Program-made: the position numbers and the translations under genes
Notes under the pieces: model-generated
Seen by the model: the letters and a program-made list of their open reading frames with translations, nothing else
The model's database searches: none
Told to the model about the DNA's origin: nothing
Assembly: GCA_028023455.1 (NCBI GenBank)
Contig: JAQFVV010000005.1
Coordinates: forward strand, 19,654,001-19,718,000
From: Epiperipatus broadwayi
Taxonomy: Eukaryota > Animalia > Onychophora
Length of the DNA stretch: 64,000 nucleotides
Reading direction: 5' to 3'
Part shown: positions 1 to 64,000 of the stretch, one piece after another
Position numbering within the stretch: the stretch's first letter is position 1
Layout: the number at the start of each line of letters is the position of its first letter

Positions 1-431
1 TTTAACATTTTTGCAGTAAAATTTAAAAAAAAAATCTTGTGCATAGTTCACACAATTTCTGGGCATGGGCTGTAATTTAGTCCCCTTGCTTTATATAATT
101 TTCCAGTTTTTTTCATATATGTGATTAGCTATTATCATAACAGCATTGACATTTTATCTGGATCTCCTCTTATTACCATGGGGTTATAACTTAATATTAG
201 TTGTTAATGGGATATCTGTTTTTATGGAACCAGTTATATTATCTGATAATGACATGCGAGATCTGACAGTATATCGGTGCTGCAGTAATATGTAACAATA
301 GTCTTAAACTCTTTATTCACATCTTTTGGCATCATTTTTAAAAGTTTATATATGTATATAACTATTTATTCTAATTATTTGCATTTGTTGTTTTTTAGGT
401 TATTGCAATTATTTATCATTTTTGCTTAATA

Positions 432-571
432 ATGAGTAAACCAGTTGTCTCTAACAAGCATAGTACATTGAAATTTACTATTTTAGCCAAAAATTGTTTA
501 TCAGCAGAAGAATTAGAATTATATGAACTCTGTCATCTTGGAGGTCTCATTGTCGATCCTGAAATATTCAA
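432..571 (+). CDS. MZT2: MZT2/MOZART2 (mitotic spindle organizing protein 2, gamma-tubulin ring complex subunit) homologue, coding exon 1
   Basis: ATG at 432 reads MSKPVVSNKHSTLKFTILAKNCLSAEELELYELCHLGGLIVDPEIF plus 2 nt (AA), then a GTAAGT donor at 572. It resembles the MOZART2 core (human KVLSTEEMELYELAQAAGGAIDPDVFK, recalled). An acceptor TTTTTTAG at 391-398 puts the exon start at 399. Confidence 0.88.
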
Positions 572-1170
572 GTAAGTAAAAAAAATAATCTAAATTGCTA
601 CAGTAAATTTTCTTCTTTATGCATGATTATTGTTTTTTAAAGAAAGGGTAGTTTTTTTGATTGGGAGAATATAACCTCTATGGTATTGTAATCCTGCACT
701 AAAGTATTAACTATTTTTTGTTAATGCTTTGGATTATTTTTTAAAGAAAATACTAGACAAAGGTTTATTATACCTTTTGTTTTAATTTATTGTACAAACA
801 AACAAAACTACTAAACAGGTACAATGGCCCTTTGATATCTGTTGGAAGTAGCTACTCTAACTTTTTTTACAAAAATTATTCAACTTTTAATCCGATTCAT
901 TAGTACCTATAAATTAAATTAATCAATTTATCAATAAAAATAACTTATTACATCACAAACAACATTTTGAATAACGTTAACTTAATAAACTTTTTTTACA
1001 AATGTAAAATCATCAATTTTTTTTTTATCTTGAGTGACATCAATAATTAAAATTCCTTTATCATACAACGGAAAAGTTTAAAATTGTCATAATATTAAAT
1101 AATCCAAATGAAATTAAAATAATTCATGCTTCACCAAGAAATGCCATTAATTGTGATAATATTTGCACGT

Positions 1171-1950
1171 TGAATATGTCAAAAAAAGTGGACACAATAA
1201 AAAACTATTAGAATGTAGTTCTATATTCACTAGGACTTTGTTCCTTTTAATTTGTCTTGTGTTTGCAAATGATTATAAAAATAAATGTATTTAGGCAAAT
1301 TTTCCTTAATTCATTTCCTAGTTGTTTGATGTCTTTTTAATTGATATCATTGTTCCAAATCATAATTCTGTATGAGCATATCATATGAATCACCACACTG
1401 TGACATTGATATTTTAATTCGTAAAAAAGCACCAATCTTTTCATAATCATAATTTGTATAATGAAAACCTTGTTCTGATTGAAGAATTCATGTGTGAGGC
1501 TTTCCAGCTTTTATTCAAGCATTAATAATGTTTTGAAAAAACAAATTTTGGTCTTAAATTGGTAATAATTTGTTAGTCTAAAATTTCATATGTATGAAAA
1601 TCGTTCACAATTGATAAATAAGTTTTATTGTTTGTTAATAAATATATGATAACTGTTTCCATTTTTTGATTAATATTAGTTGTTGAAAAATCTTGTTTTA
1701 GAAATATTTTTTTGATATAAATTAGCAGAGGAAAGTTTATATATAAACTTTTTAATTCTTACAATAAATTCATATTTTTTATATATCTATAAACTGTATG
1801 ATGTTTAAGATTAAAACTATATATTTTATTGATTATTAATGATAGCATTTTGTAATCATAGATTTTATTAAAAAAAAAAATTGAGTCATGTGATGTATGA
1901 CTTTGATAGATTTTATTAATTTTTAAAAATAAAAGCATCTTTCATAAACA
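1171..1950 (-). pseudogene. Decayed bacterial IS3/IS150-family transposase (OrfB, rve integrase core) with right terminal inverted repeat
   Basis: With frameshifts, the minus strand reads YDYKMLSLIINKIYSFNLKHHTVYRY..LKQDFSTTNINQK..TYLSIVNDFHTYEILD..ILQSEQGFHYT..IKISMSQCGDSYD(N)AHTE..YIYFYNHLQTQDKLKG..SPSEYR. These are IS3 OrfB motifs (HSDQG, SMS..G..YDNA, YN..R...L...SP.EY). An IS3-style end TGAATATGTCAAAAAAAGTGGACAC starts at 1171. Confidence 0.8.
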
Positions 1951-4626
1951 AGTGTATTATTATAGGTTCATTATCATATATTTTAATTAGGAGACTTCAT
2001 TATTATAAATATCAAATTATATAGTGCTAACAATACATAATCACTGGAATAATAAATATTCCAAGTATTGTGTTAACGCAGTGACCTCTAGTATTAAAGT
2101 AATTACATTGTGAATGAAAAATGAATCCACTTCTGTTTGCTTTCCAAGCTCATATATGGATGGGAACTCAGAAAGTGATATTTATTAAGGCTAACATCAA
2201 ATAAGATGTTCCATATAATTGTGTACATTTTTATTCTAGAGTTGTGGCACTTGTCTATCTATATGAGGTGTAAATTAGAAAAAAATTGTTTTTGCCCTGA
2301 ATGATAGGTGCTTGGTGTCATGGCACTGATAGAAGGCATTGTAAATACATTAGTTTATATATGAATAAATTGAGTCTTTCAAATCAAATGATAGACTTTC
2401 TAAATACTTAAATAGCACTGGAATGAATAATACTTTTACGACAATCACTTATTAAATCTGTGGCTCATTGTGATTTATTTGAAATATATGTATTGTAACA
2501 CTAGCATATTATATGTTCTAAAACATATATATATCTGTGTTACGTATTTGATAATTTAAATATAAACAAACAAATTATTAAGAAAAATGAGAATATTTAA
2601 GAATATAATATATTTAAGAAGTAGATTTTAAAACAGAATACTATAAGTATAAAAGTATTGCATCATTTTTTTATAAAAACAGATTGTGTTAGGAAAAGGG
2701 TGGGAAATAAAAATCTTAGTGAATAATCTAAAATAATAAAAAAAGAAACATTTTAAAATCCATTTTTCTTTTTATAAATTAAATTGAGAAAAAAAAAAAG
2801 TAAATGTTAAAAGAATAAATAAATAGGAAATGTTTAAAAATAAAACTGACAATTGAATTAATTAGAAACTCTTTGTAAACCGTCCCATCGGCATAAAAGC
2901 GATAAGATAGTAGATTAATCTAGAAAAGAGATTCAATAAAACGAAATGTAAAAATTAATTAAAAAATAGATCTAAGTTATGATAAAAATTGAAACAGATA
3001 AGGAAATAAACAATGGGAAAGGTAGATATAAAAGTGCGACTTAGCTATTCTTATATTCATTCCTGATTCTTATCCAAATTTGGATTTATTCAGATATTCA
3101 GTTAACCCGAGATTCAGGAATTTAAGAGCAATATAGAGTCAGTCATTACTTCTGTGGACAATATTAATGCGGAAGCCACAGAATTAGCAACATGCGTTGC
3201 TAGAAAGCCATAGGAGTATTCGACTCGGCTTTATGCCGAGTCCTCAGTTAAACCTGAAACTAATGCCTAAACTGTGAATTGGATGCTGCCTCATAATCTT
3301 CGCTTTTGATCCGAAGAATAGAAGGAAAAGCATGAAGCCCTCGATAGAGACCAAAAGGCCAAACGGTTGGAAAATCAAAACCGATGAAAACCAAACCAAA
3401 GGAACTGTGTCATCTTAATATCATGAAAAACTTAGGTAAATATATTTTCAATAATAACTGTCTAGATACTTTTTTTTTTAAATGACAAGAATTTTAATGA
3501 AGGACTATTCTAAAAAGTTAGCTTTAACTTAATCATGTATATTTTCTTTATATAAAGTTTCTTATGTTATATTAAATTTGCGTGTGCATGAATAAATAAT
3601 AATGTTTGCTTAATTGTTATTTGGTTTATTCTCTCTCTCTTGTCACTGCGTCACTTATTAGTTTAAGAATACCTAAGGTATTAAGTTAAATGCACTAGAC
3701 CCCCTGATAAAGAGTTGGAGTTAGCTTAGGATATCTCAAGTGCTGGATTCGGGTGCCTGTTGTCCAAGCATACCAGCTGTATATATGGTCGACTGGCGCC
3801 TGTAATTTTATCCTCAAAACAAATAAAATGCTTTGGATGGCAAGTGTTTGTTCCAGCAGTATGGAGGTGTGCTGTCGTCAGGAAATGTGGTTATGGTTAT
3901 GCTTCAGATCTTGATCTGGCTGTTGGTATTGGCAATGGTTAAACTATCAATGGTATTCTCCCTTCTGCTTGAAATGCCGGTCTATTCCACGGTCGTTATA
4001 GAAAACAAGATAATCACAAAATATAAGTAAAGTAAAAATGTAGTAAATAATAGATGTTAATAAATAATGAATATAATAATAAGAAGGTATTATTAAATAA
4101 AGAATGTCTGAATATAATAAATAAGATATCAAGATAAATATGTATTAAGCTTATTAAACATAAAGTTAAAATATTTCGACTGAATTAAGCTTAATAAAAT
4201 AAAATAAAGTATTTTGGGTGGATCGGTACAGTATAGTTGAAGAAGAGTGATCTGGTTGGTGTTGGAATCCAACTATATATATGCATTTTCTCAGCAGTGC
4301 ATTAAAATTTACTTTTCTCATTGATTACATTAACATATTGCATAGTTATTATTTATTACAGATATATATATATTGAATTATTTTCCATACAAAATATGTT
4401 TTATAAATTATGTTTTCAAGAGCAAATCATGTTTAATAAAAAATAAAAGTAAAAAATGAAATAATAGTAATCATAGTTGTTTTGAATAAGAAGTTAAAGG
4501 GAAACATTCATTAGGAATATGAATATTTATATAATTAAATAGTTTTCTTACAAAAAGATAGATACAGGAAATAGTGTAAAACAAGGCTTAGCTACTTCTT
4601 TTTTGTTTGGTGTACATATAAATGGT

Positions 4627-4998
4627 GGTATTAAGCCAATAAACATCACATGATCATCATCTCTTATACTAGCACATAATTGTTATTAAACAAGGCAAAA
4701 CTCTCCATACAGTAGTGCCACCCTGTGCCAACCAGAGTAATCAATGGATGCCAGAAGACTTGTGCATAAAATCCCCATCTAGTCCCTACTCATCCAATAT
4801 CCCTAGACTAGTTTCTGGCTTGGCCTTTATCAGATCCAAGGCTACTCACTGACGAAGCACAAACCAGAAACTAGTCTGGGGATATTGGATGAGTAGGCAC
4901 TAAATAGGGATTTTATGTACAAACCTTCTGGCATCCATTGATTACTCTGGCTTGCACTGGGTAGCAATACTGTATGGAGAGTTTTGCCTGTTTTAATA
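4627..4998. mobile_element. Family 1 hammerhead fold-back insertion, copy A
   Basis: Antisense arm about 4627-4833 and sense arm about 4831-4998, joined through TCAG microhomology. Core CTGACGA at 4849-4855 and GAAACTAGTC at 4867-4876. TSD not clear. Confidence 0.75.
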
Positions 4999-5879
4999 GA
5001 TGGTTTTAAGATTTTAATAATGGAAATACTATGATTCATCACATCAGATTCGCTAACAATAAGACAGTATTTGCAGAAAATAAAGTTAACATTTACATAG
5101 AATTAACACAAACCAAAGCAGCGGAAGTAGATGATAGATAAAAGCTAAGAATAATCATGTTGTTGCTTTAAATATTCAATAAATTTGATTAATTGGTGAT
5201 GTTTATCATTTTGTATTTTTACTGAAATTTTTTTATAATTGGATGCAATAAAAATTTGTGATGAAAGAAGTATTTTTAGAAATAATATTTAATTTTTTGA
5301 CCAAAACAGAATTTTGCACTTGCATAGTGTTGTGAATGAATTACATTTCCATGTACTGATGTTTCTCTCTCAAAGTCACAATTTATATAATAAAAAAAAT
5401 GATTAAAATTATTATTTTTTTTTACATAACATAAACAGCAAATACCTTTTCAAAAATTGCAAAAATGCCTTGTACACAATGACTTTCTTTAAAATATCTG
5501 AAGCCATCTTTTAGAGCATTATTAAATCAAGAGCAGTTTTCTTCATTCTATTCTAGAACCTTCTATTATGTACTTAAATAATTACTGGACATTTTTGATG
5601 GTGCTGAAGTATAACCATCATTAGATCAGTTCTGGCCTTTGGATTTTTATGTTAAGGCTAGAATTCAAACTGGAGCAACACACTTATGTATTTATTGTCT
5701 TACTTTTTACTTCTTTATATTATTCAGGCTAATCAGGTGAAATTAAAAAATACGTACAGTTGGTCCTATGATTCTATGCATATGGGTGCCAATTACTCAA
5801 GCTTATAGTAAATGATTCTATTATAGAGTGAAGATAATTGCTTTTGGAAATATTGTTGTTAATTTATGGATTATACCAG

Positions 5880-5995
5880 ATGCATTGGTAAGGTAGTACA
5901 TTCTTGAACTCAAAACCTATGAATCAGGGCTCCTGCCCTGCTATTTTTGGTCCTTAAACTTTTAATGAATTCCCGAGCAATAAACCATTCACTTA
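5880..5995 (+). mobile_element. Partial copy of the tRNA-related SINE seen at 13855-14080
   Basis: Shares the 3' part aaacttttaatgaattcccgagcaataaaccat. Confidence 0.4.
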
Positions 5996-6107
5996 ACAAT
6001 AGTTTTATTAATGGTAAGAGATTATTTTATAGTCCATTAAAATTATATTTAAGATAAAAGCTTTTTAATGTTTTGTTAGGAGTGCAGTTTTACATAAGTT
6101 GGAAGAA

Positions 6108-7040
6108 ATATTTACTGAGGCTATAACCTCGATAATATGCGTATAAAATGCGATAGTAGGGACCTCTACAGGTGTTTTAACCACAAGCTTATGCTATGGA
6201 AGAAAAGAGGAGAACCCTTCTTTACTTCAACCTACTTTGTATTTAAATAGGTGAAGCTGAAGCGGTTAGATCTGCGAGCGTGAAGCTATTCAATACTTCA
6301 CTGATTAAGTCCACATTTCTTATTACACATTAATACTCGTGAAATCTTTCGATTTACAACGAGTCAATGGAAAGATTTTATATTTAGAAATCTATTACAG
6401 TAATTTAAAGTTGTAATTATAAATTTATTAAACGCACATTGATTACGTAAGTAATATTTACTGAGGCTATAACCTCGATAATATGCGTATAAAATGCGAT
6501 AGTAGGGACTTCTACAGGTGTTTTAACCACAAGCTTACGCTATGGAAGAAAAGAGGGGAACCCTTCTTTACTTCAACCTACTTTGTATTTAAATAGGTGA
6601 AGCTGAAGCGGTTAGATCTGCGAGCGTGAAGCTATTTAATACTTCACTTACGTAATCAATGTGCGTTTAATAAATTTATAATTACAACTTTAAATTACTG
6701 TAATAGATTTCTAAATATAAAATCTTTCCATTGACTCGTTGTAAATCGAAAGATTTCGCGAGTATTAATGTGTAATAAGAAATGTGGACTTAATCAGTGA
6801 AGTATTGAATAGCTTCACGCTCGCAGATCTAACCGCTTCAGCTTCACCTATTTAAATACAAAGTAGGTTGAAGTAAAGAAGGGTTCCCCTTGGGTTCCCC
6901 TCTTTTCTTCCATAGCGTAAGCTTGTGGTTAAAACACCTGTAGAGGTCCCTACTATTGCATTTTATACTCATATTATCGAGGTTATAGCCTCAGTAAATA
7001 TTACTTACGTAATCAATGTGCATTTAATAAATTTATAATT
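6108..7040. mobile_element. Family 2 fold-back insertion: about 1.55 tandem 346-bp monomers plus about 1.1 inverted monomers
   Basis: CTGAGG anchors at 6115 and 6461 give a period of 346. The inverted arm starts about 6646 with ACT microhomology. 14-bp TSD ATAAGTTGGAAGAA at 6094-6107 and 7041-7054. The arms are nearly identical. Confidence 0.9.
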
Positions 7041-7183
7041 ATAAGTTGGAAGAATAAATTATAAAACTGCAAATACATCTCATAGTCTCAGCTTACAGTA
7101 CTTTTCAATAGTATGCTATTTATTCTATTTATATTCTCCCACTTATTGTAAGCTTAAATAATCATTAGATTTTAAAAATCCAG

Positions 7184-7336
7184 ATGCATTAGATCCAGGT
7201 TCAAAACATTTTACTGGCAAAGTCTACAAGCCAAAATCTATACTGGGATATGGATATGAGAGCACTGGATAGGGATTTAATTAGCGTTACATCTAGCATC
7301 TATTGTTTATTCAAGCTTACAACAACGGATGGCATA
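7184..7336 (+). mobile_element. Old, diverged family 1-related fragment
   Basis: Colinear degenerate match to gcattagatcc...acaagcca..ctgggatat..gcact.gatagggattt..catc.attg.ttattcaagcttac. Confidence 0.5.
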
Positions 7337-7369
7337 GCTGGAGTAAAGTAAATATGTTATTGGAAGGAT

Positions 7370-7640
7370 AAGATTAGCAAATGTAAAAATATTGAAAAAA
7401 GTTAAAAGAAAAATATTTATTCAGAAAATTATGAAAATAAAGAATTAATTTGGGCATGTACCTAGAAGCAAGGAAGTTATGATGGTTATGTTGCAAAAGA
7501 GTCTGTATAGTATAAAAGAAAGAGTAATAGAACTTAATTGATTGATGATACTAAGAAAGAGAAGAGTTATGAATATTTGAAAAGTAGAACTAGAGTCAGG
7601 AGGACATGATGAAATGCTGTTTGATGTATTATATAGTATC
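7370..7640 (+). mobile_element. Old RTE LINE 3' fragment
   Basis: Degenerate similarity to the 3' end of the RTE at 31700-32050. Confidence 0.4.
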
Positions 7641-8989
7641 TGCTTTCTGGCACATAATTAATGATGATTAACTAAAATATATAAAGTGTATAATTTTTTT
7701 TTTAATGTTAAGATAAAAGAACACAAGTATCTTTTTGAAATGTTAATCATTGTAACAGCTTTTATTTTCATGAAGATATAATTATTAATAAAATTGGAAG
7801 GAGGTTTGATATCTGAAAACTCAAATTATTTGGCAGTGATTTAACATATATTGATTATTTATAGTTATAATGATGAAGATATTAAATAAGACCAAGAATT
7901 CTATATATTTTGCACATTCTTTTGGTTTAGAAATGAAGCATTTAAAACTACTATGATTTTACAAAGACTAGAGATTAAATCTTCTATTTTTTAGTAGGAA
8001 TTTGTATATGTTGTGCATATTTAAGACCAAATAGAAACATCCTGGAAGACTATGCCATTTCATTCCATTCCTAACTAGTAACCTTAAAGGATTTGCATTT
8101 ATCCTACCTCCATCTGAGTGTAAATTTAACACACACATATGCATAATCTTTAAGTAAATTGTAAGAATGTAAAAGTATACTATATATATATATATATACT
8201 CATACAGAAAGAAAGGGGAGATGAAAAGAGTAACTTTTTATTATCCCCTCTCCTTTTCCCAGATATTTTTTTAATTGTTTGAAATTATTAAAAAAAAAAA
8301 AGAATTTAATAATTTAAGGATTTTTTTTTTTTAGTTCCCCATCCCCCTTATTCTTTGCTAATTTTATGTAAGAAATAATTACTTTAAATAAATGTTTAGC
8401 TTCATTAAATGCAATAATTATTTCCAGCACTTTTATTTTTACATAAGTTGATTTTATTTGAGTATTATTTTTTTTATTAATTTTCTGCTGGTTATTGGTA
8501 ATCAATTAAAATAAATATTTGACATGAAACTCAAAAATGAGCAAGCATGTGTGCATCAATGGTATCTGATCAAAAACAGGTAAAACTAGACAATGGAGTA
8601 CTTTTGCCCAATTTGCTATTGATTACCACCTCTTCATGCAGATTATATTCTCCTCTTTCCCTACCAATATTTAGAATTACATAAACTTTATGAATTCCTT
8701 ATAAAGTTATGGTGCATAAATCTACATGTGTGTATCTATATATATGCATGCATAGTTACTCTATATTCATATATTTAAGCATAAATGTGAAGGATAAAGG
8801 ATCTTCTGGAATTCAGTTTTATTGACTATGAAGAATAATGAAATTATGAATATTCATGAATGAGTCAAAAATTATCCATAATTATATTACCATACCATAC
8901 CATACCAATACATAGGAAAAGAAGAAGTAGAAAATTATATTACTTCCATAATTATATTACCATATTTGTTGACTGGATTGTCTTATTGA

Positions 8990-10165
8990 TGCTCTCTGTA
9001 TGAGATTACTGTCTTTCCAATCGCTACTATGCAGTTTTGAATGAGTTACAGCAGTTCAAATCTGACTGCTATATGAAAAATGATGAGTGCCATATTTGTG
9101 ACTTGCATGAAAGAAAAGCAGTGTGCAATAATTTTTTTTTTGTGTGTAATCTAAGGATTTCTCTGGTGCTAATACTTATTGAGAATTTTGTGCATAGTAC
9201 GAAGAAAGTATTTTGTCTCAAATAAGTGTGTGTGAATGGATTTCGCAAGTGTTAGCCGTGAAGAAGGAATCAGATGCCTGTCCAAGTTCATGAATGACAA
9301 CAAAATTGAGCATGCACATCTAACCGATTCTTTTGGACAGATGAGTTACAGTGGATAACATGGCAAATCAGACATAGCACTGCCTATGCAATAATTTATG
9401 ACAGATTTGAGTTTCAAAAAGTTAGTATATGATGTGTATTGAAACAACTTGTGGAATAATGCAATCGGAAACATGTAGACATTTACTAACAAAATTTGAA
9501 CCTATACTTTAAGGAAGATGAAAGTTTCTTTAAAAAAAGTAATAATGGCGACGATATGTGGATTTATCACTACTAGACAGAGGATAAATAGCAAGAATTG
9601 AAACATTCTCAGTATTGTGACCAAAAAAAAAGTTCAAAAGTCCCCTCAGTTGGAAAATTGATGCTTATAGTTTTTTTGGGATTCTCAAGGGCCAGTATTA
9701 GAACATTACCAGGAAAACGATTCAATAATCAACAGTATTTATTACAGTGATATACAGACTAAAGAGCTGAAGCCAAAAATTTTGACAAAATACAGAGAAT
9801 TGCCATCATGTTGTGTTGTTGCATGGCAATGCACATCTTTGCTCATATTGTCAACACTCTCCAAAAATTTCATTTTGGATTGTTGGAGCAGTCTCTCTAG
9901 TCCTGATCTTGCCCCATTGAACTCTCTCATGTTTGGCTCTTTGAAAAAAGTTCTACGAGAATGAAGGTTCATGTGTTTCTTGACTTGCAGTTCAGCTTAA
10001 AACATTTTTTAATGAGAGAAATATGAAAGCTTGATGGCAGATGGAGAAAGAGCATTGAAAAGCAGGTAGATTATATTGAAATGTAATATATTTATCTTTT
10101 CTGGGAATTGGATTAAAATAAATTCTGCAGGCAGAGTGCTGATAATTTTTTATTTACTCTTGTAC
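8990..10165 (+). mobile_element. Decayed mariner (Tc1/mariner) transposon
   Basis: GDDMWIYHY at about 9547, SVGKLMLIV(F)WDSQGPVLEHY, and SPDLAP..MFGSLKKVLR at about 9898, with many stops and frameshifts. Confidence 0.85.
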
Positions 10166-10735
10166 TACTCTTGAACATTGGTGATAGTTTACTTTCCATC
10201 TAAATCCTGTATGAAAAAGCAAGTCTCTTAACTCCAAAGAATCAAGTGGTAATAAGCAAAGTCATCATCTGCGATAGTTTACTGTTATTTTCTCTTTAAT
10301 TCATAGTGAAAATTATTATAGCATATATGCTGTGTATATATATATATAAATAATTATGATAATAAATTATTCTTCTGGAAAATATATTATTAAAGAATTC
10401 TCGTTCATTTAAAATTATTTGTATTATATTAATGGTAAAACTATCATCTTAAAATGAAAATAATTATGTGATCCATTATGTGGTTTTTTGCATGTAAATA
10501 TGTTATTTAACAACAAATATTATATTAATACAAAAACTAAAAAAGCTTTCAATAGTCTTTTGTTATCCTTTCTAGTGTGTGTGTATATATATATATATGA
10601 ATGTTAACGGGCATTTTACATAGTGATATCTAGATTTTGTTTTTTTTTAATTATCTATATGTATTGTATTTAAATTATATATATTGTATTTATAGGACTG
10701 TTACATGCACTTATATAATCTTTTTGTAGACTAAG

Positions 10736-11162
10736 GAGGGGTTTCCAATCTGGGGTACCTGCACTCCCAGAGGGTATGGGAAGCTTGTCCAGGGAATATG
10801 GTGAATAACAGATAAATAAGTATATTATTCTATTAATATATTGCAAAAATACTTATGTTATCAACATTTCCAGGCTATTCCATGCTGACACTGTCCGTCA
10901 GTCACACAGCAATATTTCAAGTCTTTTCGAACATGGACACAGTGACATTGTGTAGACTTTTTCTTACTGCAAGGTCTGAGAACTCAAAATAGTTAGAGAA
11001 ATTGCCAGATCAGTGTCCCCTTGAAGCTCAGCTCCATGACATTTGCACCTCCTGCACATGTATGACATACTACATAGTACACTCTCCATCTGCTTATGGG
11101 AGTACTGGATAATTTACTAAAAGCCAAGGGGATACAGAGACCAAAAAGATTGGGAAACCCCA
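10736..11162. mobile_element. hAT (Charlie-like) MITE
   Basis: TIRs AGGGGTTTCCAATC and GATTGGGAAACCCC. Imperfect 8-bp TSD AGACTAAG / GGGCTAAG. Confidence 0.65.
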
Positions 11163-12394
11163 GGGCTAAGATAGTAATAAAAAGTGTTGAAGGTGTTGCA
11201 TTCTTATTTAGATGATGATCTAGTTGAGCTAGTTATTATGAATCTGGATTAATATTTCTGAAAACTATAATTTAGTTAATTGCAAGTTTTTTAAATTTTA
11301 TTCAAAATTAAAATAATGAAGTTATCACATTCAATAATCTTGCATAAGAAACAACATAGTAAGTCTCCAAAAGTTAAAAATCCAAATCGTTATTTATTAA
11401 CCAAGAAAATTAGATAGTTCTTCCATAAACCATTAAGTGTTAAATATACTAAGATATTCACACACTAACAATTTTCAAGAACGAAATTTAGCATAATTAT
11501 GAGATTAATTTTTGGTATATTTAACATCTAATGCTTCACAAAAGAGATCACATTTTGTTGACTAATAAATAATGAGTTAGGCATTAACATTTGTGAGACA
11601 TCACTATGTTGGTTCTTATGCAAGACAATGTGATCTAAGAATTATTTTCACTTCTATTTGTGCAATATGCATTAATAAATACAAAATAATATGTGGCATT
11701 AGGGGAGTAGTTGGTGGCTTGTCTTAGAGATTTGGTTAAGTTGAAATACATTAAGGACTCTTACCATATTTTTTTTCTTTTATTGCTTACAATTATTATG
11801 GTTAAAATTTATGAGTGCCTTATTGATAATTTCTAGAAATATTAAGATTGTGTCAGGAGTTGAAAGAGATGAAAGTTAAATGAAGAGTTTGTCACGTCTG
11901 TTTATAGATATTATTTATATATTATAATATTTTCATGATGATGTAAATGAAGTCATTTTTGTGTTAAACTGTATATTACTTTGTTTATTAAATTCAATCA
12001 AGAATTCAAAATTCAGCCCATTTTATTTTTATTATTAAAAGCATAAAGCTAGCTAAAAGTGATTTATTGATCAGATTTGATGCTTCCTCTTTGTTTACTC
12101 AATATTCCTGTTGAAGAAGCTTTATATGTAATAAGTCTATACAATAAATTTACCAGATTTTGATCCATTAGCAAAATATTGCCTTGAAAATACGTTTTTT
12201 ATATGTGATTTTCAAAAGTATAAACAAATTAAAGACTTTCTACATGTACTCCACTATCATCTGTAATTGCTGATCTCTTCGTAAATAATTTTGAAAATCA
12301 AGTATTAAATACAGCTAGTAAGAGACCTTTTATTTGGCTTATATAGTATTGATGCTTTGAATTCTTTTCTTGTTTTTGTTAGTGGATAGCATTC

Positions 12395-13320
12395 TACTAT
12401 TAAATTAACCATGGAACTTGGAAAAAATAACACTTTCTTTTCTAGATGTTTTAATTGCTAGAATATCTGTTTATGGAAAATTCACCCATACAAACAGATC
12501 ATCTTGCTCAAATTTTTGTAGCAAAAAAAAATATTTTGATGAGAGTATATAGTTAGTCTGATAAAGATCATTTTGCTCAAGAAATAGAATTAACTAAAAA
12601 CTAATACTTACAATTAAAAACGTATATATATAAAATTTTACATAGCATTGATACTAAGAAGAAAAAAAAATGAAAAAATTGACAACTCATCTAATTATAG
12701 AGTCAGTAAAAGACTATCTGATTTCAATATTAAGATTATCTTTTCCACTCGCAAAAAAAATAGTGATTTTTCTCCCCCATAAACATAATACCAAGGTGTC
12801 TATGAAATTCCATGATCACAGTGCTCAGAAAGCTATTTAAGTCAATCCAGTAAACAAATTAATGTCAAAATTAGGGAATATAAAAATGCCTTCAGTCAAA
12901 AGTTAAATATATCACCCTTTATTTCACTTTTTTTTTTAGAAATTGATCACACACCTGATTTTGATAATACTAAAATACTTGGTAATTTGGAAAAATATGA
13001 ATTGAAATCCATGAGAATCTCTATAGGAATATTAAAAAGACCTAGTTGTTTAAATAAATCTGATGAAGCACAACCTTGTGGACACCACTTATTTTATCTC
13101 TTTCTTCTAAAATCAACTTGAAATCAATTTATTATAAAACTGAAAGAAATAAAAATTTTGTTAATTCACCTATTCTAAATAATCAACCATTAAATATATA
13201 TTAAAATGATTCCTCTTGATTTCACATTCAATCTTGTTATTATTTAAGATCTATCAGTTCTTCATTAAGACCTTAACCATAACAATGATGAATGATATTT
13301 TGTCAAAATATCAGGAATTT
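12395..13320 (+). mobile_element. Decayed Penelope-like element (RT C-terminus plus GIY-YIG endonuclease)
   Basis: TIKLTMELGKNN/LSFLDVLIARISVYGKFTHTNR (about 12397-12500), GVYEIP*SQCSESYLSQSSKQINVKIREY (from 12795) and DHTPDFDNTKIL. A possible decayed hammerhead lies near 13283-13316. Confidence 0.75.
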
Positions 13321-13854
13321 AATAAACAAAATAATACACAGTTTATCTCAAAAAAGACTTTATATTATATATATATATTTGAACTTTATTAAATTTAAAG
13401 TCTATCTGTTAAAAAAGAATATAATAATTTCTAATTTAATAACAAATGATTAATAATCGTTTATGTATTTATTGAAAGACAATTGTTCTGAATAAGAGCT
13501 TACAAATGTAATGCACTGAATATAAAACAATAGCATGTAGCATTTGGAAAAATTTTGGAAAAATTTTGTGTTACTTCTTCTAACTCAATTGACTTGGTTA
13601 GATTGAAATGCATCTTAGAAGTCAATAGCATATTTATTTTTCAGTATCTATAACCACATATTTGGAATACTAGTGTGCATTAATTATAATTTATAGAAAC
13701 ACATAGATTTAGAAATTTCTTTAAAAAAATATAAAATAGTACGCTTTATCTCAAGTTCACTTAATAAGAGGTCTTTAGGATTAACTTTCCCTTTCCCCAT
13801 CTTTTAATGTATTTTAAACAATAAATGAAGTGTGTGACCTTAATTAATAATACC

Positions 13855-14080
13855 CTGCGCGGTTCGATGCAGTTGGTAGAGCATCCAACTTAGGATCAGG
13901 AAGTCCCAGGATCAATTCTGGCAGTCAAACTTTTTATGAACTCCCAAGCAATAAAGCCATATACTTTACACTGTCCAATTTAGCGCAATTGGTAGACCGT
14001 CCAACTTGGATCAGGAGGTTCCACTATAGATTCTGCCGCTTGAACTTCTTATGAACTCCTGAGCGATAAAGCCATTAGCG
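13855..14080 (+). mobile_element. Tandem dimer of a tRNA-derived SINE
   Basis: Two roughly 115-bp units with A-box-like TAGCGCAATTGG / GATGCAGTTGG, a shared ccaactt.ggatcagga core, and a shared end atgaactcc..agc.ataaagccat. Confidence 0.6.
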
Positions 14081-15564
14081 TTTTTTTTTAATAAATTTTT
14101 CTTAATGAAAGTAGTATCTTGTTAAAAGAGTGGCTCATGATTATTTTTAAAGTATGTGAGTGTATATGCTATAATTTGAAGCAATAATAGCTTAATAGTG
14201 ATGACAGGACGTGTATAAAATTTCAGTGTAGCATATTTGGTTCGTTTTGTGATTGAAATCTCATAGAAAAGTCTTAATTGCTGATATATTGCGAAAAATA
14301 TTAATCCCAAAATGTAAACAAAAAAAAAAAATTATTACTAAAGAGAAAATTTTTATTTTACAGTAGATTATCTTTCAACAAAACTTATTATAGTCACTAA
14401 AAGTAGTGCTTTTTTAATTTACTTTCTTTAACCAGGTGTTCAAAAAATGAAGTCTAGATTTATGCAGTGACATAGTTTAATACATTAATGCATGCTACTT
14501 ATCATAAAAAGGCAATCATATGTGTAATTTGGCAAAGTCATTAAATTCAACTTTTTATCTAAATAATAGGGAACAGTAATCTGATTATAATCTTCTGCGA
14601 CAATATACTAAAACACAAACTTATCATATGCCAATTGGGAGTAATTTTGGACCATAGACTTATTTTCTTCATCAAATATTAGATCTAATGTAATCTATAT
14701 GAATGATCTCATTGGAAAGCTGACTGGTTCTATTTGGAATTGTGATGCAAATTTCTTAGCACTAGTATATTTTACTGCTATATACAGTGCCCCTTTTTGG
14801 AGAAAAAAGTTCACATATTAAACTTCTGAATATCTTAATTGAATATTATCAAAAATTATATTACTGGCACACTCAAATTTACTCCTTTGCAATGACTTCA
14901 ATTTTTTTAAATTATTTTTCCAGATATCAAAAAAGAAATTATCTCACTAAAAATATATAAAAGGCTGTTAAATAGATTAGACATATCATTAATTCAAGAT
15001 ATAAGTTCATCAACTAAGACTCATCTTAAATCAAGGTGCTCTTTCTGAATGTTCAACCAAAAATTCATTTACAACTGAACTACTTAAATAATGAATTTTT
15101 TCTGTAATTCCAAATATATTTCTTTATACAGATCCAGTGGTAAAACAGTTGGATTTGATTTTTTCAACATTATTGGAGTCTCATCTACAAATTCAGGACT
15201 ACTTATTGTGTTGTGTTTATCTGTTTCATAAAGTGAAGTTTAACAACTTCTAATCTATGTATATACCATTAAATACAACCATGAAACACATAATAACAAT
15301 TGAATGTTTTGAAACAGGTAGAATTTATTAATAGCTTAATAAATTAGCAAATCCATCTTCTGGTTGGAATTCCAGACATTTTTTTATGATTTTTGTTAGT
15401 AGTTAAGCTACCTTATAAAAAATTATACGCTAAAATCAAAGAATTAAAAACTGTTTTGGAGTAACTTCATCAAATCGCGCAACTGCTAACATATTAGCTC
15501 TTTTCTTTTTTTTTAATTCAGGTTTTATTATTAAATTTTTACACTGGCAATATTAATTTGTACA

Positions 15565-18500
15565 TACGATGTGATGCAATGCGTTATAGCCTTCTTCTTT
15601 ATCAAAGTCAGGAATCTCCTGTTGGTCACCATATCATCCCTTTCCATTCCCCACCATAAATTTTTCCCATATTCTTCTCTATCCTGCTCCATCTCTTTTC
15701 CATAATATCATTTTTGTCCACTCTATGGCCTTTATATCTAGATCCCCCCTTTTCCAAACCCCACATAAAAACCAAGAATCCATTTTCTGTATAATCACTT
15801 TGTTTATATTTATTCTCCCACAACTTCATTATCTGTGCCCTTTCTGCTTGTCGACATTTACATTCAACTAACAGATGCCTAATATTTTCTATGCCTTCCT
15901 TATATAACTTGCAGACTAAATCACTTATATTTTTCCATTTATGTGTATATTCCTTTGTTTCTATAAATCCTGTTCAAGCCATAAACAGTAAACTACTTTT
16001 CCTTGCTATTATCATAAATTAACTCGCATCCAATATTCTGTTTACTTCTATATATATTTAAATTCTTTTTCCTCTCCATACTAGATCTCCATCTCCCTAT
16101 TTTTTATTAATACATCTATTCTTCTATCCCATTCTTTGCCACTATAACACTTTACAATTTTCCTAACACAATCATCCCAACTTGTACAATACTGACATAA
16201 AGTCTTTATCCAAACTTCTGATACTGTACTACCTTTCTCACCCATCTTGTTGCTTGTCCTTTACTCGTAACCCAATTAAATATTATTTAGCTATTCTCTT
16301 ACTAGCCATAAATTGCAATCTACTGAACATTTTTATTTTGCTTTTTCCATCTCTCATATACAAACTTAATCGTCCCATTTCTTTTTGAATTGCTTCCTTT
16401 GCAGTCCACACATCTGCATCTAATGCATGTCTTCCTACTTCTCTTTTTTCTTTTTCTAAGTAATCTAACAGCCTTTACTAACACATAACACATCGTTACC
16501 ATAAGTTAACCCTGCTACTGCCACTCCCTTTCATACAATTATAGCTACATCATATTCATTATATGAAAACATTTAATTTCTTTATCATTTCCCTTTCTTT
16601 TCTTTGCTTCATTTGTCAATTTTTCTTCCCATTCATCCAAATAGTTATACCTATTCACCACATTTAACTTTATATCCCCCAATAAAAATTATTTCTCTTC
16701 TGTTTCTTCAACATTTATCATCATTACTTTTGATTTTTCTTCACTAAATTTAATCCCCATCTCTTTACCCACCTTTGCGCACATCTTCAGCATAACTTCC
16801 ATATCTTACCTACTTTCTGTGCACAAGAATATATCATCAGCAAATAAAAAACCAGATAATATATACACTCCCTTGCCATCTATTAATGGTATCTCTACTC
16901 CCTCTTTTTAGTCATTTCTCTTCCATTTCTCTCAAATATAACAAAAACAAAATAGATATCATCCTTGCCTTAGTCATTTTTAGATCTTAACTGATTCTAT
17001 ATTTTCTAATTGATACATATAGTAATTATTTTCATACAATCTCTTAATAAGATCCACTAAAGCTCCATTCATTTTCAAATTTACTAAACTTAGAAATCTA
17101 TTTCTATTTACTCTATCATATGCCTTCTCTATATCTATAAAAGACCATATATAACTGTCTATCTGTATTTTAATTCATATCTTTAAGTTGTGTGACTACA
17201 AATAAACTGACTGCAAATAAACTATCTCCTATACACATATCTGTTCTAAAACCTCCTTGCATTTTCCCTCTATATTATTTTCCTCAACCATTTTACCACC
17301 ATTCCAGCCATCATATATGCAAAAACTTTATATCACACTGACGTTATCACTATTGGTCTATAATTGTTTATCTTTCTATGGTCCTTACTCTTTCCTTTAA
17401 ATAATAGCCTTACTCTTGTATTATTCCAGCTATCTGGAAATTCTGTCTTCTGTGCCATCTTATTAAAACATGTCTAGATTTAATTTTGCCCTATTTCCCA
17501 AATTCATCACCATCTCTGCTGTCCATCCAGCTAAACCTCTTGCCTTTTCAATTTCTTCCCTGCCTCATTCAATGCATTTTCTGTAAAATATATTCCCATT
17601 ACTATCTGCATTTATATTTGTTATTACTCTGTCGTTCACATTTAACATCTTTTCTATATCCATTATATACTTATTTAAGATCGGCTCTAATTTTTCTCTA
17701 GAGTTACACTTTTTTCCTCATTTAATAATACTATTTTTTTCTTCCTTTCATTCCTTCTTTTAATATATTTGACAAAATTTTTTACTCACATCTTTTCCAC
17801 TTTTTTTCCTCATTATTTTGTAATACTATTTTTTTCTTTCTTACATTCCTTCTTTTAATATATTTTTCAAAAAATTTTATTTCCATCTTTTCCACTTTTA
17901 TTAATATCCTCCAATAATTTACTATTTCATTTTCTATATATAATTATCTATTTTAGCCAATTTTTTTTAAAAATAGTTTTCCCATTTAATATTAACATCT
18001 TTTTCACTTTCTTTGTTCTACTGTTATTACTAATTTCCATCACATTACTAAACATTTCTAATATAAAGAAATTATGATCACTATTACATACTCTCTCATC
18101 ATTATCAAACACTTAAATTTTCCATACTTTATTCTTTCCCTCTTTCTCTACTAATACATAATCTATAGTGTGAAATATATTATTAGATTGTGTATATTGC
18201 CTCTCATAAATATTTGATAAATTTCCAGTGCTCAAATTCATTCTCTGACAAAAAATTTTCAAAAGCTGTCCATTCTTGTTATCCACGTCATCACTTTCTT
18301 CACTATGCCCATTCCTATCCCCTATAATTATTATTTTCTTTCACCTTTTTTTTTTGAAACTCTGTATATCCTTTCTTAACTAGATATTCATATGTGCTAC
18401 TGTTCCACCCATTATAGTTTGACTATCTCCAGTGGCCATATACACTATAGGCACCATCCATTCTTGTCCTCTTAACCTTAGCTCAAAACCACAAATGTTC

Positions 18501-19830
18501 TTGACACTTTACAGTATTTAATTATTTTTTTTATGTAACTCCTATTTTTTCGTTTCTGTTTATACCTTGCCATAGCAAATCTTCCAGTGTAGGTTCTTCT
18601 TCTCTTAGATGTGTTTCCACTACTGTTAATACCTCAAGCCCTTCATTTTTAATTGCTTTGTTTAATTTCTGCCACTTTTCTGGTCTCTTACCACCTTCCA
18701 TGTTCAAATATCCAATTTTAACAATTTCTTTCTTTCTTACTACTCTTATATAAATTCTTTTGACTCTTTCTTATTTGTAATTAACTGGTTTATTATTAGT
18801 TTTACAGAGCCGTTCCCTCTTCACATCTATATTTATGTCTAAATCAGCTACCCTTTCTTTACATCTTCCATCCCATCCATTCTTAACTTTTCTTTTTGAT
18901 AATACTGTATACATTTCCCGAACTATAATATTTTTCATAAATCAAACCCCCTAATGCTTCACTTCTTTGTTTTGCAAAGTGCAATCGATCTTTACTATAT
19001 AACTGCCTCTTTAATGAAAAAATTCCACACATTCACAAACAACATTATTACTGTCGCATAATTTTTTCAACCTCTCATTTATAGAACATGCTCTATCTAA
19101 CATATATTGGTAGTAATCCAACTACTCCTACTCTTTCTTTTACTTTACTCATCTTCCTTTTACTTTACTCATCTTCCTTTTACTTTACTCAAATTACTAA
19201 TCAATTCTTTGTGCTCATGTATTACTCTTTCTGATGGACCCTGACAAATTATTTGTCCCTACCATAAACATCTCTACCCCCCTGTTTCTTTATCTTATTT
19301 GTAACATCACTAATTCTAGCTCCAGGCAAGCATACTCTTACATATCTATTTTTATTTTCCCTGCTATTACATTTCCACATCCTCTAATTAGCAAATCTCC
19401 CTATGAAGATTATCTCATAGCTTATTTTCCCTACTTATCCATAATATTCTCTTCCACCTTCTGGACTTCCTTATCTACTTCGTCCTTATCATTTCTACTC
19501 AATAATTCCTTTATCTGCTCACACTTAATCTCTAATAACTTTAATTCTGGTTCTACAGTCTTTACCTCTTGCTCTATCTTACTTATTGTTTGCCTAAATA
19601 TTTCCATTGCACTACTTATTTTGTCATCCATATCTCTTGTCACTCCATTTCTCCTGACTTTTTCTTTAAATTATCTACTACATTTAGAAAACATTTTGTC
19701 ACCTCTTTTACCACATTTATACATGATCTACACAATCACACATCTTTTATATTCTTCCCTGTCTTGTTTAAGCATTTCAAATGGAAAACCTTATTACATA
19801 CCTTACACTCTACCAAAGCATGCTTAATTT
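15565..19830 (-). mobile_element. Near full-length decayed LINE: ORF1 PHD + coiled coil + SGNH esterase; ORF2 APE-RT-CCHC
   Basis: PHD CKVCNKVFHLKC..LCRSC (about 19710-19825). Esterase GDLLIR..CLPGARISDV..VGTNN (from about 19400) and KDRLH (18979-18990). APE IIIGDRNGH (18305-18322), TIDYVLV and SDH (18074-18082). RT LFADD (16833-16844). C-terminal C-x2-(Y)-x8-H-x4-C near 15860-15912. Confidence 0.9.
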
Positions 19831-20151
19831 ACTTATGACTGTCATAAATATTTTGTGAAATACAAATGCAATTTATATTTTTTTATTTTTCAATTTCCCT
19901 ACTCCATATTTAAATTTATGACTTTTTTTAAATGATGATCGATAAACACATGCTCCCCTAAATTCACATCTCAAATATTATTTTTCTCAAATAAATCACT
20001 CTCTTACTTAAATTGAAAAATTTTTAATAGCAAACCTCCTAAAATCAAATTAATCTTACATATGATTTAGTTTGTCCTTGCAGTTAACACACAAAAATAT
20101 TTTTTTCTTTATATTTAAATTGTCAGCCTATTGAATTACTTTCTTAATTTT

Positions 20152-20266
20152 TTTTTTTTTTTTTTCATATGTCATAGCATCTGCCGGGACGCGAACCCAC
20201 ACCCGTCTGCAACCAACTACTTGCTTGCATGGCGGTTGCGATACCTCTCGGCTAACAACGCAAGAC
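20152..20266 (-). mobile_element. tRNA-derived SINE (family S1), copy 1
   Basis: A box TAGCCGAGAGG, B box GGTTCGCGTCCC and an A tail. 15-bp TSD TACTTTCTTAATTTT at 20137-20151 and 20267-20281. Confidence 0.85.
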
Positions 20267-20314
20267 TACTTTCTTAATTTTAACAATATTTTTCTCTATC
20301 TTTCCAAAAAGCAG

Positions 20315-20875
20315 CTCTTTACTTTACTGCCATCTAGTGTTAGCTTGAGTAGTCAATGATTACTAATTGCATATAAAATCCCTATCTTTTGAATTGTCAT
20401 TCTCTGATCAGTTTCTGGATTAATAAATCCTAATATTTAAAATTGGAAGAAATAAAGATATATACTCAACACATATCTTCAGCTCCACTATACCTATCAA
20501 GCTAAAAATGTGTAATTGAAAATGAACCAAATCAATCTGCTTGAACAATTATTTAGATATGAAATCAATTCAATAACTATAATTTAGTACCTTCAGTTCT
20601 TCATCAATTGTAAACCTCTTATTCTTATGGCTAGCTAACAAAAACAGTAAATCATCAAGCAAGATTAAAACAACAGCAGTTCTCCATTTTATGTCAGCTT
20701 GAATAGTCATTCTTTACTAGATACATAGATAAATATAAAATCACTATTCTTAGTGTAATGATCAAAGCCAAAAACCTATCTGAGAATGAAGATTAAAATA
20801 TTAACGATAGGAATTTTACATGCATTTGGCCATTGATTACTCAAATTTACACTAGATAGCAATAAAGTAGAGAGA
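20315..20875. mobile_element. Old family 1-related fold-back insertion
   Basis: The left end tactgccatctagtgttagcttgagtagtcaatg..taaaatccctatc is inverted relative to the right end gataggaatttta..ccattgattactcaaatttacactagatagcaataaagta. Confidence 0.55.
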
Positions 20876-22308
20876 TGATTTGTTATTGACAAAATTCCTA
20901 GCTAGAGGAATAAAGTACCGATAGGTAGCTGCCAGGCACTTTAAGTTGAATTTAAAATCTTAGACTGGTTTGAATTTCAAATTTTTAGCTTGACAGATAG
21001 AGGAGTTAAATGTTGTCATTAAATGCATATCTGCTTTCTTTCTAACTTTGAACTCTGGGCCTCATTCATAAAGGCAAAAATCAGAAACCAACTATGATTG
21101 GAGTTTAGTCACTGATTACCCAAGCTTATACACGATAGCAGTAAAATGGAAGGTTGCTTTTATCTTATATAGTTTAAGCTGGATATTTGACGATTTGTTA
21201 TTACTAATTTGTAAGGATAGTTGTTTATGAAAATGTGATTTCTTTTAGTATCATAATACAATTTCTTTACACGGGAACCAATTGGTTCTTTTTTTTTTTT
21301 GTATGGTATCTGGGTTAGATTGGATTTCATGCCAGAACGTCCCCAGGTTGTGGATAGGAGAATGGCCTTTGGATATGAAGGTTATCTGCTAATAAGCAAA
21401 ATACTTTAAATAAGCAGTCACTGACAATGGGATAACATTCACTATCTGGAAATGATGATGGAGATAGTGGTGTGTTTACTTACATAAAATGCCACAATTC
21501 CTATGATGGTGGATGTATAATAGCACGTGTTAACCACCATTAAATACGTCTATATTGTGCTGGGTGTTAGGTTAGTAACAACATTGAACGGAAGATCACT
21601 ATAGGTGACAATAGTAAGTAGGAAGTGGTAAACGGATATTCATTTTATGATTTTTAGCTAGCACATTGAGCCTGTTATGGAGGTTATTGCTGGGCAAAGA
21701 ATGCCACTAGAAATCACTTTGCTTTATAATTCCCTTGTTTTATTATTTACCCCGCAGGGGTTGACATGAGGCTACTCAGGTCATTAACCTGCAAAATCCT
21801 CATAAAGTTTGTTTATTAAGAGATGATACATTGAGAATTGACACATGGAATGAACTGAAAAATTTGAAAAGAAAAATGAGTATAAATAATATTGTTGTTA
21901 TGGGATTATGTGAAGTTAGGTGAAGAGATGTGGTGATATAAATAGTAGAGATGTTAAATTATTTTATTTTCGTGGTGATAAATCAATTAATGATATTGGC
22001 ATTGCTGTTGGAAAGAAAATTTGTAATAGGTGGCAAAGATAAATTATATTGTGATGAGAATAACTTCAAGTCCTAGGGATTTGGTAATTGTACAATTTTA
22101 TATATTCATTACTAATCATAATGATATTGGAATTGATGAAAAAATATGAGTAGAGGAAATTATTTAATGTAAGGGGGAAATGCAGGTATGCTGTTGTAGG
22201 GGAAAGGTAAGAAAGGAAAAATTATCGGAAAATATAGTATTGGGGGGGGGATGATAGAGGTAGCTCGCTTGTACAGTTTTGTAAGAAGATTGGGTGTCAT
22301 ATATATAT

Positions 22309-24344
22309 TGAAACAGTTATGCTGTTACTCATATAGATATTCAAAAGACCCCCCCCCCCCATTTAAAAACGTCTAGCGTGATTCAATCTAATTGGGAACG
22401 CAATAAAGCTGTAATTTGTTAAAAAAAAAGGAAAAATCATATTTTTAATTTTGTGATTGATGGATTTAAATAAAATGTTAAGTTATCTTATTTTTTTTAT
22501 CTGTCTCAATAAAAAAAAAGAAAAGAAATTAATTATCCAATCATTAAAAAGAAAAAAAGAAAAGATACTTGAGTTAAACTGAGGCAGTATTCAAATTAGA
22601 CACGTCGTGGGAAGAAAAGAACCTTTTTTTTTTTTCTCTCTCGTCTTACACAGAGAGGCAGAATATATTAAATCTTTTTTTTTTAAAAAAAAAGGTGTAT
22701 TACTTAATTCTTTTGACTCATTAAAATGGAAAAAGAAAGTATTCATAGAGGAATTATAATGTCAATGGGCTAATTTATCAGCTTCAATCTCTCCACGCTG
22801 TGCCATGACTTTCCATCGATGAAATAACCCGCATTCTTTTGAATAAAATGGACTGCAAAACTGGAAGGTAATTTTTATAAAATACTAAAACATATTTATC
22901 ATACGTTATAAAGTGGAATTATGAAATAATTACATAGAATTTGTTTTGTAAAATATTAAAACATGTTTATCATACGTAATAAAATGAAGTTATGAAATAG
23001 TTATACGCAAATTTATTTATAAAAATATTTGAACGTATTTACTATATGAATTAGAAATGCTTTAATTGCATATTACTTCTATCTGGGTAATGTAACAGAG
23101 TTTATGTATAAGAATATACTTTTATATTTGGCTAAATTATAAATGCCTCAATTATCAAATGATAAATGCTCTACAAACCAAGAATTGCTGAGTTCAAATG
23201 TCTACCAATCGGTAATAATTCATAAAATGATGAAATGCTGTATAAATCATAAATACTTGACTGCTTCTAAGGTTCTTACCTTAAATGAATTCAAAATGAA
23301 TTATTGTATAAACCATAAGTGCTTGACTGCTTCAAAATGAATTATTGTATAAACCATAAATGCTTGACTGCTTCTAAGGTTCTTACCTTAAATGAATTCA
23401 AAATGAATTATTGTATAAACCATAAGTGCTTGTCTGCTTCAAAATGAATTATTGTATAAACCATAAATGCTTGACTGCTTCTAAGCTTCTTCTCATAAAG
23501 GAATACAAAAACAAACTATTGTTGAATTGGAATATTTCTAAGCTTCTCATAAAGGAATACAAAAATGAACTATTGTTGAAGTAGGATGTTTCCAAGCTTC
23601 TTCTCATAAAGGAATTAATGAACTATTGTTGAATTAGAATATTCACAAGCTTCTTCACATAAATGAATTTAAGATGAATTATTGTATAAATCATAAATGC
23701 TTTACTGCTTCTAAGCTTCTTCTCTTAAATGAATTCAAAATGAACTATTAAATGAATTCGAAATGAACTATTGTTGAATCAGAATAATCCCAAGCTTCTT
23801 CTCATAAAGGAATTAATGAACTATTGTTGAATTAGAATATTCACAAGCTTCTTCCCATAAATGAATTCAAAATGAACTATTATTGAATTAGAATGTTTCC
23901 AAGCTTATTCTCATAGAGGAATTAATGAACTATTGTTGAAATTGCAAATTAATTGTTATTTAATAAATTTTTTTTGTTACTAAAAATTAAATTGGTTGTC
24001 CAGTTATCCAATTCTGTTTTGTTTTAATGCATCACTCATCAGTTATAGCACTGGTTCATGAGAATCTCATGTTCTCTGAGCTACGTCTGACATAACTTGA
24101 CCTAGACCAGTCAGGTTGTAGTGAGATGGAACTCTAATGGCGCTCTTTGGGAAACCAAACATAGAAATATTTAGATGTTTCCAGTCTCTATGTACTACAT
24201 CCTCTGATGAGCAGGAAATATTGTTGTAGGGGGGCATTAACATCCGCATTAAGAATATCAATTGATGGTTCCTTCCTGCAGCATGCTCATCAGAAAATTG
24301 TTACAACTGACGTAATAAAATGGTTGTATGGCGGTCCGGTTACA
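22309..24344 (+). repeat. 5' LTR (2036 bp)
   Basis: Starts TGAAACAG, ends GTTACA, and is duplicated at 26891-28910. Confidence 0.9.
23225..23940 (+). repeat. Minisatellite array inside the LTR (units of about 41 and 64 bp); second copy about 27800-28505
   Basis: Repeated atgaattattgtataaaccataa.tgcttgactgcttc and atgaactattgttgaattagaat..caagcttcttctcataaaggaa units. Confidence 0.85.
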
Positions 24345-24346
24345 TT

Positions 24347-24364
24347 TGGCGTCCAACTGTGAGG
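24347..24364 (+). promoter_or_regulatory. Primer-binding site, tRNA-Lys-like
   Basis: TGGCGTCCAACTGTGAGG lies 2 nt after the LTR end. It is similar to the tRNA-Lys(CTT) PBS TGGCGCCCAACGTGGGGC. Confidence 0.7.
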
Positions 24365-24755
24365 CTTTACCTGGCTGACCTACCTATAGGCTCCGGTTAC
24401 ATTTGTCTTTCAACTGTGAGGCTTTATCCAGCTAGCCTAACCATAGGCACCTATTACATTGTCACCTTACTGTGAGGCCTTATCTGACATGGGCCGGTTA
24501 ATTTGCCACCCTATTGTGAGGTCCGATCTAGCTAGCCTACTCATAGGCATAAGCAGATCACGATTCTGTAATATGAACAGTGCATATGATGTAGTGATGT
24601 AATTTGTTCAGGAAGGTTAAAAAAATAAAAGTTTAAAAGAAAAACAAAACAAAAATGAATGGCATAAAGAATGAAACAGGCATTTCAAAGAAGATGGAGT
24701 AGGGTCATGGTGTGGATGGAGAGAGAAGCTTACTAATTTAGAAAACAAAGGAAAA

Positions 24756-25658
24756 ATGGTAAACATAGAAGCTCAGAAAACAGAAGAGATAGCTATGATA
24801 GCTCAGATAATAGAAATTATAAAAGCAGACCAAAAGAAAAGAGAAGAATATAACAAAAAATGGGATAAACAAAGAGAAGAATATAACAAAAAATGGGATA
24901 AACAAAGAGAAGAATATAACCAAAAATGGGACAAACAAAGAGAAGAATATAACCAAAAATGGGATAAACAAAGAGAAGAAGATATCAAACAGAGAGAAGA
25001 AGATAACCAAAAAAGAGATAAACAAAGAGAAGATGATATCAAACAAAGAGAAGAAGATAACCAAAAAAGAGATAAGCAAAGAGAAGAAGATAACCAAAAA
25101 AGAGATAAGCAAAGAGAAGAAGATATCAAACGGAGAGAAGAAGATAACCAAAAAAGAGATAAGCAAAGAGAAGAAGATATCAAACAGAGAATAGAAGTAA
25201 ACCAAAGAATAGGAAAACGAATTATAGAAGCAATAGAAAATCAAAATGAAAAGTTAAACCAGTGGATAAAGCAAATAACTCAGTCTAAAAAATTGGATGA
25301 GGAGGAAACTTTGGAATTTCCAACCAAAGATATTTTAAAGGAATCACAAATTGAATATCCTATTACTGATGAAGCAAAATTTGAGATTGTTAAAAAGGAA
25401 GAAATTGAAATTACAAAGAGTGACCTTGAAATTGTCAGTCTACCTTCAGGAAAACTTCTGATTATGGAATATACCTCTAAAATTGAAAATAAAGAAACAG
25501 CATATACAGAAGCTGAGAATGAAATTGTATCAAATACAGTAAAAGAGTTTCAAATGGATGAAAATGAATCTAATAAAGCAAAATTAAAATCTTCTGATCT
25601 TCAAGAAGATGAAAAACGTGAAAATGAACATAATCAAAAGCTTAATCCGATCATATAA
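24756..25658 (+). CDS. 300-aa coiled-coil, repeat-rich ORF, probably gag-derived
   Basis: Uninterrupted ORF downstream of the PBS with tandem KQREE(Y/D)NQK(W/R)D repeats. No CCHC knuckle. Confidence 0.45.
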   Translation: MVNIEAQKTEEIAMIAQIIEIIKADQKKREEYNKKWDKQREEYNKKWDKQREEYNQKWDKQREEYNQKWDKQREEDIKQREEDNQKRDKQREDDIKQREEDNQKRDKQREEDNQKRDKQREEDIKRREEDNQKRDKQREEDIKQRIEVNQRIGKRIIEAIENQNEKLNQWIKQITQSKKLDEEETLEFPTKDILKESQIEYPITDEAKFEIVKKEEIEITKSDLEIVSLPSGKLLIMEYTSKIENKETAYTEAENEIVSNTVKEFQMDENESNKAKLKSSDLQEDEKRENEHNQKLNPII

Positions 25659-26019
25659 CAAAGGGACTATCCAATATAGAAGAAAATGTTTCAGAAAAAT
25701 TGTCTGATATATGCTATGAAATAGTAACAAAGATAGAGAAAGGAACCATAAAATGGAAAGAAAAGTGTGTTAGTCCTCAGCCATATATAAAAATTATAAA
25801 CAAAAGCTTAATAAACTCAAATCAAAAATTGAGTACAGAAAAAAAATATATAAAGACAGTTATTAAAAATATAGTTGCTTACGCAGGAAAAGACACCAAA
25901 AAGGAATCTGAAAACTCAGGATTTATCAGTGTGAAAAAAATTAAGCAACAAGAAACTTTTACAAATACCAAAAAAAATAATTACTATGGCAGAAGAACCA
26001 TTTAAAAATAAACTTTTAT

Positions 26020-26190
26020 GTAAAAATGAAGTACCACCATGGAAGAGGAACAGAAAAAAATTCACAGATGGTGTTCATGGTCTATATCGGGCGCATATAA
26101 TTAGAAGATCAAACAGTAACAATGATCTCCAAAGAAAATACGGAAGTGAAGAAGCAAGACATCACAGTAATGTTAAACATGATAAATTTT
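26020..26190 (+). pseudogene. Possible remnant of the Gypsy integrase C-terminal GPY/F domain
   Basis: KKFTDGVHGLYRAHII...HHSNVK resembles K(F)...GPY.I...H.SNLK. Similarity judged by eye only. Confidence 0.35.
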
Positions 26191-26877
26191 CAACGAAGAG
26201 ACGATCCAGAAGTATGTCACCTCATAATATAAAAGAGGACTATAGGAGAACTGATCATGATCCTCAGTCTCTCCAAACCAAGTTGCAGTTATGATTCAGA
26301 ATAAAATAGAGATAGCTGATGGAAAAGGTTTGTGAGTGTGGTGTAGTGATGCATGAACTTGTGTTTTTCATGTTGAGATGGTGGATGATTGAGCGGAGCT
26401 GCTTGGATGCATTGTGTTATGATGCTCCGAAGTATATGCTCGGCACTATCCAGACCTGGATGTTGTGCTCCAAGAGTAGTCCAGCAGTGCGTATATATAG
26501 GTCTCATGGATAGGCCTTGGTCTCATGGATAGGCCAAATGATAGCCCCTAAGACTCACCGAAGCTGAGCAGGGTTGGCTGAGTGCCAAATTGATTTTTTT
26601 TCTCTGGCTCCTATTCTTGGTTGGATGATACTTCTAGGTACAAGAGAGGTAGTGCTTAAAAATGAGATATTTTCTCGTGACGTCATGAGGCGGTGTGTAC
26701 TGGTAGTTTGTGTTTGGCCATCTATTTATCCCAGCATTGGAGGCTATGGTTCATGTATTCACTTTTCCAGCTCATCTTACCCATTCATCAGCATATCTAA
26801 AACCAGGCAGTACTGAGAAATAATGTGTATAGTATATGGAATGAAATCGTACTTCCAGGCGATTTCATCCCAAAATT

Positions 26878-26890
26878 TGGTGAGGGGTAA
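26878..26890 (+). promoter_or_regulatory. Polypurine tract
   Basis: Purine-rich GGTGAGGGGTAA immediately before the TG of the 3' LTR. Confidence 0.65.
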
Positions 26891-28910
26891 TGAGACAGAT
26901 ATGCTGTCCCTCATATAAATATTCAAAAGATCCCCCCCCATTCAAAAATGTCTAGCGTGATTCAGTCTAATTGGAAACGCAATAAAGCTGTGATTTGTTA
27001 AAAAAAAAAGGAAAAATCATATTTTTAATTTTGTGATTGATGGATTTAAATAAAATGTTAAGTTATCTTATTTTTTTTTTTATCTGTCTCAATAAAAAAA
27101 AAGAGAAATTAATTATCCAATCATTAAAAAGAAAGAAAAAAGATACTTGAGTTAAACTGAGGCAGTATTCAAATTAGACACGTCGTGGGAAGAAAAGAAC
27201 CTTTTTTTTTTTCTCTCTCGTCTTACACAGAGAGGCAGAATATATTAAATCTTTTTTTTTTAAAAAAAAAGGTGTATTACTTAATTCTTTTGACTCATTA
27301 AAATGGAAAAAGAAAGTATTCATAGAGGAATTATAATGTCAATGGGCTAATTTATCAGCTTCAATCTCTCCACGCTGTGCCATGACTTTCCATCGATGAA
27401 ATAACCCGCATTCTTTTGAATAAAATGGACTGCAAAACTGGAAGGTAATTTTTATAAAATACTAAAACATATTTATCATACGTTATAAAGTGGAATTATG
27501 AAATAATTACATAGAATTTGTTTTGTAAAATATTAAAACATGTTTATCATACGTAATAAAATGAAGTTATGAAATAGTTATACGCAAATTTATTTATAAA
27601 AATATTTGAACGTATTTACTATATGAATTAGAAATGCTTTAATTGCATATTACTTCTATCTGGGTAATGTAACAGAGTTTATGTATAAGAATATACTTCT
27701 ATATTTGGCTAAATTATAAATGCCTCAATTATCAAATGATAAATGCTCTACAAACCAAGAATTGCTGAGTTCAAATGTCTACCAATCGGTAATAATTCAT
27801 AAAATGATGAAATGCTGTATAAATCATAAATACTTGACTGCTTCTAAGGTTCTTACCTTAAATGAATTCAAAATGAATTATTGTATAAACCATAAGTGCT
27901 TGACTGCTTCAAAATGAATTATTGTATAAACCATAAATGCTTGACTGCTTCTAAGGTTCTTACCTTAAATGAATTCAAAATGAATTATTGTATAAACCAT
28001 AAGTGCTTGACTGCTTCAAAATGAATTATTGTATAAACCATAAATGCTTGACTGCTTCTAAGCTTCTTCTCATAAAGGAATACAAAAACAAACTATTGTT
28101 GAATTGAATTTTCTACTTCTTCTCAGATACAAAAATAACTATTGTTAAGTAATAATTCCAAGCTTCTTCTCATAAAGGAATTAATGAACTATTGTTGAAT
28201 TAGAATATTCACAAGCTTCTTCACATAAATGAATTTAAGATGAATTATTGTATAAATCATAAATGCTTTACTGCTTCTAAGCTTCTTCTCTTAAATGAAT
28301 TCAAAATGAACTATTAAATGAATTCGAAATGAACTATTGTTGAATCAGAATAATCCCAAGCTTCTTCTCATAAAGGAATTAATGAACTATTGTTGAATTA
28401 GAATATTCACAAGCTTCTTCCCATAAATGAATTCAAAATGAACTATTATTGAATTAGAATGTTTCCAAGCTTATTCTCATAGAGGAATTAATGAACTATT
28501 GTTGAAATTGCAAATTAATTGTTATTTAATAAATTTTTTTTGTTACTAAAAATTAAATTGGTTGTCCAGTTATCCAATTCTGTTTTGTTTTAATGCATCA
28601 CTCATCAGTTATAGCACTGGTTCATGAGAATCTCATGTTCTCTGAGCTACGTCTGACATAACTTGACCTAGGCCAGTCAGGTTGTAGTGAGATGGAACTC
28701 TAATGGCGCTCTTTGGGAAACCAAACATAGAAATATTTAGATGTTTCCAGTCTCTATGTACTACATCCTCTGATGAGCAGGAAATATTGTTGTAGGGGGG
28801 CATTAACATCCGCATTAAGAATATCAATTGACGGTTCCTTCCTGCAGCATGCTCATCAGAAAATTGTTACAACTGACGTAATAAAATGGTTGTATGGCGG
28901 TCCGGTTACA
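26891..28910 (+). repeat. 3' LTR (2020 bp)
   Basis: Starts TGAGACAG and ends GTTACA. Confidence 0.9.
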
Positions 28911-30264
28911 ATATATATGGAAAGCTCCAGGTGATAGAGAACGAACATTATCAAATTGACTATATATATATATATTGATTCAGGATAGATACAAGAATAC
29001 TATTATGGGTTCACATGCTTTACCTGGTGCTGATGTAACTCATATCATAATTTGTTGATGACAAATTGAGGTTGAGTTTAAAAAGGGGGAAAAGATATGT
29101 AAGATGGGACTTAGATAAATTGAGAGAAATGGAGAAAGCAAAATTTGTTTTAATATGTGAAATTGCAGTAAAAAGGATTGATAAAGATAAAGAATATTTT
29201 AATAGTTCTGATAAATGTAGGTGCAAGATTAAAGAAGGATTATTAAAAACAACAAAAATTGAAATAGGCACTATTCAATTAAAGAAAGCTAAATGAACTT
29301 GAATAACTGAAGGTATGTTGGAAAAGATGGAAGTACAGAGAAGATGGAAGAATGCTAATATTGAGAAGGGCAAAATGCATATAGAAAAATTAATAATGAC
29401 CTAAGAAGAGAAAGAGATATAGAGAGACTTCAATAGTTGAAAAGACATGATGTGGTATTTGATAGAATTAGAAATGTAACTTGGGAGAAAAAGACATGGT
29501 TATTAAGTTAAATTGTGGATAAGAATGAAATGAGACTAAAAGAATTAATTATGAACTTGAAAATGAAGATATTGAAGTAGATAATAAAAGTATGGACATA
29601 TTGCCAGATTAATTAATAAAGTCAATTGGACAAATGAAGAATGGTAAGGCTGTTGGATTTGATGCAATACCTGCAGAATTTTTGGAAGAATTGGGAGAAT
29701 TTATTGTGATGGAAATAATTGGACTTTGCAATTTGATATCAGTATTTATCCTGAAGATTTTTTAAGGATTATAATGATTTCAATTGCTAAAAAGAAGAAA
29801 GTTGTTAAATGTGAAGAGTACAGGACTAAATATTTGGGAAGGTAGAATATTATATTGGAGAACAATTTGGTTTTCAGAGAGGGAAAAGTATAAGTGATGT
29901 TATTGGTATTGTTAGACCAATTGCAGAGAGAGATATTGAAAAAAATAAAGAAATTGGTGTATGTGTTGTGGATATGGAAAAAGCATTTAATAGAATAATC
30001 TGGAATAAACTTACGACTATTTAAAAAAAAAAAATGTATATTTTAGAGAGGAGATTTAATTTGGAATATTTATATTGGGCAAAGAATAAGAATTAGACTG
30101 GAGAATAATGAGACAGATGAAGTAAATATAGAGTAGTCAAGAATACGATATGCCATCTGTTCTTTTTAATATTTATTTAGAAGTTATGATTAAATAATTA
30201 TTTAGACTATGGAGGAGCATATATTGGAGATAGAATAATAAAATGTATAAGATTTGCAGATGAT

Positions 30265-31239
30265 CATCATTTCTTATGCTTGCTCAAGCTGTTAAAACAG
30301 GCAAAACTCTCCGTTCAGTAGTACCACTGAGTGCAAGCCAGAGTAATCAATGGATGCAACAAGGTTTGTGCATAAAATCCCTATAAAGTGCCTACTCATC
30401 CAATATCCCCAGACTAGTTTCTAACTTGCGACTTTCATCAGTGAAGAGCCTTGAGTCTGAGAGCACTGCACCTAGATCTTAGGATCTAGTGCAACCCTCC
30501 AGCAGCCACCTTTTATCTCAACTACAAAACTACGAGTCTAAAATTTAATCCAAGCTCATTAGCTTATATAATCATATAGAACTCAGTTGTACCCATACAT
30601 TTTGGTGTCTTTGTCCTTTTAATAACCACTCTCCTATTAGGCAGGATTGGTATTAAACCACTAAACATTCCATGATCACCATTTCTTATGCTTTCTCAAG
30701 CTGTAAAACAGGCAAAACTCTATACAGTAGTCCCACTCAGTGCAAGCCAGAATAATCAATAGATGCAACTAATGTATGGATAGTTTGCCTGTTTTAACAG
30801 CTTAAGCAAGCATAAAAAATGGTGATCATATGATGTTTAGTGGTTTAACATCAATACTGCTTAATAGGATAGTGGTGGCTATGGTTATTAAAGAATCAAA
30901 GACACCAAAATGTATGGGTACTGAACTGAGTTTAGACCTATATGACTATATAAGCTAATGAGCTTGGATTGAAAATATTATTGTGTTTTCAATTTTAGAA
31001 TCATAGTTTTGTAATTAAGTAGAGATAAAAAAAATGGCTGCTGGAGAGTTGCATTAGCTCCTAAGAACTAGATGCAGTGCTCTCAGATCCAAGGCTCTTC
31101 ATTGATGAAAGTCACAAGTTAGAAACTAGTCTGGGGATATTGGATGAGTAGGCACTTGATAGGGATTTTATGCACAAACCTTCTAGCATCCATTGATTAC
31201 TCTGGCTTGCACTGAGTGGCATTATGGAGAGTTTTGCCT
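30265..31239. mobile_element. Family 1 hammerhead fold-back insertion, copy C (each arm more than one monomer)
   Basis: 14-bp TSD GATTTGCAGATGAT at 30251-30264 and 31240-31253. Monomer period is 412 bp in the left arm and about 448 bp in the right. Hammerheads at 30406-30447 (-) and 31096-31137 (+, C3 to T). Confidence 0.9.
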
Positions 31240-32248
31240 GATTTGCAGATGATATGGCTCTTACAGCTGAGGATGAAAAGTGTCTTCAGAATACATTGAA
31301 TAAATTGGAGGAAGGATGTATGGAATGAAGATTAGTGTTGAGAAGGCTTAAGTGTTTGTGGATAGGAAGGACCACATATTGAAATCCATGATAACATAGT
31401 TCAACAGATAAAGGGATTTAAATGTTTGGGTAGTTTGTTGAGTGAAAATGGAAGAAGATGAAGTTAAAAGAATAGCATTGGCAAAGGAGGTATTTATTAG
31501 GACAAAAAAAAATATTTTGTAGACCTTTGAAGAGAAAATTAAGGAAATGATTAATTAAATGCTGTGTATGTAGTGTACTATTGTATGGTTGTGAAACATG
31601 GACAATAAGTAATAAAATTAGGACCATATTGGAAGCTTTGAGATTGCTCATGGAAAAGAATGAAACAAATCAGTCGGATTAATAAAATAACAAATGAAGT
31701 TTTGAAAAGAGTAAATGAAAAAAGAAGATTGATTGAGGAAATTAGAAATAGGAAGAGAAACTGGATTGGACAAATATTAATAAGAAAGTGAAATTAGAAA
31801 TAGGAAGAGAAACTGGATTGGACAAATATTAATAAGAAAGTGTATTTTAATGAAAGTTGTTTTGGAGGGAATGGTGAATGGAAGCAAGAAGAAAGGACAG
31901 AAAAGATTGACATTGTTAGATGATATAAGAGATGGGAAGAATTGCATTGGATTGAAGAGCTGGGCAATGAAAAGAACAGAGTGGAAAAATGGATGAATTA
32001 GTGGTGTGACTACTCTCTTGACCTGTCCACGGGACAGTACTATTGATGATGATGAAGGTATCTTATAAGAGAATTTAATTTTGTAATAAATTTATAAATT
32101 TTTGGAATGGTTTTCTTGACTATTAGAAATCTCGTCTAAGATTTAACCAATATTTAATTTTAAAATTTTTGTCATCTTAGGTCTTCTTTTCTTTCAGATA
32201 GCTGATCCAACTAACCTCCAATTCTTTCTAAATTAGTACATTGGGAAT

Positions 32249-32826
32249 AACTGAAACACAGGCTTATTATATATCTGTGTCTATATATGTAATATAGGGT
32301 ATATGAGCACAGACTTTCAGATGACCCATCACTGTCCACTCTATATACCCTATATTACATATATAGACACAGGTATATAATAAGCCTGTGTTTCAGTTAT
32401 TACATTGTAGAGATGTCTGCCCATCCTTGCATATGTATTGAATGGATTATGTCCTGTACATGTGGGGTTCAGATTGACCTTAGGTCAACATGGGTGTGAC
32501 AAGAATCTTGGCCTCAGGGTGGCCTTCGAGCATTCCATCATCAGATTTTCAATTGGATGGATGGTTGAAGAGTTGGATTGTGTAGTAGATTGGAGCCTGT
32601 CCATTAAAGTATGAAGATTGTCTATCTTAATATATATCTGAGCACTTATAGTATATATGTGTTGGAAATGATAATCTGGACCAACTGATGATTGCTGGTT
32701 TAGCATGAAATACGTATATTGGTGATTATTTATCTTTTCAGCATATATGTGCTTGAGTGTGTCAGTGTTATAGATAGAGTGGACAGTGATGGGTCATCTG
32801 TAAGTCCGTGCTCATATACCCTATAT
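32249..32826. mobile_element. Family 3 hammerhead fold-back insertion (471-bp monomer)
   Basis: 12-bp TSD TACATTGGGAAT at 32237-32248 and 32827-32838. Short antisense arm 32249-32344. ATACCCTATATTAC recurs at 32345 and 32816. Confidence 0.88.
32680..32723 (+). ncRNA. Minimal type I hammerhead ribozyme (family 3)
   Basis: ACCAA CTGATGA T-TGCT-GGTTT-AGCA-T GAAA TACGTA TA TTGGT. Stem I is ACCAA/TTGGT and stem III is the palindrome ATACGTAT. Predicted cleavage after A32718. Confidence 0.8.
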
Positions 32827-34390
32827 TACATTGGGAATGAAAAGTTGTCCAAATTTATTGTGATATTTGGTAAATCTCAGAAAGCTACTTTGGTTTTATT
32901 GTGAATTGTTTGGTTTAGAACCTATTTTTAAATGTTTAGCTATTTATATAAGTATCAAAGCTAGATATCATTGTATTCATCTATAAATTAGGTGATAAAA
33001 GATCATTTAGTCATGAAGTAGATCTATCATACCTTTGAGATAGTTGTCTTGACAGCTGAACTCATGCTGCTACAAGATATAGCCATACTTTTTATGCAGG
33101 TGTTAGACTAGATATATCTCTGCAATACTCATAAACCAATTATATGGTGAGAGATTGGATAAACTTAAAACATTTGACATATCTGAGATAATTATTTTCA
33201 CTTACTGCCTCAAAATATAATCCATCTTCATAGGTTATGCTACTAGTTAATTAGAACGATTTTCTTGCTTATGTCTGGCATAAAATTAGGTTCTACAACT
33301 TCGGACCATCCACACTGCTTGATGGTGCTGTTTCTATGTAAAAGCACAGAAATATGCTGTTTACAAGGCCGCTCATAGATCTGATCTTAAGGCCTGTAAA
33401 CTGTTCAAACATGATGTTGATGAAGTTAAGACTTCTCCAACATTGTTAGCATTTGAACATTTAGCAGCAACGTGTAGTGGCAGTCTATATAGACGTTAGT
33501 ATTGAATATTCTACAGCGTATGATATGAGACTTTCTGTAGTTGTAAGCAAAAAAAGTGTAACAGTACGCAATTCAAAGTTTTTTGTTTTAAATATATTGT
33601 AATTTGTATAAGTAACTACAAATTATAACTATTTCGAAAAATCCCTAATTTCCTTTTTAGGTGGCACAATTTAATAAATGAGGGGTATAAGTCGTGATTT
33701 GGCAAAGTTCACATGAAAGTCGCACAATTTGCGAGAAGTTTTCAGTGAAATGTTATTGTTTGTGTATATATATGAAATCAAAGTTCCTTTTTTTTTTGTT
33801 TTGCAAGCATTATTTTAAAAATAATGAAATGTTGTTTTTTTTTTTAAAAAATCCAAAAATATTTTTTCTTTTAAAAAGCCCGGTAACGTTATATCTATTT
33901 GTTTTGCAATAGCAACAGTGCTATCATGTGATGTGGATTGTCCTAAGTTGTAGAACCTAAAATTGTATTTTGAAAAACTTATTTCAGAAAAGAAAAATAA
34001 TTGAGAGAAACTGATTGGATATTTTGGAATCTCATATCCTTACCAGTTAATTAGTAAAAAAAAAAAATTAATATCCCAGGTATAACAATTACTTTATCAA
34101 AAGTTACAAATTGAAATTGAATGAATTCAATAAATAAATAAAAGAAAAAATTTGCAAAAGATAAATGTTCAATAGAGGAAAAAAATTTTGCCCATAAACT
34201 TAAGCTATAATGATGACACTTTATAGAAATTCTTTCTAATAATTTTCTGATTTTAAGCTCAGCAAGTAATTGATTGGACAATTTCCTACCAGTTTTATCT
34301 AAAGAAAATGCCCAAACTTTAAAAACATCTGTTAAACTAGGGAAGGGAAGATTAGACCTAATGTGAGATTATCAATGAAAAACCAATATT

Positions 34391-34494
34391 TTTTTTCTCA
34401 TGTGTCATAGCATCAGCCGGGAAGCGAACCCGCTAACCCGGGACAACTGCTTGTAAAGCAGCTGTCGCTGACCTCTCACCCACCAATGCTTGAC
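34391..34494 (-). mobile_element. tRNA-derived SINE (family S1), copy 2
   Basis: Shares the 3' end gggttcgc.tcccggc.gatgctatgaca.atg. Anticodon-like arm CTGC-TTTACAA-GCAG. 15-bp TSD TGAAAAACCAATATT at 34376-34390 and 34495-34509. Confidence 0.8.
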
Positions 34495-35259
34495 TGAAAA
34501 ACCAATATTGTCAGCTATAAAAATAATTCCTGATATATTTGAAAAGAACTTTCTTTGTACAACCTTTGCCAAACTTTATAATTTCTGCTATTTAATTTTG
34601 TGAGAATGCCAGAAACTATATCTTTTCAGTAGTCTATCTTATGGATAATGCTGTGGATGAATTTATCTTTGAGATAAACCTCTTATACTGATTACAAAAA
34701 TGCACTAGTTGTTTTTAGCAATAAAGTAAAACAAAGAAGTCTTAAATTCTAACAATCAATTACTTTGATAGTATTGTTTTCTGGCTCTCTGTTTTCTTCA
34801 GTTATTCTGGAAATTTCTCTTACATAAGTAGGCATTTTAATGTTACAGTGGGTTTAGTAATGCTTTGATAAAGCTCTAAATATTGAAATGCTAACATGTA
34901 TTGTATTATGGTGATGATAAGCTGCCCCAGTGTTGAACATGATGAAAATGTTAATTTATATATGTTGAGTACTGAGCCAAGTAGTACTCCATTTTTATTC
35001 ATGAACATTGAAAAAATGCAAATAAATTCACTCATTTAATTTTTCTACTTTTTTTTTCATGCAGGGGTATTGCTATTGTGTTTGATATATATATATGTGT
35101 GTGTGTGTGTGTAAAAGAAAATCATAATGTAAAAGTAATGTGCTTTTTGAAAAGGATATATTGATAACAATAAATTATATTCAGTTCATTTAAAGACAAT
35201 ACATAATATTGTGTGTTTATATGTAAGTTTCTATTCATAATTTTATATCTTTGTTTTAG

Positions 35260-35434
35260 AATTTTATTGGATCTTCTACATATGAATGTCTCTCCGGTGG
35301 CAATATTAGAAATGTTGCGAAGTATGAGTGGACAGCGGCGAAGAAAAACATACAGCAGTGCTGATTCTAATAAAACAAGTGGTCGAATCACTCAGAGAAG
35401 TTATTCCGCAAAGCTTCCTTTTAAGCAAGTTTAA
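35260..35434 (+). CDS. MZT2: MZT2 homologue, coding exon 2
   Basis: Pyrimidine tract and AG end at 35259. The first base A completes AA|A = Lys, then ILLDLLHMNVSPVAILEMLRSMSGQRRRK...KQV, with TAA at 35432-35434. This matches human ILVDLLKLNVAPLAVFQMLKSM (recalled), the phase is compatible, and the joined protein is 104 aa. AATAAA lies near 35583. Confidence 0.88.
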
Positions 35435-36459
35435 AAAAGTGTTTTTCATTTTATTTTGCTTGTTTTATTTGTATATATTGTAATATATAAATTGTTATTA
35501 TATGTAGTAAAAATTAATGTATTTTAAAATTCAACTAGAAACTATCTCATCATATCTAATTATAATATATATCATTATTCATAATAAAAAAAAACAATAG
35601 CCATGTGAAGCTAATATAAGCCTGGCATATTCCTAATATTTATTTTCCTAAAATGTTTCTCTACACAGAAACCTTTGAGTGTGTTAAAGCTTTACTTATC
35701 TTTAAAATAAAATCTGAATTTGATGTATTAAAAATAATTTTTGTAGCCTTATGAGTACATATTAATTTTTTAGTTGCTTAATATGAATATCAGTAAAAAA
35801 AAAAAATTTCAACTGTTTAAATTCCTTTAATGTTTTTATTGCTAATTCATTTTTTATAAAAAATTTAAGAAGAAAAATATATTTTTTACCTTACAATGTC
35901 AGTAATATTAGAAATAATTTTTGGTGTAGTTATGCTTTATAATAATGGCAATTTACTGTAGTGGTAAAAATTTTAAATTATGCATCCTTACTATTTTTGT
36001 GGACTTTTAAAATACAGTTTTTACAATAGTTTGAGTTTGCATATTGCAAAAATAATATTGTCACGAAGTTAACAACCTGAAAAACAATAAAGTTGAAAAA
36101 ATATGATAATTATTATAAAGCAAAAAATTTAAACCTGTTTTAAAGTTGTTAATTTTATATTAATAAATTATGAATTTTGATAACATCTGAGTAACAACTT
36201 TACTACTTTTTTTCTTTACAAAATCATAATGAAAATGATATTTAAAAAGTTATGCTTTGTACTATCAGTAATCAAAAAATGAAAACGCTTATATATTTCA
36301 TTTTTTGCTCTGCGTTCATATGTTCAGTGAATGATGTGTGAAGGATATTGTTATTACACATAGAATTCACTTAAAATAAACATTAGATCATGCAATTTGT
36401 TTTATTAAAATTAGCATTATAATTTTCAAATACATATATATCAATTAATAGTGCTCTGT

Positions 36460-37520
36460 CGTTACAATTAATTCAGCCATTTTCCCATTCTGTCCAATTA
36501 TTGCTCAGATCTTTAATTCCGCATATCTCATCCCATCTATCATCCAGCAAGGTCAATCTTCTCTGTCTTTCTTCCTGTTTCCATCCCCTCCAAAACATCT
36601 TTAATGAAACTATTTTTTTTCTTAGTTTAGGTCCAATCTAGTTTATGTTTCTAATTTCCTCATTCAGTCTTCTTTGTTCATTTACTCTTTATCATTTTAT
36701 TCATCCAATTAATTTTCTTCATTCTTCTCCATGATCAATTCTCAAAGACCTCCAGTCTTTTACTAATTCTTTTGCTCTATATCCATATTTCACAGTGATA
36801 CTATATACTCCACACATAACATTTAATTAATTTTTTTCCTTAATTCTTTCTCCAACGATCCTCTAACTATTTTCTTCCTCTTAATAAATACTTTCTTTGC
36901 CAGTGTTATTCTTTTAATTTCATCTTCACTTTCTTTTCTCCTCATTCAATCAAATACCCAAATATCTAAATCTATTTCCCTCTTCAACTATATATGTCAT
37001 GAATATAAACTTGTGTATTCTTTTTGCATTCCTTCCTATCCATAAATACTTGGTTTTCTCAAGATTAATCTTCATTCCATATTCCATACATTTTTCCTCC
37101 AATATATTCTAGAGATTCTTTTTATCCTTGTCTATGAGAGTCATATCATCTGCAAATATTATATATTTTATTATTTTACCTCCAATATTATTAGTTCCTC
37201 CATCATGTAAATATTGATTTAAGATATCTTCCAAATAAATATTAAAAAGCATATATGACATGCCGCATCAATGTCTAACTCCTCTTTCTATGCTCACTTC
37301 TTCGGTCTCATTATTCTCCAGTCTGATTTTTATTCTTTGCCCAGTGTAAATATTCCATCAATCTTTTCCCAAAATACTCCTTTATTTTTCAAAATACTCA
37401 TAAATTTATTCTAGATTACTCTATTAAATGTTTTTTTTTTCCAAATCCACATAATATATCAATTCCTTTATCTTTTTTAATATATTTATCTGCAATTGTT
37501 CTAAAAACACCAATAGCATC
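36460..37520 (-). mobile_element. 5'-truncated RTE LINE copy
   Basis: FADD at 37145-37156 on the minus strand. The 3' region is similar to 31700-32000. Confidence 0.8.
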
Positions 37521-37621
37521 TCTTGTACATACACACATATACTTGCACAGATCATTAACTTTTTATTTATTCATTTTTAAAATAATACTAATGTAATAAG
37601 ACTTTAGCTAATGAATTTAAA

Positions 37622-38128
37622 GTTGGCTTCCGCACTCCCCCTAATACTAACAGACTTATTAATAATGCGAAGGACAGATTGAATCCATCTCAGGCGCCCC
37701 AGGTCATATATAGCATTTCATGCCCTCAGGCTGGATGCAGTGCCACATACTGCGAGGAAACCAAGGCCACTGTTCATAATAGAGCTGCCCAGCACTATGT
37801 ATGCGTACAGAAGAGCAAAAAAGAATAATGATAACTTCTCAATATTTTTTGAACATGAGAAGCAGCTGGTCATGTGTTCGAACCCTGTAACCCCAAAATA
37901 GTATGCTCTGAAGCCAACGATTGTAAAAGAAAGATCAAGGAGGCATATTTTATTATCAATGATAACACGATCAATAGATGCGACACATGTTTTGCTATTT
38001 CAAGAAAATGGACAAATTAATTTACATACGCATTTATTTGCATACATTATTATTTAGTAATATTGCAGCAATGGTTTATAATCTATTTTGGCCATGAATA
38101 TGAGGAAAAAACCTCGGAAGTACTAGCC
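37622..38128 (+). mobile_element. Penelope-like GIY-YIG remnant followed by a decayed hammerhead
   Basis: VGFRTPPNTNRLINNAKDRLNPSQAPQVIYSISCPQAGCSATYCEETKATVHNRAAQH, then with frameshifts GHVFEPCNPKIVCSEANDCKRKIKEAYFI..INR..ISRKW. GGC-CATGAATA-T-GAGG-AAAAAA-CCTC-GGAAGTACTA-GCC at 38090-38128. Confidence 0.75.
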
Positions 38129-41100
38129 CTAGATTATTTTAATTGTTTTTGTTACTACTGACAGCTTCTTCTTCAGCATGTTAAAGCACTTATATATACT
38201 ATTTCTTACTATTAGAAAAAAAAAAAAAAATTCAAAAACAGAAAGACCATATTCATTTAACATTGATATTTTCTTAAGGGTGGGATTCAATCTCTAATCT
38301 GCAATTATTGCGAATTGCTATTGATGTTTAAAACATTGAGAGTTCTTGTGTTTTTTTCTTTAGTAGAATTGACAAAGTACTGATTATTATAAATCAATAT
38401 TGAATATTTCAACCTTGGGCCAAATTTTTTGAAAATTATATAGGTGAAACAGCCATTATTTTCCTGAAGCAGAGTTAAGATCTCTCCAGTATTCCTCTAA
38501 AAAGGAAATACTATTTACCGGGTCTATCACAATTGATTAATGAAAGTTTTAATATTTTCTTTCTCTAGTTTTATCCTCTAACTAAGAATAGCTCAATACT
38601 CTTTAAATAACTAATCAATTAGATGGCTAGTTAGCTTGTCAATAAGCCAGATAACTGAAAAAATTTCCAGACTTATCCAAATTCAAATTTCTGATACTAT
38701 TTTATTTACCTCTTCTTAAAAATTGTATATATATATGTACTTTAACATAGTTTAGCAAGATTAAACAATCTTACTAGTACAATTTTTTTTTTTTTAAACA
38801 TAAATCAATTAATTTGCAACTGCAATTTAAAACAATTTATCAAAAAAAATTACTATGCGGTTTGCATGCTATGTCATCATATTCAGAAGTAAGAAATTCA
38901 ATATTTTCAAAAGAAATAACAAAGAATGGTTTATTTATATTTCCTAAAATTTTTATACAGTAATGTCATAAATAAAACATGGATTTGTTTATTAAACTAT
39001 TAGTGTACTAAGTTAATAGGAAATCTAAAATAAACATTATCATGCAATTTTTCATGCAAAAGGTTTTCAAAGTCATATGAAATATTTATGGATTGTGTTA
39101 AATATACAATATATCCATCAAAACTTATATTAATTCTTTTGGGTAACAGTTTTTGAATTATAAATATGTGGTATTTGGATAACTTACAGGATGATATATG
39201 ATAAAAAAAAATTTGTAAATTTGTAAACATTCTGTTTATCAATAAAAAAAATTATTTTAAAAATTACCGATTTAATTTTTTATTAGAAGGTGGTGACCTC
39301 TCTGTTTGTTCTACTTAACTATGGTTTTGATTTATTGATATTTGTCTTTTTTTTTTTTTTTAGAAAGCATTGTTTTTCACTATAGCCATGACAGTGTTTA
39401 TTCATTATATGATATTCAAGAAATTATAATGTGAAATTTTCAAATATCTAAAGCAATTCGGTTTTATAAGTATACAGATCTGATAGATAAACAACTTTGT
39501 TTTCATGATCTTAATTACAAGCCTTTATATGAAACTAAACATCACATGACTGTTCTGGGTTAATTCTAGTATACAGAGGGAAAAAATATTTCACTAACTG
39601 TAATTTTTTTAAAAATTTCATATCTGAGGTATGAAGGACATTAAAAATAAAATAACTGAATGGGTGTCACTCAGGAGCTCATGATATTTGAGCTACAGAA
39701 ATAACAGGATTTGATCCAGAGATCTTTAGCTTTTAATTTCAACATTCTACAAGTTACATTAGACTAAATAAGGAAAAGATATTAAATTCTAAAGTGGATG
39801 TAAAACTGCCACACATTACTGAACTAGTAATGTGTGAGCACTATGTAGCAGCAGATAATTGCTTCCTGTTGAATATTCCTTCCAGTCACTTCAGGATTAT
39901 AGTAAATTTACTGAGCTCATAAAAGCATGCATCATAACTATGATACCTAATGGTGTTTTCTTGAAACCATTTGCTTTTCTATGTTTTGAGTTAGTAGTAA
40001 AGTAGATGACTGGAGTTCAAGATCAATGGATCACAACCCACTTATTATTACAGTGTTCATATTCCTTATAAATTCCCAAGCAATATGTCATTCGATTATT
40101 AATATTAATGACAGTTTAGTTGCCATAGTTTTACAAATTGGTTTGTATGGATGTGCATTTACTGACATTGTCAACCTGATTAGCTAGGTCCTTCTACATT
40201 TATCAGTCAGATGTTGTTTGATACATATATTTAATCTACATCAAGAAATTAGAAGGAAGTGGAATGGTCGTCTATTGCTAAAAATGTCAAAAGTTTTAAT
40301 TTCCATTTTGTGGGGTAAAAGGTTCAGAAAACAAATTTCATCATTTTCAGGGTAGTACAGTAAAGAATATGGACAATTTTGCTCAATTATGTTGGTTTCA
40401 CGAAATTGTTGACATTCAAATTGATGATGTTTGTCAAACTTGAGTGGATGGAATAAGAAAGCAAAAGAACTTTTATTATGGCTAAATATATGAAATTTAA
40501 ATATAATTTTCATTCAATGTAATGTATGTGAACAACTTTTAACCTAACGCCAACTTTTTTTAAAATTTGTTTTGTATTTATCTTCAATCTGTAAAAATGT
40601 ATACATTTCATATTTGAAACTATCACAAACAAGCTACCTGTAATTGAAATTGATTAAAAATGTATGCATGTTTGATAAAGGCTTTAAAGTTATATGAGTT
40701 TATTTAATAAGAAACTGATAAGTCCATATTTACTTATGCTTTTTATATAGAAAGCATATATGTAGACATTTATTTATTTTTTGCAAGGAGGGGTAGTTTT
40801 AAAAGAAAGTGTATACATTTTCAGGTTTTATTTGGGGGGTATCAATGCATCTTTCATCTCCACCATATCCCAACCATCTACTAATACAGAAATTCAGACA
40901 GCTTTTTCTTATGAAAGCATTTGTTTCTCAAACAATCTTTACTTATCAAATGAACTAGAAGTATCAAAACGAATTTACATGCCGTGTTCAGAGCTCAATG
41001 CTTTTCTATTACATCACTCGCCAAGATAGGGAATGGTTTTTATCCATTTTTAGCTCTTTGTGGAAGGATGAATAATTGTTGCATTGCGAGCATATTTTAA

Positions 41101-41879
41101 ACTTTTATTTTTATCAGTGCATCTCTCATTTCAACTCTTTCATATTGTGACCACGTTTATTTCATGATTTATTGTATTTAAATTGGGTTAGAAGCAGTAA
41201 TGAACCCGAAAATTACTTGATGCAGTATATGTATGCCAAGAGACTGAAGAATGTCCTTGCAAAAATCATAGTGTTCATCACCAATGCTGGCCATTGCTTT
41301 TCACCAGCTATTAACAAAAATTATTATAGCATATTATTTAGTATTTGTAATAAATCAATAATACTGATATCATGAGATACATACATATATATATATTGTA
41401 ACAGTAGTCAGTGGGTATAATTTATTGAGGCCATTTTTATGTAGCTAATTTATATAGCATGAAACAAATGTATAAGGTGAATCATAAATATATAAAACAA
41501 CATTTACAAACTAGAGCATGGGAAGAGAAATTCATTTGTTTCTTTATCCAGACTTACAAATATTTTTAATTCTTGGGCACCATATGAAGCAGGATATCTA
41601 TCTAATGTGCACTATGCTAGTTTTCCCATTAATTATAAGCCCACAATGGCCAACACATCAGAAATATGATCCTAAGATTAAATCCTAATCGCTATGATAG
41701 TAAATTGATAATCATAATGCATTATAGAATACTTGACCCTAATGGTTGCCACTTTTGGCATTTAAACTTCAAATTAAGACATGTAACTAGATGAATTGAA
41801 GTGAGAACCAGTAATAACAAACAATGAATTTATTTATATACATGTAATTAATTTATGCAGAAACTACTGAAAATCCCTA

Positions 41880-42155
41880 TCAACTATAGTTGACTAAAAC
41901 AAAATGAAAAAGTACAGAATGAACCCACCTGTGTTTAGTTTAGATCATATATAAGCATTCATTTTATTGACTTGTTATACAATGCAGAGGATGAATTATA
42001 TATGTTAATGTAATTTCAGGATAGTATATATATAAATAATATAATTCATCCTCTATGTTGTAATACATCAATAGATTGAATGTTTATATACAATCCAAAC
42101 TAAAGTACAGGTAGTTCTACTCTATACTTTTTGTTTATTGATGGAGTTGTTTTAG
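41880..42155. repeat. Old imperfect palindrome (fold-back)
   Basis: agaggatgaattatat / atataattcatcctct, with degenerate inverted symmetry extending outward. Confidence 0.55.
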
Positions 42156-43270
42156 TTTATATGTAACTCGATGCAAGTTTTTGGTACCTTCCACATATCA
42201 TCTTCATTTGAGCTATCCCAATTTATATAAATATAATTAATATAATAAGGAAATATTAAATTATAGCAATAAATAAATAAATAGATAAGTGACAATACCT
42301 GGTATATGAACAGTTCACAACTTGTCTACTGCTTGTTTTCTATTATTTTCAATAAATTTAATAAATATGATGGTTAATTATTTTAAGTGAATTAATGTAG
42401 ATAAGAAATGTATCACAACTCTAAACCCACACATGAATTCGTTTTTAATATAAGAACAAGGATATTAATTTTTATTTTTCAATCATTTATATTTTTATTT
42501 ACGAAGTTGGGCAGAAATATTAAGTGAATGAAGGTTTAAAATATCCATTTGTCAAATATTTCCCTCTTTTAAACATTTACATTATAAAATAAAATATTTT
42601 CCCTGATATCTGTGCTTTTTATTGGATAAATACATTATAAATATCAAATGTGCAAATGATTATCCTAGATATAATAAGTTTTATAAAATAATTAATTGTT
42701 TATTAACTGATACCATCTTTATCTTACAATAACAGGTTTTGATAACAGAAATGTCTATCAACTTTAATTCAATTTAGAGATAAAGTTAATGTTCAGTGAT
42801 TATTCATTAAAATGAACATTAATGAAACTTAATATTTGTATTTATTTCTTTTATTTTATCAAATATTTGATCCACTTATAAATTAACTAAATTGTTTTTT
42901 TTTAAGTTAGTGGTTACAATGAATGCAATAGTCAAAACATTTTTACCCTCTAGTGTTAAGTTCTTTTATTGTTCACTATTTTTTTATCCAATGATTTTCT
43001 TTCTTCATCATCGGGGCTCACCATAATTCATAAATGACAAATTGAAATTACCAATTGATAAACTGGATTAAAATCCCAATTTTCACTGTTTTTGCTTGTA
43101 TTTGATGCTAGAACATTTATAAACCAATTATGAAAGAGAGAAATATGTGTAAAATTTTAATTATCATCTCAGTTATAGAATAGAGTTGGTGAAGAAAAGG
43201 AGGGCTTCATCCCCATTTCTTGTTGCTGACTCTTAGTCATCTTTGCGGTAACAACTATTATACAAATAAA

Positions 43271-43557
43271 CATCACATGACCGCCACTTCTTATGCTTGT
43301 GTATAGCTGTTGTGTAAACAGGCAAAACTCACTATACATATTGCCACACACAGCTGCTGGAGGGTTGCATTAGATCCTAAGATCTAGGTGTAGTGTTCTC
43401 AGATCCAAGGCTCCTCACTGATGAAGGCCACAAGCCGGAAACTAGTCTGGGGATATTGGATGAGTAGGCACTAGATGGGGATTTTATGCACAAGCCTTCT
43501 GGCATCCATTGATTACTCTAGCTTGCTGTGTGTGGCAATATGTATAGTGAGGTTTAC
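43271..43557. mobile_element. Family 1 hammerhead fold-back insertion, copy D
   Basis: 16-bp TSD CTATTATACAAATAAA at 43255-43270 and 43558-43573. Short antisense arm followed by a sense arm. Confidence 0.9.
43412..43453 (+). ncRNA. Minimal type I hammerhead ribozyme (family 1, best-preserved copy)
   Basis: TCCTCA CTGATGA A-GGC-CACAA-GCC-G GAAA CTAG TC TGGGGA. Stem I has 6 bp with one G-U pair and stem III is the palindrome ACTAGT. GUC cleavage predicted after C43447. Confidence 0.82.
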
Positions 43558-44090
43558 CTATTATACAAATAAAAATATTTTAAATCGTTTTCTGAAAAAA
43601 GAAAAAAAAATCCTGTACTTTTGTTTAATTATTTCTTTTTATAGTTCTATTTATTTTTAATTTTTGCATGAGAGCAAGTTTGCATTCACTTTTTGTTCTA
43701 AATTGATTTATTTATTTATTTGACATTATTTTAAAATAATTTAATCAGATTTATTATTAATAATAATTATTGCATAATGACTTCATTGGTTATAGTATGA
43801 TATTTTTTTATTACTATAAATAAATATATGAAATTGCTAATATGTGTGCTTAAACTGATTCACTATCATGTACACTTTCATCCATTCCATTGTCATTCTG
43901 ACCTTTATTGCTGAAGCTAATGTTATGCCCTTATGTTTTAAACTATTATGTTCTTATGTTTGCCCTGAATTTTAATGGATTGATCTCACCAGAGATTAAT
44001 GCCAGAATCTTACTATTGATTTTTTTTTTTTTTTAATAATTATTTATTTGCACTAATTTGCAAGATTGAGGCTATCAGTCTCAATATATT

Positions 44091-44555
44091 ATATTTAATG
44101 TGTGGAAATATCCATTTATAATTACTTAATTAGAAAGCATTTTACCTAGAACAGTAACCAATGACTGCCCCAGCTCAAGAGTGAAAGTAAAACTAACAAG
44201 CTAATTGCATTCAAAAGGGAAATCCTCTTTTTAATGCCCCTCTAGATCTAATATAGAGAACAAAGCATTACAGTTTACATTTTTACAGGGTAAAAAATCA
44301 AAGAATAGCAAATTTTTCAATTTTCTTACTTAATAATAAACTCCACTGGTAGTTTATGTATTGTAATATAATATTTTAAATGAATGTTTAGGTATAAATA
44401 TTTAATGTGGCGAGTTATCCATTTATAATTATTTAATTGGAAAACAATTCATAGCCAATGAAAGCTAACTGCCCAGGTCAAGAATGAAAATAAAACTGTC
44501 AGGCTAAATGCATTCAAAAGGAAGATTCTCTTTTTAATGTCACTCTAGTTATATG
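44091..44555 (+). repeat. Diverged direct repeat, period about 307 bp
   Basis: atatttaatgtg..tatccatttataatta..actgccc..tcaaga.tgaaa.taaaact..tgcattcaaaagg..ctctttttaatg at 44091 and 44398. Confidence 0.7.
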
Positions 44556-45339
44556 CAACTTAGTACATGCTTTTGTTATAATCTTGATGAAAAAATAGTA
44601 CTCTGATAACTCTAAGGGCTACATTAGAATTAGTATTGTTACTGGTTTTACCAATCTACAAAGAACTTTGTAAGATAGAAATCAAAACTTAGAGGTAATC
44701 TAGCAACCATTATTAGTCTGAATTAAAAGGATGAATTTCCTTGGAAAGGGTCTGGACAGATAATAGAATGTCTACTTGGCCACGAAAATGAAAAGAAAGC
44801 TATGGAAAGATTCTTGTTATTTATGGTGATAAAACTCAAAATATTGCATACTTCTGTCCAGCATTTAATTTTAGGAGCAATAATTTATTATTAAATCTAG
44901 TTCAGAGTCATCTATATGAACCTGAATAATCACTGGATACTAGATTATAATGCAATATCCACATTATACTGTAAATGGCCACTAGCATGAGGCTGTGAAT
45001 GTATTTTGCCATCTGGTGTCCATTGATTACTCAAGCTTGTAGTATATGACTTCAGAATAGAATAAATGAAGTGAATTACTGCTTTTAAAAGCCCAAAAAA
45101 TCCATTTTTTTAAAAAGCTTGGGCTTCGACATCCCAGCAGTCATAGATTAAGTCCAAAATCTTGGGCATGGTTTCTATTTTATCAATAAGAAATCTTTAT
45201 TATATACTAGGAATCACAGTTGCAAAATATAAAGTTTAATAATAAAAAAATGGCCATATGATTTCTAGCGTTATAAAAATAATAATTCTTATTTTTTTCC
45301 TTTTACTTTCTATGCATTTTTTCATAAATCACATATATC

Positions 45340-45378
45340 GCTCTGATGAAGACTGCAGGACAGTCGAAACTATCAGGA
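45340..45378 (+). ncRNA. Orphan, probably decayed, Penelope-type hammerhead motif
   Basis: CTGATGA (45343-45349) A GACTG CAGGA CAGTC GAAAC TATC. Stem II is a perfect 5 bp, but stems I and III are weak. Confidence 0.5.
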
Positions 45379-46818
45379 AAATAAAGAAAGCATTAAAAAA
45401 AGTTTTTTGCATTAAAGTATATGAAGGGGTTATTGTATGCAATATATATGAAAAATAATAATAAAAAAATTCTATCTTTAAAAAAAAATTACACATTTAA
45501 CAAATTTCCCTTGGATAATTAACAAAATAACAAAAAAGTATAACATCTGAACCATTAAAATTAATATTTGTTACATATTTATAAAAAATCAATACAGCCA
45601 TATATGAAAACAAAATTAACTATACTTCTATGAAGATTCAATTCAGTTAAAAAAGGTAAACATTTTTTTTTTTGGGGGGGGGGGCATTCTAAGAATATAG
45701 AGTCACAATTAAAACTAAAAAACTTGTCCTATATCCGGGAAAGTTTTTCATCAACAAAGAGCAGGTATATGGAAATAATAATTAGCACTACCACCTAGTA
45801 TCTATTGATTACTGAAGCTTACAATAGCAATGTTGAAAAAACAGAATTCGCTACCTGTTAGCCTTAAATTCTTGTGACTTTCACTCTTAACTTTTGAAAC
45901 TTATTTTTAAAAAATCAAATTATTTGATTGGAATCTCTTAAAACACATGGAAATTTTTTTTAAAAATTAAATATAAAGTTTTAATGACAAAGAATATTTT
46001 TTATTTTAATGTTTATACTTTAAAGGAATTTAAAAGCAGTTTTTTTTTAATAATTTAAATCCCAATAAAAATAGCAAAAATTTTTTAATGGTTTTACTTG
46101 AAGTGATTTAACAAAAGAACTCATTTTGGAAATATTTGTGCATTTCGGAAATATTTTACATTATGTATATATCTTAAGATCTCTGTCCAAAAACAAAGTA
46201 GAGTTACTAGGCAATAGATTTGTACAACCAAACAATAACATTTGATTATCATCAGTACTAATTTGCTTACCACTCTTTTAACATAATGTATTCCATCATC
46301 TCAACTTTAGACCAAATCATAAAGCTTAATGAATTTCTACAGCTACAATGTATAATTTATATTTAATTTGTATTATTAAAGAACTTCTAAAAGAGTATGG
46401 AGTTACGGTAGAAATAAATCATAAACACCAACTGGATATCTAGAAAAATATAGCAAAGATCTCAATAATAACTTGAAAAATAAAATAGCAGTTGACAAAT
46501 ATTCAGTGTCTTGATGAATTAGTTCCTAAATGCATGATCTCTGTCCTTCAAAGAAAGAGACTAGCTATTACTAGTTGATGGATTTTGACAGTTTTCTTTC
46601 TTTGCTTTACTCTAGCTAATAATTTTTATAGTCCTATCTTCTGATCAATATTGGATGATTATCTCAAATGAATAAGAATGAGCTACCTGGAAAAAAAATC
46701 CCGTCTGATTAGAATTGCAAAATGTTATGTTTTACTTAGCCTATATTCAAATCTCAAGTTATAGGATAGCAATTGGATATGCTATCTCTACAACAGAGTC
46801 TTCATATATATTGATTAT

Positions 46819-47040
46819 GAACATCATATGATCACTATTTCTTATGCTTGCTCATAACTGTTATAAAACAGGCAAAACACTATACATATTGCCACTTAGT
46901 GCAAGCCAGAGTAATCAATGGATGCCAGCACTAGATGAGTAGGCACTAGATGGAGATTTTATGCACAAGCCTTCTGACATCCATTGATTACTCAGGCTTG
47001 CACTGAGTGGCAATATGTATAGAGAGTTTTGCCTGTTTTA
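46819..47040. mobile_element. Family 1 fold-back insertion, copy E (both arms truncated before the ribozyme)
   Basis: 13-bp TSD ATATATTGATTAT at 46806-46818 and 47041-47053. Confidence 0.88.
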
Positions 47041-47934
47041 ATATATTGATTATATATGCATAGCTATTTTTAGTTCTGCATTTTGATGAGGATAATAAAA
47101 ACTCCACACTGAACTTTCTTTTTGAATCATGGTTTTATTTTATTTCTTTGTAAGATTTGTCACTTGCTTATTGGAGGAAAAAAAAATACACTATTTAAGA
47201 ATGTTTGTATTAATTCACACATTTAAAAGCAGAGACTCCAAGCATGATATGAGATTGTCATTCTTTTTTAAAAAAAAAATACAATATTTAAACTAAGTTA
47301 AGGAATAGCACATCATTTATATCACTATATTTTATAATGTGATTTTAAAACCTTATTAAGCATTGTCAAATACAGCTATATTAAGTTGAATTTAATTAAA
47401 ATCAGATGGCATTGAAGAAAACAAGATTTAGAACAGTGAAAATTGAGAATCTAATAGTGAGCTTCCCGGGTTCATTATCTGGCATTTATATATAAAGTCG
47501 TGCAACATTTTTTCAGGATGCTGAAATATTTGTGTATAACATCGATATTATTTCAAATGCCATCCTAGTTGTCAATAATTATCAGTTTATGAATATCGTT
47601 GAAGTATGCATTTCCTAGCATTAATATGAAGGGGCACAGAGATGATCAGCATTACTTGGTAAAACACTGTCTCTGTATTTAGGCCTAAACGGAGAAACTA
47701 TATAGGGAGAATTTCTATTACCTGAAAATATGTGTGTAACCTGCTTCGAAATAGATAATAAATATTTATCATAATCTCAATTTTATTTCTTAAAAAATTA
47801 AATAATTGTTATTTTCGTAGAAATAAATTTTTGATTAAATGATCGTCTTTAAAAAAAATGTGTGCAAATGTTTTTACATCTTAAATAATATAATACGATG
47901 TAGTCAAAATAATTTTGGATTACAATAAAAACCT

Positions 47935-48000
47935 GTAAAGTGGCGCTAGTGTCTGACATTTCCTTTTAATTTATATTAAACCGGAAGTATCCAGCTTGCG
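47935..48000 (+). promoter_or_regulatory. Probable housekeeping-type promoter or start of a first exon
   Basis: Local CpG enrichment in AT-rich DNA, ETS-type CCGGAAGT at about 47981 and GTGGCGCTAGTG at 47940, followed by GC-rich sequence. Confidence 0.4.
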
Positions 48001-49384
48001 TTCCTAAGCAACGAGCTGCTGATGGGTTTTTATGTCAACACGATAATTTTGGCAGCTGCTGCCAGACCCAGTTCTAACAATAATGGTAATAATAAATCGG
48101 ATGATGGGAAAAGAAAGAAATCCATCGCTTGGGGGAGAAGAGGAGCCGCCCCGCCGCGCAAGGGGAGGGGGGGGGGGGGGGGGGGGGGGGGTTCCGGGCC
48201 GGGGGAGGGGATGAAAAAAAAAAAAAAAATAAAATTCGATAATGGAAAGGATAATTAATTTAGTGTTGAAGAGAAAATGCAAACACTAGATTTTACTATT
48301 TGTTTTTACTGTTTAATATCTCTAAATAAATAATTTCTCGATAAATACTTAAATTTATCACAAAAGAAAAATACTACTTTAATGACATGACTACTTAATT
48401 TTAGACGACTTAAAAGTGAGGAATTAAAAACTCATAAATAATAAATGAAATTAAAGTAAATCTTAAATTTAATAAGTGATAATTCCGTGTTTTCTATAGA
48501 AACTTAAATTGCTATTAATATACTACTTCCACATATGTACTTTTTTATTTCGCGCAGGTGGAAGACAATTAAGACTATTACTTTGTAATGCCACTCTTAA
48601 ATTAATGTTTATGATATATTCACAAATGAAAATGCTAAAATAAATTATATTTAAGAGGGACAAGACACTAATTAAATATTTTCTGTAGCTCAGTCACTTA
48701 TACACATCATAAATCATTGCAGAGTAATACTTTCCCACAAGACCTGTTGCAAGCTTTGTTATGATGTGGAAAATCCTTTGATCTTACCGATCATGCAGTT
48801 CTCAGATTTGAACTTTTCTATGAATATTTTTTACCTCAAGAATTATGTATTTTAAATTCTTCAATTTTTATAATAACAATATTATTTTGGTTTTGATTCC
48901 AACTAGATTTGTATAGTTATTCCTAATATATATTCTTCCACCATATTTTTTTTTTGTTATGGCAGTCTTGGTTTTGCATTACAATTCAAATTTTATATTT
49001 CACACTCATTTGATTAAAAGCTTACTATTACACATAAATGGGCAGGCTTTTTTGTACCGAAACTACCGACTTTGTTGCTTTGAAGCTGACAGAAAGAACA
49101 ACATAGAGCTATACACTAAAGATTTATTAAGTATTGGTTTCAATTTTTTTTTTTAATAAAATATAGGAAATTTTATTCTGTAATTTGTTTACAACTCATA
49201 TGATAAGGTTAAAAATGGGATACATTAAATGATATTCAAAGAAGAAAAAAGTTTGATGATGTTTATTATCTTGTTACAAATCTTTGAGTTTACATGATTA
49301 TAATGTGTGCTATACAAAGTTTAACTCTTCATTTTACTCAGTAAATGTTAATTCACATACTATAACTAAGAAATTGAAACCTCA

Positions 49385-49950
49385 ATGGACACATCATCCC
49401 CCTCGTCCAAAAAATTAAATGTCACTAAAACAATATAAACAACTTTTATAATAACATCAATAAGCAACAGATCAAAGATGATAGAAAGTATGTAACTATC
49501 CCTTTTTTAAAAAATATCACAAAAATAATAAAGAGCCTCTCCAAGGACTTCCAAATAAATATACTCCTCCTCCTAATATTAATAGGGCAATTAATAATTC
49601 TAAGCACCATGTTAATTCTGAATCCATTCCCCAGGTTGTTTATGGAATAGCCCTCAAATTGGATGTAATGCTATATACATCGGGGAAACTCATGTTAATA
49701 TTGCCACCAGGATATATCAACACAAATATTTGTATAACAAAGTCAAAAATGAAACTAAGTCAATATTCTGGGAGCACCAAGTTACAACCATTCATATTTT
49801 TGAACCATCTGAAGCCAGCATTATTTGATCTGAGAGAGATGATGTTAAAAGAAACATGAAGGAAGTCTACCAGATAGCCAATAACAACAGCGCCATCAAC
49901 AAAAGAGAGTCTTGCTTTACTCTTTCCAAAGCAGGGAACGTTTAGAAATT
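49385..49950 (+). mobile_element. Penelope-like GIY-YIG remnant, same lineage as 37622-38011
   Basis: KYVTIPFLKNITKIIK, QVVYGIA/PQIGCNAIYIGETHVNIATRIYQH (YIGET from 49676), SIFWEH..HIFEP..KRNMKE..AINKRESCFTLSKA. Confidence 0.8.
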
Positions 49951-51337
49951 TTTGCATATTTGAATATTTTATGTGAACATTTATACATTATTAAAAAAAG
50001 CATTATGTATAATCTATTATCGGTTAATTAGCTATGATTATAGGGTTTAAATATTGCCTCAAAGGTGCTTAGCTATAAAGGATTGTTTAATTAATTAAAG
50101 GAAGCTTCACTGGTTTATATGTATTTAACATATTTATTATTTATTAATTTCTTTAAATTTATTGTATGTAATTAAATGGTTTGTTTTTGAGCAGGGTGCA
50201 AGTCGTTTGAGTGCCATAAATGGCAAAATGAAGCTACAATTCATTGACCTTTAGCTCTTAAATCATCACTTTATTACTACTCTAAAGCAAGCAAGGCAGA
50301 AATAATTGAAAGGGATGAAGCTATGTTCCATGGACCTTTATCTTGGGAATTCATCACTCTACCCTATACCATAATATTAATCCTGTCAAAAATCTACTTT
50401 TATCATTTTATTCGCTATACTATTTGATTCAAGTAAACATAATTGTTCACTTCTTTATTTTTTTTTCTCATTAACTATTATGTTGAACATCACTTTGGTT
50501 TTATTAAAGCTTATATTTTATGTCTCTTCAGATGATCACTTATAGCTCACAATTTTTTTACTGTAAGCAATGAGTAAATAATCAAATGTTTAGTTCTAAA
50601 GATTGTATGACATCTAAGGACCAATGATAGGGAATCATTTACAGTAATATATAATTTTAATAAATACTCTGGGATTGTTTATAGTCCATGAATACTTAAA
50701 CTCCTTCAATTTTTCAAATTTTAAAACAATATATTTTAAATGATATTGAACATTAACATAAAACAAACAGTCTGGGCATCTTATTCTACACATACTTTGG
50801 CCCAAGACAAACTGCTAATCTTATCAGTTAAGCTAGAATTTCAAATCACTTTTGTTTCTATATTATCATAGCATTTAAGAATTTCTTTGTAATTTAACTT
50901 CATGTTATATTTTGCAGTTATATGTTAGATTATTTTCTAATTGAAACTTTTATATCTTTTTTTAAATACATTTAACTGCTAATACCAACATATGGGTTAT
51001 GATAGAAAACAATGTTTTAAATAGTATTTAGATTTGAAAATGCAAATTTAAGATGGCTGGGTCTCTAATGAATTAGGCGAATCTGCCAAGATCAGTAGAA
51101 GTTGTATATACTTTTCGATCAGAGTCCTCCAAATTTTTCCATTTTTTTTATAGACAAGGGTAATTGGTTTTCAAATTTTATAAATTATCATGCTTGGTTG
51201 ATTATATGATATTATTTACCATTCCCTATCCAATATTTTTGTTCTTTCCAATATTTTTGTTCTTTTTTAATGTTTTTTGGTATATGAATGGCTTGTTACT
51301 TTAAACACATCTTTTTTCTCTCACTAATCATTGTTTT

Positions 51338-51930
51338 TAAGCCAATAAACATCACATGACCACCACTTCTTATGCTTGTGTATAACTGTTTTAATAACAG
51401 GCAAAACTCACTATATGTATTGCCACATACAGCAAGTTAGAGTAATCAGTGAATCCCAGAAGACTTGTGCATAAAATCCCCATCTAGTGCCTACTCATCC
51501 AATATCCCCAGACTAGTTTCTGGCTTGTGGTCTTCATCAGTGAGGAGCCTTGGATCTGAGAGCACTGCACCTAGATCTTAGGATTTAATGCAACTCTCCA
51601 GCAGCCACCTTTTATCTCCACTTAACTACAAAACTATGAGTCTTAAACTGAAAACACAATGTTTTCAATCCAAGCCCATTAGCCTATATAGTCATATGGG
51701 TCTGAACTCAGTTCAGTACCCATACATTTTGGTGTCTTTGGTTCTTTAATAACCATAGCCACCACTATCCTATTAGGCTCCTCACTGACAAAGACCACAA
51801 GCCAGAAACTAGTCTGAGGATATTGGATGAGTAGGCGCTAGATAGGAATTTTATGCACAAGCCTTCTGGCATCCATTGATTACTCTAGCTTGCTGTGTGC
51901 AGCAATACATATAGTGAGTTTTGCCTGTTT
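51338..51930. mobile_element. Family 1 hammerhead fold-back insertion, copy F
   Basis: 13-bp TSD TAATCATTGTTTT at 51325-51337 and 51931-51943. Antisense arm of about 440 bp and an AGGC junction microhomology. Hammerheads at 51505-51546 (-, core intact) and about 51779-51820 (+, CTGACAA). Confidence 0.9.
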
Positions 51931-52399
51931 TAATCATTGTTTTGTATTCTTTTAATTGTATTTTGAAAAATAAAAAAATTGAATTTTTCTAAAACCAGTA
52001 AATAATTAACCTAAATAATTGAAATAATTCAACATGTATGTATGCATATTTAAAATGGATTCATTATACACACACAGTGACTCATTTAGTTGCTTCATGT
52101 CTGTAATTTAAAAATTAGAAGTTTGTTTTAAAACTAAAGATTTTCAACAATTTTAATAAATAAAAATTATATATACAATTTATTTGCACTGATCTATGAT
52201 ATTATTAATTATAAGTTTAGTTTAAGGAGAAGTTAAAACAAAATATTTCTTTTATTAACATTTGTAAATGGATTTTATAATTATAAAGTGGAAATGGCAT
52301 TATCTTAGAAAAAGTAATTAAAATTCTTATAAACAGATAAATTAATTAAAGAGATAAGTATGTTTCAAAGCAATCTTTATTAAGTTACTATATCAAATC

Positions 52400-53355
52400 T
52401 CATAGGCCCAAATGTGCAGGGACCACATTCTGTTGCCTGCAACAGTGGGCCAAAGAGATTACAATGGTGCACTGATATTATACAATTGGGCAGTGGCTCA
52501 AAGCAGTCCTACCACCTTACACAATAAATTAGGTGTTACAGGTATATTAACTTGGATCAAAAGACAGTCAATCAAGGGAATTCTTTGGTCCTTAGAGGCA
52601 AAATCTATGTGAGTGAAACAACTCTCAACCTGAGGTCCCTGAACTGCTCCCCTCAAACCCCATCTATGCCCAGACCAGCCAGAACTCCACTTAGTGAGAA
52701 CCAAGACCAACTCCTTGGACAAGGTTAATCCACATTGCCCTCCCCCCATAAGTGGGTTAGATTTATCTGGGTGTCTCATTGGTTCAGCCAATCCTGAACA
52801 CTAACCGAATTAAAGAAGGCTGAGAGAACCGTGCCTGGTCATCCCCTTTCTGGGTATGGCAATGATCACCATCAGCTCCCATAGATCTATGAACCCCTCA
52901 TGACCATCGCCTCCACCCCTAAGACTGAGGATTCAGGCAAAAACCTATGATTACCAATTCAACAGTCCAAATAGGCAGGGACCAACTCCATCTACCTGTC
53001 CAAAAATGTACTGTTAACCAAAAATGTACTGTTAACCAAAAAAACACGAAAAAACAAAAAGAAAAGTAAAAAGAACATAAGTCAACACTGTTCACAAGCA
53101 GTCCATCAAGGGGGTGCAGCAACCATCAAGGTCAAGCCTGTCTGGGAACAGTGTCTCTCAACCTGTCCAATGGGTCCAGACATCTCTTTCCTGCGTGTAG
53201 CGATCGCCACCCGCTCCCACAGATGACCAAGCTCCCCATGACTACCTCCCCGAGGAAGAAGAGTCGAGTGGAGACCCATGCTCTTGATGCAACAATGTTG
53301 ATATGGGCGAGTCCAAATAGGCCAGGACCACATTCAGTCTACCTGCCCATCTAGA
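52400..53355. other. GC-richer unclassified insert with three copies of a roughly 38-bp motif
   Basis: A motif like tccaaataggc.ggaccac...ctacctg.cc at about 52407, 52964 and 53310. Confidence 0.4.
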
Positions 53356-53399
53356 CCAAGGGGAATACACTGTATTACATAGGTGATCAATTACAAATA

Positions 53400-54050
53400 C
53401 ATGGGATTAAATACTTTGATTTACAGAAATACATGGTGTAAGACACATTGATTCATTGTAGTCTTGAAATTGTAGCTAGCTTTATCTGCACACCGTGAGA
53501 ACACAATTTGTCCATTTTACTTTGAGGTCAGTGGAGCCTAAAGTCTGTTTGACACTATTGTCAACTTCTGATGCCTGCCAAATGTTTAAAATACCTGTTC
53601 GACTCACCGACTACAAAGTTTTCCAGGGTTTACAATCTGGCCTATAAATTTCCACTTGATTATTCCGATTGGGAAAAGTGGGAATAGCATTATAGGATTC
53701 TTGCTTGTTATGGTTGTAGAGCAGAGGTTGATGGCAAAATCATGTTTTGACAATTGTTTCTGTAACCCTACAGTGGGCTTGATTGTAGTAAGATTTCAAC
53801 TGTGACTCTTATAAATTGATTCTATTTTAATTCGCTTGTCTAGATAAAGTCTTGATTAGTAATCAAGGTTTCAGTTGTGTAATCTAAAAGTTTGTAATTA
53901 ATCTTTGGAATATTCTCAATAATTGTTGGATTAAAAGAGGTTGAATAATTTGCAGCTTCAATGTATCTGTTTAGGTCTATAACATCATTTGTACTTATTT
54001 TTATCTTTAAATCATTGTTTTTGGCTCAGGATTTATTTTGTTGTGATTCT
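53400..54050 (-). mobile_element. Possible highly decayed Penelope-like remnant
   Basis: Frameshifted IYRPDCKP..VGESNRYF and DLKIK..NRYI fragments. Weak. Confidence 0.25.
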
Positions 54051-56812
54051 GTGTTGATTTAGAAATTTTTTATTCTTTTTGTGGCCCCCCAATCACACCG
54101 GAAATGACCCAATAACTTCTGTTCTGATCATCGGAAAAATTTGGTTTTTGTGGAGGGGGTAGCTTAAATCATAATCTATAATAATTGATTCTAAAATTAA
54201 GATCGAATTAATATTTAAAATAATTTTCCCCTCCTGCACTGTTTTGCCGCATTCAGCCACTTCTGGTTCGACACCACGATATCGTAACTTTTTTCCTATG
54301 AATGATTTAATGCTGGGATTTCTTTTTCCATGGTGTTATGGTTAATTTTTATATCTAGTATGTTCCCTGGACTATTTTCTGTCTTCCCTGACTGGTTTGC
54401 AGCCATAGAACCTTGTTTTACTTTATTAATATCTGATGTTATGGTGAAATTCTTAAGACTATTTTTGTTAAGCATTTTTTTTCAACGTTTTCAATGGGAT
54501 TTGGTTTCCAAATCCTTTTTCAATCTGTTCTATCATTAAAAATAGGATTTCAAGTGACTTTATTCTTTTTTGTATTGTTTGGTTTCATTTTAAATTTTTT
54601 TCTTTAAGTTTTGTGTTGCTCTAATGATTCTAAGAATTACTTATCCTGGCTTTTGCCTTTTTTTTTTAATGGCAGCCATTTGCATAAAACGGAATGATTA
54701 ATAATTTCTATTACTTATGAATGAAACTGATTTAAAATTTCTTGTGAGGTAATAAAACAGGTACTCACATCTTAGCAAACTTTTTTCCAATGAACTCACA
54801 ATGTGACAGTGTAATTATTCCCATCCTGATCGAGCCAGTGAACAGTCAACTGCTCAGGCTGGCAACAGGTAGTAGACTCAAAGAGATAAGTATTTGATGT
54901 AATTTAGTCGGGATAAGTATTTGGTGTAATTTAGTCTGGTAATCCTTTTCAAAGATAACATTTTTTAAATGTCATGATTGGATAAATAAACCACAGATCA
55001 GTTATCTATCACTAATAAATCAATGGATTGAAACAACAGCTGATGGATCTGCTTTTGCTGATAAGGTAACTTCAGGAACTCTAAATAGGGATTATAAATC
55101 ATTGTGCTCAAGATATACTTTTGATTGATTATTGCTGAACTATTATTGATTACTGCTGAATCATTATTGCTGCTGATTAGTTCTTGATTGTGCCTTCAAT
55201 ATACTTTATTGTGCTTAGTGTTGAAAAATACAATGGAAGAGTAGGGAAGTCGCAATTTACCTTACTCTTGCCAACCAGCGAAGTGCAGGCCAAAGATCCT
55301 TAGAGAAAGCATGGAAAGGAGCCATTAGCTAATGTAGAAACAGCATTGCATCCATTATATACCTAAACTTAAAGTGTCTATTGTCATGAGGAGAAACCAG
55401 CCATCAATTAATAAATAAACTAATATCCGATGCGGCCAGTTGAGTTCAGGCCATTATGATTAAAGCCTATCACTGTTATAACTATAGTTGAACAAAGTCC
55501 TCCAAAAAGTATACCAGTACCTGAAGCCTGAGCTTGAATTTTAAATGATGAAAGGGAATGGGTATGAGCTGTAAAATATATTTTATTATAGTACTAACAT
55601 TAAGTATTTATCTCCATTATCCTTATATAAAGTATTGTTATTATTCATTTTGTATATCTGTTTATAAATTAGTATGATAAGCAATTACCACTATGCTTTA
55701 TTTAATCATGTGACAATTCAGTCAGCGTAAATCTAAAAGAGAAGAATAAATTTTTATCAAAAGCAATTGGCTTATTATTGCAATCTTTGACCAGACTCAG
55801 TATTTTAAAACCAGCCAGTTCCACTTCTTGCAAAGATAAAACAGCCTGCATAGGCAGAACAAATTTTTTTTTTTTGTTTGTAATTTTTTTTTAATAGTTT
55901 ACAGTTTTAAGGAAACTACCCTCCAGTTTTGGGGAAGGATAATTGGGGGTATTGTTGTAAATGGATTGTTGTAACTTTATTTTGGGCTGTCTTGTTTATA
56001 TATGATATTCATTTGTACCTGTTAATTATTCATAAATGAATGTAATACCATTAAGATTGCAGGTCACATGCAGTCATTATCTTATTTAGAGCAGTGGTGT
56101 GCAATAGACAAACATTCTCACTGTATATTATCTGTTTTGTTTTTGTACATATCTTGAATAATTGTTTTGTGACTGCCCGTTACCCTTATGCTTAGTATCT
56201 TTACAATAGTACTAATAGATGAAAATTCCGATTGTATAGGTATTTCTAACTCATGTATTTATTTATCTATAAATAATGTAATGCAGATGCTGCCTCTTAC
56301 AATTGCACATGCACTTATAGCATTTAGTTAATTACCTGTATTACAGCCTGAAAATATTTATGGTGGTTCTGTTTTTTAAATAATTTATGAAATGGATTTA
56401 TCATAGTTAATAAATTCAGAGTATCCTCAGACTGTCGGTTTATTAATCTTAAAACTGTAATAATAATTGCTAATGGTCATTAGTCTATGTAGCAAGTTTA
56501 TATCTTCAGAATCAGTTTAAATGTATTATACTGTATATTAGTTATGCACAAAGTTAATCAATCATTAATCATATCAACTTGTTTTAAAAAATTAACAGGG
56601 CAGTCAATTTATGCTGTCGTGTGTGTATTACAAAATTGTGTATACATGAATAAATTGTAGGGTATCATTTATCTTTAGCATTTGTTATTATTTTGCAATC
56701 AATAATTTAAACAGAATAAGATAGAGTCTCGTATGTCCAGCTGATTTTAGCAGATGTGTGGAGCACACATGCAGATTACCCTTAGGTGATTTTCATGTGA
56801 GTTGTACATTTG

Positions 56813-57160
56813 GGATAGTTACAATATGTACAGTTAAATTGACATCATTATGTGCATCACAGTGACATAATTGTTTGGTAAGGATAGTTACAATATGTAC
56901 AGTTAAATTGACATCATTATGTGCATCACAGTGACATAATTGTTTGGTAAGGGTAGTTACAATATGTACAGTTAAATTGACATCATTATGTGCATCACAG
57001 TGACATAATTGTTTGGTAAGGGTAGTTACAATATGTACAGTTAAATTGACATCATTATGTGCATCACAGTGACATAATTGTTTGGTAAGGATAGTTACAA
57101 TATGTACAGTTAAATTGACATCATTATGTGCATCACAGTGACATAATTGTTTGGTAAGGA
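56813..57160 (+). repeat. Five near-identical tandem 69-bp units
   Basis: gg(a/g)tagttacaatatgtacagttaaattgacatcattatgtgcatcacagtgacataattgtttggtaa x5. Confidence 0.95.
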
Positions 57161-57625
57161 ATCCCTCATCATTCACCAAAATAAAATGAGAGAATAGTGG
57201 GGTTATTTTATTATTATTTTTTTGAGATTAATTAAACAATGAAAGAAATTGCTTCCCCATTCATCATAATGGTTAATTAATTTTGCAATTTTTTATTTTT
57301 TTTAAAAATTAATGATGTTATCATTCATTTTTACTTCTCTACATAAGCAGCGAAAGGCAATGAAAATTGTCCTGCTATATGATGTTTCAACTAAACCAAT
57401 CTGTTAATGCTGATTGTAATAGACAGATAGTCTTTTTTCATTAATGTGAATACTATCTCTTTACAGAGAATACATGAATGAAAAAATAGTTAAGATTGTG
57501 TAAGTTTAGTTATTTTATCTTTAAATTTAATAAATGTGCAGAACATTGAAGAAAATAAAGTTTAATATCTTAAATTTGAAGAATAATTGTTCAATGTTTG
57601 CAAATAAAGCAATTACATTAACATT

Positions 57626-57739
57626 GTCAAACGTTGTTAGCCGAGAGATCATCGCAGCTGCCTTACAAGCAAGTAGTTGGTTGCAGACAGTTGTGGGTTC
57701 GCGTCCCAGCTGATGCTATGACATATGGGGGGAAAAAAA
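57626..57739 (+). mobile_element. tRNA-derived SINE (family S1), copy 3
   Basis: TAGCCGAGAGA A box and GGTTCGCGTCCC B box. 15-bp TSD AATTACATTAACATT at 57611-57625 and 57740-57754. Confidence 0.85.
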
Positions 57740-59334
57740 AATTACATTAACATTAGATATCGAAGGACTTTGAGATATGAAAGCATTAATTTGAATTAGT
57801 AATAACTTTTGACTTGTAGTTTGTCTTACACTGTTGGTGCATATTTTTTTCTACCATTATTCAATTTTTTTATGTATCCTGTGTAGGAATAAGTACACTA
57901 ATAAAAACAATAATGTGATTGGAAAATAATGTGACTTTTGTCACTGATCATGGAGATAACATGCTCTTACTGGCGCTGAATCCATGGTTTACTTTTTCAT
58001 TTTTATCTAAATCTTGTGCAAAATAAAAAGAGCTTTTGAACTTTCATTATAATCTGTTTTCTATCAGTGATTCTAAAAGTTGCAATCCAGGAATAAAGGT
58101 ACACCATATATTTATGGCCCTGAGCAGTTTAATTCAGTTGTAAAAGGATTAGAATTACAAAGATCAATTCTTAGTTGAGGAACATAAATAAAGCATAAGA
58201 AAATTCAGTTCAAACTAACTGAATCTTCCATTAGAGTGTTTGTCCCAAATGATCTCTCATATAATTAAAGATACATTAATAACAATTTTTTTATTATTTC
58301 AGCTTCACTTTATAATTAATAATACGCTGGTGCGTTGCGGTGAAACTTTTTTATGCAATAATTTGTAGGCTTTTTTTTTTATATATTTTAATTTGCAGAC
58401 TTAGCGCTTTCAAAGCCCTTGTTGCTCCATATTCATAGTCTTTTCAGATTATTAGTTATATGCAAATGTATCATTATTATTATCGCCAGATGATTGTGAA
58501 TTTTGCTTTGAATCTTATATACCATTCAACATCTTTTTCTTTTTTTAATCATAATTTTAGATTTGATGATAATATTTAAATCCTTTTCTTTTTCCTTTAG
58601 CATTATGCATCTAGCAACCATCATTAATTCCATTTACTATTCAAACTAAAAGTCATTAGTTTTGAATCTAAGTTCACCTGCTTAAACAATTATATAAATC
58701 TGACTCCAGATCAATAACTGTATATTTTATTCCTGGGGGGAGGGGGGGACAATGAACATTATTTTCTCCTGGCTAGAAATGGTAATAATAACAATAAACA
58801 CTTTTTTTACCTTACACAATATATGATAAAAGCATTTTCCCTCCACTTTTCAGTCTCCGTCCTAATTGATAAGAGCAAATGACAGAAATTGGATTGGGAA
58901 TTAAAATGCTCTATCATCTGGTAATCAATGATTATTAAATCTTCGTACAGATAGCACTAGAGTGGAAAACAGCTCTTGTTTTAGCATATATTGTGTAAAG
59001 AATTATGATTTAATTTTAGAATTTGAAATCTTTTGCACTTATTTAAAGATTTTTCCTGCAACTAATAAACCTTTTATTTTTATATATATCAAATACTTAT
59101 AGAATGACTCTGCAGTAATGAAATCTGTGTGATCAAAATTTCTCTTAAATTTTATTTCACTTTCTTAACTAAAGAACAAATCAGAAAAAAAAACATTTTC
59201 TAACCTATCAGATATAAAATGACAACTACAATTAAAATATCTGCATTTTAAAAGTTTTTAAAATCAAAGTTATAATGTAATAGAATTTCTGAAAATATTT
59301 CAGAAATAGACCACCAGCTGAAGCCATTGTTAAT

Positions 59335-60160
59335 AGTAGATCAAAAGTTTGGTAGATTGCAGTTTATGGATAATAAAAGAATAGCCAAAATAGTATTTAA
59401 TTGGGTTATGAATAAAGGGTAGGCAACAAGATGTGTGAGAAAGGTAATTCGATAAGCAGAAAATTTGGATAAAGAATTTAGGTCATATACTTATACAAAT
59501 GGTGGGATGATTGTATTAGGAGAATTGTTGAGTGCTATAGTGTTAAGGAACGGCATAAAAGAATAGATGCATTAATAAAGACTAGAGAGTTGGAGAGATG
59601 GACAACTAGTATGGAGAAAAAAGAGTTTAAATATATATATATATAGAAGTAAACAATATTGGGTGCGAGTTAATTTATGATAATAGCAAGGAAAGTAGTT
59701 TACTGTTTAAAGCTCGAACAGGATCATTAGCAACAAAGGAGTATACACATAAAGATCTTTAGCAACAAAGGAGTATAAACATAAATGGAAAAATGTGGGT
59801 GATTTAGTCTGCAAGTTGTGTAAGGAAGGCATAGAAAATATTAGGCATCTCTTAATTGAATGTAAATGTCTGAAACCAGAAAGGGTACAGATAATGAAGT
59901 TGTGGAAGAATAAATATAAACAAAATGATCATACAGAAAGTGGCTTATTGGTTTTTATACTGGGTTTGGGAAAAGATAGGGGGGGTTTAGATGTAAAGGC
60001 CATGGAGTTGACAAAGATTATGTTGTGGAAATAGGATGAAGCAGGATATTGGGAAAACGTAAGGCAGAGAATGGAAAGGGAAGTTGAAGTGGTTAACAGG
60101 TTTTTCTGGGCATACTTGCTGAGAGATTCCTGACTCTGTATAAGGGCAAGTCATAGTGCA
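59335..60160 (+). mobile_element. 3' fragment of the same LINE family as 15565-19830
   Basis: LLFKARTGSL and CKLCKEGIENIRHLLIEC. It matches the reverse complement of about 15570-16350. Confidence 0.85.
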
Positions 60161-60787
60161 TCATATTAAGCTAGAAAATAATTAAACAGCCACAATGTTT
60201 CAAAATATATTCACAAATTTTATAAAATAAGTTAGTGATATATCGCAATAAAAATTATCAACAAAATCAGTTATAGTAGTATAATGAAAATAACATTCAC
60301 TGCATTTAGATCTGTCTTTGCATACTTATCTGATGAAAGAATGAACATAGCAAAGCTTGAATAATACATTTTTAACACAAATTTATAACTACCACTTAAT
60401 TTTTGTTTCTAAAAACAGTTCTTCACTCTATTCTAAGCATTTACTATGAGCTTGAATGATTGGTGAGTACTTAAGCTTATAAAAGATGGCTCTGGACAAT
60501 AGCTCTTGGATGCGTGTGTTAAAAATAAGTTGAAAAAATCACATGGTGTATTCCTATATTTTAATTTTTAAAATGTGTGTATTATGACACCAACAAAAAT
60601 AATGATAAAATAGAATAATATAGTTACAAAAAAAAGGCAATATAATAATTAGTCAAGAAGGAGAAAGAACAACCATATGATTGAATGCACAAGAAAAAGA
60701 CTGCTTGAGTGTGCTAATGCAAGTAAACGCACACAAAATTTATAAATTTAAATTTACAATTTTGCATTTAATACCTTTCCAACTGTT

Positions 60788-61353
60788 ATATATAGAGGTC
60801 GCAAATAAGCTCTTAACAAGTTTTGCAGAATATCCCCAACTCCAGATTGTTTTCTGCTACTGGTTTCCTCAGTGAGGTGCTAGGATATTCAAGCATTAGA
60901 TTTGCGAGCTCTATATATAACATTTGTAATACAAGCTTGTTAAAATAGGTCATGTCACATATGACTATTTCTTTGTAATTTTATTTTTTGCTATTAAGGC
61001 TTTGGCGATTTTATATTGCTAAAGTTATTAATATATGGTGTATCTGAACTTGGTTCAGTCTCATATGGCTATTTAAGTTAGATTTCTGGATTGGAAGACA
61101 TAAGTACATCTGAAAATTTCAGATTTTCTACTTAATAGCTATCCATTAGATAAATTACTGGGCTTGTTCTGGTATTTTTAATCTAATGCTTGAATATCCT
61201 AGCACTTCATTGAGGAATCCAGTAGCAAAAACCGGTCTAAGGTTCGGGATATTTTGCAAAGCTTGTTAAGAGCTTATTTGTGAGCTCTGTATATGACATT
61301 TGTAATACAAGCTTGTCAAATTAGGTCATGTGACATATGACTTGATTTCTTTG
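60788..61353. mobile_element. Family 4 fold-back insertion (about 376-bp monomer, distant relative of family 1) with decayed hammerheads
   Basis: GAGCTCT recurs at 60906 and 61282. Imperfect TSD TACCTTTCCAACTGTT (60772-60787) / TACTTTTCAACTGTT (61354-61368). Hammerhead-like motifs at 60840-60877 (-, CTGAGGA..GAAAAC) and 61205-61242 (+, TTGAGGA..AAAACCGGTC). Confidence 0.75.
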
Positions 61354-61884
61354 TACTTTTCAACTGTTTACTGAAATCACAGGCAATTGTTTTGCAGATA
61401 TGGTAGAACTACTGTATCACGAACATGTATTTTAAATACAAATATATAAGTCTACCAAAATAAATAAAATAAGGAATTAAACTTTACGAATCACTTAAAT
61501 TTTTCAAAAATAAAAATTTCACAAAAAATTAATATGATCTAAATTTAAGTTTCTTTTATTTAAATCATCTGCTTATCAAATCTGTGAAGAGATGATTTTA
61601 GTGTTTTGGGTATAATAAATAATCAAACACCTTATTACTCAGGAGATCGTAAAAAGTTTGAGCATTGGAATGATAGAGCTGGAATTGTGATCCAAGAACT
61701 TTGAACTCCAGTGCCTACATCTGTACTGAATCATGCAAGGCAAATATTACAAAATTCATAGATAGACCAACCAAATATCATTAAATTAGTAAGATATCCA
61801 AAGTTTTTAGCACTTTTATAGCAATGCTTATTAATACATTGTACAGGCTTAAACCTGCATTTATACATAATATATGTGGGGTTT

Positions 61885-62035
61885 GAACTCAGACTTTCAC
61901 ATGACCCACCACTCTCAGTGCCATCTCATATTGCTGACCCACCTGATCACACACATGTTGAGAAGATAAATAATCACCAATATACATATTTCATGCTAAA
62001 CCAGCAATCATCAGTTGGTCTAGATTACTATCCTC
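61885..62035 (-). mobile_element. Second family 3 copy with hammerhead at 61976-62019
   Basis: The minus strand reads ACCAA CTGATGA TTGCTGGTTTAGCAT GAAA TATGTA TA TTGGT. Confidence 0.8.
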
Positions 62036-62175
62036 ACACATATGCTTATTTTAAATATTTAACAAACAACAGATTTCTCATAATGCACTTTTTACAATAT
62101 TTACTTTATGTCAGTTTCAACTGAATAGCAGTCTAGATGTCTTATAATGCACTTTTTATTTGTTATAAATGTGTT

Positions 62176-62740
62176 TTTTTTTTTCAGTGATAAAAGTTTA
62201 TTCATCAAAAAAAAGTTTATTCATTAAAAAAAAAAACAGATACAAATACAGTTAGAAAAAGGTTTACAAGGGAGTGATTATATGATAAATTGGAATTTCA
62301 GGAGCAACATGGTAAGAAGGAAGTTTACATATGAAAAGGGAATGGGAAGTGGAAAGGGGAAACGGTGTGTAGTCCAGGCCAGTGTGAGATGCATATCTTC
62401 ATTGAGCAAGCACAGCATGGGTTATAAACATTTGAATGATTGAGTCCTATGACAAAGGCTGAGAGGATGGGAGTTGGAGGATTTCTCAAGGGTCTGTAAG
62501 GAGTGGAGGTGGGGCTAGTTTGGTATCTCTGGTTTTGACAGAGCAAATTAGCTTTTGATTCACTGAGTGTACCCTCTGGTCAAAAATAATGTCACATTGG
62601 AGCAACCAGAGTGCATAGATGAGGAAAACTGATAATATAATAGTTGGAAAGACCCCTGTTTCTATGGATTCTTGGAGGTTAAAGATGGTATTCCTGTGCA
62701 AGGAAAGGCAGGAGTTGATGACATGTCTCACTCCAAGCAG
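62176..62740 (-). mobile_element. Possible L1/Tx1-type LINE 3' end
   Basis: FLIYALWLLQCDIIFDQ resembles the IW..RN..IF motif. The minus strand ends with AATAAA and an A run. Confidence 0.3.
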
Positions 62741-63234
62741 ACATTATATTTTTCTCAAGATTTGAATGAATTAAATTATTTTAAAATACAACTAATTCTT
62801 CATCAAGGTTTTTAATATTTTGGTGGCTGAAAAAACTCACTGGAAAAGCATAATATTTTATGTTTTGCAGTTGAGTAGATATTATAGCATAAAGTCCAAA
62901 ATATTTGCTTGCCAATTTTATTGCATTACTTAATGTACATATATTAAAAGTTTAGCATCACTGAACTTTTAAGTAATTTGACAATGATGGACTTTTATAG
63001 TGAAGAAAACTGGATATTTTCATACAATGAATATTTTTCATGCCTTCTGAATTTATTCTCTTTCATTGCATGAAAAAGAGTATTCCAAAAAAGTTAACAA
63101 AAACTGCTGCAGTAACTCACATGCAGACAATTGTCCAAAATAGTTGTATCGATTACAGATTTGCCATCCATCTTATGGTGTGAGGAAATATCATGCTGAA
63201 TCATTATGAGCAGTAATCTTCACTCTTCTTTGAA

Positions 63235-63422
63235 ACCATCTGCTGTAAGCTTAAGTAATCATTAGACACCATATGGTACAGTGCTGTAAAACCACCAACT
63301 TCAGATCTAAAACTAATAATGCATTTATGTAAAAACTAGAAAATAATCTGAAAATGGGGATTTTATAGTACCATATTACCATCTAGTGTCCATTGATTAC
63401 TCAAATTTACATTAGATGGCTC
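63235..63422. mobile_element. Old family 1-related fold-back remnant
   Basis: accatctgctgtaagcttaagtaatcattagacacc is inverted relative to ccatctagtgtccattgattactcaaatttacattagatgg. A related fragment lies at about 45005-45045. Confidence 0.5.
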
Positions 63423-64000
63423 TTGATAGCCAATGAGTAATCATGTGAGAAGTCATGAAATAATATTGTGTGTAGTAATAGACTGTTTGAATCTCGTGCT
63501 TAGGGTCCATAGACATAGTTTAATTCTGTCTTTTTCATTGCTCAAACTTCTGTACAACAAGCTATTTGATACTTATTATTAGCTTTATTTTTTTTAAAAA
63601 GTTATTCTAACAAGTAATATAATAAATTACTGCTCCTAAATTGACAGCATATAAAAATATATATTTGTTATGCATCATTATATATGTATAGATAACATAC
63701 AGAAAAGGCTTGGTGGTGTACTCACTGTAACTATCTGCTGATAGTCAATTTGAATCCGGACTGACTAGAACTTGAGATGGGGGCGGTCAAATAATGTATG
63801 CAGAATTAGGATATTTTTACTCAAATTATAGTCATTAAATATTGGATGGTTAAATGAGTATTCAGCATTCTTATCTAGAAAATAAAATGAGATTAGAAAA
63901 TTACTGAAGAACTCACATAGGGAATGATGTCTTCTCCTTCACTGTATCTTCTGTAGGTGATTGCCTTTGCTTAGTAGTTAATCACTCCATTCAATGTATG

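Follow-up and report, generated by a model that had tools for sequence, protein, structure and literature searches.

Background

Insertions of Penelope-like elements (PLEs) are marked by partial tandems, an adjacent inverted and 5'-truncated copy, target-site duplications of variable length and strong 5' truncation (Craig et al. 2021, PMC8557442). They also carry a tail of 30-40 bp, often at one end only (PMC8557442). In experiments with a purified PLE protein, both DNA strands were nicked and extended (Frangieh et al. 2024, PMC11167929), and reverse transcription began at two neighbouring positions inside the RNA, which correspond to the tail (PMC11167929). The protein, from an Anolis PLE, inserts equally well in vitro when the hammerhead is mutated (PMC11167929). 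Moreover, two PLE clades, Naiad (known from invertebrates) and Chlamys, have no canonical hammerheads, yet they reach very high copy numbers, and non-autonomous Chlamys elements exist, such as MRC1 in Chlamydomonas (PMC8557442).

A second described system is the metazoan non-LTR retrozymes, which are short (150-450 bp), AT-rich, non-coding tandem units, dispersed through the genome and flanked by duplications of more than 4 bp (Cervera and de la Pena 2020, PMC7229834; Li et al. 2026 preprint, 10.64898/2026.07.22.740005). They co-occur with PLEs and have been proposed to depend on them (PMC7229834; 10.64898/2026.07.22.740005). Two features define a retrozyme: each unit contains a type I hammerhead, and it is expressed as circular RNA of monomer length.

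Here we describe an insertion in the onychophoran Epiperipatus broadwayi which is a young member of a very abundant 346-bp non-coding retroelement family. The family shares with retrozymes the short AT-rich tandem units, the dispersal, the duplications and the company of PLEs. None of 75 monomers has a hammerhead core on either strand; for want of a hammerhead it is not a retrozyme, although it is like a retrozyme in every genomic respect. With PLE insertions it shares pseudo-LTR tandems, an inverted 5'-truncated copy, a one-sided 30-40-bp tail, variable duplications and AT-rich targets, and every one of its features fits the published PLE picture (PMC8557442, PMC11167929). Like the hammerhead-less PLE clades and their passengers, it combines PLE geometry and high copy number with multicopy head-to-tail non-autonomous insertions (PMC8557442). 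Unlike an autonomous PLE, it has no RT/GIY-YIG ORF and no sequence link to the PLEs sampled in the genome. We conclude that the insertion is probably the product of one retrotransposition event, in which a non-autonomous, ribozyme-less element of 346-nt tandem units was copied in trans by a PLE RT/GIY-YIG endonuclease.

Architecture of the insertion

The window, by which we mean the whole stretch of 64,000 nucleotides analysed (contig JAQFVV010000005.1, positions 19,654,001 to 19,718,000), has a GC content of 29.6% and a CpG observed/expected ratio of 0.30. It belongs to an AT-rich, CpG-depleted assembly of 5.6 Gb in 18,588 contigs. A single insertion occupies window positions 6108-7040 and is bounded by perfect 14-bp target-site duplications. 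Both the repeat finder and sequence reading gave a monomer length of 346 bp: a direct repeat links 6103-6302 with 6449-6648 at a spacing of 346 and 98% identity, and the inverted-repeat arms were found as matches of 245 nt (99%), 156 nt and 115 nt (both 96%). The arms stand head to head, the left one comprising 1.58 monomers and the right one a monomer plus a 34-nt tail, as follows.

6094-6107, no strand: target-site duplication, left copy, 14 bp (ATAAGTTGGAAGAA), an exact repeat of 7041-7054
6108-6448, minus strand (sense = minus): left arm, monomer pass 1, the 100% reference copy, by monomer mapping, with polarity calibrated on family 1
6449-6648, minus strand: left arm, pass 2, 200 nt, 5'-truncated at consensus position 200, by the 98% direct repeat
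6646-6649, no strand: head-to-head centre junction, 3-4 nt (ACT/T) common to both arms, by sequence reading; the arm limits overlap here
6650-7006, plus strand (sense = plus): right arm, full monomer, 357 nt, 95% match to positions 1-346, inverted
7007-7040, plus strand: tail, 34 nt of the next monomer, on the right arm only, ending at the long start site, A
7041-7054, no strand: target-site duplication, right copy, 14 bp (ATAAGTTGGAAGAA)

The preliminary description of this DNA had counted three near-identical monomer passes. The 346-bp unit holds up; the count is really one monomer, 0.58 of a monomer, one more monomer and the tail. The perfect 14-bp duplication that it reported is exact on both sides. 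Its arm offset of about 38 nt was also recovered: the outer end of the left arm is the short start site, B, at consensus position 6, so that one outer end lies about 5 nt short of the monomer boundary and the other 34 nt past it, an offset of about 38-39 nt.

The right-arm monomer measures 357 nt because it contains an 11-nt duplication at 6881-6891, which both left-arm passes lack. As evidence on whether one template monomer served for both arms, this difference is ambiguous. Separately, an 11-nt insertion or duplication at the same GGGTTCCCC site is found, in the same alignment columns, in the unrelated copies L074, L076 and L081; the recurrence could be due to variation in a source copy or to a site prone to slippage. 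The sequences on either side of the insertion (5560-5820 and 7140-7330) have weak direct and inverted repeats in common, for example 7143-7170 with 7298-7325 at 86%, so the element may have landed within an older repeat.

Polarity was assigned by reference to family 1, at 43272-43556 of the same window. This insertion has a 16-bp duplication and a plain CUGAUGA...GAAAC hammerhead, the 3' end of the ribozyme strand coincides with the outer boundary, and the other arm has about 45 nt of extra tail. By analogy, the sense strand of the 346-bp family would be the plus strand of the right arm.

Fixed outer ends and variable inner ends

To place this insertion among its relatives, we compared its geometry with that of 48 other fetched places, 27 of them independent young copies and 21 older, including two with a single monomer only. 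Throughout this sample the arms run from a fixed outer end to a variable inner end. The outer ends cluster at consensus positions 1-9 (site B) or about 299-316 (site A), apart from three arms that end earlier, at 271-282, and site A lies about 38 nt beyond site B along the sense RNA. In all 23 two-armed insertions one arm uses site A and the other site B, and the tail is one-sided in 23 of 23; under independent and equal choice the chance of such pairing is about 1e-7. So strict a pairing suggests that one event draws on both start sites. Where there is only one arm, its outer end may lie at either site, and the inner ends of these single-arm insertions are scattered (18, 37, 50, 55, 89, 156, 167 and 274). 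The arms overlap at the centre by 0-12 nt. Duplications of 11-17 bp surround 19 insertions, three of which have duplications lying within simple repeats, a weak (TA)n target bias. The layout of the insertion is more than chance: it is repeated in the 48 other places, with duplications at 19 of the insertions.

Genome-wide probe counts fall with distance from the outer end, from 16,610 through 10,850 to 6,643, which suggests heavy 5' truncation; the first two probes match the young subfamily only, and the third lies in a more variable window, which may lower its count. Among the first 100 matches listed for one probe, 14 close pairs are in one orientation and none in the opposite one. Inner ends seem to concentrate at positions 18-58, which looked like the 5' end of the RNA; this reading was rejected, as general 5' truncation can explain the pattern and there is no single site.

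An identical head-to-head centre junction occurs at at least a dozen separate places, for instance at G000:C38:8757819-8757851, where AAGAAAAGAGG is joined to TTATAGCC via GAGG. The recurrence of this GAGG-stem junction suggests that the two cDNAs anneal via the element's own short inverted repeats.

These data can be arranged in a PLE-type pathway, in which the enzyme's identity, the linear multimeric nature of the template and the true lack of catalytic RNA are inferred, as is the use of both start sites in one event. The template would be a multimeric sense transcript, with the same sense as the plus strand of the right arm. The target would be nicked on both strands 11-17 bp apart, the stagger here being 14 bp, and each 3'-OH would prime cDNA at one of the two internal RNA start sites. 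Site B would lie directly after a GAGG/CCTC hairpin and site A about 38 nt further on, one strand priming from each. Both cDNAs would then extend toward the 5' end of the RNA with variable stops, and would be joined head to head via a few nucleotides of microhomology. Repair would leave the target-site duplication, with the tail on one arm only. As to the form of the template, a comparison of rolling-circle with linear copying was uninformative: divergence is alike within and between insertions (2.1% vs 1.7%).

Abundance and age of the family

A search of the genome with the monomer gave 1,435 first-look candidates, the best of them 95-100% identical. A 29-nt probe across the monomer junction, allowing up to three mismatches, accounts for the 16,610 genome-wide matches given above, and its reversed control has none. 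The 48 full young monomers differ from their own consensus by a mean of 0.9% at non-CpG sites, and the columns that vary among them are mostly CpG sites.

A further probe, at positions 181-209, has 13,519 matches and led to older copies; it also catches the older subfamilies, and the coverage profile by probe counts is confounded to that extent. The older subfamilies are 83-93% identical to the young consensus, and about 30 positions differ among the young, mid and old consensuses. The family has stayed active through at least three subfamilies. Its arrays span from less than one to more than eight units, with one array of more than eight monomers at locus L012.

The 346-bp unit has a GC content of 33% and no coding capacity: its longest open stretch is 52 codons and has no ATG. 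No RT/GIY-YIG ORF was found in the element, nor any tblastn match to PLE ORFs; lacking such an ORF, the element is non-autonomous.

RNA structure and the search for a ribozyme

The sense monomer folds into a more stable structure than its shuffles (z = -4.7; 0 of 100 shuffles as stable), and the antisense monomer shows a weaker effect (z = -2.3). Two hairpins stand out in the sense RNA.

6734-6763, plus strand: hairpin with an ACTCG/CGAGT outer stem, an AAATC/GATTT inner stem and a GAAA loop
6979-6992, plus strand: hairpin GAGG-TTATAG-CCTC, about 10 nt upstream of start site B

The first is the GNRA-capped hairpin of the preliminary description; the hairpin is real, and its coordinates are those given here rather than 6737-6765. 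One pair of its ACTCG/CGAGT outer stem changes from G:C to A:U in the old subfamily; both changes fall at CpG sites and could be due to chance. The second hairpin is retained in the mid and old subfamilies via a G:U pair or a shifted register, and its stem sequence reappears at the centre junctions. When 29 copies were analysed with RNAalifold, the covariation term amounted to only -1.05 kcal/mol. This is no meaningful covariation, and the analysis is uninformative here. Decay of the copies is neutral, and the subfamilies differ at few sites, most of them CpG.

The hammerhead core CTGANGA(4-60)GAAA is absent from both strands of 75 monomers and of the young, mid and old consensuses, and CTGANGA and GAAAC are each absent from the same set. 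When one mismatch was allowed in the core, there were only antisense near-misses, without the helix II/GAAA arrangement. The preliminary observation that neither strand of the insertion has CTGANGA...GAAA is therefore confirmed, and the older copies also lack a hammerhead, which speaks against a loss by this copy only. Scans for the other self-cleaving classes (twister, pistol, hatchet, hairpin and HDV-like) gave no match, the Rfam part of them being a weak test. Our own descriptor for an HDV-like fold found 0 matches against 0.1 expected. Rfam searches returned no ribozyme at 5900-7250 (E up to 10), at 19 other loci (E up to 0.1) or in the window (gathering and E-value thresholds); these are weak blanks, because the positive control failed, the plain CUGAUGA...GAAAC hammerhead of family 1 being missed by scans of the same type and all 14 hammerhead core patterns of the window by the window scans.

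Those 14 patterns (CTGANGA...GAAA, against 4.2 expected in the 64-kb window) include several in other fold-back families. Among them are the patterns at 43418-43447, 32685-32710, 61989-62014, 45343-45380, 51517-51540, 24204-24218 and 28770-28784, for which Rfam gave no match at any threshold used. A 10-nt match, CATTGATTAC, between the 346-bp family and a block conserved in the hammerhead families was set aside as probable chance, since neither strand nor position agrees between the two.

It is against this background that the possibility of a self-cleaving monomer has to be weighed. In this scheme the monomer would be a ribozyme of an undescribed class, or one too divergent to be recognised, which cuts multimers to unit-length and possibly circular RNA in the manner of a retrozyme. 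The excess structure of the sense strand would fit such a role, as would the persistence of the two hairpins in the subfamilies, one of them with a G:C to A:U double change; hammerheads do occur in sibling families of the same genome, such as family 1, and Rfam is insensitive to small ribozymes here. Set against these points, no core motif of any known class was found, covariation is slight, and decay at two CpG sites accounts for its lone compensatory pair. In addition, the inner ends of single-arm insertions are scattered rather than stacked on one nucleotide, and PLE insertion in vitro needs no ribozyme (PMC11167929). We therefore regard a self-cleaving monomer as unlikely. The particular version in which a hairpin-rich, conserved sense RNA carries a self-cleaving or self-circularising motif of an undescribed class, replacing the hammerhead in a retrozyme-like cycle, appears very unlikely.

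Of the two suggestions first made for this element, a different, undescribed self-processing RNA has no positive support: Rfam gave no match (a weak test), the HDV-like descriptor gave none, the inner ends of the cDNAs form no discrete pile-up, and covariation is not meaningful. The other suggestion, mobilisation without a ribozyme by the same route as the hammerhead families, is favoured by the PLE geometry, by the absence of a hammerhead core in all 75 monomers, which come from three subfamilies, and by published work (PMC11167929, PMC8557442).

PLE enzymes and the search for a partner

Copying in trans by a PLE enzyme presupposes a supply of such enzymes, and intact PLE genes are abundant in this genome. 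A search for GIY-YIG gave 10,242 first-look candidates, and all 150 that were scored pass the Pfam cut-off. The open frames reach 901 aa and encode an RT followed by a C-terminal GIY-YIG endonuclease, an order established from translation and genome-wide GIY-YIG matches; all 30 of the GIY-YIG matches inspected are C-terminal. The PLE arrays are tandem-plus-inverted, with copies 97-98% identical.

One autonomous PLE array, L064:2259-10000, consists of an inverted 5'-truncated copy and tandem copies, with very K/N/I-rich open frames of 901 and 855+ aa in which a Pfam search found no match. In its pseudo-LTR, GAAAC follows a helix-II-like hairpin, and the place of CTGATGA ahead of the hairpin is taken by CTTGAAAAA.

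The monomer was compared with 36 PLE loci from five related C-terminal-endonuclease families, using blastn, nhmmer and tblastn, and there was no similarity at the level of DNA, profile or protein. These loci are a small part of the 10,242 GIY-YIG candidates, and all are of the C-terminal-endonuclease type, as distinct from the N-terminal-endonuclease (Naiad) PLEs. The sole match was a 75-bp fragment of the 346-bp family itself near one PLE locus. Three IUPAC probes, which required the 3' motifs and forbade the family's own upstream sequence, retrieved only centre junctions and small indel variants. The monomer had been considered as a possible fragment of a known PLE pseudo-LTR; it matches none of those sampled. 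In this respect the family differs from the Chlamys non-autonomous elements, whose 3' end is common with a known partner (PMC8557442), as it has no such partner among the 36 loci.

The lack of a partner among the PLE loci sampled could be taken to favour a SINE-like passenger of a LINE or of some other non-PLE RT, with the head-to-head arms made by L1-style twin priming, since twin priming also yields inverted, 5'-truncated arms and duplications of about 7-20 bp. Nevertheless, neither outer end has a poly(A) or simple-repeat 3' tail. There are two fixed internal start sites about 38 nt apart, with one of each in every two-armed insertion, and such a tail signature has been described for PLEs only (PMC8557442, PMC11167929). 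The geometry is, moreover, common to hammerhead-bearing families such as family 1. A LINE-type origin is thus distinctly unlikely. Finally, a DNA-level product (a fold-back DNA transposon, a satellite block or a replication-generated palindrome) would account for the long, near-perfect inverted arms, the tandem units and the array of more than eight monomers at L012, but it is scarcely credible given outer ends that are fixed and inner ends that vary, the hallmark of cDNAs primed at the 3' end and truncated at the 5' end, duplications whose length varies between 11 and 17 bp, asymmetric arms and copies that are thousands of dispersed short fragments.

Implications of a hammerhead-less family

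With PLE-type copying in trans as the preferred reading, the 346-bp family becomes a natural test of whether PLE-type trans mobilisation needs a ribozyme. Its abundance, with 16,610 probe matches, suggests that a ribozyme is unnecessary for this mode of spread, in agreement with the published data (PMC11167929, PMC8557442). A search that relies on the hammerhead, the feature by which animal retrozymes are detected and defined, would pass over this family. The comparison of copies also delimits a small 3' module, consisting of a hairpin and the tail, which may suffice for recognition of the template by the PLE enzyme.

Other features of the window and its surroundings

The same contig carries a second family, some 9.3 kb upstream of the window (L031:401-1236), built from a 337-bp unit in PLE geometry, with a 14-bp duplication (TAAAGGCAGGATTA) and a one-sided tail of about 46 nt. 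Its sequence shows no similarity to that of the 346-bp family, and inspection by eye revealed no hammerhead core. Within the window, Tandem Repeats Finder gave rows of matching period and consensus, with near-identical scores, at 22874-23940 and 27451-28506; as these lie 4,577 bp apart, they indicate a recent multi-kb segmental duplication. A tRNA-like match on the minus strand at 34409-34489 scores 28.6 bits, just below the Rfam threshold of 29, and a similar match at L022:2502-2581 scores 35.8 bits, above it. The window also contains a G run of about 30 residues at 48162-48191.
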